The notes under the pieces are model-generated. The model made no database searches and had not been told where the DNA came from. It was given only the letters and a program-made list of their open reading frames with translations. Position numbers and translations under genes: made by a program. 64,000 nt of DNA, taken from positions 67,198 through 131,197 of IMG/VR virus record IMGVR_UViG_3300022925_000008; one strand, given 5' to 3'. Source of the stretch: a virus. Below are positions 1 through 64,000 of this stretch, piece by piece; within the stretch, counting starts at the first letter, position 1, and each line of letters begins with the position of its first letter.

Positions 1-13
1 AATGATAACATTT

Positions 14-478
14 TTATACGTCTATATGGTGCGCTTCAACACCGTGACCAACAGCAGTTGCTCTCGTGTTTCCCGCCAACAGATGATGGTGATGATTACC
101 GTCTTTATCTTTATGTCTTAAAATGATCGGACGATCAATCGGTTTCTTATCCTTGATCATACCTTGAACACGTTTAACTTTGTCCTTGTCTTCAACATGT
201 TTCATACTCATACCCATTTCGGTGTTACCGACTTTGGTGCCGTGCTTTACCTTTTCAATTGATGATCCATGCATCGCTTTATGAAAAGCATCTTTGTTTT
301 TGGCAAAATGATGTAATGCTTTTTGAATTTTTGGATGAGTATCTTGTCTAAACTCTTTATCGTGTTTCAAAGCATCGCTTTGATGTTTTGTTTCGTCGTG
401 CTCTTCATCCGCCAGACGTTTATGGTCTGGTTTATGATAGGTAACATCTTCTGAAATAAAATTTTTAAACTTTTTCAT
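14..478 (-). CDS. His/Lys-rich putative internal head protein with a capsid-targeting-like N-terminus and C-terminal ParB/Srx-like motif
   Basis: N-terminus MKKFKNFISE resembles the T4 IP capsid-targeting sequence MKTYQEFIAE. 20 of 154 residues are His. Motif PII...LLAGNTR is present, and the gene lies downstream of a TATAAATA promoter. Confidence 0.55.
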   Translation of the reverse strand: MKKFKNFISEDVTYHKPDHKRLADEEHDETKHQSDALKHDKEFRQDTHPKIQKALHHFAKNKDAFHKAMHGSSIEKVKHGTKVGNTEMGMSMKHVEDKDKVKRVQGMIKDKKPIDRPIILRHKDKDGNHHHHLLAGNTRATAVGHGVEAHHIDV

Positions 479-487
479 TGTAATTCC

Positions 488-1867
488 TTAATACAGTTTG
501 GCGAAAGGACCGAAAAGCGACCCTTTCTTTTGAGCAAGGAACGCCAAGTCTGTTAACATATTATTGAGTTTAGCGTTCTTCATTGTAAAGATTTCATTCA
601 ATAAATCCAACTGAATTAATTTTGAATTGGCGATATCTTTCTTGCCCGAACTAAATACTTTCGAAACGTTATTTTCAAATTCTTTTGCACTACGACAACC
701 CATCTCAACCTTCCCAGTTGCTTGTAGTTTCTTATATCGTTCAATATGCACATCTTTTTCTTTAAGAAAAGCGTCGAGTGTGGTGGGATAGTTTCTCCAA
801 GATCTCCAACGATTAGATTCTAATCTATTCTCTAAAAACACCTTTGATGCCATGTTCAAAGGCACCTTACCCAAACGTGCAGAAGAGGCACCAATGTCGG
901 TGCCTTCTATTTTTAAATTATTAAACCCAGCACTGTTCTGTCGAATCTGAAACTTAATGTCCTGCGTCGACGAACCCATGTTCAACTTTGAATCCGTATT
1001 GGTGAAATTGTTTCCGGACAAAGAGAACAACAATTGTGAACTTCTATATTTAAAAGAATATTGAGTGTCGTCGAAAACGTCCATATTTTCAAGGTTCACT
1101 AACTCCCACTTTGCAACCTTACCGGAGATCAACTTTAGAGAAATGCCCACGACTCTGCGGTCATGAAACATATCTCTTAGTATTGCATTGAACTCTGCAA
1201 GAGACGTGCTGTTGTCTTTAATCTTAGCGTCCATGTCTCGTTTAACTTTAGTTAAATCAGACACCAACCAGATATCAGCGGGGTTCCATGTGTCCTTTTG
1301 TGCAATGCCGTAAAGAGTTCTACATCGTTCTGTGATGTATTCCATAAAACCATCGTCTCGTGAATAATGTTTGTAAGAAGTATTACCGACCTCACGATAC
1401 GTGGTCAATTGTTGTTGGAAGATTGCGTTCTCCCACTCTTCATTCATGTTAGGGTAGATTTCCAAAAGTTCTTTACGATACAATTGGTAGAATTTTTTTT
1501 GGTTGGTAAACCCGTTGTTCTCGATCGATTTCTGAATCGCAAACATAGTGGCGCGTTCTTGTTGGCTGGTTGTTTCACCATCCGATCCGCCACCTTTCTT
1601 GGTGAATTGAGACTTGTCGATATCACTCCATTTGTATCCGTTGAACATTGGAGAAAATGAAGTTCCTGGTTTAAGAATCTGGGCGATATTTGTTTCTTGC
1701 GCACGATCAACTGCCGTTAAGAATTCCTTGATCGTAGCAGTTTTGTTGATCTTCTGTTTTATGTTTCCCACAAATTGAAGTTCATCACCCGACTTGATGA
1801 TTTCTGCTATCATCTGTAAGTATGGTTTCTCAAAAGTTAAGTATTTACCACCGCTCATTCCTGCCAT
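488..1867 (-). CDS. PD-(D/E)xK-like (restriction-endonuclease fold) nuclease
   Basis: Motifs TxxQE ... WNPADIW ... GISLK, i.e. the PD...SxK variant; 459 aa. Confidence 0.5.
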   Translation of the reverse strand: MAGMSGGKYLTFEKPYLQMIAEIIKSGDELQFVGNIKQKINKTATIKEFLTAVDRAQETNIAQILKPGTSFSPMFNGYKWSDIDKSQFTKKGGGSDGETTSQQERATMFAIQKSIENNGFTNQKKFYQLYRKELLEIYPNMNEEWENAIFQQQLTTYREVGNTSYKHYSRDDGFMEYITERCRTLYGIAQKDTWNPADIWLVSDLTKVKRDMDAKIKDNSTSLAEFNAILRDMFHDRRVVGISLKLISGKVAKWELVNLENMDVFDDTQYSFKYRSSQLLFSLSGNNFTNTDSKLNMGSSTQDIKFQIRQNSAGFNNLKIEGTDIGASSARLGKVPLNMASKVFLENRLESNRWRSWRNYPTTLDAFLKEKDVHIERYKKLQATGKVEMGCRSAKEFENNVSKVFSSGKKDIANSKLIQLDLLNEIFTMKNAKLNNMLTDLAFLAQKKGSLFGPFAKLY

Positions 1868-1972
1868 GTCATTCTCCCGTTAGGTTGGTTCCATGGACAT
1901 TATCTACTATAACATTATTGAAATCTTTTTTAAATAGAGCAGACACATTTTTAATTCCGTAATTTTCAGAAC

Positions 1973-1980
1973 TATTTATA
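1973..1980 (-). promoter_or_regulatory. T4-type late promoter TATAAATA
   Basis: Exact TATAAATA on the minus strand, ~105 nt upstream of the 459-aa ORF. Confidence 0.7.
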
Positions 1981-1985
1981 TACAT

Positions 1986-2183
1986 TTAATACTTGGGATA
2001 ATCTTCTCTGTCCTCCAATTTAAGGGTTTCTATCCTTAGTATAATTTGAGATTTTTCTTCTTCTGAATAGTCCGACCAGTTGGCAATTTCCATTGCCATT
2101 CGGTGGCACCCAATGCAATACTGACCCCATTTGGGGTCAAGTATACAAACACCAACACAGGGAGAGGGTACTCTAGTCGGCAT
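1986..2183 (-). CDS. DUF1289-family small Cys-rich (putative Fe-S) protein
   Basis: SPCVGVC...CIGCHR...EIANW pattern. Confidence 0.8.
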   Translation of the reverse strand: MPTRVPSPCVGVCILDPKWGQYCIGCHRMAMEIANWSDYSEEEKSQIILRIETLKLEDREDYPKY

Positions 2184-2376
2184 GAGATTTAGATATCATG
2201 AACCTGTGGGTAAGAAAGGAAAACTGTATCGCATAGAAGAAAAACTTTCCTCTAGAAATAACTACAGACAAACTGGGGAGGAAATGAAACTCATCTCCCA
2301 CCTTCCACATATTTTCGATATCAAATTTCATCAGCAGAAACTCCCATTGCGTCTTGCCATCTAGAATCATCGGCAC
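2173..2376 (-). CDS. Hypothetical protein (start uncertain)
   Basis: ORF in the operon orientation; overlaps its neighbours. Confidence 0.45.
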   Translation of the reverse strand: MPMILDGKTQWEFLLMKFDIENMWKVGDEFHFLPSLSVVISRGKFFFYAIQFSFLTHRFMISKSHAD

Positions 2377-2638
2377 TTTTATATGTCCCGTAGAACATGT
2401 GCATTATCTTGCCGTCTTCATATATGTAGGCAGTCGGTAAACCTTCGAGATTGCGTTCTATTTCCACAAGAGATTTTTTATCGGTCGTAAGATCAAACTC
2501 GCGAGCAAAACTAATTGCACAATCCCGAATATCTTGATAGATATCTAAAAGATCGCCTTGAAAAGATTTAACTCTAGAGATTGAAACGTCGTCTGGGGTT
2601 TGAGACATTTGCATAACAGTTATTGTATCTTCAGTCAT
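2321..2638 (-). CDS. Hypothetical protein
   Basis: 105-aa ORF abutting the upstream gene. Confidence 0.6.
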   Translation of the reverse strand: MTEDTITVMQMSQTPDDVSISRVKSFQGDLLDIYQDIRDCAISFAREFDLTTDKKSLVEIERNLEGLPTAYIYEDGKIMHMFYGTYKSADDSRWQDAMGVSADEI

Positions 2639-3121
2639 TTATTGCTCCTCATTAATTACATAACAGGTTTTTTGTTTTTGATCCATGCCGTTGCCGATCT
2701 TATTACCAACAATAACACCAACGATTGTTCCAACGTCCTTTCCGTTAGAAATTTTATGGCCGATTAGACCTCCAACAGCGGCACCAACCGCACCCTTTGT
2801 AGATCCAAATAATCCACCAGTGATGCGCTCGATAGCACCGTTTTCGGTTCGTTGTGTACAAATTACAGAAGGTTCAGAGACTGGTTCTGATTTAATCCAT
2901 GGGGTATTAGAACGTTGACGGTATGCCCACTCTGCTGCCTCTGATCGGTGCGGAGGGTTGGACATTGAGGAACCGTGTATAGTTCGGTCACCAGTACTGA
3001 TTTCTACTTGTCGCAGAACGTGCATTACTTCATATAGTTCTGTACCAGAGGCAGGAATTGCCGTTATAATTAATACGAAAACGATTAAAAACTTAGTCAT
3101 CTTTATTCCTTTTTTGCTCAT
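2639..3121 (-). CDS. Exported glycine-zipper (2TM) protein
   Basis: Hydrophobic signal-like N-terminus (probable start MTKFL near 3100, after an AAGGA SD). C-terminal GAVGAAVGGLIG...VGTIVGVIVGNKIG. Confidence 0.75.
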   Translation of the reverse strand: MSKKGIKMTKFLIVFVLIITAIPASGTELYEVMHVLRQVEISTGDRTIHGSSMSNPPHRSEAAEWAYRQRSNTPWIKSEPVSEPSVICTQRTENGAIERITGGLFGSTKGAVGAAVGGLIGHKISNGKDVGTIVGVIVGNKIGNGMDQKQKTCYVINEEQ

Positions 3122-3127
3122 ACAGAT

Positions 3128-3176
3128 ATTATACCGCTTTTTACTATAATAAAAACCACACGTAAGTTATTGAATT
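3128..3176 (-). promoter_or_regulatory. Early-type promoter: IHF-like box + TATAAT
   Basis: AATTCAATAACTTA, 29 nt, TATAAT. Confidence 0.75.
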
Positions 3177-3182
3177 AGAAAG

Positions 3183-3209
3183 AAAATTGGGGGGCATTTC
3201 TGCCCCCCA
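3183..3209 (-). terminator. Rho-independent terminator
   Basis: 9-bp stem TGGGGGGCA/TGCCCCCCA, 4-nt loop, U-rich tail on the minus strand. Confidence 0.85.
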
Positions 3210-3216
3210 TGGGGTC

Positions 3217-3468
3217 TTACACAGCGTTGGCAGCAAGTGCCTTATAACCAGCAGCAATTACTGATTTTGACGGAGTACCAAGGCGATAAAAACCTTTGGT
3301 GTCGCCTTTACTGTTGGTTCGTTTGTTCAGGTATACGGGGAAACCTTCGAAACGAATGTTTTGAATCACTGCGCGGGGATTCTTGGCGCCGAATCGTGCG
3401 GTGATTTGTTTTGCAGTCAATTGCTGACCTTCCATGAGTGCGTTTAATACACGAGTTGCTTGAGACAT
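3217..3468 (-). CDS. Small basic winged-helix-like DNA-binding protein
   Basis: RVLNAL..G..LTAKQI..RFG..NPRAVI..IR..G pattern; start taken at MSQ. Confidence 0.6.
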   Translation of the reverse strand: MSQATRVLNALMEGQQLTAKQITARFGAKNPRAVIQNIRFEGFPVYLNKRTNSKGDTKGFYRLGTPSKSVIAAGYKALAANAV

Positions 3469-3495
3469 ATTGCCTTTTCCTATTTTCATTTAAAG

Positions 3496-3978
3496 TTACC
3501 AATACAATTGAGTCAGTTCTTCTTCAAGACCATACGCTTCTTCTTCCCAAGGAAAGTTGCGATACTTGTTTTCAGACAAGGTGCGCGCTTTTCCTCTGCT
3601 CGTGGTAAGAGCATTATTGAGAATCTTCGGAGTAAGTTCTCTTCGAATGTACTGCTTCGCATGTACAAGTTCATGTGCCAGCGTGCTGGCGATATCCCTT
3701 ACTGCGTAAGGGAATTTTTCCTCTCCATCGTCATAATTACGACTGAGAGAAATTGCTATCATTCTAGCTCTGGTTTTTTCGCCAAAGTCACCTACGTCGC
3801 AGGTGCCATAGTCAACACAGTATCCAGAATCATTATTATCTAAACGAGGTTTCATTTCAATGCCGATTACAATCAATTCTTTACGGTCACGCTTGAAGAA
3901 ATGATTTACAACGTTGCAACCGAATTGGTGAAACCGCTCTTTTTGCGGAAACCTTCCGCTAATAACTAAATTAATCAT
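3496..3978 (-). CDS. HExxH zinc metallopeptidase-like (SprT/zincin) protein
   Basis: LAHELVHAKQ and PWEEEAY motifs; start taken at MINL, just downstream of the promoter. Confidence 0.7.
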   Translation of the reverse strand: MINLVISGRFPQKERFHQFGCNVVNHFFKRDRKELIVIGIEMKPRLDNNDSGYCVDYGTCDVGDFGEKTRARMIAISLSRNYDDGEEKFPYAVRDIASTLAHELVHAKQYIRRELTPKILNNALTTSRGKARTLSENKYRNFPWEEEAYGLEEELTQLYW

Positions 3979-3984
3979 ACCAAT

Positions 3985-4034
3985 ATTATACCCTATTTTA
4001 TCCACCAAAGAAACCAGACCTATCCCCTTGATTT
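3985..4034 (-). promoter_or_regulatory. Early-type promoter: IHF-like box + TATAAT
   Basis: AAATCAAGGGGATA, 30 nt, TATAAT. Confidence 0.65.
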
Positions 4035-4412
4035 TACAAACAATTTATCGCGGGGATGTGGTTCCATCCAAGATCCGTTGACATAACCAGAGACCAGACG
4101 TTTCGCTTGGCGAATGGCAATTACAATAGACTTGTCTTTGTTATCACCAAACTCTAGGATACGGTCGCACTCAACCAGTGCTTTCTGGCGACCCTTGACT
4201 TCGATGGTTTTGGTAACACCATTCTTAAAGTATTCAACTTCGTAATTGGTGAGGGTTTCGTTCTCGGTTTCTTCTTCGATCACGCGATTTATGATCTCGT
4301 TACACAACGAGATAGGAACCTTAGAGACTCTTTTAGACAGAGTCTCTTCCAGAATTGCCCGACGATATTGATTGGGGATGTCTTTGTGGAAAGAATAGTT
4401 TACTTTAATCAC
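4020..4412 (-). CDS. Hypothetical protein
   Basis: 130-aa ORF coupled to the DUF932 gene (GTGA overlap). Confidence 0.6.
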   Translation of the reverse strand: MIKVNYSFHKDIPNQYRRAILEETLSKRVSKVPISLCNEIINRVIEEETENETLTNYEVEYFKNGVTKTIEVKGRQKALVECDRILEFGDNKDKSIVIAIRQAKRLVSGYVNGSWMEPHPRDKLFVKSRG

Positions 4413-5371
4413 GCTGCCTCCGCCATTTTAACTGCTGTGTTAATAGCAACAACCTTACGTTGAGCACCAAATCCAAACCAAGAGGACTGCATACGTGTGT
4501 CTGCCGTTCTTCCGAGGTGATGATCAGTCATATAGGTCACAGCGTTGAGAGCGTTCCACCAAGTCCCTGGAGCGAGATCTCCTCCTGGTTGGGTTTCGAC
4601 AAAGTCGAAAGTCTTTTTGGCGGTCGGCGAAAGGTCTTCGTATACCTTGACGTCTTTGCCCTTGGCAGGAAATACCTCGTTGAAGTATTTGATCATATCG
4701 GTAACATTGGCGTTCTTTCCTGCTAGGAAATTTGCCATATCACGATACTGAGCGAATTTCTCGCTGGCAATGCCCATCTTTTCTTTTACTAAATCCGCGC
4801 TGAACTTGTTTCGGTGATTCATCCGGACTTCGTTGTTGGACTTGGTGCCAAGAGACATCGTCAGCGTATTATTACAAACAACTCGGATAGGAGTCATTCG
4901 CACGTTTACAGACTTCCCGTACTGATGGGGGTTAGAGAATAACATAAAGTTGTCGACCCGATCTTTACCCAAGACGTCAAAAGACTCTTTGATCTTGGCA
5001 AGAACCCAAACGATCTCTCCACCCTTGAGGGATCCGGCAGTGTGCATTTCCATATCGCCTGCTGCACAGAAATCGCCGAAGAAGTCAAACGCTTCATCAT
5101 TCTGGACAGGTTCCCAACCGTCGCCAACCATCGGGGCGAGGACTGCATTATCAGTATCGCGAAGCAAAGCATTAGTGCCTGTCTCGATCATATCGCCATC
5201 GTAGGTAACGAACGAGGGACGCTTTACCACACCCCAGTCTAATCCTGCTGCCTTTTGGAACTGACGCGGAGACAGGTCGCCAGAGACTTTAGTTCCAAGT
5301 CCGTGCCAAGGAGTCTCGCCAACATATGCCATCTTCGCTTCGCCGTTTACAATTTCTAATTCGTGACTCAT
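4409..5371 (-). CDS. DUF932 / TIGR03299-type phage/plasmid protein
   Basis: MAYVGETPWHGLG, QNDEAFDFF, TAGSLKGG, TPIRVVCNNTL motifs. Confidence 0.85.
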   Translation of the reverse strand: MSHELEIVNGEAKMAYVGETPWHGLGTKVSGDLSPRQFQKAAGLDWGVVKRPSFVTYDGDMIETGTNALLRDTDNAVLAPMVGDGWEPVQNDEAFDFFGDFCAAGDMEMHTAGSLKGGEIVWVLAKIKESFDVLGKDRVDNFMLFSNPHQYGKSVNVRMTPIRVVCNNTLTMSLGTKSNNEVRMNHRNKFSADLVKEKMGIASEKFAQYRDMANFLAGKNANVTDMIKYFNEVFPAKGKDVKVYEDLSPTAKKTFDFVETQPGGDLAPGTWWNALNAVTYMTDHHLGRTADTRMQSSWFGFGAQRKVVAINTAVKMAEAA

Positions 5372-5400
5372 TCTACCACTCCTTTCATAATATTAAAATT

Positions 5401-5670
5401 TTAAACGTAGGAACAAACATCATCCCAGATGTCAGCAACCTCTTTACCAGTCATAAACCCAGCTTCTTGAGCAGAATCATCACAACCGCAGGTCGCTTCA
5501 ATAAAAAGAGAAGACGCCATAATTTTCCAAGCAGCACCAAACAGCGTATTATGACGCTGAATAATAGAGGCAAGTTCATTAGCATCAGCACTTCTACCTT
5601 GAAGACAATCATTAGAGTACAAACAGATTTGCCCGTCGTCGATTGAAACATAGTCAATTGGGTGGTTCAT
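5401..5670 (-). CDS. Hypothetical protein
   Basis: 89-aa ORF with an SD (AAGGA), directly downstream of a promoter. Confidence 0.65.
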   Translation of the reverse strand: MNHPIDYVSIDDGQICLYSNDCLQGRSADANELASIIQRHNTLFGAAWKIMASSLFIEATCGCDDSAQEAGFMTGKEVADIWDDVCSYV

Positions 5671-5697
5671 AGTAGTTCCTTTTTTGTTTACAAGGTA

Positions 5698-5747
5698 ATT
5701 ATACCCTAGATCTTGTAAAATCTAAACCTAACCTAAGTTATTGATTT
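5698..5747 (-). promoter_or_regulatory. Early-type promoter: IHF-like box + TATAAT
   Basis: AAATCAATAACTTA, 30 nt, TATAAT. Confidence 0.8.
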
Positions 5748-5960
5748 AGAAGAAGAAAACGTACCAACCCGACCGATATGCTGCGAATTGGAAACGAAAA
5801 TTATCGAACCCTTAGTTTCAACCCTACTTTTAGGATTATTAGCTCGCGCGGGTTTTTTAATAGCAATTTTTGAAGAAGCTAAAATTTTAATTTTTTTATT
5901 AGAAGCTAAAAATTCAGCGGTCAATTTTTCAAGCTCAAGCCTAAGTTCAACTTTATTCAT
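5733..5960 (-). CDS. Basic hypothetical protein
   Basis: 75-aa ORF with an SD, lying between two promoter copies. Confidence 0.6.
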   Translation of the reverse strand: MNKVELRLELEKLTAEFLASNKKIKILASSKIAIKKPARANNPKSRVETKGSIIFVSNSQHIGRVGTFSSSKSIT

Positions 5961-5986
5961 TTCACGTTCCTTTGGTTTATACGTAT

Positions 5987-6035
5987 ATTATACCGCAAAA
6001 CAGGAGAAATAAAACTATTGGTAAGGTATTGATTT
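5987..6035 (-). promoter_or_regulatory. Early-type promoter: IHF-like box + TATAAT
   Basis: AAATCAATACCTTA, 29 nt, TATAAT. Confidence 0.8.
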
Positions 6036-6265
6036 TATTCGAGTATTTGTTGGTTTTTGAGATCCGCCACTTCCTTCTTAGAGAGGTCGCGAAACTTTCT
6101 TCTGCTCACACTCCATTGTTTCTTTGGCTTTGCGAAACGAACTTCAGTTCCACCGACAGGCACATATCCAATAAGGTATGATCCCTGTGTTATGTAAACA
6201 TGGTTCTGTTGTTCGTGATTGCACTTTGACCAGTCCGTAAGTTCAAGTCTATATCTATCAGCCAA
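6035..6265 (-). CDS. Hypothetical protein
   Basis: 76-aa ORF with a TTG start after GAGGA. Confidence 0.6.
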   Translation of the reverse strand: MADRYRLELTDWSKCNHEQQNHVYITQGSYLIGYVPVGGTEVRFAKPKKQWSVSRRKFRDLSKKEVADLKNQQILE

Positions 6266-6294
6266 AATAAATCCTCATAATATATTGAACCCCA

Positions 6295-6344
6295 ATTATA
6301 CCAACTGATGGGGCGAAAAGAAACCACTGCTAAGCCTTTGATTT
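6295..6344 (-). promoter_or_regulatory. Early-type promoter: IHF-like box + TATAAT
   Basis: AAATCAAAGGCTTA, 30 nt, TATAAT. Confidence 0.8.
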
Positions 6345-6509
6345 ACCTCGAGGTTTTCGAACCAAGATTGAATCGTATAATCCGTATCGCCATTTCTTGG
6401 TTACCAACTCGTGACCATTAAACTCTATGACCTGATCTTCACCGTCTCTCTCGATCGCGCTCTTGAGGGAACTGAGACTGTTCCATTTACGACTAGTATA
6501 ATCGATCAT
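6330..6509 (-). CDS. Hypothetical protein, 59 aa (not in ORF track)
   Basis: Translated by hand: MIDYTSRKW...GKSKA; ATGA coupling with the upstream ORF. Confidence 0.55.
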   Translation of the reverse strand: MIDYTSRKWNSLSSLKSAIERDGEDQVIEFNGHELVTKKWRYGLYDSILVRKPRGKSKA

Positions 6510-6667
6510 ATTAGTGGTTTACCTTCTCTCCAATCTAGGAAAGCATGACCTGCCAACATTATCCCGAGAAAATATTCTACAGGGTCGACAGCAAAGAAAA
6601 AGAAAAGCACTGAAAGTGCCAGTTGAATTTTGACCGAATGGTCATAAATTATATCACGTATATCCAT
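6506..6667 (-). CDS. Small membrane protein, 53 aa (not in ORF track)
   Basis: MDIRDIIYDHSVKIQLALSVLFFFFAVD...; TAATG coupling with the upstream ORF. Confidence 0.55.
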   Translation of the reverse strand: MDIRDIIYDHSVKIQLALSVLFFFFAVDPVEYFLGIMLAGHAFLDWREGKPLI

Positions 6668-7041
6668 TATGATATCATCTCCGAAATTTCACGAGCATAT
6701 TTGGGGTTTGTTACAGGGACTGCGTTGGATTTGTGGAGGGTGGCGATGCCGATAACGAAGTCTCCCGTGTACCGCTGGGACTCTCGTTTGTCGCCTCCTG
6801 CCTTTCTTGAAGTAAGAGGTGCTGACGGGTAGCGTTCTGTCTCTGCCGCGCGTTCTGTTGCATACGTCTTTGTTGGTTTGTATTCCTGAAACTTAGGCGG
6901 GACATATTTGACACAGACTTCTCCTTTTGGTTTACGAGGTTTACGTTTGCGACCATTAAAATCATACTTATAAGATCCGAAAACCCTCATGTTAACACGC
7001 CACCTCCCAACTAATATAAGGACGAGTGTCTCCACTACCAT
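6667..7041 (-). CDS. Basic phage hypothetical protein (true start probably MRVFG, near 6990)
   Basis: C-terminal IGIATLHKSNAVPV motif, recalled from T4-like phage hypotheticals. Confidence 0.65.
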   Translation of the reverse strand: MVVETLVLILVGRWRVNMRVFGSYKYDFNGRKRKPRKPKGEVCVKYVPPKFQEYKPTKTYATERAAETERYPSAPLTSRKAGGDKRESQRYTGDFVIGIATLHKSNAVPVTNPKYAREISEMIS

Positions 7042-7555
7042 TCCAGTTTACTTTGCAACCACTCGCTTCAATGAGAGGAATGACTGCCTTGAAGTTTTCA
7101 ACACCCTCATCACTGCCATCAAAACAGAACGTAGAACTTCCAGCAACTTCGGGAGGCATACAAGCAAAACCACTCACGCTGGTGTCAGGTTCATAGTCAA
7201 GATCATCAAACGAACCGTAGAGAATACCTTCACCACCGCAGTGGTCACACTCGACGTATTCCTGATTTTCGTCGCCAAACTCACCTTCGAGAACTTGTCC
7301 ATCACCATCACAGTCAGGGCAATCTTCACCATCGCTATCAATCACACAGTCCTGCGAGTGATTGAACAATGCCTTGGTATGGTCAACATCAAAAGGAACC
7401 TCGCTCCACGCACACGACTGGCAACACGGCATGTTCCATTCCACAAACCAACCTTCGGCGCGAAGTACCTCTTGCATCTTAGCAAAACTCATAATAATCT
7501 TCTCTTTATTTCTGTTGTTATTATTATACCATATAACACTATCAAAGAAAACCAC
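6992..7555 (-). CDS. Cys-rich protein (CCxSC motif with a CxxCxGxG zinc-finger insert); true start probably near 7492
   Basis: CCQSCAW, CPDCDGDG and CDHCGGEG motifs. Confidence 0.65.
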   Translation of the reverse strand: MVFFDSVIWYNNNNRNKEKIIMSFAKMQEVLRAEGWFVEWNMPCCQSCAWSEVPFDVDHTKALFNHSQDCVIDSDGEDCPDCDGDGQVLEGEFGDENQEYVECDHCGGEGILYGSFDDLDYEPDTSVSGFACMPPEVAGSSTFCFDGSDEGVENFKAVIPLIEASGCKVNWNGSGDTRPYISWEVAC

Positions 7556-7572
7556 AGGTAAGTAATTGGTTT
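7523..7572 (-). promoter_or_regulatory. Early-type promoter: IHF-like box + TATAAT
   Basis: AAACCAATTACTTA, 30 nt, TATAAT. Confidence 0.75.
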
Positions 7573-7580
7573 AGAACGAA

Positions 7581-7868
7581 TTATCCATCTGCGAGCGTAG
7601 TTTTGTTCATATTTTCCCACCCAGTAATTACGTGGCGGAGAGAACGAGATAAAGCTGCTGAGTTAGAAATCTTCGAAGCATATGCTTCCACTGATTTCAT
7701 TTCTTCTCGAGTAAAATCTTTTGGGTGGGGTTTGCCCAAAAATGTACTAACCAACCCAAACCCAAGTTCAAATAAGAACTGATCCAACTCTGCCTCTACT
7801 TCTTCGAAATTTTCGAGTGTGAATTCTTTGTTGAATTTTTCGCCACCAACTGATTCGATCTTACCCAT
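7581..7868 (-). CDS. Hypothetical protein
   Basis: 95-aa ORF in the operon. Confidence 0.6.
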   Translation of the reverse strand: MGKIESVGGEKFNKEFTLENFEEVEAELDQFLFELGFGLVSTFLGKPHPKDFTREEMKSVEAYASKISNSAALSRSLRHVITGWENMNKTTLADG

Positions 7869-8016
7869 TCAATACAACCCCAACTCCTACTGCGATAAAA
7901 GAGACAACCATTAGAACATACAATCCAAACACTGCTAATTCTAGGCGATCAAATTTCTTTTCTTGTTCAGCAAAAGATCTCTCAATCCCTGCCATTGCTT
8001 CGTTTATCTTACTCAT
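7861..8016 (-). CDS. Small membrane protein, 51 aa (not in ORF track)
   Basis: MSKINEAMAGIERS...LAVFGLYVLMVVSFIAVGVGVVLNG. Confidence 0.6.
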   Translation of the reverse strand: MSKINEAMAGIERSFAEQEKKFDRLELAVFGLYVLMVVSFIAVGVGVVLNG

Positions 8017-8265
8017 GCAGACACCTCCTCCGTCTTGACAAAAATAGAAGGATTTGCGTTAACAAAATGCGCTGCTGCGCTTAGGTGGCTGTCGAGTTCA
8101 GAGGGACTTATCCCGAGATGGGTGCAGTAATAGTCAGCCCATTCTTGGGTAGAGGTGATCTCTAAAGCGATTTTTGCTGCGACAAACAATCCCTGCGCGG
8201 CCTCTGGCACCATTGCTTCGTTTATCTTACTCATGCAGACACATCCTCCGTCTTGACAAAAATAG
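7992..8265. repeat. 56-bp direct repeat pair (7992-8047 and 8210-8265, one mismatch)
   Basis: CCATTGCTTCGTTTATCTTACTCATGCAGACAC[C/A]TCCTCCGTCTTGACAAAAATAG, read directly from the sequence. Confidence 0.95.
8013..8234 (-). CDS. Hypothetical protein bounded by the direct repeats
   Basis: 73 aa; starts MSKINEAM and ends IFVKTEEVSA. Confidence 0.65.
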   Translation of the reverse strand: MSKINEAMVPEAAQGLFVAAKIALEITSTQEWADYYCTHLGISPSELDSHLSAAAHFVNANPSIFVKTEEVSA

Positions 8266-8446
8266 TATACTCAGTGTTGTGATTTTTGTTGATCATATCA
8301 ACAGCAAAACCATCGTCAAAAACTTCTGAGACGTAACCAGTAGCACGTTTGTTTTTCCGAACACCACCTTTGCCAAACGCAGGCAGAGGGAAAGTTACGT
8401 ACATACCATTCAAAAACGCTTTTGGATTATTGCTTAATTCAGTCAT
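8231..8446 (-). CDS. Hypothetical protein (SH3-like)
   Basis: 71 aa with an SD (AAGGA); ends IFVKTEDVSA. Confidence 0.6.
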   Translation of the reverse strand: MTELSNNPKAFLNGMYVTFPLPAFGKGGVRKNKRATGYVSEVFDDGFAVDMINKNHNTEYTIFVKTEDVSA

Positions 8447-8473
8447 TTTATTTCCTTTTTTGTTTATGTTATT

Positions 8474-8487
8474 TAAGTTATTGATTT
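8474..8487 (-). promoter_or_regulatory. Orphan IHF-like box without a downstream TATAAT
   Basis: AAATCAATAACTTA, exact copy of the box. Confidence 0.55.
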
Positions 8488-8653
8488 AAAAGGATTTTTG
8501 GAACGTTTCGGTCCACGCTTTGAATACTTCTCTGGATTCATTCTTGCTCAACCCGAATGTTGTTTCCAGAAGTTTGGGTGCACCAAACATGTTGATGCTT
8601 CCGCTTTCTCGCGTCGCGTCTAAAAACTTAAAATAAGATTCTAAATTATCCAT
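8486..8653 (-). CDS. Hypothetical protein, 55 aa (not in ORF track)
   Basis: MDNLESYFKFLDATRESGSINMFGAPKLL...; the RESG.xNMFGA motif is recalled from phage hypotheticals. Confidence 0.65.
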   Translation of the reverse strand: MDNLESYFKFLDATRESGSINMFGAPKLLETTFGLSKNESREVFKAWTETFQKSF

Positions 8654-8654
8654 A

Positions 8655-8894
8655 TTAATGTCCTATTTTAGTTTTTGGTTTCCACCCTTCAATGATTGTT
8701 TTGGCAGTGGTACCGAATCCCATACCATCAAGAACACCACGGATGTATTCGATCTCATCTGCTGCCGCAAGACCTTTGTGGTACGCACGGCTGTCATCAG
8801 ACATCGTGAAGAACCAGTCGTGGTGCTTACATTTTTCGTGGAGGATTTCGCAGATTTCTGATGCATCCTTACCGCTCAAATCTAAACGATTCAT
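8655..8894 (-). CDS. Hypothetical protein
   Basis: 79 aa; HDWFFTMSDDSRAY motif. Confidence 0.65.
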   Translation of the reverse strand: MNRLDLSGKDASEICEILHEKCKHHDWFFTMSDDSRAYHKGLAAADEIEYIRGVLDGMGFGTTAKTIIEGWKPKTKIGH

Positions 8895-9073
8895 TATGCC
8901 TCCTTCTTTAAGACTGTATCAATACTTTCAATCTGTTCCTTTGCCAACTTTACGCTGGCCAGTTTCAGAATTGGCGAATCTATCTCAATCGCACGAATCA
9001 GATTCTCGATAGTAACGCGACTACCAGCAAGTTCAGCACGAGTATCACACATCTCAAAAAAATAATCATTCAT
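8894..9073 (-). CDS. Hypothetical protein, 59 aa (not in ORF track)
   Basis: MNDYFFEMCD...VLKKEA; TAATG couplings on both sides. Confidence 0.55.
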   Translation of the reverse strand: MNDYFFEMCDTRAELAGSRVTIENLIRAIEIDSPILKLASVKLAKEQIESIDTVLKKEA

Positions 9074-9273
9074 TATAACGCCACCTCTTCTTCTTCCGTT
9101 TCTATTAGGTTGAGAACAAAATCCAATGCACCGAGATAACCTTCATCATACTGGTTTTCCGTTGAAGACAACTTTACTAGACTGATTCTCTCGTTAATAA
9201 CAAACTTGATATGGTCAACTAAAATCATTACGCCACCTCTGCAAAGAAGTCTTCGGGGGTATAGAACGTCCAA
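9073..9273 (-). CDS. Hypothetical protein (start probably MILVD, near 9228)
   Basis: ORF coupled within the operon. Confidence 0.55.
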   Translation of the reverse strand: MDVLYPRRLLCRGGVMILVDHIKFVINERISLVKLSSTENQYDEGYLGALDFVLNLIETEEEEVAL

Positions 9274-9431
9274 GTTCCGTCAATAAGATTAGACCAAGCG
9301 ACCGCATCAAGATCAGAATTGGTTTTGTTACGCTCAATAACAAACTGGATTTTACCAGTAGCAACTTCAACAACATACAACTCATTAATCATTTTGGTTC
9401 CTTTTTTGTTTATAGAGTAATTATACCGCAT
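9228..9431 (-). CDS. Hypothetical protein (start probably MINEL, near 9392)
   Basis: SD AAGGA after the promoter. Confidence 0.55.
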   Translation of the reverse strand: MRYNYSINKKGTKMINELYVVEVATGKIQFVIERNKTNSDLDAVAWSNLIDGTWTFYTPEDFFAEVA

Positions 9432-9469
9432 AAAGGGTAAAAAGAAAACCTCAGGTAAGTTATTGATTT
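9420..9469 (-). promoter_or_regulatory. Early-type promoter: IHF-like box + TATAAT
   Basis: AAATCAATAACTTA, 30 nt, TATAAT. Confidence 0.8.
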
Positions 9470-9590
9470 TGCAGAAGTATTTGCCAAGCAGTTTCTACTT
9501 CTTGCACTGCCTCTTCATCAGAAGAAATGGAATCTTCACAATAAGAGGTTAGTGCTTGCCAGATTACCGTGGTTGCTTCGTTTATATCCA

Positions 9591-9938
9591 TTACGCTACC
9601 TCTCCCAACCGATCGAACATAAACAGAAATTCATCCACGCTGCCTTGCCAGACTACCTTCCAATTGTCCATCGGGTAATCCTCAATATGACGAACAACAA
9701 GAGTTTTGCCAGTTACCTCATAGCGATACTCGGTGTCGCCGTGATTCTCAGCAGCACTGGTGAACTCGGCATTATCATTAGCGCGAAAGAATTTTGCCGC
9801 GAGAGGCATAGAACCCTTGAAGTTCACTGCCTTGCGGAAATACTTCGCAGCGCCGTTCAGATATCCATCATGATGGATGTAGAAAGTTTGACGACCGAAT
9901 AGTTCGGAATCAAATTGGTAGGTTGCTCTAGTAGACAT
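9591..9938 (-). CDS. Phage hypothetical protein
   Basis: MSTRAT...YIHHDGY motif; SD GGAG. Confidence 0.7.
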   Translation of the reverse strand: MSTRATYQFDSELFGRQTFYIHHDGYLNGAAKYFRKAVNFKGSMPLAAKFFRANDNAEFTSAAENHGDTEYRYEVTGKTLVVRHIEDYPMDNWKVVWQGSVDEFLFMFDRLGEVA

Positions 9939-9965
9939 AACGCTCTCCTTGGTTTCAATAGATAT

Positions 9966-10015
9966 ATTATACTAAAAATTGCCCCGAAGGGCAACTTATA
10001 GTAAGTTATTGAATT
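9966..10015 (-). promoter_or_regulatory. Early-type promoter: IHF-like box + TATAAT, with a nested terminator hairpin
   Basis: AATTCAATAACTTA, 30 nt, TATAAT. Confidence 0.75.
9974..9994 (-). terminator. cUUCGg hairpin terminator
   Basis: TTGCCC-TTCG-GGGCAA followed by TTTTT. Confidence 0.7.
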
Positions 10016-10197
10016 TAAACGTCTTTTTCGAAACCACCCGTACCCAATTCATAGAGCGGTTTAGAAAACTTATTTAAAAAACCTTCAGATTTTAAAACGC
10101 TATAATCATCAGGGTGAACAGCGATATAAGTTTTTTCAGGGTAGGCATTTATAGCGCGTTCAACCCGCTCAATTATAGAAAGATCAGATTTAATCAT
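10015..10197 (-). CDS. Hypothetical protein
   Basis: 60-aa ORF with an SD. Confidence 0.55.
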   Translation of the reverse strand: MIKSDLSIIERVERAINAYPEKTYIAVHPDDYSVLKSEGFLNKFSKPLYELGTGGFEKDV

Positions 10198-10224
10198 TTT
10201 AAATTTCCTTGTTTGTGAGTTGTT

Positions 10225-10273
10225 ATTATACCTCTTTTCTCTTACAAAGAAACTTCTACTAAGTTATTGATTT
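10225..10273 (-). promoter_or_regulatory. Early-type promoter: IHF-like box + TATAAT
   Basis: AAATCAATAACTTA, 29 nt, TATAAT. Confidence 0.8.
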
Positions 10274-10282
10274 TAAAGGAGT

Positions 10283-10690
10283 TTAGTTACCGTCCCAGTT
10301 GAGATCCTGTTGCTTGCCTACTGCTTCTTCTTGATCCGCAGTCGGTACACGAGAACCCTGTGAACGTCTCACGATGTCGTTGTGGTCGAACTCAGACCAA
10401 TACAACTCAAACGCAACACCGTCTTGGACACCCACAAACTGATGCCATACACCTGCAGGCACTGCCATGTATTCACCCGCGTTTAAAACTGTAGTGTCCA
10501 CAATCGCGCTATTCTCTGGCCATGTGCGAATCATCAACTTGCCCGACTCGACAAAGAACCCGTTCGACTTGGTGGTGTGATAGTGTTCAGAGCATTGAAA
10601 GTCCTTCTTGAACTCAATCCTGTGGAACTCTAATGAACCATTTGCTTCAATCTGCTGGGTCTTACCCCAGATTTTACCTGCTGATTTCAT
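10283..10690 (-). CDS. Cupin-domain protein (sugar-isomerase-like)
   Basis: KIWG, CSEHYH, FVESGKL, VPAGVWHQF motifs. Confidence 0.8.
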   Translation of the reverse strand: MKSAGKIWGKTQQIEANGSLEFHRIEFKKDFQCSEHYHTTKSNGFFVESGKLMIRTWPENSAIVDTTVLNAGEYMAVPAGVWHQFVGVQDGVAFELYWSEFDHNDIVRRSQGSRVPTADQEEAVGKQQDLNWDGN

Positions 10691-11103
10691 AGGTCTGTTT
10701 CCTCTATCGTTATGCCACCATAGATGTAGCATTCATATTGGTCTTCATTAAAACTATTATTATCTAAGTACATCCAACCATCTTCACAATAACCTTCTTC
10801 AACTTGTTCCTTTTCTTCTTCAGTCCACTCACCGAAAAACTTGAATTCTACGGAAACACCGTCATCCATGTAATTGGAAGCATAGTCCTCGAAACAAGTG
10901 ATCTCTAATTCATCTTCATCGTCCAGAGCACTTTGAAGATAACTAACTTCGTCTTGATCCATCGGGGTGATGTGCCACTGACCACTGCGCCATGTGTCGA
11001 TAATCGTGAAACCTCGATCTCCCTTGAGCATGACCTGACGTTCTTCCACTGACTTCTTATACCGATTCATTACGGTATAAGTGATACCTTCAAGAACCTG
11101 CAT
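10687..11103 (-). CDS. Acidic hypothetical protein
   Basis: 138-aa coupled ORF. Confidence 0.6.
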   Translation of the reverse strand: MQVLEGITYTVMNRYKKSVEERQVMLKGDRGFTIIDTWRSGQWHITPMDQDEVSYLQSALDDEDELEITCFEDYASNYMDDGVSVEFKFFGEWTEEEKEQVEEGYCEDGWMYLDNNSFNEDQYECYIYGGITIEETDL

Positions 11104-11431
11104 AATCCGCTTCCTTCACAAAAATACCATCAATCATCTTACCCTTGCGATCTTTGATGTCAGTCCATGCTGCTTCGAGACAATCTGTAATGTGCCAATC
11201 GTTTCGCTCCATGATGTTGATCAACACCACCATGATATCACCGATGTCGTCTTTCAGGTCTTTACCCTTACAGATGTTGTCTGACAATTCACCGACCTCT
11301 TGGATCAATTTCAAACACTGGTCTTTGTCAGTGCTACCTTCAATCAAGTTACGGTCACGATGCCACGTTTCAATACGTGCGATCATTACATCTGTAATAC
11401 CTCGTGACTCGCCATTCCACTTATCGTTCAT
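11090..11431 (-). CDS. mazG: MazG-like nucleotide pyrophosphohydrolase
   Basis: KLIQEVGEL...KDDIGD all-alpha NTP-PPase motif. Confidence 0.85.
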   Translation of the reverse strand: MNDKWNGESRGITDVMIARIETWHRDRNLIEGSTDKDQCLKLIQEVGELSDNICKGKDLKDDIGDIMVVLINIMERNDWHITDCLEAAWTDIKDRKGKMIDGIFVKEADYAGS

Positions 11432-11652
11432 AATAATTTCTCCAATTCATGAAAACCACCGATTGGGGTGCCATCAATTTTGATTTGAGGAAAGGTTTTT
11501 GCTCCTACAAACTCAGCAAGGATTTCTTCTTTAGTAAAATCTTCGCCATACTGTTTGTAGGTATAGTCTAATCCACGACTGTCACAAATTTCTTTAGCAC
11601 GATTACAAAAAATGCAATCAGGTTTACCCCAAATTTCAATATCCATAACCAA
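11428..11652 (-). CDS. Glutaredoxin
   Basis: CIFC active site, TFPQI, IGGF. Confidence 0.9.
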   Translation of the reverse strand: MVMDIEIWGKPDCIFCNRAKEICDSRGLDYTYKQYGEDFTKEEILAEFVGAKTFPQIKIDGTPIGGFHELEKLL

Positions 11653-11836
11653 TCTCTAAATGATTTTTTTTATATATAATATCAACTTAACACGGTAGAA
11701 TAATGTCTCTTCTTCAAACAATGGTACTAGAAAAGTACCAACCCATCTCAGGAAAAACATATTACCTTTATCGTTCTTTCAGCGGTAAACTTTTTGTCAG
11801 TGACGATATTTTAACTACAGGTGAAAAAATTGGTAG

Positions 11837-12094
11837 TTACGTTTGGGTTTCGGGATAACCCTCGTACCATCTGATTACCGTGTCAACGCGAAAAGAACGC
11901 CAAGCAGTTTTATCTAAGCACCATACTACAAGGTGTTCGGACTCGTTTTCTCTTTGCTCTAGAATTTCTGGCACGTTATGTTCTGATAACTCTGTGTTTA
12001 ACGTGCATGGCATAATTCTCAGACCACCGTCATTGATCTTGTTAAACTCAACAGTAACCACACCTTTTTTTGCTGCTTCGATAAATCCTTTCAT
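11837..12094 (-). CDS. WYL_2/DUF2693-like (Sm-fold) protein
   Basis: VTVEFNK..G..R.M.CTL...WRSFRVD pattern. Confidence 0.7.
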   Translation of the reverse strand: MKGFIEAAKKGVVTVEFNKINDGGLRIMPCTLNTELSEHNVPEILEQRENESEHLVVWCLDKTAWRSFRVDTVIRWYEGYPETQT

Positions 12095-12228
12095 ATCCGC
12101 TTAACCTTATAAAAGTTAATGTGATCATCCCATCGATTGAACTTTTGTCTAATCGCACAAAAGAATAATCCGTTGTAGGGGGGTTTGGTGGTGTCTCTCT
12201 CGGGAAACAATTCGGCTTGTCTATACAT
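12091..12228 (-). CDS. Hypothetical protein, 45 aa (not in ORF track)
   Basis: MYRQAELFPERDTTKPPYNGLFFC...; SD GGAG; ATGA coupling. Confidence 0.55.
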   Translation of the reverse strand: MYRQAELFPERDTTKPPYNGLFFCAIRQKFNRWDDHINFYKVKRI

Positions 12229-12442
12229 TTTTACTCCTTTTATCAAAATAAATTCTTATAAAATATTTTCTAGCAACTGCTAATGCAAATAATATCGAAG
12301 TCATGAAAATCGTCATCGATAGTGCAGTCATTTCGATTGATAAACAAAACGCGATTAAAACATAATTCAGAGGAAAATTTACAAAGGTTCCCAAAACCGT
12401 GTCGCTCATCGATTCTTTAAAAGCAATTTTATTGAATTTCAT
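12221..12442 (-). CDS. Small two-TM membrane protein
   Basis: Two hydrophobic segments; ES..DT..G...NF motif. Confidence 0.65.
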   Translation of the reverse strand: MKFNKIAFKESMSDTVLGTFVNFPLNYVLIAFCLSIEMTALSMTIFMTSILFALAVARKYFIRIYFDKRSKNV

Positions 12443-13281
12443 AACGTGCGATAATTTGTTAATAACAATTCCTTTCTATTTCCTTCATCCTCTCTATAGT
12501 TTTTACCAGAATGCATCGTGTATGTTAAATCCCATTGCGTCTGAAACCAATCTTGATACAATTCGCGCAAAACTTCATTAGAGTTGTATGTGATCATTAC
12601 ATTGCCCATACAATCTTGTGCATGTTCATAAAAAAGATAATGATCAAAATCTGAATGATGTTTGCCTTTCTTACCATACAAGAAAGATTTAATATCGTAG
12701 GGGGGATCAGCAAAAATAAACTCATTTGAAGTACAATCAGCAAGTAGATCTGAGTAGTCGAGATTAGTTATTAACCAATTCTGAATCAACTCTGAATATT
12801 GAGGTAATCGTTCGATGTTAGGATAACCGAAGTTTGATTGAGAGGCAGACTTACTAAATCCTGAAGATTCAGTAAGACCCGAAAAAGAACACTTATTAAT
12901 AACAAAAAAGCAAACAGAAATCCGATGTAGATCGTCAGTATTAGCAATTTCTTCTCGACATGCAAGAAAAAGTTCTTTATGTGGTGTAATTTTATCTTCA
13001 TATGAATCTGCCTCTTTCTTTAATCTAAGTAGTTCATCATACATTGCTTTCGAGTTATTTTGCAACTCTTTCCAGAAGACGTATAGATTGTAATACTTGT
13101 CATTCACCCAGACTGGTTTCTTGGGAAACCTCTTGGTGAATTCAATGGCAACCGAACCACCGCCAAGAAACGGTTCGCGAAAAGAACGAATTGTTTCTGG
13201 AAGATTTTGATGCAAGAATAAGAACTTTGTGGCGCGAGACTTACCGCCTGGATAACGTAACGGTGTTTTTAATTTTTTCAT
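12439..13281 (-). CDS. dam: DNA adenine methyltransferase (Dam/D12 class)
   Basis: LRYPGGKS, EPFLGGGSV (SAM-binding) and ADPPY (catalytic) motifs. Confidence 0.92.
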   Translation of the reverse strand: MKKLKTPLRYPGGKSRATKFLFLHQNLPETIRSFREPFLGGGSVAIEFTKRFPKKPVWVNDKYYNLYVFWKELQNNSKAMYDELLRLKKEADSYEDKITPHKELFLACREEIANTDDLHRISVCFFVINKCSFSGLTESSGFSKSASQSNFGYPNIERLPQYSELIQNWLITNLDYSDLLADCTSNEFIFADPPYDIKSFLYGKKGKHHSDFDHYLFYEHAQDCMGNVMITYNSNEVLRELYQDWFQTQWDLTYTMHSGKNYREDEGNRKELLLTNYRTL

Positions 13282-13287
13282 GATATA

Positions 13288-13316
13288 AGTATACTTTATT
13301 TATTCATCAAAGTCAA
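13288..13316 (-). promoter_or_regulatory. Sigma70-type promoter of dam (probably leaderless mRNA)
   Basis: TTGACT, 17 nt, TATACT, then 6 nt to the ATG. Confidence 0.75.
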
Positions 13317-13503
13317 TGGTTTCGTCGTCAATGGTTAAAGTATACGTTATAGTGTCAATCGATTCCGAGAAATCATAATCATCATCACCGGACCAGTTAC
13401 TTGATTCTAGCATATGGATAAATTCGTCTATAAGAAAACGTTTTCTTTTAAGATGTTCTTCTCTTTTTTTACGAAACTCTTCTATGTAAACAACATCACC
13501 CAC
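13300..13503 (-). CDS. Hypothetical protein
   Basis: 67 aa with SD GGAG and a GTG start. Confidence 0.6.
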   Translation of the reverse strand: MGDVVYIEEFRKKREEHLKRKRFLIDEFIHMLESSNWSGDDDYDFSESIDTITYTLTIDDETIDFDE

Positions 13504-13513
13504 AATAGTCTCC

Positions 13514-13954
13514 TTATGATAAGAACGTTGGTTCTAAAAGTTCTCGATTCTTCAGATGTTCTTCTTCAATGTCGTCTTTGCTTTGTCCGTGGTAAGCAAC
13601 TGCTAAATGATTTTCAATCATTAACTCGTTAACACTACGCCAAGCGTCAGAGTGGGCATCATATACAATGAACTCGCCCAAGATGCGTCCAAATTTACCT
13701 TTGGCATCTTTATGGGTTCTCATGGTGCATTCTTTTCCGAGCATTGTTTTAAGATACTTTCCTGCTGCTTTGCCGTAAATCTTCTCCACTTTATCTCGTG
13801 TGCGAGACTCAGGAGTATCAATCCCGTAAAGGCGAACACGCTGATCAAGATACCATATTCCAAAACCAAGATCAATGTCAACATCGACAGTATCGCCATC
13901 AACAACTTTTCGTATTTTGCATTTATATTCATGCATTATTATCACCTCCGTCAA
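13514..13954 (-). CDS. SNase/thermonuclease-like protein
   Basis: VVDGDT, RVRLYGIDTPESRT, KFGRIL motifs. Confidence 0.85.
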   Translation of the reverse strand: MTEVIIMHEYKCKIRKVVDGDTVDVDIDLGFGIWYLDQRVRLYGIDTPESRTRDKVEKIYGKAAGKYLKTMLGKECTMRTHKDAKGKFGRILGEFIVYDAHSDAWRSVNELMIENHLAVAYHGQSKDDIEEEHLKNRELLEPTFLS

Positions 13955-13971
13955 TTAAAATTTTATTTTTA

Positions 13972-14397
13972 TTACCCACTGAGAGAAACTCCTTTACCCA
14001 TCTTGATCGCGTCCCATTGCTCCGGAGTGACATCATTTAATCGATGGTGCCCAGGAGTGTCTTGTCTATACTTACTATTATACTCAGGATATGGACCATA
14101 TGCTGGGTCACGAACATCCGCATTCTCTTCATCGTGAATATACAACTGAATCAGAGTGTAATGCATAATTTTCATAAGGTCTTTTCTAGCATCATGAGCA
14201 CTACCCTTGTTGCCATACCGTTTGGCATACTTGATCACATTGCCCAAGCAAAATCCAGTACCATGCCCACTGTCAATAATAACATCCGTGGCTTGATACT
14301 TGTCGGTTGCGTAGTGTTGGTCGTATGTTTTGTCGACATATTCCTGCAACTCCTTGATAAGTCTATCTTCGTAGAATTTATAATTAACCTTTGTCAT
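13972..14397 (-). CDS. DUF3310-family protein (T7 gp1.7 nucleotide-kinase-like)
   Basis: HY...QA.DVI...GFCLGNVIKYAKRYG.K...DL.K..HY pattern. Confidence 0.8.
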   Translation of the reverse strand: MTKVNYKFYEDRLIKELQEYVDKTYDQHYATDKYQATDVIIDSGHGTGFCLGNVIKYAKRYGNKGSAHDARKDLMKIMHYTLIQLYIHDEENADVRDPAYGPYPEYNSKYRQDTPGHHRLNDVTPEQWDAIKMGKGVSLSG

Positions 14398-14942
14398 AAA
14401 GTAATCTCTATATGTCGAACAATACTGTTGGTATCTTCGGCGTTATTGTGGTTGTGGGTTTCAACATTTTCCCAAAGAAGAAAGTTCTTTGCAATATTGT
14501 TATATTTAGTTTTTCTTCCTTGAATAAATTTCTCGGATTGTACCGAACCTCTATCTTTATATCTCTGCTCGACATCTTCTGATTCTAGTATCATAACGTG
14601 CAACTCGGTGTCAGGCAAATCGAGGCAGGTCTCTAGAAGAGATGCAGTGAACAGCCTATCACCTTCAAAGATAATTGATGCATCGGTTTTTGTAATAAAT
14701 TCTATCGCCTTGGGTTGAACTGCCATGCTCAATTTATCTGTTCCCTGAGCATAACCTTCTACGTCATACCAAGGGGCATACTTACCAAACACATAACAGT
14801 TTCTTGATTTTGAATAGACGCCATCTAACAATTCTACTGGTTTGGCGGGTTGCCAATCTAATGCAAGTTTATCTAATACATTTTTAACTAAGGTTGTTTT
14901 GCCAGTTCCTGGTATACCACCAATTGCAAATATATGTCTCAT
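14394..14942 (-). CDS. P-loop kinase, predicted 5-hydroxymethyluracil-DNA kinase type
   Basis: GGIPGTGKT Walker A, IIFEGDRL, R..RGS.QSEKF; coupled to the TET/JBP and AADT genes. Confidence 0.75.
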   Translation of the reverse strand: MRHIFAIGGIPGTGKTTLVKNVLDKLALDWQPAKPVELLDGVYSKSRNCYVFGKYAPWYDVEGYAQGTDKLSMAVQPKAIEFITKTDASIIFEGDRLFTASLLETCLDLPDTELHVMILESEDVEQRYKDRGSVQSEKFIQGRKTKYNNIAKNFLLWENVETHNHNNAEDTNSIVRHIEITL

Positions 14943-16279
14943 GAAAAAAACTCCTCAAGCGAAGAAGATTGTTTTTGCGGGTGGTACTTATTCAACATCT
15001 CTTCGCCACCATTCTTGCGTAAATACTCAAACCATTCAGGTTTGTCCCACATAGAAGGCGAAACACCATTCCACAATGGGCGGTGCATTGGATGAGTTTG
15101 ATCTTTACTTCTGTCGGTAACAAATTGTCTACGAATTGATTCATATTCCCAACTACCCAATTCTAGCATTTTTTCTCGAAAATAGCAAACAAGAGAAATA
15201 CGTTCCATATCTTCCAGTTTTTTCCCAGAGGGAGGAACCAGTTCTGTGTTACCGTGTATGCCATCGTGGTTATTGATCAGCAACAAATCGCCTGGACGTA
15301 TGTTAATAGCGACCCGATATTCTGGCAGAACTAGGTATCCCCCCTCCCACTCCTTATCTTTCGCAATCACTGACAGGTTGGAGAATCCTGCGTGGAGATC
15401 ACCAGCGTCACGGTGAGCAGAGGTGCGAAAGTTTTTGTTCACCGTAATTGTGGTGAACGGAGTATCCTCGCCAGCGACTCTGAACCTGGGGTCAAGTTTC
15501 GCTGCTGCTTCATTCTGTACACCATACCGTTCGGGCAAGAGTCGCTGAAACTCACTCGAGAGTTTGCGCATGAACGGATAACACTTCTCGTAAGTCTCAC
15601 GATGGTGTTCAGTATATGAAGTAGCGCGACCCCATGGGATGCGAGGATATCGATCAAAAAACCCAGCTATACCAGAGAGTACCTGATTAGCATAGGTTGT
15701 ATTTGATACATAGTTATCAAAGAGATCTTTTGCTGCTTGGGGTTGTAGATGATTTGGTAAAGCAAGGATCTCTTTTAATTTTGTTTCGAAGAAAGTTTCG
15801 TAGTTATAACCATCCTTTTCTATTTTAGATTTAATCCAAACGATCCCTCTTGGATCTTTTGGCGTTTCATAAGATGCGTGTCTTTTTTTAATTTCTTCGA
15901 TTGGGTCTTCTGTTCTTCCGAACAAAGTTGTCTGCTCTCCATTAACGAGATATTCCATAATCTCAATCTGGGACTCATCGCACCAATTACGCCCACCTTG
16001 CCTTTCGCCTTTTGGTCCAGCAGCAAGTCCACGGTTCTGTGTAGGTTGTGCTGCGTTAACAAGACCTTCGTAAGCACATTCTTGCTCTTCTGGAGTAAAA
16101 CGATTCTTACGAAACATAAAAATGCATTCTTTCTCAGAAGGTTCGGTGCGGCCAATTTCGGAGATGGGTGCATAAAAATCCATATCTTCTTCAACTAAAA
16201 GGTCATAATCAGATTCATCCATATACTTACCAAGTTTATCTTCGCAGTTATGTTTAAATTTGGAGATAATCGTTTTCAT
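14939..16279 (-). CDS. TET/JBP-family 2OG-Fe(II) dioxygenase
   Basis: FTTITVNKNFRTSAHRDAGD (HxD), GGYLV, HGNT (distal His), RISLVCY (2OG-binding Arg). Confidence 0.88.
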   Translation of the reverse strand: MKTIISKFKHNCEDKLGKYMDESDYDLLVEEDMDFYAPISEIGRTEPSEKECIFMFRKNRFTPEEQECAYEGLVNAAQPTQNRGLAAGPKGERQGGRNWCDESQIEIMEYLVNGEQTTLFGRTEDPIEEIKKRHASYETPKDPRGIVWIKSKIEKDGYNYETFFETKLKEILALPNHLQPQAAKDLFDNYVSNTTYANQVLSGIAGFFDRYPRIPWGRATSYTEHHRETYEKCYPFMRKLSSEFQRLLPERYGVQNEAAAKLDPRFRVAGEDTPFTTITVNKNFRTSAHRDAGDLHAGFSNLSVIAKDKEWEGGYLVLPEYRVAINIRPGDLLLINNHDGIHGNTELVPPSGKKLEDMERISLVCYFREKMLELGSWEYESIRRQFVTDRSKDQTHPMHRPLWNGVSPSMWDKPEWFEYLRKNGGEEMLNKYHPQKQSSSLEEFFS

Positions 16280-17241
16280 ACCATAAATTCCTCTAGTCCG
16301 GTAGATACCTGTTCAAAGTTACCAGTATCTAAGTACCATTCCATTTTATACTTTTTTATTTCATTAGTCAACCATTGTTTTTCAATGGTCTCTTCTCTTG
16401 CTTGCCACAAAGGTTTCCAGTCAATGCCATCCCAACCGTCTTGTTCCACCTTCTTAATTTCCTCTGCTTGCCTGTCAAGGTAATACCCAAGGTAACGCCC
16501 ACGACTTTTACGAAACAACTTCTTAAAGGAGCAGAGGCACGTCTCCATTGCGAAAAAGTCTGCTTTCTCGGCGACGTGAGGATATTGTAGTTTAACCTCT
16601 TGAAGTATTTCTTTCGCTTCTGATTCTAGATATGCAACCTGTTCTTTGTCCAGCTTCTTATCCACCCATTCGTCTTTACCAATGGCATAACACATACCAT
16701 TACGATGAGAGCGAGAACCGCTATGATCGTGGAACCAAAGACTATCAACATCTATATTGATATCACAACATTGTTTCAGCGTTTGCATATAAAACCAAGA
16801 AGTATATCTTCCAAACTTATGCCAAGAGTTTACTTCTTTCCAAAGTTTGTAGAAGTTATCCACTGGATTGTCGGTAAAGTCTTTGGTGAGTGCCTCGCGT
16901 TGAGTTCGTTCACCGACCCAATCTTTATAAGAAAGAAACTGGGCAGGTAAATGCCCCTTGTTCCATTTGGTGTCCGTCTGGTAACGCAATCGTTTGTAGT
17001 TCTCGTTATTCCAATTCTCAAGTCTTTCCACACCAACCAAATGCATATCAGGAAACTCGTTCCATATTATATATGCAGTCGGCCAGTAGTAAGTATTACC
17101 GTATAACCAAGACAACCAGAGTCGTTGCTCTTTGTTATACTCGAATCGATCAAAGAAATAATTCGTCATATACAGAGACGAGTCGCAGTCTTCAATCTCA
17201 AGACTGCGCCCGAACCACCGTATAAAAGTATCAGTTGACAT
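16276..17241 (-). CDS. Amino-acid:DNA transferase / alpha-glutamyl-putrescinyl-thymine pyrophosphorylase-like (HhH-glycosylase fold)
   Basis: QRLWL.WLYGNTY, KFGRYTSWFYMQTL, ETCLCSFKK motifs, plus gene context. Confidence 0.78.
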   Translation of the reverse strand: MSTDTFIRWFGRSLEIEDCDSSLYMTNYFFDRFEYNKEQRLWLSWLYGNTYYWPTAYIIWNEFPDMHLVGVERLENWNNENYKRLRYQTDTKWNKGHLPAQFLSYKDWVGERTQREALTKDFTDNPVDNFYKLWKEVNSWHKFGRYTSWFYMQTLKQCCDINIDVDSLWFHDHSGSRSHRNGMCYAIGKDEWVDKKLDKEQVAYLESEAKEILQEVKLQYPHVAEKADFFAMETCLCSFKKLFRKSRGRYLGYYLDRQAEEIKKVEQDGWDGIDWKPLWQAREETIEKQWLTNEIKKYKMEWYLDTGNFEQVSTGLEEFMV

Positions 17242-18560
17242 TAAGACTCTGAACTAAACGGGAGAACTTCAATCGTAACGTCTAGTCCCCAGTATTTCAA
17301 GAACTCTTCATTCTCGCGAATAAGATCATCCTCTCGAACCTTAACGATTTGCGACTTGCTTGTATAATGAATTATGATAGCACCTTTATTCCAACCAGTC
17401 TGTTTCATGTGTCTCATAATATAAGCACAAGCATGACCATAAGACAGTTTGTCAGCAGTAGCAGTAACACAAGCGATACCATGCTGTTCATAGTCTATGT
17501 ATTTCTTCTTCGTAAGTTCACCATCTGTGTAGGTAATCAAATTGCCTTTGATTAATCGTTCGTTCGCTTCACGAGTTTTCATCGTAATAAACGACTTGAA
17601 CGTTCCGTTGAATGCTACTTTGGTAGGAATAATTCCAGACGTCAAGAAATAATCAGTCAAAAGAACTTTAACATATTCCTTTGCTGATTCATTCGTAGGA
17701 TCAAAGTTTGGGAGTTTCTCAGAAACAATGCGATCAAACTGCATTTTGAGGTCGTTCTGAGAGTTTTTTCCACGGAAGGTGTCGCTTTCTCGGTTAAGAC
17801 CTGAACCAAGTAGTTCTTGCACAACTGGAAGATCACTAGGATCATTAGTTAGATCTGTCCACGGAACAAAGATGGTAGAAACTTCATTCCATCGTGCCCA
17901 ATCAGCAGCAGTAAGTCTAGTATTGCCATCATTAACACAATGGCTACCGTCAGGCATAACAACTACGACGATCGGAGAAAACTTTTCCCTAGCACCTTCT
18001 GGGTTTTCGTTCATATAGTCTCTGATTTTAGTTGCAGTTGCTATATTCGTTAGCACAACTCTAACCTGTTTACGAGAATATGAAAGAACAGTATCTATAG
18101 GTGTCATCACAACAGGATAAAACCCTTCTTCAATGCATTTTATGACATTTTGTGTACGCGCAGATGTTTCTGAGATGGTAGGAGTAAAATCTTCAAAGTC
18201 ATCTTCAGCAATAAAATTGATTACATTCTTCATGATATCCGGATCGACTCGCCCATCACCTTTATGTGCACTGTTAACTACATTGTAGAAGTTATCAGGA
18301 CATTCAGAGAGTCCATAGTCGAGTGCCATCCACTCAGCAGAAGTAGTCATAGAGACAGAAGGTCGTGCTAAGATAAAACGGTCAATATGACCAGCGCGAT
18401 AATCATCCCAAAACTCGTTATCATGACCTAAAGATGTTACGTAAGTTAGAGGTTCACCAGCAACTTTAGAACCAATTACCTTTTTACCATTTACTCGGTT
18501 CTTCAAACCATAGAGAATACCATAGTCTGTACCGAAAATTTTAGTTTGTTCAACGTTCAT
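17241..18560 (-). CDS. Degenerate Seg-like GIY-YIG domain fused to a ParB/Srx-like domain
   Basis: GILY..KNRVNGKKVIG...YVTS...E...FYN; PIVVV...DGNTR. Confidence 0.55.
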   Translation of the reverse strand: MNVEQTKIFGTDYGILYGLKNRVNGKKVIGSKVAGEPLTYVTSLGHDNEFWDDYRAGHIDRFILARPSVSMTTSAEWMALDYGLSECPDNFYNVVNSAHKGDGRVDPDIMKNVINFIAEDDFEDFTPTISETSARTQNVIKCIEEGFYPVVMTPIDTVLSYSRKQVRVVLTNIATATKIRDYMNENPEGAREKFSPIVVVVMPDGSHCVNDGNTRLTAADWARWNEVSTIFVPWTDLTNDPSDLPVVQELLGSGLNRESDTFRGKNSQNDLKMQFDRIVSEKLPNFDPTNESAKEYVKVLLTDYFLTSGIIPTKVAFNGTFKSFITMKTREANERLIKGNLITYTDGELTKKKYIDYEQHGIACVTATADKLSYGHACAYIMRHMKQTGWNKGAIIIHYTSKSQIVKVREDDLIRENEEFLKYWGLDVTIEVLPFSSES

Positions 18561-18623
18561 ATTTTTTTCCTTAATTAATAAAGTGATTTATTTTGACCCA
18601 CCTCAATGGCGGATACGAAAAGA

Positions 18624-18673
18624 ATTATACTCTATTTTTTTAAGAAAGTAAAGTTTATGTAAGTAATTGATTT
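18624..18673 (-). promoter_or_regulatory. Early-type promoter: IHF-like box + TATAAT
   Basis: AAATCAATTACTTA, 30 nt, TATAAT. Confidence 0.75.
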
Positions 18674-19191
18674 TGTTCAGTTTTTTTGTAAGAAGAAGCA
18701 AGAGAACCTTTTCTACCGGAGTAAAGTGCCTTGCGGATGATGGGGTCTTTGTTATAGTAGACGCCTTCTGAATAAGTCGAACCACCGATCTTGAAGATCG
18801 ATAGACTGGCGCCACTTTTCTGTTTGCCCCAGAAAAAGAACCCGCATTTCTCATAGAAGGCCACAGCATCAGGTTCTGCAGAAACGCGGAAATACAATGC
18901 TTTGTTTTCTATAGCGTAACTTAAAGAATAATCAGTTAACATTCTACCCACACCCTTGCCGCGATGTTTATTAAAAGTGTGCAACAACTGCAGGTTGGCG
19001 ACTTTGGGTTCTCGTTTAGAGATAGTCGTTATGATAGCGCCCAATAATTCATCGTTTTCCCACGCTCCCACGCAAAACTCCCATTGTTTCTGCATATTTG
19101 CTTTGGCAACAAAGGTTTTGGCAAATTTGTCTGCAGGATCTTCGGTAATACAAGAACGAAATTCTTCTAAAGTGCAACTACGCAACTTCAT
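18655..19191 (-). CDS. GNAT-family acyltransferase
   Basis: LLHTFNKHRGKGVGRML (acyl-CoA motif A), AVAFYEKCGF. Confidence 0.88.
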   Translation of the reverse strand: MKLRSCTLEEFRSCITEDPADKFAKTFVAKANMQKQWEFCVGAWENDELLGAIITTISKREPKVANLQLLHTFNKHRGKGVGRMLTDYSLSYAIENKALYFRVSAEPDAVAFYEKCGFFFWGKQKSGASLSIFKIGGSTYSEGVYYNKDPIIRKALYSGRKGSLASSYKKTEQNQLLT

Positions 19192-20068
19192 TATATACCC
19201 TTACCTTGGTACCTCTACCTTGAATTCCTCTTTCTTTGGCATATTTGGTTTTTAACCACCCAGCATATTCTTCTAAGTTCCACACAAAGGGAGGAAAGGT
19301 ATAATCATGCATGAATAAAAGTTCTGAAACTGATGGACCATCGTTCAATGCAGCATCAATAAAATCAAGGGCGAATCTAAATTGTGATTCTACCTCTGCA
19401 CGTTTTGTAGTAGAGCGAAAACAACGAAACTCAATAGTTCCAGTATGCTTCATACAATATGTGTTGATCGCATAACGAAACGGACGACCCATTGACACTC
19501 CGTCTTTGCCAGCAGCGTGCAGTTTAATAAAATGGTTGAAGTCCGTGGCAAGATTAATAATGTTGTTGCTCATATATTCTGGCATTTGTCGACCACCATC
19601 ATATTTAAGATACATCTTGGCACCCCTGGTTAATTTCATTTCATGATGATCATAGAATCCATAACACGCTTCGACAGTATCTTCTTGATTTTCCGCCACA
19701 TATGCTATTAGTTTTTTGAGAGCTGTAATATCATCTTTCAACCCAGGAACAAATACATGAAGGTGTCCATGATTGACAACGCTTGCTGTCGGAGTATCGC
19801 CATGAGCAACAAATAGATCATGCAGTTCCATTACACGGTCTGCTTGTTCTTGCCATGTTTTGGTAGGTTTTGTATTAATCTCTCCACCATAAGGAGGAGA
19901 TTCTCCGAGAGGATCACACGCCACATACTGGTATGGGGGATTGAGATTTAAAATGTCGGTCTCAGAATATTCCCAACTCCCCAGATGTTCTGGTATTTCT
20001 AACCTACGATCAATATCACCCCACTCAATTTCGTAACCCCACGTAAAATCATTCTTATCAAAACTCAT
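19178..20068 (-). CDS. Putative amidoligase (COOH-NH2 ligase, glutamine synthetase/GCL fold)
   Basis: WGYEIE, GGEINTKP, GHLHV, RYAIN, TIEFR motifs. Confidence 0.82.
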   Translation of the reverse strand: MSFDKNDFTWGYEIEWGDIDRRLEIPEHLGSWEYSETDILNLNPPYQYVACDPLGESPPYGGEINTKPTKTWQEQADRVMELHDLFVAHGDTPTASVVNHGHLHVFVPGLKDDITALKKLIAYVAENQEDTVEACYGFYDHHEMKLTRGAKMYLKYDGGRQMPEYMSNNIINLATDFNHFIKLHAAGKDGVSMGRPFRYAINTYCMKHTGTIEFRCFRSTTKRAEVESQFRFALDFIDAALNDGPSVSELLFMHDYTFPPFVWNLEEYAGWLKTKYAKERGIQGRGTKVRVYNEVA

Positions 20069-20751
20069 TGCAAATCCTCAAAAATATGTTTTATGTTAAA
20101 TGGCACAGTACAATCGTATATTTTCATTTGATCTTTTTCAACAACATAATTATGTAACTGATCAGTTTTATGTATATCCCTTAATCCTGCGCGTCTTGCA
20201 ACGTCTGCAGTAGACGTAAATATGATACCCCTTTCGTGCATACTATACCAGAGTGGACGTTCATGGTTACGAAAGGCAGTCAACGAATTGTTCTTACTGT
20301 TAAGTGCACAGACCGCCATGCTTGCGGTAGGAAAGTCAATGAATGGGTGTGAATCGTTTTCTAGACTTCTCAATATCAACTCAGAGTCATTATTAGTTTC
20401 ACACTTGTACAACCAGTTTACTTTTGGTTCTTGAGAAACAACGCCGTTGTGTGATATTGAGATATTTTCGGCAGCGAGGGGTTGGGGATATTTTAGATCA
20501 GACGTAGAGTATCTTGTATGACCTATCATGTACAGATTGCCGTTGCTATGAATTGCATCAAAGAGATCAAACTTCTGGAAGAATTCTTCGGCGGGGATAC
20601 GGTCTTTAACTGTTACCAAACCACTTTCGGTAATATATGAAAGTCCGGTCGAATGTTTTCCGCGGATTTGAGATTCATAGAATAAATTTTCAACTAGAGC
20701 GAGATCCTCTTCTTGGACATTTTTCAAATAAATTCCCAAAACTCCGCACAT
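20065..20751 (-). CDS. Class II (Ntn) glutamine amidotransferase
   Basis: N-terminal MCG, RG..STG, GHTRYST, QP, HNG, NDSE. Confidence 0.9.
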   Translation of the reverse strand: MCGVLGIYLKNVQEEDLALVENLFYESQIRGKHSTGLSYITESGLVTVKDRIPAEEFFQKFDLFDAIHSNGNLYMIGHTRYSTSDLKYPQPLAAENISISHNGVVSQEPKVNWLYKCETNNDSELILRSLENDSHPFIDFPTASMAVCALNSKNNSLTAFRNHERPLWYSMHERGIIFTSTADVARRAGLRDIHKTDQLHNYVVEKDQMKIYDCTVPFNIKHIFEDLQ

Positions 20752-20912
20752 CAATTATCTCTCTCATCTTTTTTTACAAGGTAAGTTATATTATGCCCTA
20801 TTATACTAGAATTGTCAAGGCATTTCCCACATTTCGTTCCAACTTTGTTTATCAAAAAAGGTTCTTTATCCAGCATCTTCTCAGTTATGGCATTACAAAT
20901 GCAAATGTACAT
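20751..20912 (-). CDS. BFD-like [2Fe-2S] ferredoxin, 53 aa (not in ORF track)
   Basis: MYICICNAITE...GTKCGKC (CxC...CxxC); its stop overlaps the GATase ATG (TGATG). Confidence 0.75.
   Translation of the reverse strand: MYICICNAITEKMLDKEPFLINKVGTKCGKCLDNSSIIGHNITYLVKKDERDN
20790..20818 (-). promoter_or_regulatory. Sigma70-type promoter upstream of the GATase gene
   Basis: TTGACA, 17 nt, CATAAT. Confidence 0.6.
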
Positions 20913-21019
20913 TACGTGAATATAGTTACGATAATTGATATTATAAGAACGTTGGATATCGTTCCACTAATAAACCCATAACAGAACTTTTCAAACAATT
21001 CGTCTTTATAGTTTTTCAT
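20912..21019 (-). CDS. 35-aa membrane peptide (not in ORF track)
   Basis: MKNYKDELFEKFCYGFISGTISNVLIISIIVTIFT; TAATG coupling. Confidence 0.5.
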   Translation of the reverse strand: MKNYKDELFEKFCYGFISGTISNVLIISIIVTIFT

Positions 21020-21020
21020 A

Positions 21021-21437
21021 TTATGAAACCTCAGAAACTCTTTTTCTTAAATCGCTTGTTGAAAACCTATGGTCTCTCTTATTAAAATAAATTTCAATTC
21101 CTCGACTGGCACATATTGCGCGTCCAGTAAACTTATTATCTTTATATTCAGATCCTATTATTCTAACATCAAAATTGTACATTGTCAAGATGTCTTCGAG
21201 ATCTTGTTCAGTTTGGTATGGAATAATTTCGTCGACGTATTTAATAGCATTTAGTTGTGCGTAACGTTCTACAAGGGTTTGTACCGGAGAGTTTTTGTTT
21301 GCCCGATCAACGCTAGGGTCAACCTGTAATCCGCAGATCAAATAGTCGCACTGGTCTTTTGCTTCTCGAAGCATCGCAACATGTCCTGCGTGGAGAAGAT
21401 CGAAAGTGCTTGCAGTAAATCCTACTATACGTTCCAT
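21021..21437 (-). CDS. Cytidylyltransferase (HIGH family, TagD/glycerol-3-phosphate cytidylyltransferase-like)
   Basis: GFTASTFDLLHAGH, LICGLQ.DPS, ER, FSTSDL; start taken at MERIV. Confidence 0.88.
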   Translation of the reverse strand: MERIVGFTASTFDLLHAGHVAMLREAKDQCDYLICGLQVDPSVDRANKNSPVQTLVERYAQLNAIKYVDEIIPYQTEQDLEDILTMYNFDVRIIGSEYKDNKFTGRAICASRGIEIYFNKRDHRFSTSDLRKRVSEVS

Positions 21438-21634
21438 GATCTTCCTTCTTCGATGGCATCCTGCGCGCATTGAATATATTCGCGATCTTCTTCTGAAAGA
21501 ATGCTCCAAAATTTACTGACTTCTAATGTAAGATCATAAACTTCATCTATGTGCTCTAGATGATAATTGGATTCCATCAATTCTTGTATATAATCTAATC
21601 TAGATTTGATTTTTTGTCTTAACATTAATGCCAC
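21425..21634 (-). CDS. Hypothetical protein
   Basis: 69-aa coupled ORF. Confidence 0.6.
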   Translation of the reverse strand: MALMLRQKIKSRLDYIQELMESNYHLEHIDEVYDLTLEVSKFWSILSEEDREYIQCAQDAIEEGRSWNV

Positions 21635-22284
21635 CGATAAAACTTATGAGATCCAATCCTACCAACGGGAACCATACCCCTGTCGTTGATCCAGTTTGGC
21701 GTTACGTATGTCGCGTGATAATGTGTAGCACCTTCTGTGATGCCTCTCCAACCGCCTCGTAGAGACATCTCGGCAATGATTTGTGATTCAATATAGGCAT
21801 CTGTTTCCATAGGTTCATCACTCAACCCATCACAGAACCAAGAGAAGTGACACATACCACGAACCGGAACCTCGTTACCTTTCCAGTTGGTTCGCATCAC
21901 TGACTGGTTGACAACTTCGCAGACGGTGTCGGGGAACAGATTGCTATCAACCCTGTTTAAGACTACATCAGCAACAGCAACACGCCCAGCGAAATTATCA
22001 CTCCGAGACTCGTGATAAACATTAAGAGCGAGGCATTCCAATTCTTGGATTCTTGCAGCTTCCTCTGCATCTCTTGATCCGCTTGGTGCAAATTTTGGTT
22101 CTTCTTCAAGTGTTTGAAGTGGCGGTTCAATTGCCGTTGTTTCTTCAATCGGTTTGGGGATCTCATCGGTTCCTCCTAAAAATATTAGGGCACTGGTCAC
22201 AATCAAGAAAGAGAAAAATAAACCCAGGAACCATACGAATCTATTAGTCGCTTGAAATATCGGAAGGTTCTTCATATGTTGCAT
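21625..22284 (-). CDS. SleB-like cell wall hydrolase (Hydrolase_2) with an N-terminal TM anchor
   Basis: CLALNVYHESR, AVADVVLNRV, FSW.CDG, ATHYHA, IGSHKFY motifs. Confidence 0.88.
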   Translation of the reverse strand: MQHMKNLPIFQATNRFVWFLGLFFSFLIVTSALIFLGGTDEIPKPIEETTAIEPPLQTLEEEPKFAPSGSRDAEEAARIQELECLALNVYHESRSDNFAGRVAVADVVLNRVDSNLFPDTVCEVVNQSVMRTNWKGNEVPVRGMCHFSWFCDGLSDEPMETDAYIESQIIAEMSLRGGWRGITEGATHYHATYVTPNWINDRGMVPVGRIGSHKFYRWH

Positions 22285-22501
22285 TACCCCACACTTTTGA
22301 TGAATTCAATTTCTTTCCATACTCATTAGTAAATATCATCTCATTATCTTCCCCGTCCCAATCACAATGCACTGCATCAAACGCTTCTAATATAGCACCC
22401 CAAGTCTGAGCTGCTCCAACAATACATCCTTCTCTTCTACCCCAGTAAAAAGCAGCTGCCATACAAATTATCGTTAACAATGTTTGTTCGAATGGTTCCA
22501 T
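22244..22501 (-). CDS. Hypothetical membrane-anchored protein
   Basis: 85 aa with a hydrophobic N-terminus; SD GGAG. Confidence 0.6.
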   Translation of the reverse strand: MEPFEQTLLTIICMAAAFYWGRREGCIVGAAQTWGAILEAFDAVHCDWDGEDNEMIFTNEYGKKLNSSKVWGNATYEEPSDISSD

Positions 22502-22512
22502 AGACGTTTCTC

Positions 22513-23940
22513 CTAGAAAATTTTAATAGAACTGAGTTTTTCCCCAGATACCCTCCTTCCAGCGTCGCTATTATCAAACACAGGCCCAGTGTCTTGGACA
22601 AGGTCTTGCGTAGCATTATCAATGTCATACAGTCTCATTTTAGATCGATCAACCCCAATACAAAAACGTTTATTTGAATTGGGATCGTTATATCGATTCT
22701 TCAATTGTTTAACCATAATTTGATTGAGTCCTTCAAGTTCTTCGTTTGATACTAAAGCGAACATAAGATCCGCAGTCGCCGGTAAACCGAACGATTCAGA
22801 AGTATCCTCAAGTCCAGGGTCAGAGTTACCAAATCCACTTCTTGTGGTTTGGGTCGCTGACATGATAGGGACATTAAACTCTACCGCCAATCCTCTCATC
22901 TCTTCGGCGATAGCCTTAATGTATGAGTAAGAATTAATTACACCGCCCATTCCCTTCATTCTTGAAGATGCACATATATTTAGATAATCTATGAAAATTA
23001 TTTCTGGTTTAAATGATTTTTTTAATTTTAGTTCGTTAAGCAATGCACGGAAATGACTAGTATGCGCAGCACCAGTAGGGTATTCTTTAACAATAAGTTT
23101 ACCTTTGGTTTTTGCTGCTATCTTACCAACCCGATCTCTGAATGTTTGTTTAGACATATGATCTAAAGAACCAATCGGCACGTTCATCAAATTTGCATCA
23201 ATCCTCTCGGCGATACGTTCTTCGGCCATTTCCATTGTTATGTAAAGAACGTTATGACCAAGGGAAAGGCAACTGGCAGCATGATGACACATAAAGAGAC
23301 TTTTACCCACGCCTGTACCAGCCAGTGCGATGTTCAGAGTCTTATTGGGAAGACCACCTTTGGTGATGGTGTTAAGGTATTCCAAATCAAAGGGAATACG
23401 GTCTTCTTGCTCATGATAAAAGTCGTATCGCTCATCTACATTTTCTAAATAGTCATGTCCAACATTAGTGTCAAAACAGACTGCCAGTGCCTCTGTTAAC
23501 ACATCAGGAATTGCATTTTTAGACAATTTCTGATGCTTGCCATCAATTATCTGGATTGATTCCATGATGGCATTATACACCGCACGGTCTTGACACCACT
23601 TCTCAGTTGTGTCTAATAACCATTCACTGTCTTCTTTCTTTGCCTGAAAAATATCAGGAAGAATGTCGATAGCGTGGGTGTACATTTCTGGATTAAGACC
23701 GACTTCATCAATCTCAATCTTAAACGCTTCGAGGGATGGAAGTTTATTATATTTGGAAACAAACTTCACTACCTGATTAAATAACTCACGGTAGATACCC
23801 TCAAAATAGTCTTTCTTAACAAACGGTAGAACCTTTCGCATAAAAGGTTCGTTGGTTAAAATGTTTCTTAAGATAGTTTTTTCTAAATCAATGTTCATTA
23901 ATGTCCTTGGTCGCGAGTGATCCATTTCCTGCTGCTTCAT
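22513..23940 (-). CDS. gp41: Replicative DnaB-like helicase (T4 gp41)
   Basis: LAGTGVGKS, ITMEMAEERIAERIDAN, KEYPT, IDYL, TSESFGLPATAD. Confidence 0.96.
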   Translation of the reverse strand: MKQQEMDHSRPRTLMNIDLEKTILRNILTNEPFMRKVLPFVKKDYFEGIYRELFNQVVKFVSKYNKLPSLEAFKIEIDEVGLNPEMYTHAIDILPDIFQAKKEDSEWLLDTTEKWCQDRAVYNAIMESIQIIDGKHQKLSKNAIPDVLTEALAVCFDTNVGHDYLENVDERYDFYHEQEDRIPFDLEYLNTITKGGLPNKTLNIALAGTGVGKSLFMCHHAASCLSLGHNVLYITMEMAEERIAERIDANLMNVPIGSLDHMSKQTFRDRVGKIAAKTKGKLIVKEYPTGAAHTSHFRALLNELKLKKSFKPEIIFIDYLNICASSRMKGMGGVINSYSYIKAIAEEMRGLAVEFNVPIMSATQTTRSGFGNSDPGLEDTSESFGLPATADLMFALVSNEELEGLNQIMVKQLKNRYNDPNSNKRFCIGVDRSKMRLYDIDNATQDLVQDTGPVFDNSDAGRRVSGEKLSSIKIF

Positions 23941-24190
23941 CTAGAACAGTTTCTAGAATAGATCCCACAAATTCTTGAAGTTCAACATTACTAACTGAAA
24001 GAGAATCGTCAGGAGAATATATTATTGTAAAGTTAAAATTCAAACATTTCAAGGGGCCATTAAAAGAAATATTACCAAATCGGATAATAGTTTCAACAAA
24101 ATCCCCTTTTAAGATTCTTATATCCCAACCCTGCGAATTATCATCGTCTGTTGGTATAAGTTCAAAATCTATTCCTTCGTGAAAACTCAT
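23888..24190 (-). CDS. Hypothetical protein in the gp40 position
   Basis: Lies between uvsX and gp41; sequence homology to gp40 not established. Confidence 0.6.
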   Translation of the reverse strand: MSFHEGIDFELIPTDDDNSQGWDIRILKGDFVETIIRFGNISFNGPLKCLNFNFTIIYSPDDSLSVSNVELQEFVGSILETVLDEAAGNGSLATKDINEH

Positions 24191-25212
24191 TACTCTTCTT
24201 CCAGTTCTAATTGGATTTCTGTCTTATTTCCAATCTGATACATCTTAGAAACAAATTCAGAGAACTGCGCGTCTTCTAAAATGTCTTTCCAGAATTCACT
24301 ATTCAATTCACTAGCACGATACTTTTTATCTTCACGCGGTTTTTGATACCAACCGTTAGATGGTTTGACAACCCATCCACCTGCCATGGCAATGTCAAGT
24401 AGACCAGACATCTCATCAATGCCGCCATCCCAAGTAACGCTGATTGGAATCTTGCTTTTCTCTTTTACATAACGAGACTTATCCACATTTACAATAAAAT
24501 CATATCCAGTGATTTCGGTACCAGTTTTGTTCTGTCGTCGACCGATAATCCAGATGTTGTCGGCAGAGTAATAGATGCCAGTACCACCACCAACAATATC
24601 TTTAGGGAACAATCCAATCTCTTTGTAGGTATGATTGACCGCGAGGAGCGGAATGTTCTTCATCGTCAAATAGGGTGTGGTCATACGAAACAAACCTTTC
24701 AGTGCTTTTGCTCGTGACATATCGGCAACAGACTTCTCGTTCAAAGTATCTTCCATTTCTTTCTTCGAAGCAAGGTTGCCTATAGAATCAATGACAATAA
24801 TTACTTTCTCTTTTTTATCAATACTTTCAAGTTGTGCAATAATATCAAACTTTAATTCTTCGACGTTGGTGATTGGGATATGCAAAACTCTATCCAAATC
24901 AATATCAAAGGTTTCAAAGTAAGACTGAGGAGATCCAAACTCAGAATCGTAAAACATCATTACTGCTTCAGGGTCTGAATTAAGATATGCAGATGCAATT
25001 TTAAGAGCAAACGATGTCTTGAAGTGTTTTGATGGACCCGCTAGAACGGTCAACCCTGAAGAGATCCCGCCCGAGAGGGAACCAGAGAGCGCGACGTTCA
25101 ACATCGGCACGTCTGTGGGGATTTGTTCTTTATTGGCAAAGAACTCCGACTTAGACAGCACCTCTGTGTGATCTAGCTTGCTGTTCTTTTTTAGTTTCGA
25201 CATTAACGACAT
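24190..25212 (-). CDS. uvsX: RecA-like recombinase UvsX
   Basis: LAGPSKHFKT, FYDSEFG, DSIGNLAS, GGTGIYYSAD. Confidence 0.96.
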   Translation of the reverse strand: MSLMSKLKKNSKLDHTEVLSKSEFFANKEQIPTDVPMLNVALSGSLSGGISSGLTVLAGPSKHFKTSFALKIASAYLNSDPEAVMMFYDSEFGSPQSYFETFDIDLDRVLHIPITNVEELKFDIIAQLESIDKKEKVIIVIDSIGNLASKKEMEDTLNEKSVADMSRAKALKGLFRMTTPYLTMKNIPLLAVNHTYKEIGLFPKDIVGGGTGIYYSADNIWIIGRRQNKTGTEITGYDFIVNVDKSRYVKEKSKIPISVTWDGGIDEMSGLLDIAMAGGWVVKPSNGWYQKPREDKKYRASELNSEFWKDILEDAQFSEFVSKMYQIGNKTEIQLELEEE

Positions 25213-25215
25213 ATT

Positions 25216-26154
25216 TTAATTCCTGTATATAAATTCAATTGCACCATTTGCTTCAATCTCTAATGGTCTATTATCATACCACTTTCCTGTATCATTATCA
25301 AGCTCTCTACACATATCCGCGATTTCTTTCGGGGAAATGGGATATTCTGCTTTAATAGCATTTGCTGCTATCGCCACCATAATTTGGTACATTTTAGAAT
25401 ACCATCCTGTTCCGGTGATTGACATATATTCTTGTGCCAAACGTTTGGGGAAGAAAGGGCAGTCTCGATAAGATGTCCAGTGTACATCTATATTTTGTGA
25501 CTGTTCTTTCCTATAAGAAACAACCTGTTCTCTAAGCGCTGACGGCAGACGGTCAAGGAACGAGCTAGACTTTGCCGTTTGATATTCCCAAGCACTCATT
25601 AAGTCGTCAGGATTTATATGACGACCTTCGTTTTTAAAGAAAAAATTGAAAGCATTTGGGTATTCTGCTGGCACATAATACATCCTCGATAAATCTTTAG
25701 TCTGTTTATCTCCAATACCTTTCAGTTGTTTATTCAAAGCGAACCAGAAGTGAGGTATTTCTTCTGAGGTTATTTCTCGAGTCATCGGAAACACCAAACG
25801 AAACTTGGGGGTAATGGGCGTACTACTAGCAGTAGAATAACACACAAACTGATATTGACCACAGATTTGTTGAAGTGTAGGTTCTAAGACGCTAGGCACA
25901 ATACCAAAATCATCAAAGTCGTCCACATCAACAGCAGCCCAACTGCCCCAACAAGTAACGTTTTTATTAGACCGAGTGCTGGATTCAATATAACGAGCAG
26001 GACTAATAAGAGGAGAAGAATTGTTTCCACCTTTTTCACCATTTTTCTTTGATAAATTTAAAAGCATCTTCTCAAACTCATTCCAAGTTTCAAAAGATAA
26101 TACGCGGTGCGTTTTATTGTCGAAAGCGTTTTTGAATAAAGTAAGCGAATACAT
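25216..26154 (-). CDS. AEP-superfamily primase-polymerase-like protein
   Basis: AAVDVDD (DxD), YSTAS...PKFRLVFP, D.QTKDLSRMYY, and a C-terminal helical (PriCT-like) region. Confidence 0.6.
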   Translation of the reverse strand: MYSLTLFKNAFDNKTHRVLSFETWNEFEKMLLNLSKKNGEKGGNNSSPLISPARYIESSTRSNKNVTCWGSWAAVDVDDFDDFGIVPSVLEPTLQQICGQYQFVCYSTASSTPITPKFRLVFPMTREITSEEIPHFWFALNKQLKGIGDKQTKDLSRMYYVPAEYPNAFNFFFKNEGRHINPDDLMSAWEYQTAKSSSFLDRLPSALREQVVSYRKEQSQNIDVHWTSYRDCPFFPKRLAQEYMSITGTGWYSKMYQIMVAIAANAIKAEYPISPKEIADMCRELDNDTGKWYDNRPLEIEANGAIEFIYRN

Positions 26155-26160
26155 CATATT

Positions 26161-26210
26161 ATTATACGATATTGTTTATCAAAAAGCAACTGCATATAAG
26201 TTATTGATAA
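26161..26210 (-). promoter_or_regulatory. Early-type promoter: IHF-like box + TATAAT
   Basis: TTATCAATAACTTA, 30 nt, TATAAT. Confidence 0.75.
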
Positions 26211-26212
26211 TA

Positions 26213-28648
26213 CTAGAAATAATCATCAAGGGTTGCTTTTGGTTCATCTTCCCATCCTATAGCTTCTAGGATAGGTTTGAGTGGATCTAAAAAACTTTTG
26301 TCATACATTGTATCATAATCAACGTAACGGTGCAGTTTAAGTTCTGTTGGTAGTCTTTCGGGGAAAGAAATAATATTCTCTCTGATGTGGTTGGGGGTTT
26401 TGAGATAAAGATATTTAATCTTTGTACCATCATCAATCATTTCGTATTTTTTCTCGATCCCTTCTTTCTTGACGTGGTAATTATATAGTAATGCACCACG
26501 AGAATGCATTGGTGTGCCCTTACCATAAATCATTTGGCGGTCTTGGTATTTCTTTATCGCTCTTACTGTACGGGGAAATGCTATTTTTTCTGGTTCAAGT
26601 GTTCTGAATTCTGACCGAAAATCTCGAATAAATTTCTGAGCATCTTTTTCTTGACCATTTAGCAAAACATTAAAAACTTCTTTAAACTTATCGCGACAGA
26701 TCTGAGGCGTCGAAGATTTTATTGCTTCAATCCCCATAATCTTGAGCTTGGGTTCATCGTACTGTACACCTTCTGAATTATGCACCTGAAGAATGTATCG
26801 TTTCTTGGCAGTCCAGATACCACGATCAGCGATTACCTCTCGCTTCATTACCATTCTATTCTCATAGGCATTGGTTTCAATTGCTTGATACTTGTACGCG
26901 CTGGCAATTGTTTTCTCGAAATGCTCACAAACATGGTCAAGAAATTTGACGGGGTTGGCGGGGCGATGCTCTTTAACCAAATCGTTCATATTGATATATA
27001 CTGAATCAGTATCAATGGCAATGACGTAATCTTTCTTAGTACCGAGCAGAGTTTGTAACTCATCGTTTACTGCTTTCTCGGCACACAATATTGCCCGTTG
27101 ACCCGAGGTAGTAATCGCCTCAGCGATCTTAAGATCAAAATATCTAAAGTATTGATTAGCGAGTGCACCATAAAGAGAGTTCATAAGAATCTTCACTGCC
27201 ATCTGAGTATTATCTTGAATGGTCACTTCGTTGGCAAGTCGTTTGGTGGGGTTCTTGTTATATTCTTTCTGTGCGTCGAGCATTTTATTTTTGGCGGTCA
27301 CTCGATCACCATAAAACTTTTTGATTACCTTCGGTATGATACCTTCAATATCTTTTCGGTAACGACTACCGTTTGCCGCCATTGTGAAGTCGCCTTCTTC
27401 CTCGTATGTAAGGGTCTCTGGTGACATGTTATACTGCACAATAATATTAGGATAAAGAGAATTCAAATCAAAAGAACAAACCCATTCATGCATACCAATC
27501 TGAGGTTCTTTGACATATCCGCCAACGATATTCTCTTTCTCTTTATATTCTTTGGGCGGAACAATGATATTTTCTTTTAGGAGTTCATTGTAAATAACAG
27601 AGTCCCATATAGTCGTTGTTCCAAACGCATCATTATAATTACATTTTGCTTTGTACGCCATAGTCATAGCGAGAGTAATCAATCCCATTTTCTCTTCAAG
27701 GCGATCAACAAGTTCAACATCTTTAATGTTATAGTCAATAAACTTCTGATGGTCTTCGCGATATAGGTTATGCAAATTACCAAATTCTTCGTAAGATAAT
27801 TTATTTTCGCCAAGAACCTGATATGCAATATGGTCCAATTTGAATGATTCTTGTTGCCCGTAAGTTAACACACCAAATTTTTGAAATAGATCATAGTAGT
27901 CTAAACTGGCAATGCCTTCAATTTCATAAGTGATTGCGTCTTGCCCCATGCGAGTGTGAAACTTACGTTCCTTAACCAAACCCCATGGCGAAAGTTTCTT
28001 GACGCAATCATTACCTAACAAACTACCAATGCGGTTCACTAGATATGGAATGTCAAACAATTTTGTATTCCACCCAGTTATGACGTCAGGGCAGTTCTCG
28101 TGTGTTGCCCACCAGTCAGTAAACTTTAGAAGCAAATCAACCTCGGAAGTTGCCTGATAATATGCCACTGTTTTGTCAGAAAGGGTGTTATCATATTCAC
28201 CCAGACCCCACACGTAGAAAGTGTCAGAAAGATTAGACTTGCAACCAATTGCGGTAACTTCGTGCTTTGCTTCTTCTGGGTTTGGAAACCCCTGATCAGA
28301 TTGAACCTCGATATCAACGCTCATCACATTAATCTTATCTCGGTCAAACTTTATTTCGTATGGGTATTTCTCTGCCAAATATTGTGTGACAAAATTAGTC
28401 ATACCATATATGGTAAAGTTTGTCACGTCTTGATAACGCTTGATAAAATCAGACGCTTCTCTGAGAGAGTCAAACTCTACGGGTTCAACCATATTCCCAT
28501 AAAGGGATTTGTATTTACCGTTCGCTTTGGGCGTTTCAATAAACAGTTTGGGTTTGAATGGGATTTTCTGGGAAATTTTTTTGCCGTCTTTATATCCTCG
28601 AAAAAGAATATTATTTCCTACGCGGCACACATTGGTATAAAAATTCAT
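26213..28648 (-). CDS. gp43: Family B DNA polymerase (T4 gp43)
   Basis: DIEV exonuclease motif, SFDLNSLYP, KILMNSLYG, IDTDS; 811 aa with no intein-sized insert. Confidence 0.97.
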   Translation of the reverse strand: MNFYTNVCRVGNNILFRGYKDGKKISQKIPFKPKLFIETPKANGKYKSLYGNMVEPVEFDSLREASDFIKRYQDVTNFTIYGMTNFVTQYLAEKYPYEIKFDRDKINVMSVDIEVQSDQGFPNPEEAKHEVTAIGCKSNLSDTFYVWGLGEYDNTLSDKTVAYYQATSEVDLLLKFTDWWATHENCPDVITGWNTKLFDIPYLVNRIGSLLGNDCVKKLSPWGLVKERKFHTRMGQDAITYEIEGIASLDYYDLFQKFGVLTYGQQESFKLDHIAYQVLGENKLSYEEFGNLHNLYREDHQKFIDYNIKDVELVDRLEEKMGLITLAMTMAYKAKCNYNDAFGTTTIWDSVIYNELLKENIIVPPKEYKEKENIVGGYVKEPQIGMHEWVCSFDLNSLYPNIIVQYNMSPETLTYEEEGDFTMAANGSRYRKDIEGIIPKVIKKFYGDRVTAKNKMLDAQKEYNKNPTKRLANEVTIQDNTQMAVKILMNSLYGALANQYFRYFDLKIAEAITTSGQRAILCAEKAVNDELQTLLGTKKDYVIAIDTDSVYINMNDLVKEHRPANPVKFLDHVCEHFEKTIASAYKYQAIETNAYENRMVMKREVIADRGIWTAKKRYILQVHNSEGVQYDEPKLKIMGIEAIKSSTPQICRDKFKEVFNVLLNGQEKDAQKFIRDFRSEFRTLEPEKIAFPRTVRAIKKYQDRQMIYGKGTPMHSRGALLYNYHVKKEGIEKKYEMIDDGTKIKYLYLKTPNHIRENIISFPERLPTELKLHRYVDYDTMYDKSFLDPLKPILEAIGWEDEPKATLDDYF

Positions 28649-28736
28649 AGAGTAATTCTACTACATTATATAATGAGAAACAAGTGGTCCGGACGTTTTT
28701 TTTTATTAGGGAAAACGCCGGCAAAACCTTATTAGA

Positions 28737-28877
28737 TTACATCAAATAATCTGCCGTGAAAGGCATCGGCACCATCTGATGTTGCTCAGGAGTATAAAAG
28801 AATGGCGCGGCCATTCCTCCGACGATTAGAAATACAAACAGCGCGATTCCTGTTGCTTCTTTTATTTTCTTAATCAT
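28737..28877 (-). CDS. 46-aa membrane peptide (not in ORF track)
   Basis: MIKKIKEATGIALFVFLIVGGMAAPFF...; ATGA coupling. Confidence 0.55.
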   Translation of the reverse strand: MIKKIKEATGIALFVFLIVGGMAAPFFYTPEQHQMVPMPFTADYLM

Positions 28878-29026
28878 CTTTTCTCCTTGACATACCAGTT
28901 GCGGCACTCTTGTACTGATTCAGAAACACCATCCAAAACTTCTTGAGCACAACGCTCATCGAGTTTACGATTACTGTCTCCGACTAGAAGGATACCGACT
29001 AGTGTCATCGCAATTATCATACCCAT
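28874..29026 (-). CDS. 50-aa signal-anchored peptide with two Cys (not in ORF track)
   Basis: MGMIIAMTLVGILLVGD...RCAQE...ECRNW. Confidence 0.55.
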   Translation of the reverse strand: MGMIIAMTLVGILLVGDSNRKLDERCAQEVLDGVSESVQECRNWYVKEKR

Positions 29027-29151
29027 TAGAAGTACCAACTAATGGTGATCATAATGGGTGCTATTGCGAGTACGCCAAACAGTTGCGCAATTGCAACCAT
29101 CTGGTCTTTTTTAGAGGAAATCCATTCCTCGCTTGTTGCTAAGTTTTTCAT
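29026..29151 (-). CDS. 41-aa membrane peptide (not in ORF track)
   Basis: MKNLATSEEW...MVAIAQLFGVLAIAPIMITISWYF; SD AAGGA. Confidence 0.55.
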   Translation of the reverse strand: MKNLATSEEWISSKKDQMVAIAQLFGVLAIAPIMITISWYF

Positions 29152-29161
29152 TTGAGTGTCC

Positions 29162-29590
29162 TTAATGAGAATTAATTTCTATTTTTCTCGGACGCTTCTC
29201 TTCGGGTAGTTCCACTCTGAGTTTAATCACTAGTAGTCCATTGACGAATTCAGCTCCATCAACGACAACGTGGTCTGCGAGTCGAAATGTTTCCACGAAT
29301 TTCTTCGTAGTAATCCCTTTGTGAAGATACTCTTTGGTATCCTCTTCAGGGTTGCCCCGAATTACTAGAACTCCAGGCTTTGCCTCGATATCTAGGTCTT
29401 TCTTTTTGTAACCACCAAGTGCAAATTCCATGGCGTATTCCGTGTCAGAATATTTGATAATATTGTGACGAGGAAAACCCTTCTCATTTGCGCCAGCGGC
29501 AGTTAGTCTTTCTATCTCATCCCATACGTGGTCGAAACCAATGAAACGAGAGTGGGGGAACGAAAACACTTTTGTTCGTGTATTAACCAT
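29162..29590 (-). CDS. hsp20: Small heat-shock protein Hsp20 (IbpA-like)
   Basis: FPRHNIIK, EFALGG, YLHKGI..KKF...F.LAD, A...NGLL.I.L. Confidence 0.93.
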   Translation of the reverse strand: MVNTRTKVFSFPHSRFIGFDHVWDEIERLTAAGANEKGFPRHNIIKYSDTEYAMEFALGGYKKKDLDIEAKPGVLVIRGNPEEDTKEYLHKGITTKKFVETFRLADHVVVDGAEFVNGLLVIKLRVELPEEKRPRKIEINSH

Positions 29591-29693
29591 TGCTATCTCC
29601 TTATTTAATTAAGCAAGATTGTTGTCTATCGATCGGACAATTCCGCATCGACACTTCTATATATACTACTTTTTTATAAGAATAGCAACAGGT

Positions 29694-30101
29694 TTATGTT
29701 TTATTTCCGATATTGTATTTGGGGCACAATTCCCACTGATTTTTTTCTTTGTGCGAAATAATTTTTATTTGTCTGAGCGGAGCGCATTCTGTGACTTTAG
29801 ATTTGTCATCAATTTGTATAAGACCCCAATCAGAAAGCAGTTGAGCAATGCTGTTACGGCGAAACAAATCATTTTCTTCTAGATTAGATTTTTTACCGTC
29901 TAATAAAAAAAGTTCTTTAAAATGAACGATGAAGTACCTGCCTTGTTTGTGCAGAATATGACAAGATTGATACAATTTATTATCTTTTCGTGAAGCAACG
30001 CCGATACGGGTCAGTGTTTCTCTAACTTTTAGAAAATCGTCGGGTTCGTTCAGCGTCACTTCCAGCATCTCTGCTGGTGTCCAAAGTTTAGTTTCTTCCA
30101 C
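29694..30101 (-). CDS. regA: Translational repressor RegA
   Basis: DFLKVRETLTRIG, LYQSCHILHKQGRYFIVHFKELF. Confidence 0.96.
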   Translation of the reverse strand: MEETKLWTPAEMLEVTLNEPDDFLKVRETLTRIGVASRKDNKLYQSCHILHKQGRYFIVHFKELFLLDGKKSNLEENDLFRRNSIAQLLSDWGLIQIDDKSKVTECAPLRQIKIISHKEKNQWELCPKYNIGNKT

Positions 30102-30468
30102 CTTTATACACCTTTTTCTTAATTTCTGCGACTTGATTCGGTGTTAAAAGAGAAAGTGCTGAATGCGCTTTTTCGTTGCTGTATCCATAATACTCTTTGA
30201 TAACTTCCAAATCAGTTTCTTCGATTGGTTTCGTCCACTTGGAGAAACGTTTTCGTTTTCTGACTATATTTAGTAAAAAATGAAATTGTAGTTTATTGTC
30301 TAGTTGACTGTATCTATTCATTTCATTTGCAACAGCAACAGTGTCTGGAAAATAAGATAATTGTCTATTGACAATATAAGGGAGATAACTTTTTTCTACA
30401 TCATCATTCATAATATCGACTTTTGTATAATTAATAGAATTAACAAAATCAAATGGGTTCATTATCAC
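30088..30468 (-). CDS. gp62: Clamp loader small subunit
   Basis: YLPYIVNRQLS, KRKRFSKW, IKEYYGYS; adjacent to regA. Confidence 0.92.
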   Translation of the reverse strand: MIMNPFDFVNSINYTKVDIMNDDVEKSYLPYIVNRQLSYFPDTVAVANEMNRYSQLDNKLQFHFLLNIVRKRKRFSKWTKPIEETDLEVIKEYYGYSNEKAHSALSLLTPNQVAEIKKKVYKGGRN

Positions 30469-31450
30469 TTCCTACATTATTTAATTTATTTACTTGCTCT
30501 TGGGTCATCTTCTGACGTTTTAACAGTTCGCCGTTTTTACTGCGCCATCCTAAAATACTAGCATAAGCACCTTTCTTTAACCATTTTGGGCGAGATTTTT
30601 TGCTACCAGGAGCATTTGGTTGATTCAAGTTTTTCGAAGATTCTTGTTTCTGCTTTATGGTTGGGTCGTCTATAATCAGAATTTCTTTAGTTGCAACAGC
30701 AGAAGGCGTTTCTTCTTTCTTTGTTACTATTCCTTTGGTACTAGCAATCAACAAAACAACTGCCAAAGGGTCAAAGACAAATACCAGAGAAAGTATAACT
30801 GCTCTTACTGCCTTGTCATAATAACTCGACGCCTGTTCGCCATATACCAACTCAGCAATATATTTAATTGCCCCAATTTCTAACTCGAAGGCAATTTTCT
30901 CTTTCTCTAATTCTAGCGCATTTTCCTGTAAAACTTCAAGGGAATCTGATATTTCTTCTCGAGTAGATTCTAAACGCGATCGCTCTTCTTTCTGATCGTC
31001 TCTAGCATTTAATCCTCTTGTGACAAACCCGCGCGAAATATATTCTTCAAGGGCAGCGTCTAAAGAATCTAATTGAGCATCAATTGCTGTTATTTTTCTA
31101 GTTTCCGAAGAAATCTTTCGCTGCAGGTTCTCAAGTTTAACATCATTATTTGATGACTTGGTTTCTTGCTCGAGGTGTGCTTTGGACAGATATCCAAAAA
31201 TTCCCATGCTGGTGATAAACATCAAAACAATTACTGCAGAGGTTAGGTATGTTTTGATTGGAATACTAATTTTCTTCCATTCAAGATGCAACCACGCAGC
31301 AGTAACTAGCTTGCCGACTTCTAATGATCCTGCCATTATTATCACCGACCAATACGCGCCAGGAAATATTGTAGATAATCCCACAATTGAGAAAAATGCA
31401 GCAATAGACGCTAAGGATATTGATGTTATAAATGCGAGATAATTAATCAT
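30449..31450 (-). CDS. Multi-TM coiled-coil membrane protein
   Basis: Three N-terminal TM segments, a long coiled coil, then VFDPLAVVLL TM; inserted between gp44 and gp62. Confidence 0.75.
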   Translation of the reverse strand: MINYLAFITSISLASIAAFFSIVGLSTIFPGAYWSVIIMAGSLEVGKLVTAAWLHLEWKKISIPIKTYLTSAVIVLMFITSMGIFGYLSKAHLEQETKSSNNDVKLENLQRKISSETRKITAIDAQLDSLDAALEEYISRGFVTRGLNARDDQKEERSRLESTREEISDSLEVLQENALELEKEKIAFELEIGAIKYIAELVYGEQASSYYDKAVRAVILSLVFVFDPLAVVLLIASTKGIVTKKEETPSAVATKEILIIDDPTIKQKQESSKNLNQPNAPGSKKSRPKWLKKGAYASILGWRSKNGELLKRQKMTQEQVNKLNNVGSDNEPI

Positions 31451-32385
31451 TACTTCATATTTATATTCGCCATGACTTCAGTTAGACACGCAACCACGTT
31501 TAATTCATGATCTGCAACAAAAGCATTCTTGTACTGATAATCTGCTAAGATCAACACAAGTTGTGGAATTGATGCTGAGTCAACTTTGTCATACATATTA
31601 TCATATATGCTGCGAAATATAGAAGAGGCGTCTACGTCAATATTATTGACAACCCACGTTCTCATCTTCTTGAAATCTTTATCCGCAAGAGATTTGAACA
31701 AGAGTTCGTAGTTTGAACTTTCTACATTTAAAGAAATATTCAACACACCGCCCACAGAAGCTCTTTGTATTTCATTAAGAACCCTGCGCCAGTCTGGAGC
31801 ATGTTTTATAATAAGGTCCGCAATCGGTTTGGTCTGACCTTTATCGGAAATGCCTTCTTTTGCTAGAATGTCCATAACTCGATTCAACATCTGTTCGCAC
31901 AGCTTCGCCATGTCTTTCTTTGTTGTATTGAATTCATAGACGCCACAGCGAGAATGTAGCGGTTCGATGATGCGGTTCTTAAAATTGCAGGTAAGAATAA
32001 ACCGACAGTTATCTGAAAACTCTTCAATGAACCCGCGTAGGGCAGGTTGCGTTGATTGGGGGTTCAGATAATCTGCCTCGTCTAGAATCACGACTTTAAA
32101 ATCGCCTTGTAGAGAAACCGAAGACGCGAACCGTTTTATTTTGCCTCGCAGTGTGTCAATATTCCCTTCTTCCGAACCATTAACTATGATATAATCGAGA
32201 TGAAGTTCGTTACAAAGAGCCTTGGCAACCGTGGTCTTACCGGTTCCTGCGCTACCAGTAAATAACATGTTGGGCAATTCGCCGCTAGAAACAATCTCAG
32301 AAAATGTCTTCTTCAGTTTTACGGGAAGAATGACATCTTGAATTTTTTGCGGTCTATATTTTTCGACAAGTAGAAAAGAATCCAT
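31450..32385 (-). CDS. gp44: Clamp loader large subunit (AAA+)
   Basis: VEKYRP, GSAGTGKTT, ILDEAD, SRC. Confidence 0.96.
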   Translation of the reverse strand: MDSFLLVEKYRPQKIQDVILPVKLKKTFSEIVSSGELPNMLFTGSAGTGKTTVAKALCNELHLDYIIVNGSEEGNIDTLRGKIKRFASSVSLQGDFKVVILDEADYLNPQSTQPALRGFIEEFSDNCRFILTCNFKNRIIEPLHSRCGVYEFNTTKKDMAKLCEQMLNRVMDILAKEGISDKGQTKPIADLIIKHAPDWRRVLNEIQRASVGGVLNISLNVESSNYELLFKSLADKDFKKMRTWVVNNIDVDASSIFRSIYDNMYDKVDSASIPQLVLILADYQYKNAFVADHELNVVACLTEVMANINMK

Positions 32386-32414
32386 AATTACTCCTAAACA
32401 TAATATAATATACT

Positions 32415-32443
32415 AAAAGGCGCGACAGGGCAAGCCCTGTCGC
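32415..32443 (-). terminator. Hairpin terminator
   Basis: GCGACAGGG-CTTG-CCCTGTCGC followed by GCCTTTT. Confidence 0.7.
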
Positions 32444-32468
32444 TATTCAACAACGGAGTAATTGAAAT

Positions 32469-32699
32469 TTATTCCACCGGAGCAGGATCCTCGAATCCGA
32501 ACTCAGATTGGGCGTTCTCTACTAATTGGATCATTGCAATGCATTGATCGCGAAGTTGTCCGATTGTCGCTAATTCTTCACCACGAAACCCACCGCGAGC
32601 AGCAACTGTATCAATAACAGCAACTGTACTTCGCGTGATTCTGTTGGCGAGATCTACCATTTCTTCAATTTGTTCATTTTCCATTATTTTATTCTCCAT
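32469..32699 (-). CDS. Small helical protein, paralog of 33388-33630
   Basis: IDTVAARGGFRGEELATIGQLRD. Confidence 0.7.
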   Translation of the reverse strand: MENKIMENEQIEEMVDLANRITRSTVAVIDTVAARGGFRGEELATIGQLRDQCIAMIQLVENAQSEFGFEDPAPVE

Positions 32700-33363
32700 A
32701 TGAACTTGTTTTCTCAAGGGCACACCAATACTCGATTGACGTTTGTTTATTAACAAAATGTGAAATCAACTTAGAAGAAATATTAACATCATAATCTCCG
32801 TCAATCATCTTAAGATTACGAATATCGAAAATGAAGTTAAAGTTTTCTTCTGTGAAAGTTCCAGCAATATCAATCGAAAAAGCATTTGATGTTTTGTCAT
32901 TATTATCCAATACCGACAAACAAAGAACATTATCTTTTGCTGAGATTGACATCTCAGTATGCCCTAGGACGGAAGAAGCCTTTCGAACCCGACTCAAAGT
33001 GTCTTGAGTCAAAGTAAAGGAAACGTCCGTCGAAGGCATTTTAATATCCTTTGCTGGTTTTGTCAGAACTTCGAGGTCAGAATAAAAATATTTAATTCTT
33101 GACGTGCCGACCAAGTCTCCAACGACAACGTAATTCTCTTCGAATTGCAGTCTTGGTTGGTCGACTAATGATAGCACACTAAGAAACTCATTAAGATCAT
33201 AAATACCAAACGTGAATGGAAACTCAACGTCTAGTGTAGATGAACTCAAAAGGTTTCTTGCCTCTGAAATTGTCTTGAGAGTATTACCCTCAGTAATGAC
33301 TATGTTTGGATTAATTGACGAATAGTTCCTAAGAACCTGCATCGTTGTTTCAGTAAGTTGCAT
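32689..33363 (-). CDS. gp45: Sliding clamp
   Basis: T..VL.NYSSINPNI, FGIYDLNEFLSVLSL, IEYWCALE. Confidence 0.94.
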   Translation of the reverse strand: MQLTETTMQVLRNYSSINPNIVITEGNTLKTISEARNLLSSSTLDVEFPFTFGIYDLNEFLSVLSLVDQPRLQFEENYVVVGDLVGTSRIKYFYSDLEVLTKPAKDIKMPSTDVSFTLTQDTLSRVRKASSVLGHTEMSISAKDNVLCLSVLDNNDKTSNAFSIDIAGTFTEENFNFIFDIRNLKMIDGDYDVNISSKLISHFVNKQTSIEYWCALEKTSSYGE

Positions 33364-33387
33364 AATATAATTTTCCAAAAAGGGGGT

Positions 33388-33630
33388 TTATTCAGATGGA
33401 GTCTCTTCTTCTGTTGGTGCCTCTTCCTGCGGGGGCATGGTTGCTTGTACGAAACTGGCCAAGCGGTTTCGGAAACTGCCAACCATTTCGAGCTCATCGC
33501 CCTTTACAGCACCACGCTGACTCATCGCATCAATAAAATTGACGGCATTAGCGATATCCACCAAAGAAAGACCTGGTTCTTGCGGGGCGGATACTTCTTC
33601 TTCTACTGCTACTACTTCTTCTTCACTCAT
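33388..33630 (-). CDS. Small acidic helical protein, paralog of 32469-32699
   Basis: IDAMSQRGAVKGDELEMVGSFRN. Confidence 0.7.
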   Translation of the reverse strand: MSEEEVVAVEEEVSAPQEPGLSLVDIANAVNFIDAMSQRGAVKGDELEMVGSFRNRLASFVQATMPPQEEAPTEEETPSE

Positions 33631-33689
33631 TGTTTACTCCTGTTGTTATAACGAGTTTATTTCTATTTTACTATAATGTATTCTCAATA

Positions 33690-35396
33690 TCAAGCTAATT
33701 TGCTAAAGTTTTTGTGTTTGATAAATTCTAATTTTTTCTCAAACTTAGTTTCTAACAATTCGCCTTTATGAGAAATTACAAAGGTATTTGTATCTATACC
33801 TAAAGTATCTAGTATTTTTAAAAGATTTTCAACACCATCTGCATCCATAGAGGAGTCGAATGTTTCGTCTAAAATTAATAGATTTGTTGATATACTATTT
33901 TTCATTTTGGCGATTTGCCGCCATGTAAATAGCAAAGCCAAATCGATCCGCTGCTTTTCGCCTTCGCTGAACGAATCATACGAGAATGCGTCGCGGTGGC
34001 GCGATCGAATGGTTTCTTTGAAAGACTCGTCCAGATCAAAATGGACATAAAAGTCTAAAATTTGTAAATACTGATTGGTAAGTTTATTGATAACGGGTAA
34101 GTATTGTTTAATAATTTTGGTTTTTATACCAGTATCTTTAAGAAGTTCTGTTATAACCTGATTGTATTCTTTTTCTTCGGCAAGAACTAATTTTTTGTCT
34201 GTGAGATCGCTTTGTTGACTCTCGAAACTGATGAGAGTATCTCGTGCTTCTTGCAGGCTATGTACACCTGTTTGGAGTTGGGATAACTCACCCTGTAGAG
34301 AAGTAATTCGTCTTTGGGTCCAAGAGATTTTTTCTTTGATTGTATTGACTTCGTTTCTTTGTTCAATTTCTTCGTCAATAGATTTTTGAAGATTCTCTTT
34401 ATCATTAGTCAACTTTCCTATTTGGTGTTCGCATTGTTGTCTTGCTTCTTCGAGTTCATCCCACTTGTCTTTGGCGTTCTGTATCTTATCCAATCGGAAG
34501 GAGGGTTCGATGGTTTGGCGGCAGGTGGGGCAGTCTTCGTTGTCTTCATAGAATAATATCTCTTTGTTTGATGCTTTCTGTTTAGAATTAAACTGAAAGA
34601 CGTATTTACCCATCTCATTTATTTTAGAATCTAATTTAGATTGACGGGATTGAAGGTCAGATAAAACACTATCTTCCCAACTAGTTACTTGGGTGTTAAG
34701 GCGGGCCAACTCTGATTCTTCTTCAGCAATCAATTGTATCTTTTCTTGTTTTGCAGACTCAGAGATTTTTGTCAATTCACATAAATGTTTTTTCTGTGAC
34801 ATTATCTTAGTTCTAACAACCTCCAATTGGTGATTGTTTTCGGTTATATTTTCTTTCAGAGTTGAAATTTTATCTTTCAAGATACCGTTCATCTTAGAGA
34901 AAACATTGATATCTAAGAGGTCTTCAATTATTTCTCTTCTGGTACTGGCAGGTAACTGCATAAAAGGGATAAATGAAGAACTTCCAAGAACAACAATTTG
35001 GTGAAATGATTTGTGGTTGAGTTTTAAGATATTTTGCTCGAGTATTTTTTGATACTCTTTATTGTGCGAGTCTTGGTTCAGTAACTCGCCGTCTCTCCAG
35101 ATCTCAAAGATAACTGGTTTTATTCCTCGAATGACTTTAAAATTATGTCCGTATGCACCAAACTCTACCTCAACATGCATACCTTTATTATTGATGCTAT
35201 TAATCAACTGCGCTTTGTTGATATTTCTATGCCCCTTACCAAAAAGAGCAAAAGACAATGCATCAAGCATAGTTGACTTTCCTGCACCATTTTGCCCAAC
35301 TATCAAAGTTGTTCGTTCGGCGGAAAGATTTATTTCTGTAAAATTATCACCCGTGGATAAGAAATTCTTATACCGCAGTTTATTAAAATTGATCAC
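33690..35396 (-). CDS. gp46: Recombination exonuclease ATPase subunit (Rad50-like)
   Basis: GQNGAGKS, CPTC zinc hook, FSEGEK, LILDE. Confidence 0.96.
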   Translation of the reverse strand: MINFNKLRYKNFLSTGDNFTEINLSAERTTLIVGQNGAGKSTMLDALSFALFGKGHRNINKAQLINSINNKGMHVEVEFGAYGHNFKVIRGIKPVIFEIWRDGELLNQDSHNKEYQKILEQNILKLNHKSFHQIVVLGSSSFIPFMQLPASTRREIIEDLLDINVFSKMNGILKDKISTLKENITENNHQLEVVRTKIMSQKKHLCELTKISESAKQEKIQLIAEEESELARLNTQVTSWEDSVLSDLQSRQSKLDSKINEMGKYVFQFNSKQKASNKEILFYEDNEDCPTCRQTIEPSFRLDKIQNAKDKWDELEEARQQCEHQIGKLTNDKENLQKSIDEEIEQRNEVNTIKEKISWTQRRITSLQGELSQLQTGVHSLQEARDTLISFESQQSDLTDKKLVLAEEKEYNQVITELLKDTGIKTKIIKQYLPVINKLTNQYLQILDFYVHFDLDESFKETIRSRHRDAFSYDSFSEGEKQRIDLALLFTWRQIAKMKNSISTNLLILDETFDSSMDADGVENLLKILDTLGIDTNTFVISHKGELLETKFEKKLEFIKHKNFSKLA

Positions 35397-36463
35397 GCAA
35401 TCTCCAACGTTTGTGCTTCAACCATCAGCTCAAGTACTTGATTCTTAATACGATCTTTGTTCAGATCAGTATCTACTGCATCTATGTATGTGTAGAGAAG
35501 ATTTTCTGTATTATCAATACTTATATTCTCGTCATCTACATTGCTTCCCGTAAAGTCTTGGAATGTCTCGGCAATCTGCAGTCCCAGAATCTTCCTTGAA
35601 TTAATTCTATCAACAAACTTTTCAAACTCTATTGGGTTTGATTTGTTAACAACAATTAGTTTAACGAAATTGTCATCTAGTTTAGATAAGTTTTGAGTCG
35701 CGAGTTTATATGCATGTTCGCCTGTGTCATCATAGTATAACTTGGTGAATATTGTATGCGGGTTTTCGATTGCCTCGATCTCTCTTGTTTCTGTATTTAA
35801 TACATGAAAGTATTTACGGTCGTCACAATCGCCCCAGAAGAATTGCATCTGAGACCCAAGGTAATGTATGTTATCATTCTTAGACTTAGTGTGATAATGC
35901 CCCGAGAGCACTGCCTCGAACTTCGAGAAAGCGTTTGCGCTCATACCCCCAACCGACTTAACACCTTTTTGCATTTCAAACCCTGCGAGCTCGAGATGCG
36001 CTGCTACCACTTCGGCAGTGCAGTTCTTAATAAACTGCATTGTCTTTTCTTCGTTCTCAGTATTTATCCATGGAATAAGGGCAACGTTTAGGCTTCCATA
36101 CTGAATCACTTCGGGTTTTTCAATGATGCGCACCTCATTCATATAGTGCCCAAGGAGTTCTTTGAGAGCGTTTAACCTATTAGTATTTTTGTAATATACA
36201 TCGTGGTTTCCTGGGATAATATCCATATGAATACCAAGATCCCTAAGCACATCAAGGAAAATACGACGGTTGTGATTAAGCGCTTTAAAATTAATCGACG
36301 TACGGTTTTCATAATAATCACCTAAGTGCAGTATCTTCTTGATGCCGTGCTCTTCAAGATATGGAAAGAAAACATCGCGATAAAATTTCTCTTGATAATC
36401 CATAAAGATTTCTGATGAGTTACGTACACCGCAATGAGTGTCGTTTAGTATCGCTACTTTCAT
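35393..36463 (-). CDS. gp47: Recombination nuclease subunit (Mre11-like)
   Basis: DTHCG, LGD, GNHD, SGHYH. Confidence 0.96.
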   Translation of the reverse strand: MKVAILNDTHCGVRNSSEIFMDYQEKFYRDVFFPYLEEHGIKKILHLGDYYENRTSINFKALNHNRRIFLDVLRDLGIHMDIIPGNHDVYYKNTNRLNALKELLGHYMNEVRIIEKPEVIQYGSLNVALIPWINTENEEKTMQFIKNCTAEVVAAHLELAGFEMQKGVKSVGGMSANAFSKFEAVLSGHYHTKSKNDNIHYLGSQMQFFWGDCDDRKYFHVLNTETREIEAIENPHTIFTKLYYDDTGEHAYKLATQNLSKLDDNFVKLIVVNKSNPIEFEKFVDRINSRKILGLQIAETFQDFTGSNVDDENISIDNTENLLYTYIDAVDTDLNKDRIKNQVLELMVEAQTLEIA

Positions 36464-36466
36464 ATA

Positions 36467-37054
36467 TTAACCTACTAAGAATTCAGAAAGATCTGAGTCG
36501 ACGTTGACTGTTCTTTTTTTTCTCTCTTTCTTTTCGTAATCTTTAATTGCATTATCGTTTTCTTTGATCAAGTCAATTCTTTGTTTAAGGCTTTCTACAA
36601 AGGCATGGGTTTGTCCGGCAGCCGGATTGTTTTCAAACTCTTCTGCTAAAAGAGTCTCTAGACCAGTCTCGGCAAGATATTTGAGTTTTATATCTTGCTG
36701 TTTTTTCTCTTTCTGGATTCGACGCAAGAAAGCGTACCAAGAGATCTGAGTGAAATACGCAAAGGCGTTGGGTTTTCCTGTTCTCGTGGCAGTCTCGAGA
36801 TTGTAATTTTCGATTGCCTTCAGGCAGTTTTCGACCGCGTCCATCACCATCTCTTCGCGATAGGTGTACCGAACAAAGTTGGCCTTGTGCGATAATCCCT
36901 CGGCAATCTTAAGAAAACAAGTAGCGATGTAATCTGTCACCACAGGTTTTTTAGAATTATTTTCCTTTGCCGCGTTTGCTGTTTCTACATATTCGACAAC
37001 GGCCATAGAAAAATCTGCGTTGTTAACATAATGTGGTTTGTCTTTGGGTTTCAT
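36467..37054 (-). CDS. gp55: Late-transcription sigma factor
   Basis: HYVNN, IAEGLSHK.NF..YTYREEM..DA.ENC, NAFAYFTQI. Confidence 0.96.
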   Translation of the reverse strand: MKPKDKPHYVNNADFSMAVVEYVETANAAKENNSKKPVVTDYIATCFLKIAEGLSHKANFVRYTYREEMVMDAVENCLKAIENYNLETATRTGKPNAFAYFTQISWYAFLRRIQKEKKQQDIKLKYLAETGLETLLAEEFENNPAAGQTHAFVESLKQRIDLIKENDNAIKDYEKKERKKRTVNVDSDLSEFLVG

Positions 37055-37083
37055 CGAACACCTTCAATTCAATATAAAAATTT

Positions 37084-37112
37084 ATTATACTATAAAAAAT
37101 AACTTATAACAA
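37084..37112 (-). promoter_or_regulatory. Sigma70-type promoter of gp55
   Basis: TTGTTA, 17 nt, TATAAT. Confidence 0.65.
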
Positions 37113-37182
37113 GGGGGTTGCTATTATGATCATTTTGCGGTAAAATAAAGCTTCTAGCGTTAGGGAATGTAGTATACACGAG

Positions 37183-37650
37183 TTAGTGGAGTATGTCGTC
37201 TCCGTTTGGAAAACGAATTACATTACTTACTGTATTCTCCGCAGAATCTAAATGATCCTTTTTCGCCAAATTAACAATTGCTTCTGCAGTTTTTTGAAGA
37301 TTTTTTAATTGTTCTAGTTGTTGTTTTTCAAAAGCCTTTTTTCTGTCAATTGCCATAAAATGCATCTCTTCAAGAGCAGACTTAAACTGATACAAAAGAT
37401 ATTTGTTGGGATTAGAAGTGCCGATAATATGGTCACTGTTGATTATAATATATTCATCATCACTCTCAATATATTGTACCCAAGGTTTAAAAGTATAATA
37501 TGATTCTAAGTTGTTTGGAGAAACTACGAGAGCAATCTTCATAGCGTTCCTAACAACAATTTCTTTTTCGCCGTCTTCCGGCCAATCAACAACATCACAG
37601 ATAACTTCTTCACCATCAGACAATTTGAATTGTTTTACATCATACATCAT
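37183..37650 (-). CDS. Conserved T4-like hypothetical protein (Sm-like N-terminus)
   Basis: KQFKLSDGEEVIC...FKPW; lies between uvsW and gp55. Confidence 0.7.
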   Translation of the reverse strand: MMYDVKQFKLSDGEEVICDVVDWPEDGEKEIVVRNAMKIALVVSPNNLESYYTFKPWVQYIESDDEYIIINSDHIIGTSNPNKYLLYQFKSALEEMHFMAIDRKKAFEKQQLEQLKNLQKTAEAIVNLAKKDHLDSAENTVSNVIRFPNGDDILH

Positions 37651-39128
37651 TTTAATTTTATCTTGGTTAGTTTATGATTAAATTTCTCAGTATCGTATAT
37701 TTTTATTCTTTCAGCGCTATGACGCAAGGTGAAATTTGTTTTTCCTTTATATCTTAAGTCGTCGGCAATATCATAGAGTTTTGTTGTTCTGCCATCATCT
37801 GACACTCGTAGACCTCGACCAATGGACTGTAACACCCTGATTTGCGATTTGCTGGGAGATGCGAATATAATGTTATGGATATTGCGTATGTTAATCCCAG
37901 TACTAAAAGTCCCCAAGGAAGCAAGAGTAATAGAATTTGACTGTGACTCGATAATTTTTCGAACTGCTTCACGGTCAGTTGTTTTAGTTTCACCAGATAC
38001 ATAAAATAATTTCCTATTTTCGTCTAATTTATTTTCAATCAAATCTCTAAGAATCTTTCCGTGTTTTTCTACAAGGTTGAAAAGAACAAGAGTGTTGCCT
38101 TCGAGAGAACAGGTAAGGTTTCTAATAAAGTTATTACGCCCAGAATGACTAACAATAAAGTCAATTTCTTCATGATAAGTCGCGTCTTTTAATTTGTTTC
38201 TAACATCTTCTTCGTATTCAAGCAGTATAATATCTATATCTAAATTAGCAAGTTGTTTGTCTTCCTGTAATTTAGCAGTGGTAGTTACCTTAGTTACCGG
38301 ACCAAACAACCCTTCTAGAACCATTTTATTAGTTTCTGTACCGTCTAAAGTCCCTGTTGTGCCAAAACGATATTCAGCATTAATTGCTTTATTCATAATA
38401 GAAGAAAGAGATTTTGCTTTAAACCCGTGGCATTCATCACCAATAACCATACCAAACTGCTCAAACCATTTTGGGTGTAGTTTATGTATAGATTGCCAAG
38501 TGCTGATGATAATTTTCTTATCACTATCCTTATCTTTACCCGAATATATTATATGGCAATTTTCTTCAGAATCGTACCCATAATCGGCAAAGTCTTTGAA
38601 CATCTGTTCAACCAGTCCTGTGGTCGGAACTACGATTAGAACTTTTTCAGAATAAAGGTTAGTGTACCATCTTAGCAGTAAATATATAATAAACGATTTA
38701 CCAGATCCAGTCGGAGAGACTAGTACTGCTCTCTTGTTCTCGACAGCATGAGTGAAAGCATCATATTGATAGTCCCTTGGTAAAAATGGCAAATTCTTAA
38801 GAGTAGAAATCCATTTAAGGGTTTCCATATGGTTGACAGAGTTTAACTGATTGGGCAAACCATAAGAAGATTCTTCGAGGGTCACTGCGTACATACGCTC
38901 CGCAGCAAAACGTTTGATTTTATTATAAAGACCAGCGTTGATCTCTCCGTTGGTACGATTAAGCATGTGGATTTGACCGTCCCAAACTCTTTTCTTAAAT
39001 GCCGGCATAAACTTATGCCCTGGAACAAAGAAAGAGAAATGATCGTACAATTCTTGAGCAACCTGAGAAGAACACTCTACAAGTTGTAGCATTGCATGGT
39101 TTTTTAATTTGAGTTTAATTATTTCCAC
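37647..39128 (-). CDS. uvsW: SF2 helicase UvsW
   Basis: PRDYQ, SPTGSGKS, DECH, QSIGRGLR. Confidence 0.96.
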   Translation of the reverse strand: MEIIKLKLKNHAMLQLVECSSQVAQELYDHFSFFVPGHKFMPAFKKRVWDGQIHMLNRTNGEINAGLYNKIKRFAAERMYAVTLEESSYGLPNQLNSVNHMETLKWISTLKNLPFLPRDYQYDAFTHAVENKRAVLVSPTGSGKSFIIYLLLRWYTNLYSEKVLIVVPTTGLVEQMFKDFADYGYDSEENCHIIYSGKDKDSDKKIIISTWQSIHKLHPKWFEQFGMVIGDECHGFKAKSLSSIMNKAINAEYRFGTTGTLDGTETNKMVLEGLFGPVTKVTTTAKLQEDKQLANLDIDIILLEYEEDVRNKLKDATYHEEIDFIVSHSGRNNFIRNLTCSLEGNTLVLFNLVEKHGKILRDLIENKLDENRKLFYVSGETKTTDREAVRKIIESQSNSITLASLGTFSTGINIRNIHNIIFASPSKSQIRVLQSIGRGLRVSDDGRTTKLYDIADDLRYKGKTNFTLRHSAERIKIYDTEKFNHKLTKIKLK

Positions 39129-39246
39129 GGGTCATATAATATTTCAAAAGGTTTACGTAGTAACGAAATTGTTTAGGATGCTGTTCGTAGTTGGGCAAGT
39201 TGGGAAATCTAAGAACTAATTCTTCGTAGATTTCTTCTGATGTCAT
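39115..39246 (-). CDS. 43-aa hypothetical protein (not in ORF track)
   Basis: MTSEEIYEELVLRFPNLPNYEQHPKQFRYYVNL... Confidence 0.55.
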   Translation of the reverse strand: MTSEEIYEELVLRFPNLPNYEQHPKQFRYYVNLLKYYMTRGNN

Positions 39247-39250
39247 TTGA

Positions 39251-39694
39251 TTAAAATCCTGCTTCAAACTTTTTATACTCGATTATGTTTTTTATCGTTT
39301 GATGCCTCCACTTGAGGTTTTCAACTATCTCTTTAACAGTATCTATACAATTCTTAAGATACTCTATTTTCGCCTCGCTCGCCACTAGTTCTGGGTCTGC
39401 CTCTACATAATGCTCCATCTCACCTTTCAATATTTTCAAACCATCAAAGGGGTCTGGATCCCAACCAAGTTCTACAACTTCTTCGTGGGGCATTTTACCT
39501 TGATACCACTTCCATTTTAACAACATAAGTTCTTTCTGTTTAAACTCTGCTTGTTTCAACTTCAATTTTGTATGTGCTAATAACGACAGATATTTCGCGT
39601 GCAACTCAGGAGTTTGCCGCGAGGATTCGTCGATAGCGTTGGGGTCAATTCGGCAGTCTGTCTGCCATTCTTTTAATATTTTATCTAAATTCAT
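39251..39694 (-). CDS. uvsY: Recombination mediator UvsY
   Basis: W..DC.ID, P.LHAKYL, I..RHQTIKN.IE..KFEAG. Confidence 0.92.
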   Translation of the reverse strand: MNLDKILKEWQTDCRIDPNAIDESSRQTPELHAKYLSLLAHTKLKLKQAEFKQKELMLLKWKWYQGKMPHEEVVELGWDPDPFDGLKILKGEMEHYVEADPELVASEAKIEYLKNCIDTVKEIVENLKWRHQTIKNIIEYKKFEAGF

Positions 39695-39728
39695 AATGTA
39701 TGTTTCGCGGAAGGTTTAATATATTATA

Positions 39729-40229
39729 CTATACTACTTCAAAATATACAAACTTAAACGAAGCATTAAATATAATCGGCGTAACGTCGCTGGTTTGTGT
39801 GGTAAATTCAATATCGCCGATAGAAATAGGAAATGCAGAATAGTATTTGATTTGTTTAACCACATTGTTATGACTAGACAATATAGAAACTGTTATGTCC
39901 GATTCAGTAGGAATCAATGTATCTCTGAAAGCATCAGTACTTGTTACCTGAGGAGATTCGACAAACCGTTTCATCCAGTCGTAAATCTCATTATAGGTAT
40001 TCATTTCTTCATCAACGAGAAAGTTGAAAGAAACCTGGCCAAATTCAATCTTATCCCCGACAATCGGAGCATTTACTCTTCGAAATGGCATCTCTACTGC
40101 AGAGACATCTATAGAGGGGTGCTGCACCGACTGTGCAAAATACTCCAGGTTTGGATAATTCTCCCTACTGATAGTTACAGAAAATCCTGTTGGTTGTAGA
40201 TAATTCACATTAGTAGTTAGGGTTGCCAT
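39729..40229 (-). CDS. gp3: Tail tube terminator / tail completion protein
   Basis: NYLQPTGF, EYFAQSV, F.VDE.MNTY.EIYDW; located after gp23, as in T4-like phages. Confidence 0.85.
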   Translation of the reverse strand: MATLTTNVNYLQPTGFSVTISRENYPNLEYFAQSVQHPSIDVSAVEMPFRRVNAPIVGDKIEFGQVSFNFLVDEEMNTYNEIYDWMKRFVESPQVTSTDAFRDTLIPTESDITVSILSSHNNVVKQIKYYSAFPISIGDIEFTTQTSDVTPIIFNASFKFVYFEVV

Positions 40230-40253
40230 ACTAGTACTCGGTGTCTTTACGGA

Positions 40254-40261
40254 TATTTATA
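40254..40261 (-). promoter_or_regulatory. Late promoter TATAAATA
   Basis: Exact motif upstream of gp3. Confidence 0.8.
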
Positions 40262-40274
40262 CAATATTTAAGGC

Positions 40275-40304
40275 AAAAAAAACCCCCGTCTTTCGACGAG
40301 GGTT
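40275..40304 (-). terminator. Terminator after the major capsid gene
   Basis: AACCCTCGTC-GAAA-GACGGGGGTT followed by a U-tract. Confidence 0.9.
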
Positions 40305-40349
40305 CTCAAATTGAAGTATAGAAAACTATTCTTCTTTTTCTTACTACGT

Positions 40350-41705
40350 TTATGCTTCGTTGAGGATATTGTCAACTCGGAAGATTCTGTAGTATTCGTT
40401 AGAACGCGCAGTGGCAAGACCGTCAGCAGGAGCATTACCAACATATGGGTTTGATGCCATGCCGTAACGAGTCTTGAAACCAATCTTAGGTTGGAACGTA
40501 TCTTCAGCAACAGCGCGGAACATTTGCAGAGGGACGTATGGGCAGTAGAATACACCTGAGTCATAAGGGTTAGTACCTTTATAACCAACAGTGATGTAGT
40601 CAGCAGTGCTATACGGATCAATGTAAACCTTAGTGCGACCGTTTAATACGCCAGCAAAAGTATTACCCGTGTCATCTACTTGCAAAGAAGTAGAAAGAGC
40701 AGGTGAATAGTCAAGCATGCCAGAAGCAGAAAGAGCAGTCGCAACGTCTGAAGAACAGATTACGATGTTACCCTTGCCGCGACGAGTTGCTTTAGCAATT
40801 GCGTTACATTCACGCTCGAGGTGAACGATTAAACCTTTATACTTCTCAACAGACCAACGACCATCAGCATCAACAGAAAGATCGAAGATACCTTTAGTAG
40901 CGTTAGTGGCTTGTTGTGCACCCAATACTGCTTGTGAGTTAATCGTACGAACTACTTCACGATTAATTTCAGCAAGAATTTCAGTAGAAAGGATGTTAGC
41001 AAGTTCTGTTTCAGCGTCAAGACCGTGGATTGCTTTAAGATCTTGTGCCAATTCAATTGTGTATTCTGCCTTGAGAGCACGTGACTTAGCAGTAACGGTT
41101 GCTTTCTCAATGGTGAATCCCATTTCGTTGAATTGCTCTCCACCAGTGCTGCCGAGTAATTCAGCAGTAGCAGTAGACATACCGCCAGCAAAAGTAGCAG
41201 GGTGTGCGTTGTCGGAATCGCCAATGTCGCCGTCGTTATCAGTATCAACAACGCCAGCAAGACCAGAAGGACTAGCGCCTTGTGTGGCAGCAGAATCACC
41301 AGAGTAATAAGTCTGTGCTTCGTTGAACAATGCTTCTGTTCCAGAAGTAGTAGCACCAGCCAAAGTCTTGTACTTGCTCTTCATAGCAAAGATAAGACCA
41401 GTAGGACCAGTCATAGGTTGAACACCACAGATGTCGTATGCCATCAAATTAGGCATTGCACGACGTACGAGTGCGATCAAAACAGGATTCCAGTTATCGA
41501 CAGCACCACCAGCACCACCGAAAGAACCACTACCAGCCATTGTGCCAGCTTCCATCAAAGACTGCTCGCCGCTTTCACGGAAGGCGATTTCTTGGTTTTC
41601 TAAAATTTGTGCAGTAACAGCACGACGATGTGAATCACCGATTTTACCGGCAGATTCTTCGTTGAGCACAGGTGCCCATTTTTCCATTAGTGTATCGTAA
41701 GACAT
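40350..41705 (-). CDS. gp23: Major capsid protein
   Basis: LIALVRRAMPNL.AYDICGVQPMTGPTGLIFAM, KSRALKAEYT.ELAQDLKAIHG. Confidence 0.98.
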   Translation of the reverse strand: MSYDTLMEKWAPVLNEESAGKIGDSHRRAVTAQILENQEIAFRESGEQSLMEAGTMAGSGSFGGAGGAVDNWNPVLIALVRRAMPNLMAYDICGVQPMTGPTGLIFAMKSKYKTLAGATTSGTEALFNEAQTYYSGDSAATQGASPSGLAGVVDTDNDGDIGDSDNAHPATFAGGMSTATAELLGSTGGEQFNEMGFTIEKATVTAKSRALKAEYTIELAQDLKAIHGLDAETELANILSTEILAEINREVVRTINSQAVLGAQQATNATKGIFDLSVDADGRWSVEKYKGLIVHLERECNAIAKATRRGKGNIVICSSDVATALSASGMLDYSPALSTSLQVDDTGNTFAGVLNGRTKVYIDPYSTADYITVGYKGTNPYDSGVFYCPYVPLQMFRAVAEDTFQPKIGFKTRYGMASNPYVGNAPADGLATARSNEYYRIFRVDNILNEA

Positions 41706-41708
41706 TTC

Positions 41709-42713
41709 TTACTCCTTAGTTGTTTTTTTGATTGCTTGTAAATAACGATCCATAGTAGAAGTAACATCTGCGGGAACGTCGTTCGCCCAGTCTTCAACTA
41801 TTTCTTCTGATTCTTCGATGATTTCTTTCTTAAAGTAAGATTCTTTAACAGTTTTAACTTTATGTGCAAAAGATTCTTCGTCTTCGAAATCTAAAGATTC
41901 AACTAATGATCGTAGTTTTTCAACTTCAGTTTGTGCAAGGTCATTAGCAGATTCACGAATAATCGTTTCACGCTTTTGCACTTCTAATTCTTCGTTTAAT
42001 GACATCATTGCTTCGGTCGCAGAATTAAGTTTTTCTTCTAATTCTTCAACTTCAGAAGCAAGTTCGTCAACTAGATCGACCTTAGATTCTGGTACTTCGA
42101 TGTAAGATTCAACGAACAAACTCTTAAGCGAGCTCATGAACCCTTCAGCGATTTCAGTACGCAAACCTTGCTCGATAGCAAGATGGTTTGTTTCCATCCA
42201 TTGCTCAACTACATAGTTGAGGTAGTTATCAACTTTCTCGACAAGATCAGCGCGGTTGCTCTGAACTTCTTCTTCGAGTTTTGTGTGATATTCATTTTCC
42301 AAACGATCAACTTCTTCAGCGATCTTGGAACGAATTGCAGTTTCGAAAATTACAGCAGTCTTCCCTTTGAACTCGTCAGAGAGAGTTGCTTCTGATTCAA
42401 CCAATTCACTCAATTCTTGGGAGAAATCGTAAGAATCTTCGGGCAGTTCAACTGCTTCTTCTTCAACTTCACCAAACTCTTCGTGCATTTTAGCATATGC
42501 TGCAGCTAATTGGTCTTTTTTCATACCATTCATTTTGCTGTACATTGCGTTGATCATACCTGCTTTAGTTTTCGGCATTGGGCTCTGTTTTACAGAACTT
42601 GATGCGTCTGCGACTGATGCTACGGATTGTGCCTCAGCATTTTTCGTATCGTGAGCTTCCTCGATTTGGTTGTCCTCATCGTGAAGATCAAGGTCTAAAT
42701 TATCTTCAGACAT
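41709..42713 (-). CDS. gp22: Prohead core scaffold protein
   Basis: Acidic coiled coil; IFETA, VDNYLNYVVEQW; position. Confidence 0.93.
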   Translation of the reverse strand: MSEDNLDLDLHDEDNQIEEAHDTKNAEAQSVASVADASSSVKQSPMPKTKAGMINAMYSKMNGMKKDQLAAAYAKMHEEFGEVEEEAVELPEDSYDFSQELSELVESEATLSDEFKGKTAVIFETAIRSKIAEEVDRLENEYHTKLEEEVQSNRADLVEKVDNYLNYVVEQWMETNHLAIEQGLRTEIAEGFMSSLKSLFVESYIEVPESKVDLVDELASEVEELEEKLNSATEAMMSLNEELEVQKRETIIRESANDLAQTEVEKLRSLVESLDFEDEESFAHKVKTVKESYFKKEIIEESEEIVEDWANDVPADVTSTMDRYLQAIKKTTKE

Positions 42714-42722
42714 ATTTGACTC

Positions 42723-43382
42723 CTATTTATTTGATTTGAGCAACGAGAGGAAATTTTTAAACTCACGAACCTGAGTCTCATAGAGATCAGTACGCGGAGC
42801 CTTTTTAATTTCAGTCTCCATTTTTTCAATCACTTGAGGTTCAATAATGCCATTATTCCAGACCCACTCAACGCCTTCCATGATTCCATTAACAAATGCT
42901 GCCGGAGCCGATGGATCTTGTACGATATCTACCGTGTTAAGAATAAAGTCGTCTTTCACGACCATTGTGCCATTTTTGTTCTCAAGACTACCCATACCAC
43001 GAGTTGAGACACCTAGTTGAACGCCACCTTCAAGAAGACCTTTTACAATCTGTCCCATAGGAGTATCCAATATTTGTGCCTTTCCAACAACATCATTACC
43101 TTCCCACTGAAGGTCGGTTATGAGGTGTGAAACTTTGTCAAGGTTCACAGTAGGACCTTCTGGATGATTTAACTCACCGACTGATCTTTTCTGCGACACC
43201 TGATCGGTAACGTATTTATCCACTGCCTTTTCCATAATGGCTCGAGGATAAACACGCCCGTTCCTATTCTTTTGATCTGCTTGTGCAAAAACGCCTTCTA
43301 TTGCATAACCTTTACCTCCGCTTTTCGCTTCAGTAATCACTGTTTCTATTGGTTGACCAATATATTCTGCAATTAGTTTCAT
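42723..43382 (-). CDS. gp21: Prohead protease
   Basis: KNRNGRVYP, GELNHP, GVSTRGMGS, DIV.DPSAP. Confidence 0.96.
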   Translation of the reverse strand: MKLIAEYIGQPIETVITEAKSGGKGYAIEGVFAQADQKNRNGRVYPRAIMEKAVDKYVTDQVSQKRSVGELNHPEGPTVNLDKVSHLITDLQWEGNDVVGKAQILDTPMGQIVKGLLEGGVQLGVSTRGMGSLENKNGTMVVKDDFILNTVDIVQDPSAPAAFVNGIMEGVEWVWNNGIIEPQVIEKMETEIKKAPRTDLYETQVREFKNFLSLLKSNK

Positions 43383-43586
43383 CTACATTTCCTTTGCAAA
43401 AGCAACACCCATCTTCTCTGCTTCTTTCTGAGAGCGATAGGTGTCTAATTTGTCACCATCGATATACGCGGTGAAACCCTTTTTATCTTTGTGTACCATA
43501 ACATCGTGTTTGTTTACTTTTTTGGAGAAGACATGTTCGCCTTTAGGCATTTTCTTCGCTTCTCTGATGTTTTTAAAAGTTTTCAT
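43383..43586 (-). CDS. gp68: Prohead core protein gp68-like
   Basis: Position immediately upstream of gp21; MKTFKNIRE N-terminus. Confidence 0.65.
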   Translation of the reverse strand: MKTFKNIREAKKMPKGEHVFSKKVNKHDVMVHKDKKGFTAYIDGDKLDTYRSQKEAEKMGVAFAKEM

Positions 43587-43591
43587 GGTTT

Positions 43592-43599
43592 TATTTATA
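43592..43599 (-). promoter_or_regulatory. Late promoter TATAAATA
   Basis: Exact motif upstream of gp68/gp21. Confidence 0.8.
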
Positions 43600-43611
43600 A
43601 TAAATTAATAT

Positions 43612-43896
43612 TTAAGAATCTTCGGGTTCTGTTGTGGGTTCTTCCACTTCTTGTTGTTGGTTGAAAATCTCCCCCGCAACCTTGATCCTTGTTTGATCTA
43701 ATGCGTTTTGAACCCTATCGTTAAGCAAATCTGTAAACTGTTTCTCTGCTTGGTTGTAGTTTTTGTCCTGGATGTAGTCTAACAAATCTTCGATCGGATT
43801 GGTTTCTTCAACCGATTCTTCATCAGAAACCTCGACCTCATCAACAGTTTGATCGATTTCTTCAATTTCATTTTTTATTTCTTCTACTTCACTCAT
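43612..43896 (-). CDS. gp67: Acidic prohead core protein gp67-like
   Basis: Very acidic 94-aa protein; position. Confidence 0.6.
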   Translation of the reverse strand: MSEVEEIKNEIEEIDQTVDEVEVSDEESVEETNPIEDLLDYIQDKNYNQAEKQFTDLLNDRVQNALDQTRIKVAGEIFNQQQEVEEPTTEPEDS

Positions 43897-43897
43897 T

Positions 43898-44503
43898 TTA
43901 TATCCTCGCTATGTAAGATGTTTTCTTCAAGTTATCTTTTAGTTTTTTACCAGTAGAACCTGCTACGTTGTGTTCTGAAAGTAACTCATCCCAAACCTGA
44001 TCCGCAGCTGCATTTGCTATTGCAGCAACATCATCGGGTGTAATCGCAACCGCAACTGCTTCTACCGTAATCAGATCAACAATGTTAGATCTAACCAATG
44101 ATACTGAAACACCTTCTGCAAAATAGAACGGTGTTTCTCCTGCTTCTCGTGTATATAGGTTTCCTTCAATTGTTAATGTATAGGAGTTCTTTGACGCAAA
44201 AGGTTGTATTCTCCATCCGTTTTCAAGGAAGTATGTAACGCCAAGATCTCTATCATCTGTAATCGGGTCACCACCAACAGCTGTAAATGCCTTTGGCCAT
44301 ACAACAGGAAGCGGCGATTCTGTCGAAAATTGCGACCACTCTTTCCAAGCGGAATACAAATCAGATTTAACGTCTAACGTGGTTATCCCTTCATTTATAT
44401 AAATGTTTCGGTTAGCGCCGTCAAAGGCAACCTTTTGGTTTGGGAATCCTAATACCGGATCCCAATTCCAATTGGTGCCATATTGGTGATGAATAAATGC
44501 CAT
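43898..44503 (-). CDS. Putative virion structural protein
   Basis: FDGANRNIYI...DLYSAWKEW domain, shared with the 903-aa protein. Confidence 0.7.
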   Translation of the reverse strand: MAFIHHQYGTNWNWDPVLGFPNQKVAFDGANRNIYINEGITTLDVKSDLYSAWKEWSQFSTESPLPVVWPKAFTAVGGDPITDDRDLGVTYFLENGWRIQPFASKNSYTLTIEGNLYTREAGETPFYFAEGVSVSLVRSNIVDLITVEAVAVAITPDDVAAIANAAADQVWDELLSEHNVAGSTGKKLKDNLKKTSYIARI

Positions 44504-46971
44504 TACTGATTAAGTTCTTTCCACACAACGTTGAATGTTATGTAAGTTCGATCAGGTGCAGATGGTTGTGATCCACCTGGCTGGAACCCAAGATCGTCTC
44601 CACCGATTGGATTGTACATAAACGTCCAAACAGGAGAAGCTGGAGGTTCACCTTCAATGTTACCTTCATCTGCTAAATCATATGCAGGATTGCTCCAACC
44701 AGAAGAACTGTATGCATTCAAAGAGGTCTTATAATCTAATGGGTATGCATTAACACCGTTCTTAGTAATCGAAGTCAGTGTGGTACTCAACAATGATGCT
44801 CCAGAACTGTTCTTAACTGTGAATGCGGTGCCACCCGCAATACCAGTATCCAACCCTACGTTGTCACGTCCTTCGAGATATATTTGACCTGCGTCGGAGT
44901 CATAGTCAAGAACCAGAGCACTAAATCCTGACACTTGTGCGCTGTCTTGATTGCTTGGTGAAATATTGTTAATTCCCAACGGTACAATAGAAGGTGTGAA
45001 ATTAATAATTCGAGTATCACGGTCATCTTCGAGCAATGACACACCACCCGCATCACTGTCGTACAACCAAGAATCGTTACTTGACAAGAAAGACAAATAG
45101 AAGTTTTTGTTCAGTAGTGTTTCGGGGCCATTGGTTTCCGTAATATCTTTGAACTGAACCACTTGCTTGTCTTCGAAATAGTGAACGTTTCCACCTCGTT
45201 CTGGGTCTTGACCAACTTGTATCTCAACACGATTTACGCCACGACTATATCGATCTGTTTGACCAAAAATATCTTGCAGAGGTTGTTTGCGTCTTGATAG
45301 TCCTACTTCTGTATTAGGTCTTACCGAACCCCATTGAATACCGTCAAACAATTTTTCTAAGTTGACATCACACACACCATCCCGAATTGGTGCTCGTATA
45401 ATTTCTGGACCGTGACCAATGTGATGCCCTTTGGCATCGTATACAGCACGAATACCATCTTGTTGTGTAAATGAATCACCATCTCTTTGTATCGTAGTGT
45501 AACTGGGTGTTTCCCATTTTTCTCCTCGAAGAATACACTTCAAGAACACACGCAGTTCGCCATCTGGGAAAGTTCCGTCATTGTTAAAACAATTGAGACG
45601 AATTTGTTCTGGTGCATACAGAGAGTGGTTATCTTGTCCGGCGGCAGGAAAACCAGCAGGGTATTCGGAAACCGGACGCATTGAGGTGATGTAATAAGCA
45701 CCCTGCGTATATGGAACACCCGCAGTAGTTACTTTGTTATCAATCATGAATGTTTCATCAATAGAACTTGGCTTTCCCAATTCTTGAATGGGGTCAGTTT
45801 GAGCATCTGTCCAAACACCAGCGCCCAATGCATAGAAATAATCAGCAGTATCTTCTGTCGGCGCAGACGTTCTCTTAGTTGCCCAACAAATAGGTCTTGC
45901 ATTCAACCCGATAGCATTTGTTTGCCATCCGATGTCGGTTCGATTACTCATATCCATTTCATGACAGATGATTCGTTCACCGTTGATGATAATACCCCAA
46001 CGAATAGAACCTCCACCCAAGTTTTGATAATCGTAGAAATATTGGTTTGCCGCTGTGACATCAAGGGTTACACCTGATCTGTTGCCATTACCGCCAGCGC
46101 CATCCAGACGATCTCCATTCCAATTTGATTGTGGTATAACGGTTTCTGTCTGAACCCCGTCAAAAGTCCTACGATGTACGACAGAGAGACCTGACCCAGT
46201 GAGACGGAACATAAACCCGTCAGTTGCATCAAATGGGCCCCAGTTTCTCACACAGGTTGCTTTACCAGCATCAGGAATCATGGTTCCCATAATAACGAAG
46301 ATACCAGAACCATACGTTAACGGGTGATAAAGGTGTGAGGTGTTTGTTGCAAGATCATTGATAGCACCGCCACCAAGATTACCTTCTAAACCAAGACGTA
46401 TCCATTTCTTACCTGAGTCCCATACAGCAGTGCCAGAACCCAAGAGAGAGTTTGCAAATTGCGAGGGCATTGCATCAACGTCGAAAACATAATTAGCAAG
46501 AACCTTTGAGTTAGCAATACGTAACTGACCATATGCCGCAAGTTCTGGTTGTCCTTCTGAGAATCTAATGCTTGCCGCACCGAAACGGTCAATCTCTAAG
46601 CCGTACTCTGGGTTGTCGTACCCCATAATGTGGGTAGTTGGTACGTATACGTCATATGCTTCAACGACTGTACCTACGTTGGTTACACCGTCCGGTGCTG
46701 TTATTGTTTTACCGACAGCAGGAACTGTATTTTCAAACTTTGCTGTTTTGTTGTAGTGTATTGCTAAAATACCAGTTCCATCGCCTTTGTCATATACACC
46801 GTGAACGTGAATCATACCGAAATCGGAAACGGTATACATTGATCCAATCTTCCAAATATGACCAACCAAAGTACCGCCTGCGGTAAATGCTATTTCGGCA
46901 GTATGTATCATGTACAGGCGATCGCCCGTACTCTCCGGTGGTATTCTGGTGTATCTTTTTTCGCCTGTCAT
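44503..46971 (-). CDS. Large putative virion protein with a lectin/ConA-like beta domain
   Basis: 822 aa, Gly/Thr/aromatic beta-rich; own late promoter. Confidence 0.65.
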   Translation of the reverse strand: MTGEKRYTRIPPESTGDRLYMIHTAEIAFTAGGTLVGHIWKIGSMYTVSDFGMIHVHGVYDKGDGTGILAIHYNKTAKFENTVPAVGKTITAPDGVTNVGTVVEAYDVYVPTTHIMGYDNPEYGLEIDRFGAASIRFSEGQPELAAYGQLRIANSKVLANYVFDVDAMPSQFANSLLGSGTAVWDSGKKWIRLGLEGNLGGGAINDLATNTSHLYHPLTYGSGIFVIMGTMIPDAGKATCVRNWGPFDATDGFMFRLTGSGLSVVHRRTFDGVQTETVIPQSNWNGDRLDGAGGNGNRSGVTLDVTAANQYFYDYQNLGGGSIRWGIIINGERIICHEMDMSNRTDIGWQTNAIGLNARPICWATKRTSAPTEDTADYFYALGAGVWTDAQTDPIQELGKPSSIDETFMIDNKVTTAGVPYTQGAYYITSMRPVSEYPAGFPAAGQDNHSLYAPEQIRLNCFNNDGTFPDGELRVFLKCILRGEKWETPSYTTIQRDGDSFTQQDGIRAVYDAKGHHIGHGPEIIRAPIRDGVCDVNLEKLFDGIQWGSVRPNTEVGLSRRKQPLQDIFGQTDRYSRGVNRVEIQVGQDPERGGNVHYFEDKQVVQFKDITETNGPETLLNKNFYLSFLSSNDSWLYDSDAGGVSLLEDDRDTRIINFTPSIVPLGINNISPSNQDSAQVSGFSALVLDYDSDAGQIYLEGRDNVGLDTGIAGGTAFTVKNSSGASLLSTTLTSITKNGVNAYPLDYKTSLNAYSSSGWSNPAYDLADEGNIEGEPPASPVWTFMYNPIGGDDLGFQPGGSQPSAPDRTYITFNVVWKELNQ

Positions 46972-47004
46972 TTTAGATCCTGTTAAATTCGGTTGTTATC
47001 TTTC

Positions 47005-47012
47005 TATTTATA
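47005..47012 (-). promoter_or_regulatory. Late promoter TATAAATA
   Basis: Exact motif upstream of the 822-aa gene. Confidence 0.75.
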
Positions 47013-48933
47013 CTTCAAACGCATCGAAGTTTCTGTCAACAACTTGTGACAATGGAAACGAATTGTTTGTTGATGAGATTGTTTGATTCAATTGGTAAAT
47101 GGGTAGACTACCCACTCTGAATGCTAAGATGTCTACTACTGTGCCCGTTGAAACCTCAAAGGTATATGAAGCATCTACTTTTTCTACTGTGACTGTTTCG
47201 CCTGGAGAGTCTATTATATCGGATAATTTACTAGTCGAAGATGCAACGTCAGTAACGTTGATTGCCGATGCCGTGGGCGTGCCCACTACCGTATAGGTAT
47301 CAAAAATCTTAAGATCATTTCTTTGGGTTACTCGAACTTGGTCACCATCTACCAGATTCATCGTCGTGAAATCTGTCGTACCTGTTCTAAGTATTTGTGT
47401 TATATTTGCACCGCCACCAGTGTCTAACTCGATGTCTGTTCCTGTGACTGCTGAAAGAACATCTTCATCAAACAATGTGGTGGGTGATGCTACCGCAGAT
47501 GAATAGGGTGATGGGTTTTGTAGAACTGAAACTTCTGTGTTGCCTAGAAGACCAGAGACTGTTGCAGTCACCGCAAAGACTACTGTCGTAGTCGATGAAG
47601 CGGCATTACGTACCGTAACGTTAGTGCCACCGACAATGTTAATTGTTACTGCTCCACCAGAGTTGTTGAATACCATCGCATCGGTGCTACCGCTTGCTGG
47701 TGTATTGTTTGTGCCTGGATTTGCAGTTGAGTAACCAGAAAAATTCCAATCGGTAAATGTATATGTACCCGCCGCAGTAATCTCAACACCATGACCAGTA
47801 CCATCACTGGTAAATGTCAAATTTGTCTGATTAGTTGAGTTGCCAGAAGCATCAAGTAAAATTGCACCATTGGCATTACGACTACCATTAATTGAACAAT
47901 TCGTAACAGTAATTGTTGAGAAATCTATTTGCCCACAGTTAATAAATGTGCTATTAAGTACTTGTCGAGTTGTTCCACCTGTAACTGGCCACGAGATTGT
48001 TCCCATGTCAATATACTGTGTGTCTTGAATGTCCACGATGTCCATGTTATTATTAGTATAATCCCAGATAGCAGGTTCACCCGAAGATACAAGTACGCAG
48101 TTGTTTAAGACAAAAGAGTTGATGCCTGTTGTATTGCCTATCGTTCTAAAAATAAAATGACCCGTTCCTAACTGTTGACCATCGAAATAAATCTGAGAGT
48201 CACTTTGTTCAAAGTATGAATCCGATGTTCCTGCATCACCCCATTCCATAGACGCATAAAGTGTGAATGATGAACCAACACCTCTACCGAATAACCCCCA
48301 TCCACCCGTTGAAGGGTTATCATCCTGTGTTTGTAATGCGTCTAAAGTTATAGGTGTACCAGATGTTCCTCCATCAATTGTAAACGCATAAGACCCGTTG
48401 TTGATGAAGGTCATTCTATCAAGGAATAAGTTATCAACATTACCACGAGCGGCAATAGCGTGAATTGAACCATAACCCACCGAACCTATTGCAGTAAATG
48501 TTGGTGCACCATTACCTCGATGTTGAATTACGGTGAGACCTGCTCGGTTTGAGACATCTAATCTCAAACAGTAGAACTGCTTTCCTATTACTAGTCCGGG
48601 GTTATCGTTACCACCGATAACATACCCTTGGTTTGGATCATTGTTAGCGTCACCATTTCCCAAAACAACTTGCATTCCATCAAGTGCTTCAGTTTGAACT
48701 AGGTTGTCTTTAACAATAACCCAAACAGTGGCATCGGACAAATCTAAGTTAAGGTTTGTTCCCGCTGAATTTTGATGTGCAATCAAAAATTCTTGAGCAT
48801 TTGAAAACTGAGCAGAAATACTAGAAGTGCCTTCATAGAAGATTTCTGTATCGACAGCGCCCACATCAGAACCATCGAATTCACCTGTAGGTCCTTCGCA
48901 GTTATTGATTTGTGTTCGGTTATCGACAGCCAT
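47008..48933 (-). CDS. Putative virion protein with a parallel beta-helix-like region
   Basis: 641 aa, Thr/Gly/Asn-rich; repeated FxNC/xTNC strands. Confidence 0.65.
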   Translation of the reverse strand: MAVDNRTQINNCEGPTGEFDGSDVGAVDTEIFYEGTSSISAQFSNAQEFLIAHQNSAGTNLNLDLSDATVWVIVKDNLVQTEALDGMQVVLGNGDANNDPNQGYVIGGNDNPGLVIGKQFYCLRLDVSNRAGLTVIQHRGNGAPTFTAIGSVGYGSIHAIAARGNVDNLFLDRMTFINNGSYAFTIDGGTSGTPITLDALQTQDDNPSTGGWGLFGRGVGSSFTLYASMEWGDAGTSDSYFEQSDSQIYFDGQQLGTGHFIFRTIGNTTGINSFVLNNCVLVSSGEPAIWDYTNNNMDIVDIQDTQYIDMGTISWPVTGGTTRQVLNSTFINCGQIDFSTITVTNCSINGSRNANGAILLDASGNSTNQTNLTFTSDGTGHGVEITAAGTYTFTDWNFSGYSTANPGTNNTPASGSTDAMVFNNSGGAVTINIVGGTNVTVRNAASSTTTVVFAVTATVSGLLGNTEVSVLQNPSPYSSAVASPTTLFDEDVLSAVTGTDIELDTGGGANITQILRTGTTDFTTMNLVDGDQVRVTQRNDLKIFDTYTVVGTPTASAINVTDVASSTSKLSDIIDSPGETVTVEKVDASYTFEVSTGTVVDILAFRVGSLPIYQLNQTISSTNNSFPLSQVVDRNFDAFEV

Positions 48934-49224
48934 TTAGTCCTCTAAATCCAATGCAGTCTTAACTGCTTGTGACAGTTTCTCTGCACCTTCTGCTTGACGT
49001 TTCTCTTCCATTTCTTTTTTGTAAGCAAGAACTTCTTCGATTTCAAATTCCCACGAAGAATCGGGGTTGCCGTCCACAAACTGGACAGTACCGTCATCAT
49101 TGTATATCATATCGGTAGGAGTAACGTAGTGTGCTGTTAGATTATCACAGGATTGTGATTTCATTAGAAGCTCGTCTTCGGTTAAAGACAAAATCCCAGC
49201 TGCATTAGAAATTGATATTCTCAT
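48934..49224 (-). CDS. Hypothetical protein
   Basis: 96 aa with SD AAGGA. Confidence 0.6.
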   Translation of the reverse strand: MRISISNAAGILSLTEDELLMKSQSCDNLTAHYVTPTDMIYNDDGTVQFVDGNPDSSWEFEIEEVLAYKKEMEEKRQAEGAEKLSQAVKTALDLED

Positions 49225-49239
49225 AATTTATCCTTTAGT

Positions 49240-49266
49240 AAAAAAGTGGGGGGAGAGACTCCCCCC
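49240..49266 (-). terminator. Terminator after the 903-aa gene
   Basis: GGGGGGAG/CTCCCCCC stem followed by a U-tract. Confidence 0.85.
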
Positions 49267-49281
49267 GTTCACGTTTATTTA

Positions 49282-51993
49282 TTAAGGCGCGTAGTTTCTT
49301 TCGAGCGGGGCAATGACCGAGAAGTCTTGACCAGACGCATCAGCAATTGTAAAGTTTGATGATATCCATTGTGCTTTATCCGTTCCTACCGCACGAATTG
49401 TGACAGGTACCTCAGTTTCAGTAATTCTGTCTTCTTCTGCACCTTGGTTGGGTTGGGTATTAGCAGTGTATGCAAACGACCACTCATACTTACTATCAGC
49501 GTTCAAAGCCGGAGTACCAACTCCACTCGCAAGAGTTCCTTGAATTTCATTGTTCGTAGAATCCAAAACAATGACCGCATCAGGCGAATCGACAGGGTTG
49601 AACCGTAAGAATCCAGTTGCTGTCTGACTTGTTGCATAACCACCCTGATTAGACAAATCGTCAATATATGATACATTTATCACATCACCACCACCAGCAG
49701 AAACACCGTTAGTTACTTTAAATACGCCGTCTAGTCCAGCATTAGTGAATCCGGTAAACTTCATATATGAATCAGTGTCGATGTCGTATGTGAAGTTTCC
49801 TGCATCACGAGTAATAGTACCAACACCCGTTGCGTTACCCGAATAAGTCAACCCTGTTGAAGCCGCTTCTTCGTGTTGTTGAGTGTAAGTAAAGAACATG
49901 GTGAAGGATGCAGCTGCATCTGCCAGTAAGTTACTTGTTGCAAGATCACCAAAGGAAATGAATCCAGTTGCAATTTTCGGAAACGATTCAAGGTCGCCAT
50001 CATTGTCACGGAGTTTAACATTACCAATTACACCACTTGGCCAGTTGTAGAACAGTACACCAGTACCATCTGTGACAGTTGCTCTATCTAAGTTACCGAC
50101 ACCCCATTGCGCAGAATTTGGCGTTAGAAGGTTTACTGATTCAAGAACAAGACCAACAAACTTCAACATGGCATCAGAAGTCTTACCATTCTGGGTTCCA
50201 GTGTTACCAGCTTCAATATCTGAATCAAAATCAATAGAACCACTCTGACGTAATTGATATTGTACCCAAGAGTATAATTCTTTCAGAGTCAATTGACCAT
50301 TTGCAGAAGAACCATCTCGTGCATTAATTGTAACACCGAATGATGAGTTTGCATTATTCAAGTCAGTAGTAAAGTACTGTCCTGATACTTGATCCAAGTT
50401 ATGGAATATGATGTGAGGTCCGTTAATAAACTTAACGTCTTCAGCGCCAGCAGTTGTTACTTGGATTGCTTTATTTAATGTGATTGTCGTCGCGTCATCT
50501 ACAGAGTCTACTCTTGTACCACCAGCAAAAATTTCATTACCTCCAATTTGTTCACTGTATACATATGAACCCGCAATAATACCTGTGGTGTCGCCAACAT
50601 TCAAAGTTGTTCCGCTGTTTACACCAGTAATTGTCGTATCAACAGTAACTGCATCATACTTTTGACCAGCAGCATTGGCAGCTTCAATCTGTACGTCTGT
50701 AACTGTAGGAGTAACACCATCTGCAGCCAAATAATCAAGGTCAGTCGCTTCACTCAATGGGAAACGATATACTTGGAAGTTAATGTTACCAGTACCAGTA
50801 CCACCAGCATCTGGAATACCAATGTCTGGAGTGGAAGATTTACCGTAAGTCTTTCCTTCTGTTCTAATGAAAAGAGAAAGAACTTGATTAGAAAAATCAC
50901 CAGCATCGTCAACTGCATTGTCTATTAAGATTGCTTCGTTAACTGGTCCAAGGAAGTCAAAGTCTACCGGAGTAGACCAAGCCGTTGTGGCACTATTATA
51001 GAAAGCATAGTAAACACGATCACCCATGAGTAACACTTCAGCACCGTCAAAGTCGCCGCCGTGTGCGGCACTCAAGGTAATTTGGTTTGCGCCGTCAATG
51101 CTTACTACTTTAGTGTTTGCAGGAATTGTGCCGGTTCCGGATAGTACTCGTACTTCCATACCAACTGTAATGCCAGTAATAGTGTCTACCGCTAATGTTG
51201 TATCTGCGGTCGAATCAACCCCAGCTCCGATAGTTACTGTATCGATTGTACCCAGAGAAACAATACCAACATACTTTGGTCCATCAACTTCACCGACTGA
51301 CAGTTCTTGCCAACCAGCATCTCTCAACAATTTTCTGTCGGTGTTCGTTTCCATTGTCCAGTCAAAACCAAATTCAAACTGTTCAGGAGTAATTGCAACA
51401 AGTGGAAAGGGGTATTCGATCAGGTGATTGACAACCAGAAGTTCTGTGGTGTTATCCATAACAGGACTTGGTGTTTGGTCGAGTGTCATGCTGCTACCAT
51501 CTGCCGCGACCGATACAACCGTTGCGAAACCTCCAGCAAGGGTACCAGAACCAGCAGAGATTGAAACTTTCATGCCAGGCAATATGTTTAATGAGTTACC
51601 TCTAGTAGACGCTTCACCTGTGGTGCCTGTGATTGCAACACCGTTGTAGGTGAACACAGTGCCTACCGTTGAGTCTGGAGAACCAATATCTGTCCAGTTA
51701 GCATCACCAGCAACTTTAATTTGATATTTTGTACCTGTGACCAATCCCGCAACATCTACATCAATAGAAACATCGTCAAAGGTAACTGTTGTTCCTGAGC
51801 TGCCTGCGATTGTAGATGTAAAATCTGTTAAACGCCAAACGTTCTTAAGGTAAGAGTAAAGTGCCTGTAACGATACACCATCGTCAGACAAAGTATTACC
51901 CGTCGTTGTTTTGGTTAAACCAATATCTCGGTTGGTGGTATCGATATCTACTTCTGTGCGATACAACCTTCCTGCACTTGTTATTTTTGCCAT
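49282..51993 (-). CDS. Large repeat-containing putative virion protein
   Basis: 903 aa with three ~55-aa beta repeats (G.xVG..V...G.GTI...T.V.S.D....ITL..A); own late promoter. Confidence 0.7.
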   Translation of the reverse strand: MAKITSAGRLYRTEVDIDTTNRDIGLTKTTTGNTLSDDGVSLQALYSYLKNVWRLTDFTSTIAGSSGTTVTFDDVSIDVDVAGLVTGTKYQIKVAGDANWTDIGSPDSTVGTVFTYNGVAITGTTGEASTRGNSLNILPGMKVSISAGSGTLAGGFATVVSVAADGSSMTLDQTPSPVMDNTTELLVVNHLIEYPFPLVAITPEQFEFGFDWTMETNTDRKLLRDAGWQELSVGEVDGPKYVGIVSLGTIDTVTIGAGVDSTADTTLAVDTITGITVGMEVRVLSGTGTIPANTKVVSIDGANQITLSAAHGGDFDGAEVLLMGDRVYYAFYNSATTAWSTPVDFDFLGPVNEAILIDNAVDDAGDFSNQVLSLFIRTEGKTYGKSSTPDIGIPDAGGTGTGNINFQVYRFPLSEATDLDYLAADGVTPTVTDVQIEAANAAGQKYDAVTVDTTITGVNSGTTLNVGDTTGIIAGSYVYSEQIGGNEIFAGGTRVDSVDDATTITLNKAIQVTTAGAEDVKFINGPHIIFHNLDQVSGQYFTTDLNNANSSFGVTINARDGSSANGQLTLKELYSWVQYQLRQSGSIDFDSDIEAGNTGTQNGKTSDAMLKFVGLVLESVNLLTPNSAQWGVGNLDRATVTDGTGVLFYNWPSGVIGNVKLRDNDGDLESFPKIATGFISFGDLATSNLLADAAASFTMFFTYTQQHEEAASTGLTYSGNATGVGTITRDAGNFTYDIDTDSYMKFTGFTNAGLDGVFKVTNGVSAGGGDVINVSYIDDLSNQGGYATSQTATGFLRFNPVDSPDAVIVLDSTNNEIQGTLASGVGTPALNADSKYEWSFAYTANTQPNQGAEEDRITETEVPVTIRAVGTDKAQWISSNFTIADASGQDFSVIAPLERNYAP

Positions 51994-52049
51994 TTAAATA
52001 TTCTCCGTTTTTTTAAAATACTCAATTTAACATGACAAATGGTTACGTT

Positions 52050-52057
52050 TATTTATA
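52050..52057 (-). promoter_or_regulatory. Late promoter TATAAATA
   Basis: Exact motif upstream of the 903-aa gene. Confidence 0.8.
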
Positions 52058-52061
52058 AGGA

Positions 52062-53186
52062 TTAATCTGCAGAATACGTATAAGTTGCACGATCATTCCA
52101 AGTTTTATCGAAATTTGCTGTTCCGTTTGCCCAGAGAATGTCTAGGTCACCGTCTGCACCAAACTCATAGATTCGTTTGATTCTCCAGATAGACTGCCCT
52201 TTTGTGGTGCCAGGCACTGCTTCGCCAACATAAGTAAATCCATTATCTGGATCTTCGTCTACTAGTTTGTCGTATTGCACTTCTAAATCTGCCTTTAGTC
52301 TGTCTAATATTGTTAAAAAAGATTGTACAACAAACTTCTTCTTATTTGGATCGAACACCAAAATACTATCACCGACCACGCTACTCAAACGAGTTTTGTC
52401 GACATCTGCATTGTCAAGTATCTTGTATGAACCACCACCACCAAGAGTAGAAAGAGATTTTTGTACATTGGCAAGAGTACGTTCAATATTTTTGTTTACT
52501 GTGTTAGAATTCTCCGATAACCTTTCGTTGAATTGTTCTAGGGCTTCTTCGAACCTCTCTTTATAATCTGGTCCTGCCTCACCTTGTATTCCTTGTGGTC
52601 CTTGTTCGCCACGCTCTCCCCGCTCGCCCTTTTCGCCACGAAGTCCAGTATCTCCTTTGTCTCCTTTGACACCCATGGGTCCTTGTGCGCCCACGTCTCC
52701 CTTGGTTCCATCAATGCCGCGATCACCTTTTTCGCCCCTGCTACCAGTTGCTCCAGTGTCTCCCTTGGTTCCTTGATCTCCCTTATCACCTTTATCACCC
52801 TTTAATCCCTGCGGCCCTTGTAATCCTTGTGGTCCTTGTTCGCCACGTTCTCCTCGTTCTCCATCCTTGCCAGCAATTCCAGCAACACCTTGAAGTCCTT
52901 GTTCACCTTGTTCGCCGCGTTCGCCAGTATCTCCTTTCTCGCCAACAGGTCCTGGTGCTCCATCATTGCCATCGGAACCACGTTCGCCGCGTTCTCCTTT
53001 ATCGCCTCTATCGCCTTTGTCGCCTTTAACACCTTTGTCTCCCTTCTGGCCGTCGAGACCCGCAGGTCCACGCGTGGTTTCGACATCATTAATGATTTCG
53101 TACCATTTTTCTTCTAATTGCCCTATCCGTTTTTCAGTATGTGCTATACCGAAGGCAGTAGTTACAACAGGACTAATCTTGCTCAT
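52062..53186 (-). CDS. Collagen-like fibre protein
   Basis: 56 uninterrupted Gly-X-Y triplets (aa 40-207), a coiled coil and a C-terminal globular domain. Confidence 0.93.
   Translation of the reverse strand: MSKISPVVTTAFGIAHTEKRIGQLEEKWYEIINDVETTRGPAGLDGQKGDKGVKGDKGDRGDKGERGERGSDGNDGAPGPVGEKGDTGERGEQGEQGLQGVAGIAGKDGERGERGEQGPQGLQGPQGLKGDKGDKGDQGTKGDTGATGSRGEKGDRGIDGTKGDVGAQGPMGVKGDKGDTGLRGEKGERGERGEQGPQGIQGEAGPDYKERFEEALEQFNERLSENSNTVNKNIERTLANVQKSLSTLGGGGSYKILDNADVDKTRLSSVVGDSILVFDPNKKKFVVQSFLTILDRLKADLEVQYDKLVDEDPDNGFTYVGEAVPGTTKGQSIWRIKRIYEFGADGDLDILWANGTANFDKTWNDRATYTYSAD
52566..53069 (-). repeat. Gly-X-Y collagen repeat
   Basis: Counted from the translation. Confidence 0.95.
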
Positions 53187-54804
53187 TCAATTTGCTCATA
53201 AACCGAGTCATATTTTCCAAAAGTTCATCTTCTTGAGATGGAATATATTTTTCTTCTTTCTCTGGGGGTATTTCTGGTTGATTTTCTCCCGTTGGTTCAG
53301 TGGGTTCTTCTTCATTATCATCAATATCGCCAGAAGAAATCTCAGCATCTATTTGTTTTTTCATTTCTTTCATTTCTTCTTGGGACAAACGTAGAATGTT
53401 CGTCATAATCCATTCTTTGCTCAAATATTCGCCAACAAACTGAGAAGCTTCTGACATTATTCCTAGTCGGTCTCTTAAAATCTCTGTTTCTTTCAATTCA
53501 GAAAAATAATTATCTTTGATGAAATCAACTACAATATCATTTTTCCATTGTTGCCAATCTTGCTCGGTGATAATACCTTTAAGTATAAGTTGTTTTTTCA
53601 ATACTCCGAGAAATACCTGCGAAAACCTTTTTCGCAAACGATCAACAAACTTTTGAAATTTGATTTCATCCCGACTAATCTCGGTAGATCTTCCAAGAGA
53701 AAACTGAGTTTCTTGTTCTAATCGTCCCAGAGGCACATTCAACGAGCGGTATAATCTTTTCTGAAAATATATGATATCATCAATTTGACCCAGATTATCG
53801 CCGCCAGGAAGCGTGGAAATTTCTGTGCCCCTACCACCTTCTCTTCGCGGCAACCAGAAATCTTCAAGCATAGACATATGTTTGCGGTCGTCTTTTAACT
53901 GTCCGGTGTCTGCATCATAGACCAATTTATTGCGGTATTTAGACATAATGTCTTTCATGTATTGCTCTGCTTTACCACGAGGTAAATTACCAACATCGAT
54001 GTAAAAGATTCGTCGTTCGGGTGCACGAGCAAGACGATAGATGACCAGAGAGTCTTCCATCATACGTAATTGGTTAATAGGTTTAAGTGCTTTATGTAAA
54101 TGTGAGACTACTTTTCTTTTAGTCTCGTCTAGTAGTCCAGAGGTAACATAACTTACCGAGTCGGTCGAAAGTTTAACTGCGGTATTTGCCTGACCTGGTT
54201 TTTCTTCGAAAATATAAAATTCTTCAGTCGTATCAACAATTTTTGCCCCAGTTTTTCCATCAATTTTGTGTTTTACTTTTTTAACTTTACGAATCTTAGA
54301 TGCATCAATTAGGCGGATTTCTTGAATCCCTGCTTTAAGATTAGATTCGTTTACTAGTAAATGATGATAGATTCTACCATCAACATACCAAGACCTAAAA
54401 ATATCGTGACCTAGTTCATTGAATTTGAACATTGCCACCACATTATCGAATTCTTCTGTAATTTGATCTTTAATTTTATCAGCGGCTTCGATTTTATCTA
54501 GTGAAATTTCTAAACTGGATTTTAACTCAGAAGCGCTAATAGATTCATTAACAATTTCTTCAATCGCCATATCAACTTCGGGGTGCATAGAAACCCCGCG
54601 ATATTTAAGAATTAATTGATGATTGTCTTTAGAATTATCGCCATCCATATTAATGAATTGACCATAATGTCCTGCAGCAGAAGTTACGTATCCAGCTCCG
54701 TCATCATCCGTCGGAGGCACAACAGAGACAAGGTTCGACTCCGACCCTTTCTTGTTTCTACGTATCTCAAAACCAAATAATTTAATAATACTATCGTCTG
54801 CCAT
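53173..54804 (-). CDS. gp20: Portal protein
   Basis: HPEVD.AIEEIVNE, LHKALKPINQLRMMEDSLVIYR..RAPERRIFYIDVGNLP; start taken at MADDS. Confidence 0.97.
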   Translation of the reverse strand: MADDSIIKLFGFEIRRNKKGSESNLVSVVPPTDDDGAGYVTSAAGHYGQFINMDGDNSKDNHQLILKYRGVSMHPEVDMAIEEIVNESISASELKSSLEISLDKIEAADKIKDQITEEFDNVVAMFKFNELGHDIFRSWYVDGRIYHHLLVNESNLKAGIQEIRLIDASKIRKVKKVKHKIDGKTGAKIVDTTEEFYIFEEKPGQANTAVKLSTDSVSYVTSGLLDETKRKVVSHLHKALKPINQLRMMEDSLVIYRLARAPERRIFYIDVGNLPRGKAEQYMKDIMSKYRNKLVYDADTGQLKDDRKHMSMLEDFWLPRREGGRGTEISTLPGGDNLGQIDDIIYFQKRLYRSLNVPLGRLEQETQFSLGRSTEISRDEIKFQKFVDRLRKRFSQVFLGVLKKQLILKGIITEQDWQQWKNDIVVDFIKDNYFSELKETEILRDRLGIMSEASQFVGEYLSKEWIMTNILRLSQEEMKEMKKQIDAEISSGDIDDNEEEPTEPTGENQPEIPPEKEEKYIPSQEDELLENMTRFMSKLNEQD

Positions 54805-54820
54805 ATTCTGTTTCCAAATA

Positions 54821-54850
54821 AAAAAATAAGGGGACGCCCGAAGACGTCCC
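54821..54850 (-). terminator. cUUCGg terminator after gp19
   Basis: GGGACGTC-TTCG-GGCGTCCC followed by a U-tract. Confidence 0.88.
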
Positions 54851-54853
54851 ACT

Positions 54854-54861
54854 TATTTAGT
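54854..54861 (-). promoter_or_regulatory. Late promoter variant ACTAAATA upstream of the portal gene
   Basis: ACTAAATA immediately after the gp19 stop. Confidence 0.55.
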
Positions 54862-54867
54862 TAAACA

Positions 54868-55395
54868 TTAACTAGTTGAATTTGATTCCCAGTACTGTAC
54901 TTGGAATTCAACAGTAAACCTTTCGATTTCATCCGTGGTAGCATAGCTGACCTCGATAGGTGAAACATTCGTCGGGAAACAACCGCGAAGGTTATAACGC
55001 TTCAGAATAGAACCATCTTTGTCTAACTGCTCAACCAACAAATCAGATTGATAATCCACTGGATTGGTCAAACCGACGTTTGCTGAATGTGCGTTCATGC
55101 CATTCATCCATCGCTCCATTGAATCGCGAACAGTAAAGTCTGTATCATTGATAACAGTTACTGTCCAAGGTTCAAAAGTTCTGTCGCCAGCAATCTTTAA
55201 CTGGCGTCCACGAAAAGGAACTGTAATCAGCCCCATCGTCGATCCAGGTAATTGCGCGGCTTCACACAAGAAAGATGTCAATTCAACATCACCCCCTGCG
55301 TATTGCGGGAAGTTTACGGTTGCTTGGAACAAATTGGGCCTAGCACCACCACCTCGCAGTTTTGATTTAAAGTCGTCGACTCCTAAAATTGCCAT
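54868..55395 (-). CDS. gp19: Tail tube protein
   Basis: GGGARPNLF, VPFRGRQLKIAGDRTFEPW. Confidence 0.96.
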   Translation of the reverse strand: MAILGVDDFKSKLRGGGARPNLFQATVNFPQYAGGDVELTSFLCEAAQLPGSTMGLITVPFRGRQLKIAGDRTFEPWTVTVINDTDFTVRDSMERWMNGMNAHSANVGLTNPVDYQSDLLVEQLDKDGSILKRYNLRGCFPTNVSPIEVSYATTDEIERFTVEFQVQYWESNSTS

Positions 55396-55418
55396 TTTTA
55401 TTTCTCCTTAATGGTGTG

Positions 55419-57176
55419 CTATACTGTACCAACGACTTCACTAAACTCAACGCCGGTACGAACCGCAACGAAGTTAAGAGTGATGTAGTTGATTGAACGA
55501 GCTGGTTTGATAAACACTGAACAAATAAACTCGTTACGGTCAATGACGGCCGCAGTATTGTTTGTTTCATCACAAACCACTCGGAAATCTGTAATACCTC
55601 GTCGACCCTGAATTTCTCTCAGGAACGGTTCAACGATATTAACAAACTCTGCACGAGTGAATTCGTCATTGAATTCGAACATTACATTTCTTGCCGCAGC
55701 CGCAATTGCTCGCTCTACTGCTAAGAATAACCTACGAACGTTAATTCTGTCAAAGGCAGAAGGACGAGATTCTTTGGTCTTATCGCCAAAAAGAATAACG
55801 CCCTGGCCAGGAAGATTAACGATAGGGTTGATTCCTGATTTGTATAATGTATCTCTTTGTGATTTATTAGCTGTATATGCTAAGGAAGTAACGCCAAAAT
55901 ATTGCCCTCTTCTATTACCTGCCGGAGAGAACCATGGTGCTGATACAGCATCGGTTGCCGCCATCAATCCCGCAGTAGATGCTGCGGCCGCGATGAAGAC
56001 ATATTGGTCATTATACTTATCATAAACTTTAAGATAGTTATTGTCAACTACCAAGTAAGATGATGAGTTAAATTGACCTGCTGTGGTTACAGACGAGGTT
56101 ACTGCAGATGCTGGGGTTTGCCCAATTACTGCGGTTCGGTCAGGCGAAGTTACTACAATACAGTCTTTTCTTAACGATGCAGCTGTGGTAACGAGGTCGT
56201 TGACCACCGTTGCTTGATCTGCTGCTGCTGACATACCAGGAGCAATTAAGAAATCTACCTGAATGTCTTCTGTGCTTTCGAATACATCAAATCCTGTAAG
56301 AATTTCACCAGTTCCAACAACACCACCATTGTTTCCGCTACCAAGTTTGAAAGATTTAGTGGTAGGCGAAGCAAGCGCGAAGTTAGTTCCAGAACCATTT
56401 CCTGCTGCGGTCGAAGACTCATCAAACGTAGAATTAGCAACGTCTGTTGAGTTGTTAAGACTAAGCGCCCAAACATAATTAGAACGATTATTGACAACGT
56501 CTAAAACATTATTGCCAGTTCCATCATTTGTTTTGGCATCTGTCGCTAAGGACAGGAAGGGGAAAGTTTCGAGAACTGCTCCAGGTGTTCCGGTTAAAGA
56601 ACCCAATTTATCAAGTACGATAACATGAACTTCATCATTGTTTCCACTGGCATTAGAGACATACGTTGATGTGCCAGGAGCAGCATCAAAGAAAGATCTA
56701 TAAGCCCAAGCATCAAACGTAGCATCAGCAGATGATTGAGGACAAACTTGTACCTCAATACTATTTCCTGCAGAACCAGGATATTTTGCCAAAAACGTGT
56801 GATTAGCAGAAGTTAAAGTTGGTTTTAATGTATCGAAATCACTAGAGTTCTTTACGAGTGGGATAGATCCAAATGATTCAGCTGAATCACAAGCATTTCC
56901 AGCAGAGTCGGTCATGACCCTTGAAACATAAAGACTTGTAGAGTAACGTAAAAACGAAGAAGCAGATAAAAAATCTACTGAATTCGTTATAGATGGAGAA
57001 CCAAAAGTAGATACCAGCGTTGCTTCGTTGTCGATCAACACAGCAGTATCTGCAGGTCCCCATGAAAATTCTCCGGTAATAGCACCAGTTGAAGTCGTGA
57101 CCGAAGGGACTACACCCGTAAGGTCGATTTCTTTAACAGTGATACTGGGAGACGCGGATGGGGTAAAAAGAGCCAT
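55419..57176 (-). CDS. gp18: Tail sheath protein
   Basis: SP.I.VKEIDLT, FGDKT...SAFDRINVRRLF, KPARSINYI.LNF. Confidence 0.97.
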   Translation of the reverse strand: MALFTPSASPSITVKEIDLTGVVPSVTTSTGAITGEFSWGPADTAVLIDNEATLVSTFGSPSITNSVDFLSASSFLRYSTSLYVSRVMTDSAGNACDSAESFGSIPLVKNSSDFDTLKPTLTSANHTFLAKYPGSAGNSIEVQVCPQSSADATFDAWAYRSFFDAAPGTSTYVSNASGNNDEVHVIVLDKLGSLTGTPGAVLETFPFLSLATDAKTNDGTGNNVLDVVNNRSNYVWALSLNNSTDVANSTFDESSTAAGNGSGTNFALASPTTKSFKLGSGNNGGVVGTGEILTGFDVFESTEDIQVDFLIAPGMSAAADQATVVNDLVTTAASLRKDCIVVTSPDRTAVIGQTPASAVTSSVTTAGQFNSSSYLVVDNNYLKVYDKYNDQYVFIAAAASTAGLMAATDAVSAPWFSPAGNRRGQYFGVTSLAYTANKSQRDTLYKSGINPIVNLPGQGVILFGDKTKESRPSAFDRINVRRLFLAVERAIAAAARNVMFEFNDEFTRAEFVNIVEPFLREIQGRRGITDFRVVCDETNNTAAVIDRNEFICSVFIKPARSINYITLNFVAVRTGVEFSEVVGTV

Positions 57177-57243
57177 ATTCGTTTCCTTTTTTTTATTAGC
57201 TAATAATAAGATTTACATAATACGGATAGATATCAATGTTATT

Positions 57244-57251
57244 TATTTATA
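57244..57251 (-). promoter_or_regulatory. Late promoter TATAAATA
   Basis: Exact motif upstream of gp18. Confidence 0.8.
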
Positions 57252-57252
57252 A

Positions 57253-58887
57253 TTACCATAATTTAGAAGTATCCGCGTCAAAAACCTGCCAATCGTAAGA
57301 TAACCCTGAGTTTCTATTTCTGCTTTCGTGTTGTTCAATTTCGTCAGAAGCATCTTCAATAAACCCGAAAGGCAAAACGTCTTCTTCGATCAATCTCATT
57401 TTTTCTGAGAACATCATTTCTTTAAGGTTTATATCTGTCATATCATAAAACATTTGTTGCGTGACAAAATACCCCAACATCACAAGGTTCATAACTAGGT
57501 CATCATGATTACCATCAGAAGCTTCGTATGATTGCCCTCTGCCCACAAAGGTCGATATTTCCAAAATTGTGTTTTCGTCAACAATCTCTAATTTGCCTGT
57601 TTCGAGAAGATCTTTAAATCCGGAGCACCCCAACCGTTTGATTTTACGGTTGACTTCCACTCCGATATGAGAAGATTTTACTGCTGAAGATACATGAGTG
57701 TTTTCGTATTCTAGGTCGTGGTATAGACCATTGCAGACCACACCACCTTGATCATTCGCCTCAACTACAACATACGCTTCGTTGTAGGCAGTTGCATACT
57801 TATATATAATATCAGGGAAGAGTATTGGAGAGATAGTATTGTTCCGATACACAGCCACTTGACTAAAAGGGCGTGTCGTAATGTCAATAACAGTGAACGT
57901 AGAATAGTCCTGACCTCTTCCTTTCGATACATCAACGGTCATGATGTATTCGTGCCCTGCGCAGGGTTCTGTATAGACGGACAATAGACCGCCCTCTAAG
58001 ACCCGCAGAGGCTCTTTTGCTCTTAACGACATAAGAGTCTCTGCATTTATTAGAGTATCTCCTGTCCCGAAGAACGTATTTCCAAATTCTTGGTCAAATT
58101 GTAAAGAGCTGGTATTCGCGATTGTGGTTTGTTTCCACTTTTCATCTCTTCCAGGAACATCCCACCAATCAACCCTAAACGGTTTGAACTCGTTTACACC
58201 TTGGTTCGCGCCTTCCCAAATTTTGTGGTATATGTTTCCGATCCCATTGGCGGTTGAGGTGATGATGACTTTGGTGTCTTTTCCTGCGGATACAACAGGA
58301 TAGGTGGAAGTGTAAAATTCAGATGCTCGCTCAACAAAAGCAAATTCATCGAGATAGAGCAAATTAACAGACATACCCCGAATAGAAGACCCGCTAGTGG
58401 CAGCAGCAATAATCCGAGAATTATTAGAAAACTCAATAGAACCTTTATTAAGAGTTTTACAACCAGGTTGTAAAAAGAAAGGAAGATTCTCAAGCATGAG
58501 TGTAATACGGCTGAGCATTTCTCTCGAGGTCGCCCCTTTGTTCGCGAGAACAGCGATGGTTTTTTCGGGGTGGAAGACTGCGTACCAGAGCAAATAGGCG
58601 ACAGACGAAATTGATTTGCCAGATTGTCGGCAAGCAAGTACAATGTTAAAACGATTATTGTTAAAATGGTTGAACATGCGTTCTTGATAGGGGTAAAGAA
58701 TGAAAGGAACAAGACCCCGATCCAACGAAATAATTTTGACATACTCACGCGCAAAATGCGCGGGGTCTTCCATACATTTTTTATATTCAAGGACTTCCTC
58801 CTTAGTCCACTGCTGTACAACACCATCGCGCTTGACATTTATATTGCCAAGATAAGTTTCGTTACTCATTCTCAACGCTAGAGACAT
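57253..58887 (-). CDS. gp17: Terminase large subunit
   Basis: ACRQSGKS, LYLDEFAF, ITSTANG, DVSKG, HDDLVM. Confidence 0.97.
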   Translation of the reverse strand: MSLALRMSNETYLGNINVKRDGVVQQWTKEEVLEYKKCMEDPAHFAREYVKIISLDRGLVPFILYPYQERMFNHFNNNRFNIVLACRQSGKSISSVAYLLWYAVFHPEKTIAVLANKGATSREMLSRITLMLENLPFFLQPGCKTLNKGSIEFSNNSRIIAAATSGSSIRGMSVNLLYLDEFAFVERASEFYTSTYPVVSAGKDTKVIITSTANGIGNIYHKIWEGANQGVNEFKPFRVDWWDVPGRDEKWKQTTIANTSSLQFDQEFGNTFFGTGDTLINAETLMSLRAKEPLRVLEGGLLSVYTEPCAGHEYIMTVDVSKGRGQDYSTFTVIDITTRPFSQVAVYRNNTISPILFPDIIYKYATAYNEAYVVVEANDQGGVVCNGLYHDLEYENTHVSSAVKSSHIGVEVNRKIKRLGCSGFKDLLETGKLEIVDENTILEISTFVGRGQSYEASDGNHDDLVMNLVMLGYFVTQQMFYDMTDINLKEMMFSEKMRLIEEDVLPFGFIEDASDEIEQHESRNRNSGLSYDWQVFDADTSKLW

Positions 58888-59215
58888 TAATCACCTTTTC
58901 ATCATCATTATTTTGTAATAGTCTTTGTAAATCTGTTGTACTTCCAAGAAAGACATTATTATTAGTTATTTGTTTTTGCTCGGGTTTTTCTTCTTTGATA
59001 ACATCTTTATGTTTTTTATTCAAGTCCATTAATTTATCGGTCACGTCGGCAATATTTTTTATCATACCCGATAGGACTTCGAATGCTCTTGGATGTTCGC
59101 TTTCTCGCGCGACCTGTATCATAAGTTCAAGAGATTCTTTTCCGCCTTCAATTAATTCAATATAGGTATCTCTTGATGTGTTATAATCGTCATCAATGTT
59201 TTTATTTTTGCTCAT
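58862..59215 (-). CDS. gp16: Terminase small subunit
   Basis: ESEHPRAFEV, NNNVFLGSTTDLQ. Confidence 0.92.
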   Translation of the reverse strand: MSKNKNIDDDYNTSRDTYIELIEGGKESLELMIQVARESEHPRAFEVLSGMIKNIADVTDKLMDLNKKHKDVIKEEKPEQKQITNNNVFLGSTTDLQRLLQNNDDEKVINVSSVENE

Positions 59216-60009
59216 ACGCTATCCAATGCATTAAAATAATTATAATTGAAACCAAAGTCGCTATCTGATGATACCCCTTCTGGAGTCGGAGTCGTTCTGA
59301 TAGTTTCTAATAGAGGGTTGTTACCGTCGGTTGGTGTGTCTTGCTGGTATATTTGCCCGTCCACTTGACGGATAATTGGCCCAGTTACCAAAGGACCATA
59401 GAAACTAATCTTCATAGAGAAGTCAAGCGTATATATAATAGTCCTTCTTGCTTCGATCGGTCCTTCGTAATCATCAGTAAAAGTCAAACCTTGCAATACT
59501 ATAGGAACATCGTCTTTTATCGCGTTCAATGCATCTAATGGTTGCATAGTAACTGTATACTGAGGATTAAAATAAGGAATTATCTGTTCCACAATTTGCA
59601 AAGCATCGTCTTGAGATTTAGCGTATATGCTCAGTTGATAATTGATGTTGTATGGAACAGAAGTGTACAACCTTGTCTTATCTGATACAGAAGCAGAATC
59701 AGTTGTTAATGGTTGAACCCTTGAATTTGTTTTGGGTAACTGTCGCGTAATATCATATTCCATTGATATGATTTCAAAAGACATCCTTGGCAATTTAATT
59801 GCAATCTGTCTTTCTGCGTCCTCGCCCTGATTCATTTGTGCTATACGATCGATAAAACTTCGTTTGGGCGCATAGCTCAAAGGAACCTTTACCTGACTTA
59901 TAACACCGCCAGATGAATTTTTCCTCAAAACATATATGTTATTGAACAACGAACCAAACACAGCAACTGATTTTCGTACTCGTTGGTGATAGAAATGAGT
60001 TCCAAACAT
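59212..60009 (-). CDS. gp15: Tail sheath stabilizer / completion protein
   Basis: FGSLFNNI, VPLSYAPK, LPRMSFE, LQIVEQIIPYFNP. Confidence 0.95.
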   Translation of the reverse strand: MFGTHFYHQRVRKSVAVFGSLFNNIYVLRKNSSGGVISQVKVPLSYAPKRSFIDRIAQMNQGEDAERQIAIKLPRMSFEIISMEYDITRQLPKTNSRVQPLTTDSASVSDKTRLYTSVPYNINYQLSIYAKSQDDALQIVEQIIPYFNPQYTVTMQPLDALNAIKDDVPIVLQGLTFTDDYEGPIEARRTIIYTLDFSMKISFYGPLVTGPIIRQVDGQIYQQDTPTDGNNPLLETIRTTPTPEGVSSDSDFGFNYNYFNALDSV

Positions 60010-60031
60010 TATTCAATACCTCTGATAATTA

Positions 60032-60913
60032 TCATGAAGGATCCCCGAACGGATTTGTTTCCGTAAAGTCTAAGAAATCACTTTCAAATATATCAAACAC
60101 GTCGTTTTGAGACCCCTGATCAATATTCTGTAATTCTTCGATCAACGTTGGAGTTGCCACGGCACCAGATACTAGACCCAGAACCTCGGCAGAATTAGTA
60201 AATGTGTGGAAAAGTCCGTCGTCTGCGCCAACGTGAGCAAGGTACAGTTTGTTATTCAGAGCATCGTATTTAACTACTTCGCCGCTCATCACATAATCGC
60301 CATTAGTTTGATTGACGATTTCGTTAACAACAAACTCACCAACGACTGAATCAAATGTCATCACATATTGATAAGCAGAAAATTTCTCAACCTGATCAAT
60401 CTCTTCAATATCAGTATCAAAGTCTTCATCGTTATACTCAAACAACTCACAACGCATTTTAAATACGGGTAAGTCTTTTAACTGGAAGAATGGTGACTCG
60501 GTTTCTACTCTAGAGATTTGAAACATAGATTGAGAAAGAGGTAGATAGATTATATCGCCTTCGCGTGGTCGAAAAAACGGATTGTTATCTGCTTCTTCAT
60601 TTACTGCAATAACAGAGTTCCATCTTCTCCGAGCAACAATAAATGTAGCAGCGTCTCGAATCTCTACACCAAACTTAGTAAATAGATCTCCCTCACCATC
60701 AAACCCTTCGGTATTTTCGATGTACATTTCAATCTTGTATGCGTCTGAAAAACGAGAAACGTTATCGTCGACAAATATCTGATCTTTATTTACCAGTTCA
60801 CGAGGAAGATAGTAAACGTCCTGACCATACATTTTCAAAGACTCTACGATGAGGTCTTCGTACAGCAGTTGTTCGCTCTTTCTGCCTTGACTGAAATAGG
60901 GGTTTGTAGCCAT
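60032..60913 (-). CDS. gp14: Neck protein
   Basis: NPYF, ESLKMYGQDVYYLPR, PREGDIIY.P, NPFG. Confidence 0.95.
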   Translation of the reverse strand: MATNPYFSQGRKSEQLLYEDLIVESLKMYGQDVYYLPRELVNKDQIFVDDNVSRFSDAYKIEMYIENTEGFDGEGDLFTKFGVEIRDAATFIVARRRWNSVIAVNEEADNNPFFRPREGDIIYLPLSQSMFQISRVETESPFFQLKDLPVFKMRCELFEYNDEDFDTDIEEIDQVEKFSAYQYVMTFDSVVGEFVVNEIVNQTNGDYVMSGEVVKYDALNNKLYLAHVGADDGLFHTFTNSAEVLGLVSGAVATPTLIEELQNIDQGSQNDVFDIFESDFLDFTETNPFGDPS

Positions 60914-60918
60914 TAATA

Positions 60919-61671
60919 TTATCCAATAAAGAAGTCAGGCGGTAGTTCTTGTTCCAATCGCATATCTTCTTTAAGTTTTTCCAATTCTTGAGTCCCATCA
61001 TCATACATCTGACGACCATTAACAGTTACCCCTCCAGGAAGTTGCATACCGTCAAATTTCATCATGTTAAGACCCCATTGCTGTTTGATCAATGAGGTTG
61101 TGTAATTCTTAATGAACATATCGTTGTAGATACTTATAGATGAATCAGGATTAACGATTTGATAAACTTCGATAACTAAGAAATCACCAACTTTGATATC
61201 ACCATCGTTAAAATCCCCAAAGACATATAATCGGTCTTGGTGTCTTGAGAATGAAACCTGAGGAGTACCAGACAATTGCATGTCAACCATAGAGAGATAC
61301 TGCTGCATTTGATAGAAATAAGACATACCACCAGCAAAATTCACAAAGTCGCCCATAGAGTTCAACATCATTTGATATTTGACATCGAACATTCCAGTAC
61401 CAGAAAACGTGCTATTGATAGGAAACATTTTAGAAATATAAACTATGTCTGCAGGAATTGGGATATACTTATTGGTAACATCATCTGCAGTAACAACATG
61501 CTTCATATAAGTGCGTGTGGTTGCATCACTATGAAACTCTTGATAGACTTGCAGCGCGTCATCTACCTTGTCTTGTATTTGATCGTCGTCAACATTAATT
61601 TCAAGTACGGGTGCACCGAGTCTCCGTAGACAGAAGTCTATTAATGTTTGCCTTGAGTTTGGTGCTGCCAT
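60919..61671 (-). CDS. gp13: Neck protein
   Basis: LRRLGAPVLEINV, IK.QWG.N..KF.G.QLPGGV..NG. Confidence 0.95.
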   Translation of the reverse strand: MAAPNSRQTLIDFCLRRLGAPVLEINVDDDQIQDKVDDALQVYQEFHSDATTRTYMKHVVTADDVTNKYIPIPADIVYISKMFPINSTFSGTGMFDVKYQMMLNSMGDFVNFAGGMSYFYQMQQYLSMVDMQLSGTPQVSFSRHQDRLYVFGDFNDGDIKVGDFLVIEVYQIVNPDSSISIYNDMFIKNYTTSLIKQQWGLNMMKFDGMQLPGGVTVNGRQMYDDGTQELEKLKEDMRLEQELPPDFFIG

Positions 61672-61795
61672 TATCTTTCCTCTTTATATATTTATTGATT
61701 GATTATAACTTTGTCAACCAATGTTGAATTGTTATTAACAACAACCTTATCGACCTTTGTGCTTGTCTGCACTACTTTTTTAACTACAGTTGTCA

Positions 61796-62161
61796 TTATA
61801 CAATAGACAATTTAGTAACTGATGGCGTTACATATAATTGACCTTCTAGGACTCTCTCGACCTCGACAGTGCTTCCAGAAGAGTCTCTCGCTATCTCCAA
61901 GTCGTATACGTATCTTTTGTTAGCTTTGAGTGAATCGGTCTGAAGGTGAGTTAAACTGAGGTTTATAATGCCAGAAGCAGCAGAATCGATGGTGCAATTA
62001 AAAACAGTTATGCTGCTGCTATCGAGGTTGTAGTTGGGACTAATATGTGAGGTTGCAGTGTAATTGGTTAGATTCTTTGCAGTTCCGTTTTTATTAGTTA
62101 AATACACATTAATCGAAGCAGTCGAACCCTGATCAATTGTAATGTCTTTGTAATATGCCAT
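61796..62161 (-). CDS. Ig-like/BppU-like small structural protein
   Basis: ITIDQG, A..G.I.LSL...QT..L...RYVYDLEI, RVLEG...V.P. Confidence 0.6.
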   Translation of the reverse strand: MAYYKDITIDQGSTASINVYLTNKNGTAKNLTNYTATSHISPNYNLDSSSITVFNCTIDSAASGIINLSLTHLQTDSLKANKRYVYDLEIARDSSGSTVEVERVLEGQLYVTPSVTKLSIV

Positions 62162-62193
62162 AACACATTCCGATTAGTGAAAGTATATGACTC

Positions 62194-62201
62194 TATTTAT
62201 A
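62194..62201 (-). promoter_or_regulatory. Late promoter TATAAATA
   Basis: Exact motif. Confidence 0.75.
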
Positions 62202-62257
62202 AGAATCCAGCGTTTGTCTTAGCACGATTAAGTTTCTGGTTATACCGAGGATTATTT

Positions 62258-62581
62258 TTAGTCATCATTCCAAGGAAACGTTTCATGACTAGTATGTTTA
62301 GGAAAAAACTTGGTCTCAGCCTGCTGTATAGCCACCTCTTCTGTTTTTGCCAACTCTTCCTCCGGTATCCAACTCCAGATAATTCTTTCACTGAGTCTTT
62401 CCCAAAGAATCCAGTTATCAGGATCATCGGTATTTAACTGAGCAAAAAATACGCTTTTCATTGTTTTTCCTTCATGCTCAAATACATAAGCATATTGAAC
62501 TTCATATGCAAAGTTTTCAGGAAAAGACTCATGATTAGTGTAAGTGTTAATTTTTACAATTTCTCTTCGTGTTGGTTCCAT
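62258..62581 (-). CDS. Hypothetical protein (tail-fibre-associated context)
   Basis: 107 aa with SD GGAG. Confidence 0.6.
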   Translation of the reverse strand: MEPTRREIVKINTYTNHESFPENFAYEVQYAYVFEHEGKTMKSVFFAQLNTDDPDNWILWERLSERIIWSWIPEEELAKTEEVAIQQAETKFFPKHTSHETFPWNDD

Positions 62582-62590
62582 ATAATTCTC

Positions 62591-63418
62591 CTAATCAAAT
62601 CCGTAGTAAATGCCTAAAGCTCTTTCGTGGTCAGTCTGTCCCGTGGCTGTTTCTGTTACTTTAAGTATAATCGGATTTGCGTCGTTGGTGGTCAAAATTA
62701 AAGGCTCTTCAGCTAAAATTCTAAAAGAAATTTGAAAGTTTCTTCCTCCAAAAACACTATCCATTGGAGTAGACATATTTGCATTCAAAAGATTTGTTTC
62801 AGTATCATTGTCATAAAAACGTACATTGCCAAGATTCCAGTAGTTGGTAAAATTCGCTCCAGATGCCCCATTAGTATTAAATCTTGAAAGAAGGGATGGG
62901 TTGACCTCTGTTCCAAAGAAACTACCCGTAGGGACAGTGATCGACATTATAATTTTTCCGCTCGTGTATAAACTTTTATACTGAAAAGTAAATATTGCAT
63001 ATCGTCCCTGAGACACTCTCTGGTTGCTGGGACCTAAAGTAAAGTCGCTTTCATAACCGTAAGTAGGGAAAGCAAAATTGGGCTGGTTGGGGACAGGGTC
63101 TGTAGGACCATTAGTAGTTATACTATAGTCAAAAAAATCATCTTTTAACTCCACAGCCATCTCGCCGTTGTCTAAAGTGCTTATAAATACGTTGTTAAAA
63201 CGGTCTGTATCATACCCATACCGTGTTTTAGAATACATATCGCTCGCGCTTAGAGGTCCGTCTTGAGGCAAGCCTGGTACTAAGGAGCTGTCCAGAGGGT
63301 GTCCTACCCACCACCTCGACTCAACGTTATTTTGAGATTTTACTCCTTCATATATTGGTCCATTAAATTCAGTAAACAGATCAAGCCAAGATATAGCGCC
63401 AGACGCTTGCGTTGTCAC
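62591..63418 (-). CDS. Putative tail-fibre adhesin/accessory protein
   Basis: N-terminal SGAISW.DL..EF motif, typical of proteins following S74-bearing fibres. Confidence 0.55.
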   Translation of the reverse strand: MTTQASGAISWLDLFTEFNGPIYEGVKSQNNVESRWWVGHPLDSSLVPGLPQDGPLSASDMYSKTRYGYDTDRFNNVFISTLDNGEMAVELKDDFFDYSITTNGPTDPVPNQPNFAFPTYGYESDFTLGPSNQRVSQGRYAIFTFQYKSLYTSGKIIMSITVPTGSFFGTEVNPSLLSRFNTNGASGANFTNYWNLGNVRFYDNDTETNLLNANMSTPMDSVFGGRNFQISFRILAEEPLILTTNDANPIILKVTETATGQTDHERALGIYYGFD

Positions 63419-63999
63419 GATATTTCTCCTCGAAAAATAATTTCTTTAAGTTCATCAATCTGTTGCTGTTGTTCTTTAATTGCTTCGATAAGAAGACCAA
63501 CCATGTTGCCATAACGCACAGCAAGATTCTTATTTTCATTATCTCCAATCATTTCCGTTTCATACACTGCTTCTGGTAAAACTTCTTGCACTTGTTGTGC
63601 TATAACACCTGTCATTCTTTTATCTGGACCGTCTTTAATATAATTAAAGGTAATGCCATCTAACGTTTTTACTTTGTCAACAGCATTTGGTATTACTTCA
63701 ATATTTTCTTTAAGAGAAATATCAGAAAGGGTTGCGTATGCAGTAATATTACCAAGGACGGCAAGGTTGCCGAAACCATCCAACTCCATGGTGTTTACAG
63801 CGGTGGTTGTGCCCAGATTTATACCCCCAAAAGTAATTTTAGATTTTTGAGAAGCGGTGGTTGTGTTTTCAAAACCAACATAACCGCTACTTCTTGCGGT
63901 GTTTGACTGAGCAAAAGTCAAGTCGTCGAGGGTCAAATTAGATCCCAAGAGACCACCAAGGGCATTACCACCTGTCATTAATGAAATGCCGTGTTGACC
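63415..63999 (-). CDS. Tail fibre C-terminus with a Peptidase_S74-type intramolecular chaperone (5' partial)
   Basis: SDISLKENI, GVIAQQV..VLPEAV, V.Y.NMVGLLIEAIKE; the frame stays open to the window edge. Confidence 0.88.
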   Translation of the reverse strand, partial: GQHGISLMTGGNALGGLLGSNLTLDDLTFAQSNTARSSGYVGFENTTTASQKSKITFGGINLGTTTAVNTMELDGFGNLAVLGNITAYATLSDISLKENIEVIPNAVDKVKTLDGITFNYIKDGPDKRMTGVIAQQVQEVLPEAVYETEMIGDNENKNLAVRYGNMVGLLIEAIKEQQQQIDELKEIIFRGEIS

Positions 64000-64000
64000 A

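Follow-up and report, generated by a model that had tools for sequence, protein, structure and literature searches.

A gene cassette of a T4-like phage predicted to hypermodify thymine in DNA after replication

Which modified base could be made by a viral gene island in which a TET/JBP dioxygenase, a kinase and an amino-acid:DNA transferase (AADT) are coupled to an amidotransferase, an amidoligase and an acetyltransferase? The window analyzed, a 64,000 nt stretch of DNA (positions 67,198 to 131,197 of IMG/VR record IMGVR_UViG_3300022925_000008), contains nine ORFs on its minus strand between positions 13972 and 20912 (Table 1), located as in a preliminary description made from the sequence alone. 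That description had presented them as nine coupled, mostly overlapping genes, and overlaps of 1–14 nt were indeed found at seven of the eight junctions. The only non-overlapping junction, between the GNAT gene and the 439-aa gene, is a gap of 94 nt. The promoter-like site present in this gap is weak evidence, since the whole scan yielded 27 such sites versus 24 expected, which is not above chance. The family assignments were all reproduced, except that the match of the 53-aa ORF to Fer2_BFD (20.9 bits, restricted to residues 2–14) fell below the Pfam cut-off of 26.

Table 1. Features mapped in the island and immediately upstream of it (window coordinates)
Feature	Position	Strand	Remarks
DUF3310 protein	13972-14397	-	141 aa; overlaps kinase stop
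P-loop kinase, predicted 5-hmdU DNA kinase	14394-14942	-	182 aa
TET/JBP-family Fe(II)/2OG dioxygenase, predicted thymine-to-5hmU	14939-16279	-	446 aa
AADT / aGPT-Pplase clade 2	16276-17241	-	321 aa
GIY-YIG + ParB/Srx nucleotide-binding domain + helical region + C-terminal alpha/beta domain	17241-18560	-	439 aa
Promoter-like site TTTACT-17-TATAAT	18624-18652	-	94-nt gap upstream of GIY-YIG/ParB gene
GNAT acyl-CoA N-acyltransferase	18655-19191	-	178 aa
GS-like COOH-NH2 ligase, Amidoligase_2-like	19178-20068	-	296 aa
Class II (Ntn) GATase, stand-alone domain	20065-20754	-	229-aa ORF; protein ~228 aa
BFD-like 53-aa ORF	20751-20912	-	Cys-rich, C4, C6, C28, C31
Cytidylyltransferase-like protein	21021-21509	-	162 aa, upstream; Pfam CTP_transf_like 3e-15

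The 446-aa protein matched the Pfam family Tet_JBP (1e-24), and a profile alignment to TET2 paired the HxD and R-I-S-L-V motifs. The HxD...H...R residues, described earlier as intact, were present as H289, D291, H342 and R360, each at least 95% conserved across 79 homologs. The N-terminal ~220 aa are conserved as well. The characterised enzymes are roughly 300 aa long, with an extension in the clusters of O'Toole et al. 2026 (PMC13229309), and this difference counts against the predicted activity, as does the lack of activity in E. coli reported for several clade C1 enzymes (Burke 2021; O'Toole 2026, PMC13229309). [quoted passage not shown] A C5-methyltransferase or a dUMP hydroxymethylase elsewhere in the genome, which the preliminary description had suggested looking for, did not appear: neither C5-methyltransferases (PF00145) nor ThyA-like enzymes (PF00303) gave a match in the 131-kb record, which therefore holds no alternative source of the hydroxymethyl group. 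The record is 73% complete, and its missing part could include either gene. The nearest DNA methyltransferase, and the only one nearby, is a Dam-type N6-adenine enzyme. The C-terminal tails of the TET (S-L-E-E-F-F-S), the AADT (G-L-E-E-F-M-V) and PolB (T-L-D-D-Y-F) are kept in homologs, the first two following the pattern (S/G)-L-E-E-F-(F/M); the polymerase-like tail probably tethers the TET to the sliding clamp.

The kinase matched Ploopntkinase3 (2e-7, 31 bits, cut-off 27) and has a conserved Walker A motif, G9-x4-G14-K15-T. It belongs to phrog_800 (8e-12, profile positions 33–211), a PHROG shared, over the same region, with M6 gp54, a proven 5-hmdU DNA kinase. The earlier assignment of the 321-aa protein to the AADTs was borne out by profile matches to Pfam ADDT (1e-24) and to phrog_3271 (1.5e-59), the PHROG of ViI gp247. 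The latter is the closest characterised AADT (E 7e-34), but the 28% identity between the two proteins is too low for substrate specificity to be transferred. The invariant E233-T234-x-x-C237 site corresponds to the E-T-x-L-C motif of M6 gp51 and to E243/T244/C247 of PaMx11 gp46 (PMC11472151).

The GATase matched GATase_6 (6e-9) and phrog_4736 (1e-21), the latter match beginning at profile position 1. Its ORF begins M-M-C-G, and translation probably begins at the ATG at 20751, yielding an N-terminal Cys. Residues C3, R31, G32, R81, N103, G104 and D123 were at least 95% conserved across 65 homologs. The residues kept include Cys1, the Asn-Gly pair of the oxyanion hole and the Arg/Asp ligands of glutamine. 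The match of the amidoligase to Pfam Amidoligase_2 (E 0.023, 15 bits) was under the cut-off of 22. All 30 of its 30 Atlas neighbours, however, lay in Amidoligase_2 clusters (score 0.98), and its AF2 model (pLDDT 88) matched GshF, glutamine synthetase, YbdK and GmaS in Foldseek, which supports a GS/gamma-Glu-Cys-ligase/YbdK fold. It is the most conserved protein of the cassette, and the best 120 of its 697 homologs were 68–93% identical. The GNAT matched Acetyltransf_10 (4e-14) and Acetyltransf_1 (2e-11), with a CoA-binding motif at R77-G-K-G-V-G.

Co-occurrence was counted in the best 80 of the 310 IMG/VR contigs encoding the amidoligase. The GNAT was present in all 80 loci, the GATase in 78/80, the TET in 74/80, the AADT in 70/80 and the kinase in 62/80. 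These six genes form a core of fixed order, with identities down to 40–50%, and their co-occurrence is far beyond chance. The conservation predicted for the cluster as a whole therefore held for this core but not for the two outermost genes. The BFD-like ORF, found in 1/80 loci, is lineage-specific and lies outside the cassette. The DUF3310 protein (Pfam DUF3310, 1e-10; its PHROG matches include kinase fusions) was encoded in only 2/80 loci, yet within the T4-like lineage it is often encoded close to the island; it is a neighbour rather than a conserved part of the cassette.

Relatives of the TET (57–82% identity) occurred in two other contexts: with a GATase, a GNAT-like protein, an AADT and a kinase but no amidoligase (type A cassettes), or with a TET-associated glycosyltransferase (TAGT) and sugar-nucleotide enzymes. 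The GATase was found where the AADT was, and in none of the examined TET-relative loci lacking an AADT; AADT loci without a GATase were seen only on short or edge-cut contigs. The GATase, amidoligase and GNAT had previously been treated as one unit, a view that these loci contradict: the GATase travels with the AADT where the amidoligase is absent, which indicates a different order of steps. In addition, one contig (L129) has no TET and joins the amidoligase-GNAT-GATase-AADT tetrad to a ThyA-like enzyme, together with a dNMP kinase, HMUD2, HMUDK_hel and a gamma-glutamyl cyclotransferase. The ThyA-like enzyme standing in place of the TET indicates that the tetrad works on 5-hmdU.

By the comparisons above, the island is likely to be a cassette with which an uncultured T4-like phage hypermodifies thymine after replication, its genes acting as a unit and its first three steps being as follows. 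The TET/JBP enzyme would hydroxylate thymine in duplex phage DNA to 5-hydroxymethyluracil, a reaction shown by experiment in homologous clades (O'Toole 2026, PMC13229309), probably while tethered to the sliding clamp; the GIY-YIG/ParB protein may assist or direct it. The P-loop kinase, as a family member of M6 gp54, would phosphorylate the hydroxymethyl group to give 5-PmdU. The family tie to ViI gp247, with the conserved E-T-x-x-C site, suggests that the AADT acts through attack of Cys237 on C6, departure of the phosphate and attachment of a nucleophile, nitrogen or oxygen, to the exocyclic methylene, a mechanism taken from PMC11472151. The fourth step is the most speculative, and may well not hold as a whole; what the GATase, amidoligase and GNAT would do, and in which order, is drawn from gene co-variation and analogy. 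The Ntn glutaminase would supply the nucleophile, either as glutamine-derived ammonia, giving 5-aminomethyl-dU, or as an amine that it releases from a gamma-glutamyl amide, itself a product of the GS-like amidoligase. Acylation or acetylation of the new amine by this ligase and the GNAT would follow. That characterised AADT pathways need no GATase, and that the nearest characterised AADT uses serine rather than ammonia, counts against this step. The end product would be a bulky, amide-bearing thymine derivative, presumably protecting phage DNA from host nucleases.

It is very improbable that the trio of GATase, amidoligase and GNAT has nothing to do with DNA and is a module for modifying peptides, metabolites or the cell wall that merely adjoins the other genes. 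The Pfam description of Amidoligase_2, said to follow Iyer et al. 2009, reportedly ties the family to GATase-like peptidases in contexts other than DNA, which speaks for such a module. However, at least 70 of the 80 loci place the trio between the TET and the AADT-kinase pair, with overlapping genes, and the trio accompanies the AADT into the TET-less contig. There is likewise very little chance that the dioxygenase substrate is 5-methylcytosine, in a 5hmC pathway, although characterised phage TETs of clades A and B oxidise 5mC (PMC8256090) and the record is incomplete. Besides the lack of a C5-methyltransferase in the 131 kb, the kinase and AADT come from families shown to act on 5-hmdU, L129 couples the same tetrad to a ThyA-like/5-hmdU-kinase route, and the published view of such contigs is 5hmU (PMC8989533, PMC13229309). 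A variant sharing the same core pathway is possible, though on balance unlikely. The AADT would attach a free serine-like amino acid, as ViI gp247 does, the GNAT would acetylate its alpha-amine, and the amidoligase, with ammonia from the GATase, would turn its carboxylate into a carboxamide, leaving a neutral, capped amino-acid adduct. The PHROG shared with this serine:DNA transferase is in agreement with that scheme, as are the adjacent, overlapping GATase and amidoligase genes in nearly all of the best 80 loci. Further, the scheme would suit the ATP-dependent activation of carboxylates by GS-like ligases and the usual role of Ntn glutaminases as suppliers of ammonia to a partner synthetase, and on-DNA acetylation has a precedent in the PaMx11 acetyltransferase (PMC8989533). 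Against it, type A cassettes keep the GATase with the AADT, kinase and GNAT-like genes, which points to a GATase function that does not depend on the ligase; for all the top structural relatives of that ligase the acyl donor is free glutamate, through its gamma-carboxylate; and the gamma-glutamylamine cyclotransferase of L129 is a hint of gamma-glutamyl-amine chemistry, not of plain amidation.

The 439-aa protein had been given its domain names, which were reproduced, but no interpretation; the gene proved to be an optional, swapped component. The protein had no match in Pfam. Its AF2 model (pLDDT 89) matched Noc, ParB, KorB and Srx in Foldseek; residues 13–95 resembled I-TevI (Z 6.3, VIA), residues 134–331 resembled pNOB8 ParB-N (Z 9.3, VIA), and its profile matched Noc (1.4e-5) and SbnI (1.6e-4) in the PDB. 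It is a GIY-YIG + ParB/Srx fusion, hypervariable and present in about half of the cassettes, sometimes upstream of the TET instead. It is a candidate dioxygenase activator or specificity factor, or else a mobile nuclease. That it is no pathway enzyme or activator but the product of a selfish gene for a homing-endonuclease-like protein or a nuclease, which might act on unmodified DNA, we regard as doubtful, even though its GIY-YIG fold has I-TevI-like motifs, with the Y17, R59, E76, N93 pattern conserved in A1. Such a gene would also fit the variable position, the low identity (24–45%, versus 50–95% for neighbouring genes), the replacement of the ParB and C-terminal part between L047 and L003 within flanking DNA that is 84–94% identical, the gap with a promoter-like site that precedes this cassette gene only, and the existence of TET relatives, 78–82% identical to that of the window, that do without it. 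On the other hand, ParB homologs in such clusters activate the cognate dioxygenase (O'Toole 2026, PMC13229309), the gene always lies within the cassette, in a slot whose other occupants share a D-G-N-T-R ParB-like box, and the 430–445 aa architecture, kept over 47 cluster representatives, suggests a selected function.

The core logic first put forward for the island, in which 5hmU made on DNA by the TET is passed to the kinase, the AADT and tailoring enzymes, fits both the comparative evidence and the literature (PMC8989533, PMC13229309), and comparison supports this functional reading well. The combination itself was already published: both Lee et al. 2021 and O'Toole et al. 2026 list TET_JBP, kinase and AADT together with GATase and amidoligase. 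Lee et al. 2021 (NAR; PMC8989533, Fig. 2 sequences 22–25) described metavirome contigs with TET_JBP, 5-HMUDK and aGPT-Pplase2, named amidoligase and GATase as co-associated genes without assigning their function, and proposed that TET_JBP replaces the dUMP hydroxymethylase, supplying the neighbouring kinase and transferase with 5hmU formed in situ. These are the enzyme families of the window, with no product or step order given; the present comparison adds a six-gene core of fixed order and its abundance, the modularity of types A/B/C, and a variant without a TET. O'Toole et al. 2026 (PNAS; PMC13229309) linked clade C1 to GATase, P-loop kinase, AADT and a ParB homolog, and showed postreplicative T oxidation for representatives of the ParB-dependent clade C1 clusters. 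Compared by gene content, not by clade, these clusters resemble the window in having a TET/JBP without a neighbouring C5-methyltransferase. However, ParB176 starts with its nucleotide-binding domain and has no nuclease domain, while the window protein has an N-terminal GIY-YIG and another C-terminal domain, and close relatives of the window TET lack a ParB. A literature search found no paper defining the product of the cassette or measuring its nucleoside; of the earlier statement that no chemically defined base comes from this combination, only the part concerning the product thus stands.

Among systems with known products, PaMx11 makes 5-acetylaminomethyl-dU with the gp49 kinase, the gp46 glycine:DNA transferase, the gp47 FAD lyase and the gp48 acetyltransferase (PMC8989533, PMC11472151). 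As in the window, a kinase is followed by an AADT with E-T-x-x-C and an acetyltransferase acting on a DNA amine; unlike in the window, hmU is formed at the nucleotide level by a hydroxymethylase, and the lyase unmasks the amine from glycine, where the window has a glutaminase and a GS-like ligase and no lyase. Salmonella phage ViI makes 5-(2-aminoethoxy)methyl-dU with the gp243/gp67 kinases, gp247 and the gp226 PLP decarboxylase; the window lacks such a decarboxylase, and ViI lacks the TET, GATase and amidoligase. Base J synthesis (JBP1/2 plus a glucosyltransferase) and the phage TET + TAGT clusters share with the window the use of 5hmU, made on DNA by a TET/JBP, as a handle, but glycosylate it directly instead of following a phosphate-activation/amine route. 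Sister phages with TETs 58–78% identical to that of the window carry a TAGT and sugar-nucleotide enzymes in place of the kinase and AADT. Homologs of the cytidylyltransferase-like protein encoded upstream of the island (70–84% identity) adjoin a TET or TAGT in L010, L013, L016, L030 and L037, and in sister phages this gene lies beside the TET + glycosyltransferase form of the island.

The 64-kb window forms the end of a 131-kb IMG/VR virus record whose completeness is estimated at 73%, and nearly all of its genes lie on the minus strand. ORF calling recovered, at the coordinates originally proposed, all nine ORFs of the putative base-modification cluster. These are housed in a T4-like replication module, with a family B DNA polymerase, UvsX and a DnaB-like helicase as neighbours. 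Seven of the eight ORF junctions overlap (by 1–14 nt); the lone gap, of 94 nt, precedes the gene for a 439-aa protein. Promoter and terminator scans gave no excess over chance, and megablast, run with the region as query on 50,697 phage records, returned no match. Most of the family assignments made in the preliminary description were upheld by Pfam and PHROG searches (GATase, GNAT, ADDT, Tet_JBP, Ploopntkinase3 and DUF3310), the exception being the BFD-like ORF. This has four Cys residues and scored 20.9 bits against Fer2_BFD (cut-off 26), with an alignment covering residues 2–14 only. Immediately beyond the other end of the cluster, the staphylococcal-nuclease-like gene product could have unmodified DNA as its target. 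Coordinates are collected in the table.

Positions of the cassette, its neighbours and the compared loci (L-numbers denote contigs found in homolog searches)
Feature	Record	Position	Strand	Remark
Nine-ORF cassette	window	13972-20912	-	
Dam-type N6-adenine methyltransferase	window	12439-13281		downstream of cluster; kept with cluster in L002, L003
Staphylococcal-nuclease-like gene	window	13514-13954		downstream of cluster; kept with cluster in L002, L003
TET C-terminal tail	window	14939-14965		S-L-E-E-F-F-S
AADT C-terminal tail	window	16276-16300		G-L-E-E-F-M-V
Swapped segment of 439-aa gene	window	17241-18185		compared with L047:9884-10830 and L003:13-420
GATase ATG	window	20751		would expose N-terminal Cys
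Cytidylyltransferase-like gene	window	21021-21509		directly upstream of cluster
PolB C-terminal tail	window	26213-26240		T-L-D-D-Y-F
195-aa ORF	window	36467-37054		tail D-L-S-E-F-L-V-G
TET-less cassette (L129)	JAKQQL010000281.1	4205-12234		Cloacimonadota MAG contig
Caulobacter phage Cr30 locus	KF301602.1	55518-60681		cultured T4-like phage
M6 gp54	NC_007809.1	41685-42248		labelled 'terminase small subunit' in GenBank

The putative dioxygenase matched PF12851 (Tet_JBP) with 87 bits (cut-off 34.9; E 1e-24), and its catalytic motifs line up with those of TET2 in a profile alignment. Residues H289, D291, H342 and R360, which correspond to the HxD...H iron ligands and the 2OG-binding Arg, were at least 95% conserved among 79 homologs. 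The protein thus has the domain, the iron ligands and the 2OG-binding Arg that define a TET/JBP (5mYOX) Fe(II)/2OG dioxygenase. The sole DNA methyltransferase nearby is of the Dam type. Neither PF00145 (DNA_methylase) nor PF00303 (Thymidylat_synt) had a match in the 131-kb record, which lacks about a quarter of the genome; with that reservation, this result fits thymine as the TET substrate. The remaining gene context, namely a 5-hmdU-type kinase and an amino-acid:DNA transferase (AADT) as neighbours, together with the TET-less locus L129 described below, also fits thymine, rather than 5mC, as the predicted substrate.

The P-loop kinase belongs to phrog_800 and matches the same region of the profile as M6 gp54, a proven 5-hmdU DNA kinase (8e-12, versus 2e-39 for gp54). 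It also scored above the Pfam cut-off for PF18751 (Ploopntkinase3) and has an intact Walker A motif; pairwise similarity to M6 gp54 was weak (23% identity, E 0.006). It was therefore classified as a predicted 5-hmdU DNA kinase of the M6 gp54 type. PHROG 800 bears the same label that M6 gp54 has in GenBank (see table), so kinases of this family are likely to be mis-annotated in many phage genomes.

The 321-aa protein proposed as an AADT matched PF18724 (ADDT) with 88 bits (cut-off 26.2; E 1e-24) and contains the E-T-x-x-C catalytic residues, which confirms the assignment. It falls in phrog_3271, as does the serine:DNA transferase ViI gp247 (28% identity, E 7e-34), while M6 gp51 is assigned to a different PHROG. 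Residues E233-T234-x-x-C237 were invariant among 11 homologs. In the glycine:DNA transferase PaMx11 gp46, Glu and Thr act as metal ligands and the Cys attacks C6 (PMC11472151); compared through the motif quoted in that work, the E-T-x-x-C of the window protein is the same site, and it also matches E-T-x-L-C in M6 gp51. No relative of solved structure was found for the AADT by sequence or family profile.

The GATase sequence opens with M-M-C-G. It scored above the Pfam cut-off for GATase_6 and lacks a fused synthase domain. The catalytic Cys (C3), the Asn-Gly oxyanion hole (N103, G104) and the Arg/Asp glutamine ligands (R81, D123) were at least 95% conserved, as in a class II (Ntn) glutamine amidotransferase, to which the protein was assigned. 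The 296-aa amidoligase fell below the cut-off for PF12224 (Amidoligase_2; 15 bits, cut-off 22), and the match spanned residues 203–236 only. Its AF2 model (pLDDT 88), however, retrieved GshF, GS and YbdK in Foldseek (E 6e-4 to 1e-3, probability 0.97–1.0), and all 30 of its 30 Atlas neighbours lay in Amidoligase_2 clusters. The modelled protein thus has a predicted glutamine-synthetase/gamma-Glu-Cys-ligase fold, and all its structural relatives couple the gamma-carboxylate of glutamate with an amine. The GNAT exceeded the cut-off for three GNAT Pfam families and contains the CoA motif R77-G-K-G-V-G (R/Q-x-x-G-x-G/A).

Relatives of the TET protein (57–89% identity) are encoded in 41 IMG/VR loci, in three contexts. 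Type A combines GATase, a GNAT-like protein of 217–234 aa, AADT, TET and kinase, and lacks the amidoligase and the ParB-like gene; type B is arranged as in the window; type C contains TET, a TET-associated glycosyltransferase (TAGT) and sugar-nucleotide enzymes, and lacks kinase and AADT. Across these 41 loci the GATase accompanies the AADT, save on short or edge-cut contigs, and was never seen apart from it. A search with the amidoligase identified at least 310 IMG/VR contigs encoding this enzyme. Among the best 80 of the 310, GNAT was present in 80, GATase in 78, TET in 74, AADT in 70 and kinase in 62, which bears out the co-occurrence expected for the cluster; the usual order was TET-GATase-amidoligase-GNAT-[ParB-like]-AADT-kinase. 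The BFD-like and DUF3310 genes, which had been counted as members, appeared in only one and two, respectively, of these 80 loci, and therefore neither belongs to the cassette, whose core comprises six genes (TET, GATase, amidoligase, GNAT, AADT and kinase). In sister phages, homologs 70–84% identical to the cytidylyltransferase-like gene next to the cluster adjoin TET or TAGT; the gene may be a remnant, or a shared piece, of a glycosylation version of the island.

L129 contains the amidoligase-GNAT-GATase-AADT tetrad and lacks TET. Its additional genes encode a ThyA-like protein, a YfbR-like nucleotidase, a dNMP kinase, a gamma-glutamyl cyclotransferase, and HMUD2 and HMUDK_hel, which represent two families of 5-hmdU DNA kinases. 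The presence of the tetrad beside a ThyA-like protein and 5-hmdU DNA kinases suggests that it is tied to 5-hmdU regardless of how this base arises, and L129 provides the strongest comparative argument that the window TET would make 5hmU. The cyclotransferase hints at gamma-glutamyl-amine chemistry. Over-oxidation by TET to 5-carboxyuracil, followed by amidation, was also considered; it was rejected since the same ligase and GATase are present in this TET-less cassette.

The 439-aa protein had no match in Pfam. Members of its family are 430–445 aa long, and its AF2 model has a pLDDT of 89. The N-terminal domain is GIY-YIG-like, with a middling similarity to I-TevI (Z 6.3, rmsd 2.6 over 77 aligned residues); the family consensus is V-Y...Y-x-G...R...L-E...F-Y-N, in which the window copy has Val for the second Tyr. 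A nucleotide-binding domain of the ParB/Srx type spans residues ∼145–260 (profile match to Noc, 1.4e-5; pNOB8 ParB-N, Z 9.3) and is likewise matched by KorB, sulfiredoxin and free serine kinase. Nothing clearly matched the C-terminal domain. Close relatives do not all carry the gene, and it is dispensable in many relatives: members of the ParB-like family were recognised in 42 of the 80 loci (best 80 of 310), mostly placed between GNAT and AADT but in some cases upstream of TET. At other loci the GNAT/AADT slot holds nothing, a ∼195-aa protein or proteins of 485–515 aa. These alternative occupants had no match in Pfam and only weak hhalign similarity to the ParB family (E 0.007–0.5); a D-G-N-T-R box is the sole feature that the 485–515 aa proteins have in common with it.

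Identity between ParB-like genes was 24–45%, and that between the adjoining genes 50–95%. Relative to the related contig L047, DNA homology (84%) spans GNAT and the GIY-YIG-coding part, is then lost for ∼950 nt and returns exactly at the start of the AADT gene; a second contig, L003, shows the same pattern. The segment coding for the ParB domain and the C-terminal part has thus been swapped, a cassette exchange at the domain level. The exchanged segments are equal in length and 36–45% identical in protein sequence, between flanks that are 84–94% identical and downstream of a homologous GIY-YIG 5′ part. Simpler ParBs have been shown to activate or target a dioxygenase (O'Toole et al. 2026, PMC13229309). 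Those homologs begin with a nucleotide-binding domain, dimerise through a C-terminal domain and lack a DNA-binding domain, whereas in the window protein a GIY-YIG-like domain precedes the nucleotide-binding domain. By analogy, the swapped segment may serve to activate or target the dioxygenase; a role as a mobile nuclease is equally possible.

The C-terminal tails of TET and AADT are short, similar to each other and reminiscent of that of the polymerase (see table). The strict tail pattern was found only in these two proteins among the 251 ORFs of the genome. Homologs of TET and AADT have the same tails, as do the polymerases of related loci, and in other lineages the GNAT has a similar one. 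This suggests docking of TET and AADT on the sliding clamp, which would tether them to it. The 195-aa ORF ends in a less strict form of this tail.

Comparative evidence supports much of the functional reading in the preliminary description. The cassette would probably act by TET converting T to 5hmU, the kinase converting this to phosphorylated 5-hmdU (5-PmdU), and the AADT converting the latter, through Cys237, to a substituted methyl-uracil. What the AADT attaches is a more tentative matter. The favoured reading, though still doubtful, is that the glutaminase would provide the nucleophile for the AADT; it is preferred because the GATase co-varies with the AADT and not with the ligase, because the structural relatives of the ligase all join the gamma-carboxylate of glutamate to an amine, and because L129 also encodes a gamma-glutamylamine cyclotransferase. 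A reading in which an amino acid bound to DNA is capped by acetylation and amidation is its main rival, and only slightly less likely. With the glutaminase as supplier, it is possible that the product is an undescribed thymine derivative: the Ntn glutaminase would hand ammonia, or an amine as a gamma-glutamyl amide made by the GS-like ligase, directly to the AADT on clamp-tethered, freshly replicated DNA, and whether the dioxygenase acts, or at which sites, would be determined by the exchangeable GIY-YIG/ParB module.

Hypermodified bases enable phage DNA to defeat restriction and CRISPR nucleases, and the pathways that make them supply enzymes used to label DNA and in sequencing chemistry. IMG/VR contigs with TET_JBP in place of a dUMP hydroxymethylase, beside 5-HMUDK and aGPT-Pplase2, have been described, with amidoligases and amidotransferases listed as co-associated and of unknown function (Lee et al. 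2021, PMC8989533). Post-replicative T oxidation has been reported for phage clade C1/C2 enzymes, clade C1 being "consistently linked" with GATases, P-loop kinases and AADTs (O'Toole et al. 2026, PMC13229309). The window resembles these C1 clusters in its linked GATase, P-loop kinase and AADT and in having no neighbouring C5-MTase. The cassette is thus an instance of a published type of system whose product is undefined; no definition of it was found in the literature searched. The cassette is abundant, being held by the majority of the best 80 of the at least 310 amidoligase contigs, and, since it would be fully post-replicative, it should be transferable to E. coli as a unit. With its product defined, the few thymidine hypermodifications known so far would be joined by a new one, and perhaps a new route of DNA amination would come to light.

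Caulobacter phage Cr30 encodes a full-length TET homolog (39% identical) annotated as an SNF2 repair protein. Genes for a 409-aa AADT (PF18724, 1e-52), for a protein with weak TAGT similarity and for inositol-1-phosphate synthase lie some 1.7 kb from it. Cr30 could serve as a laboratory system in which to study thymine modification initiated by TET.
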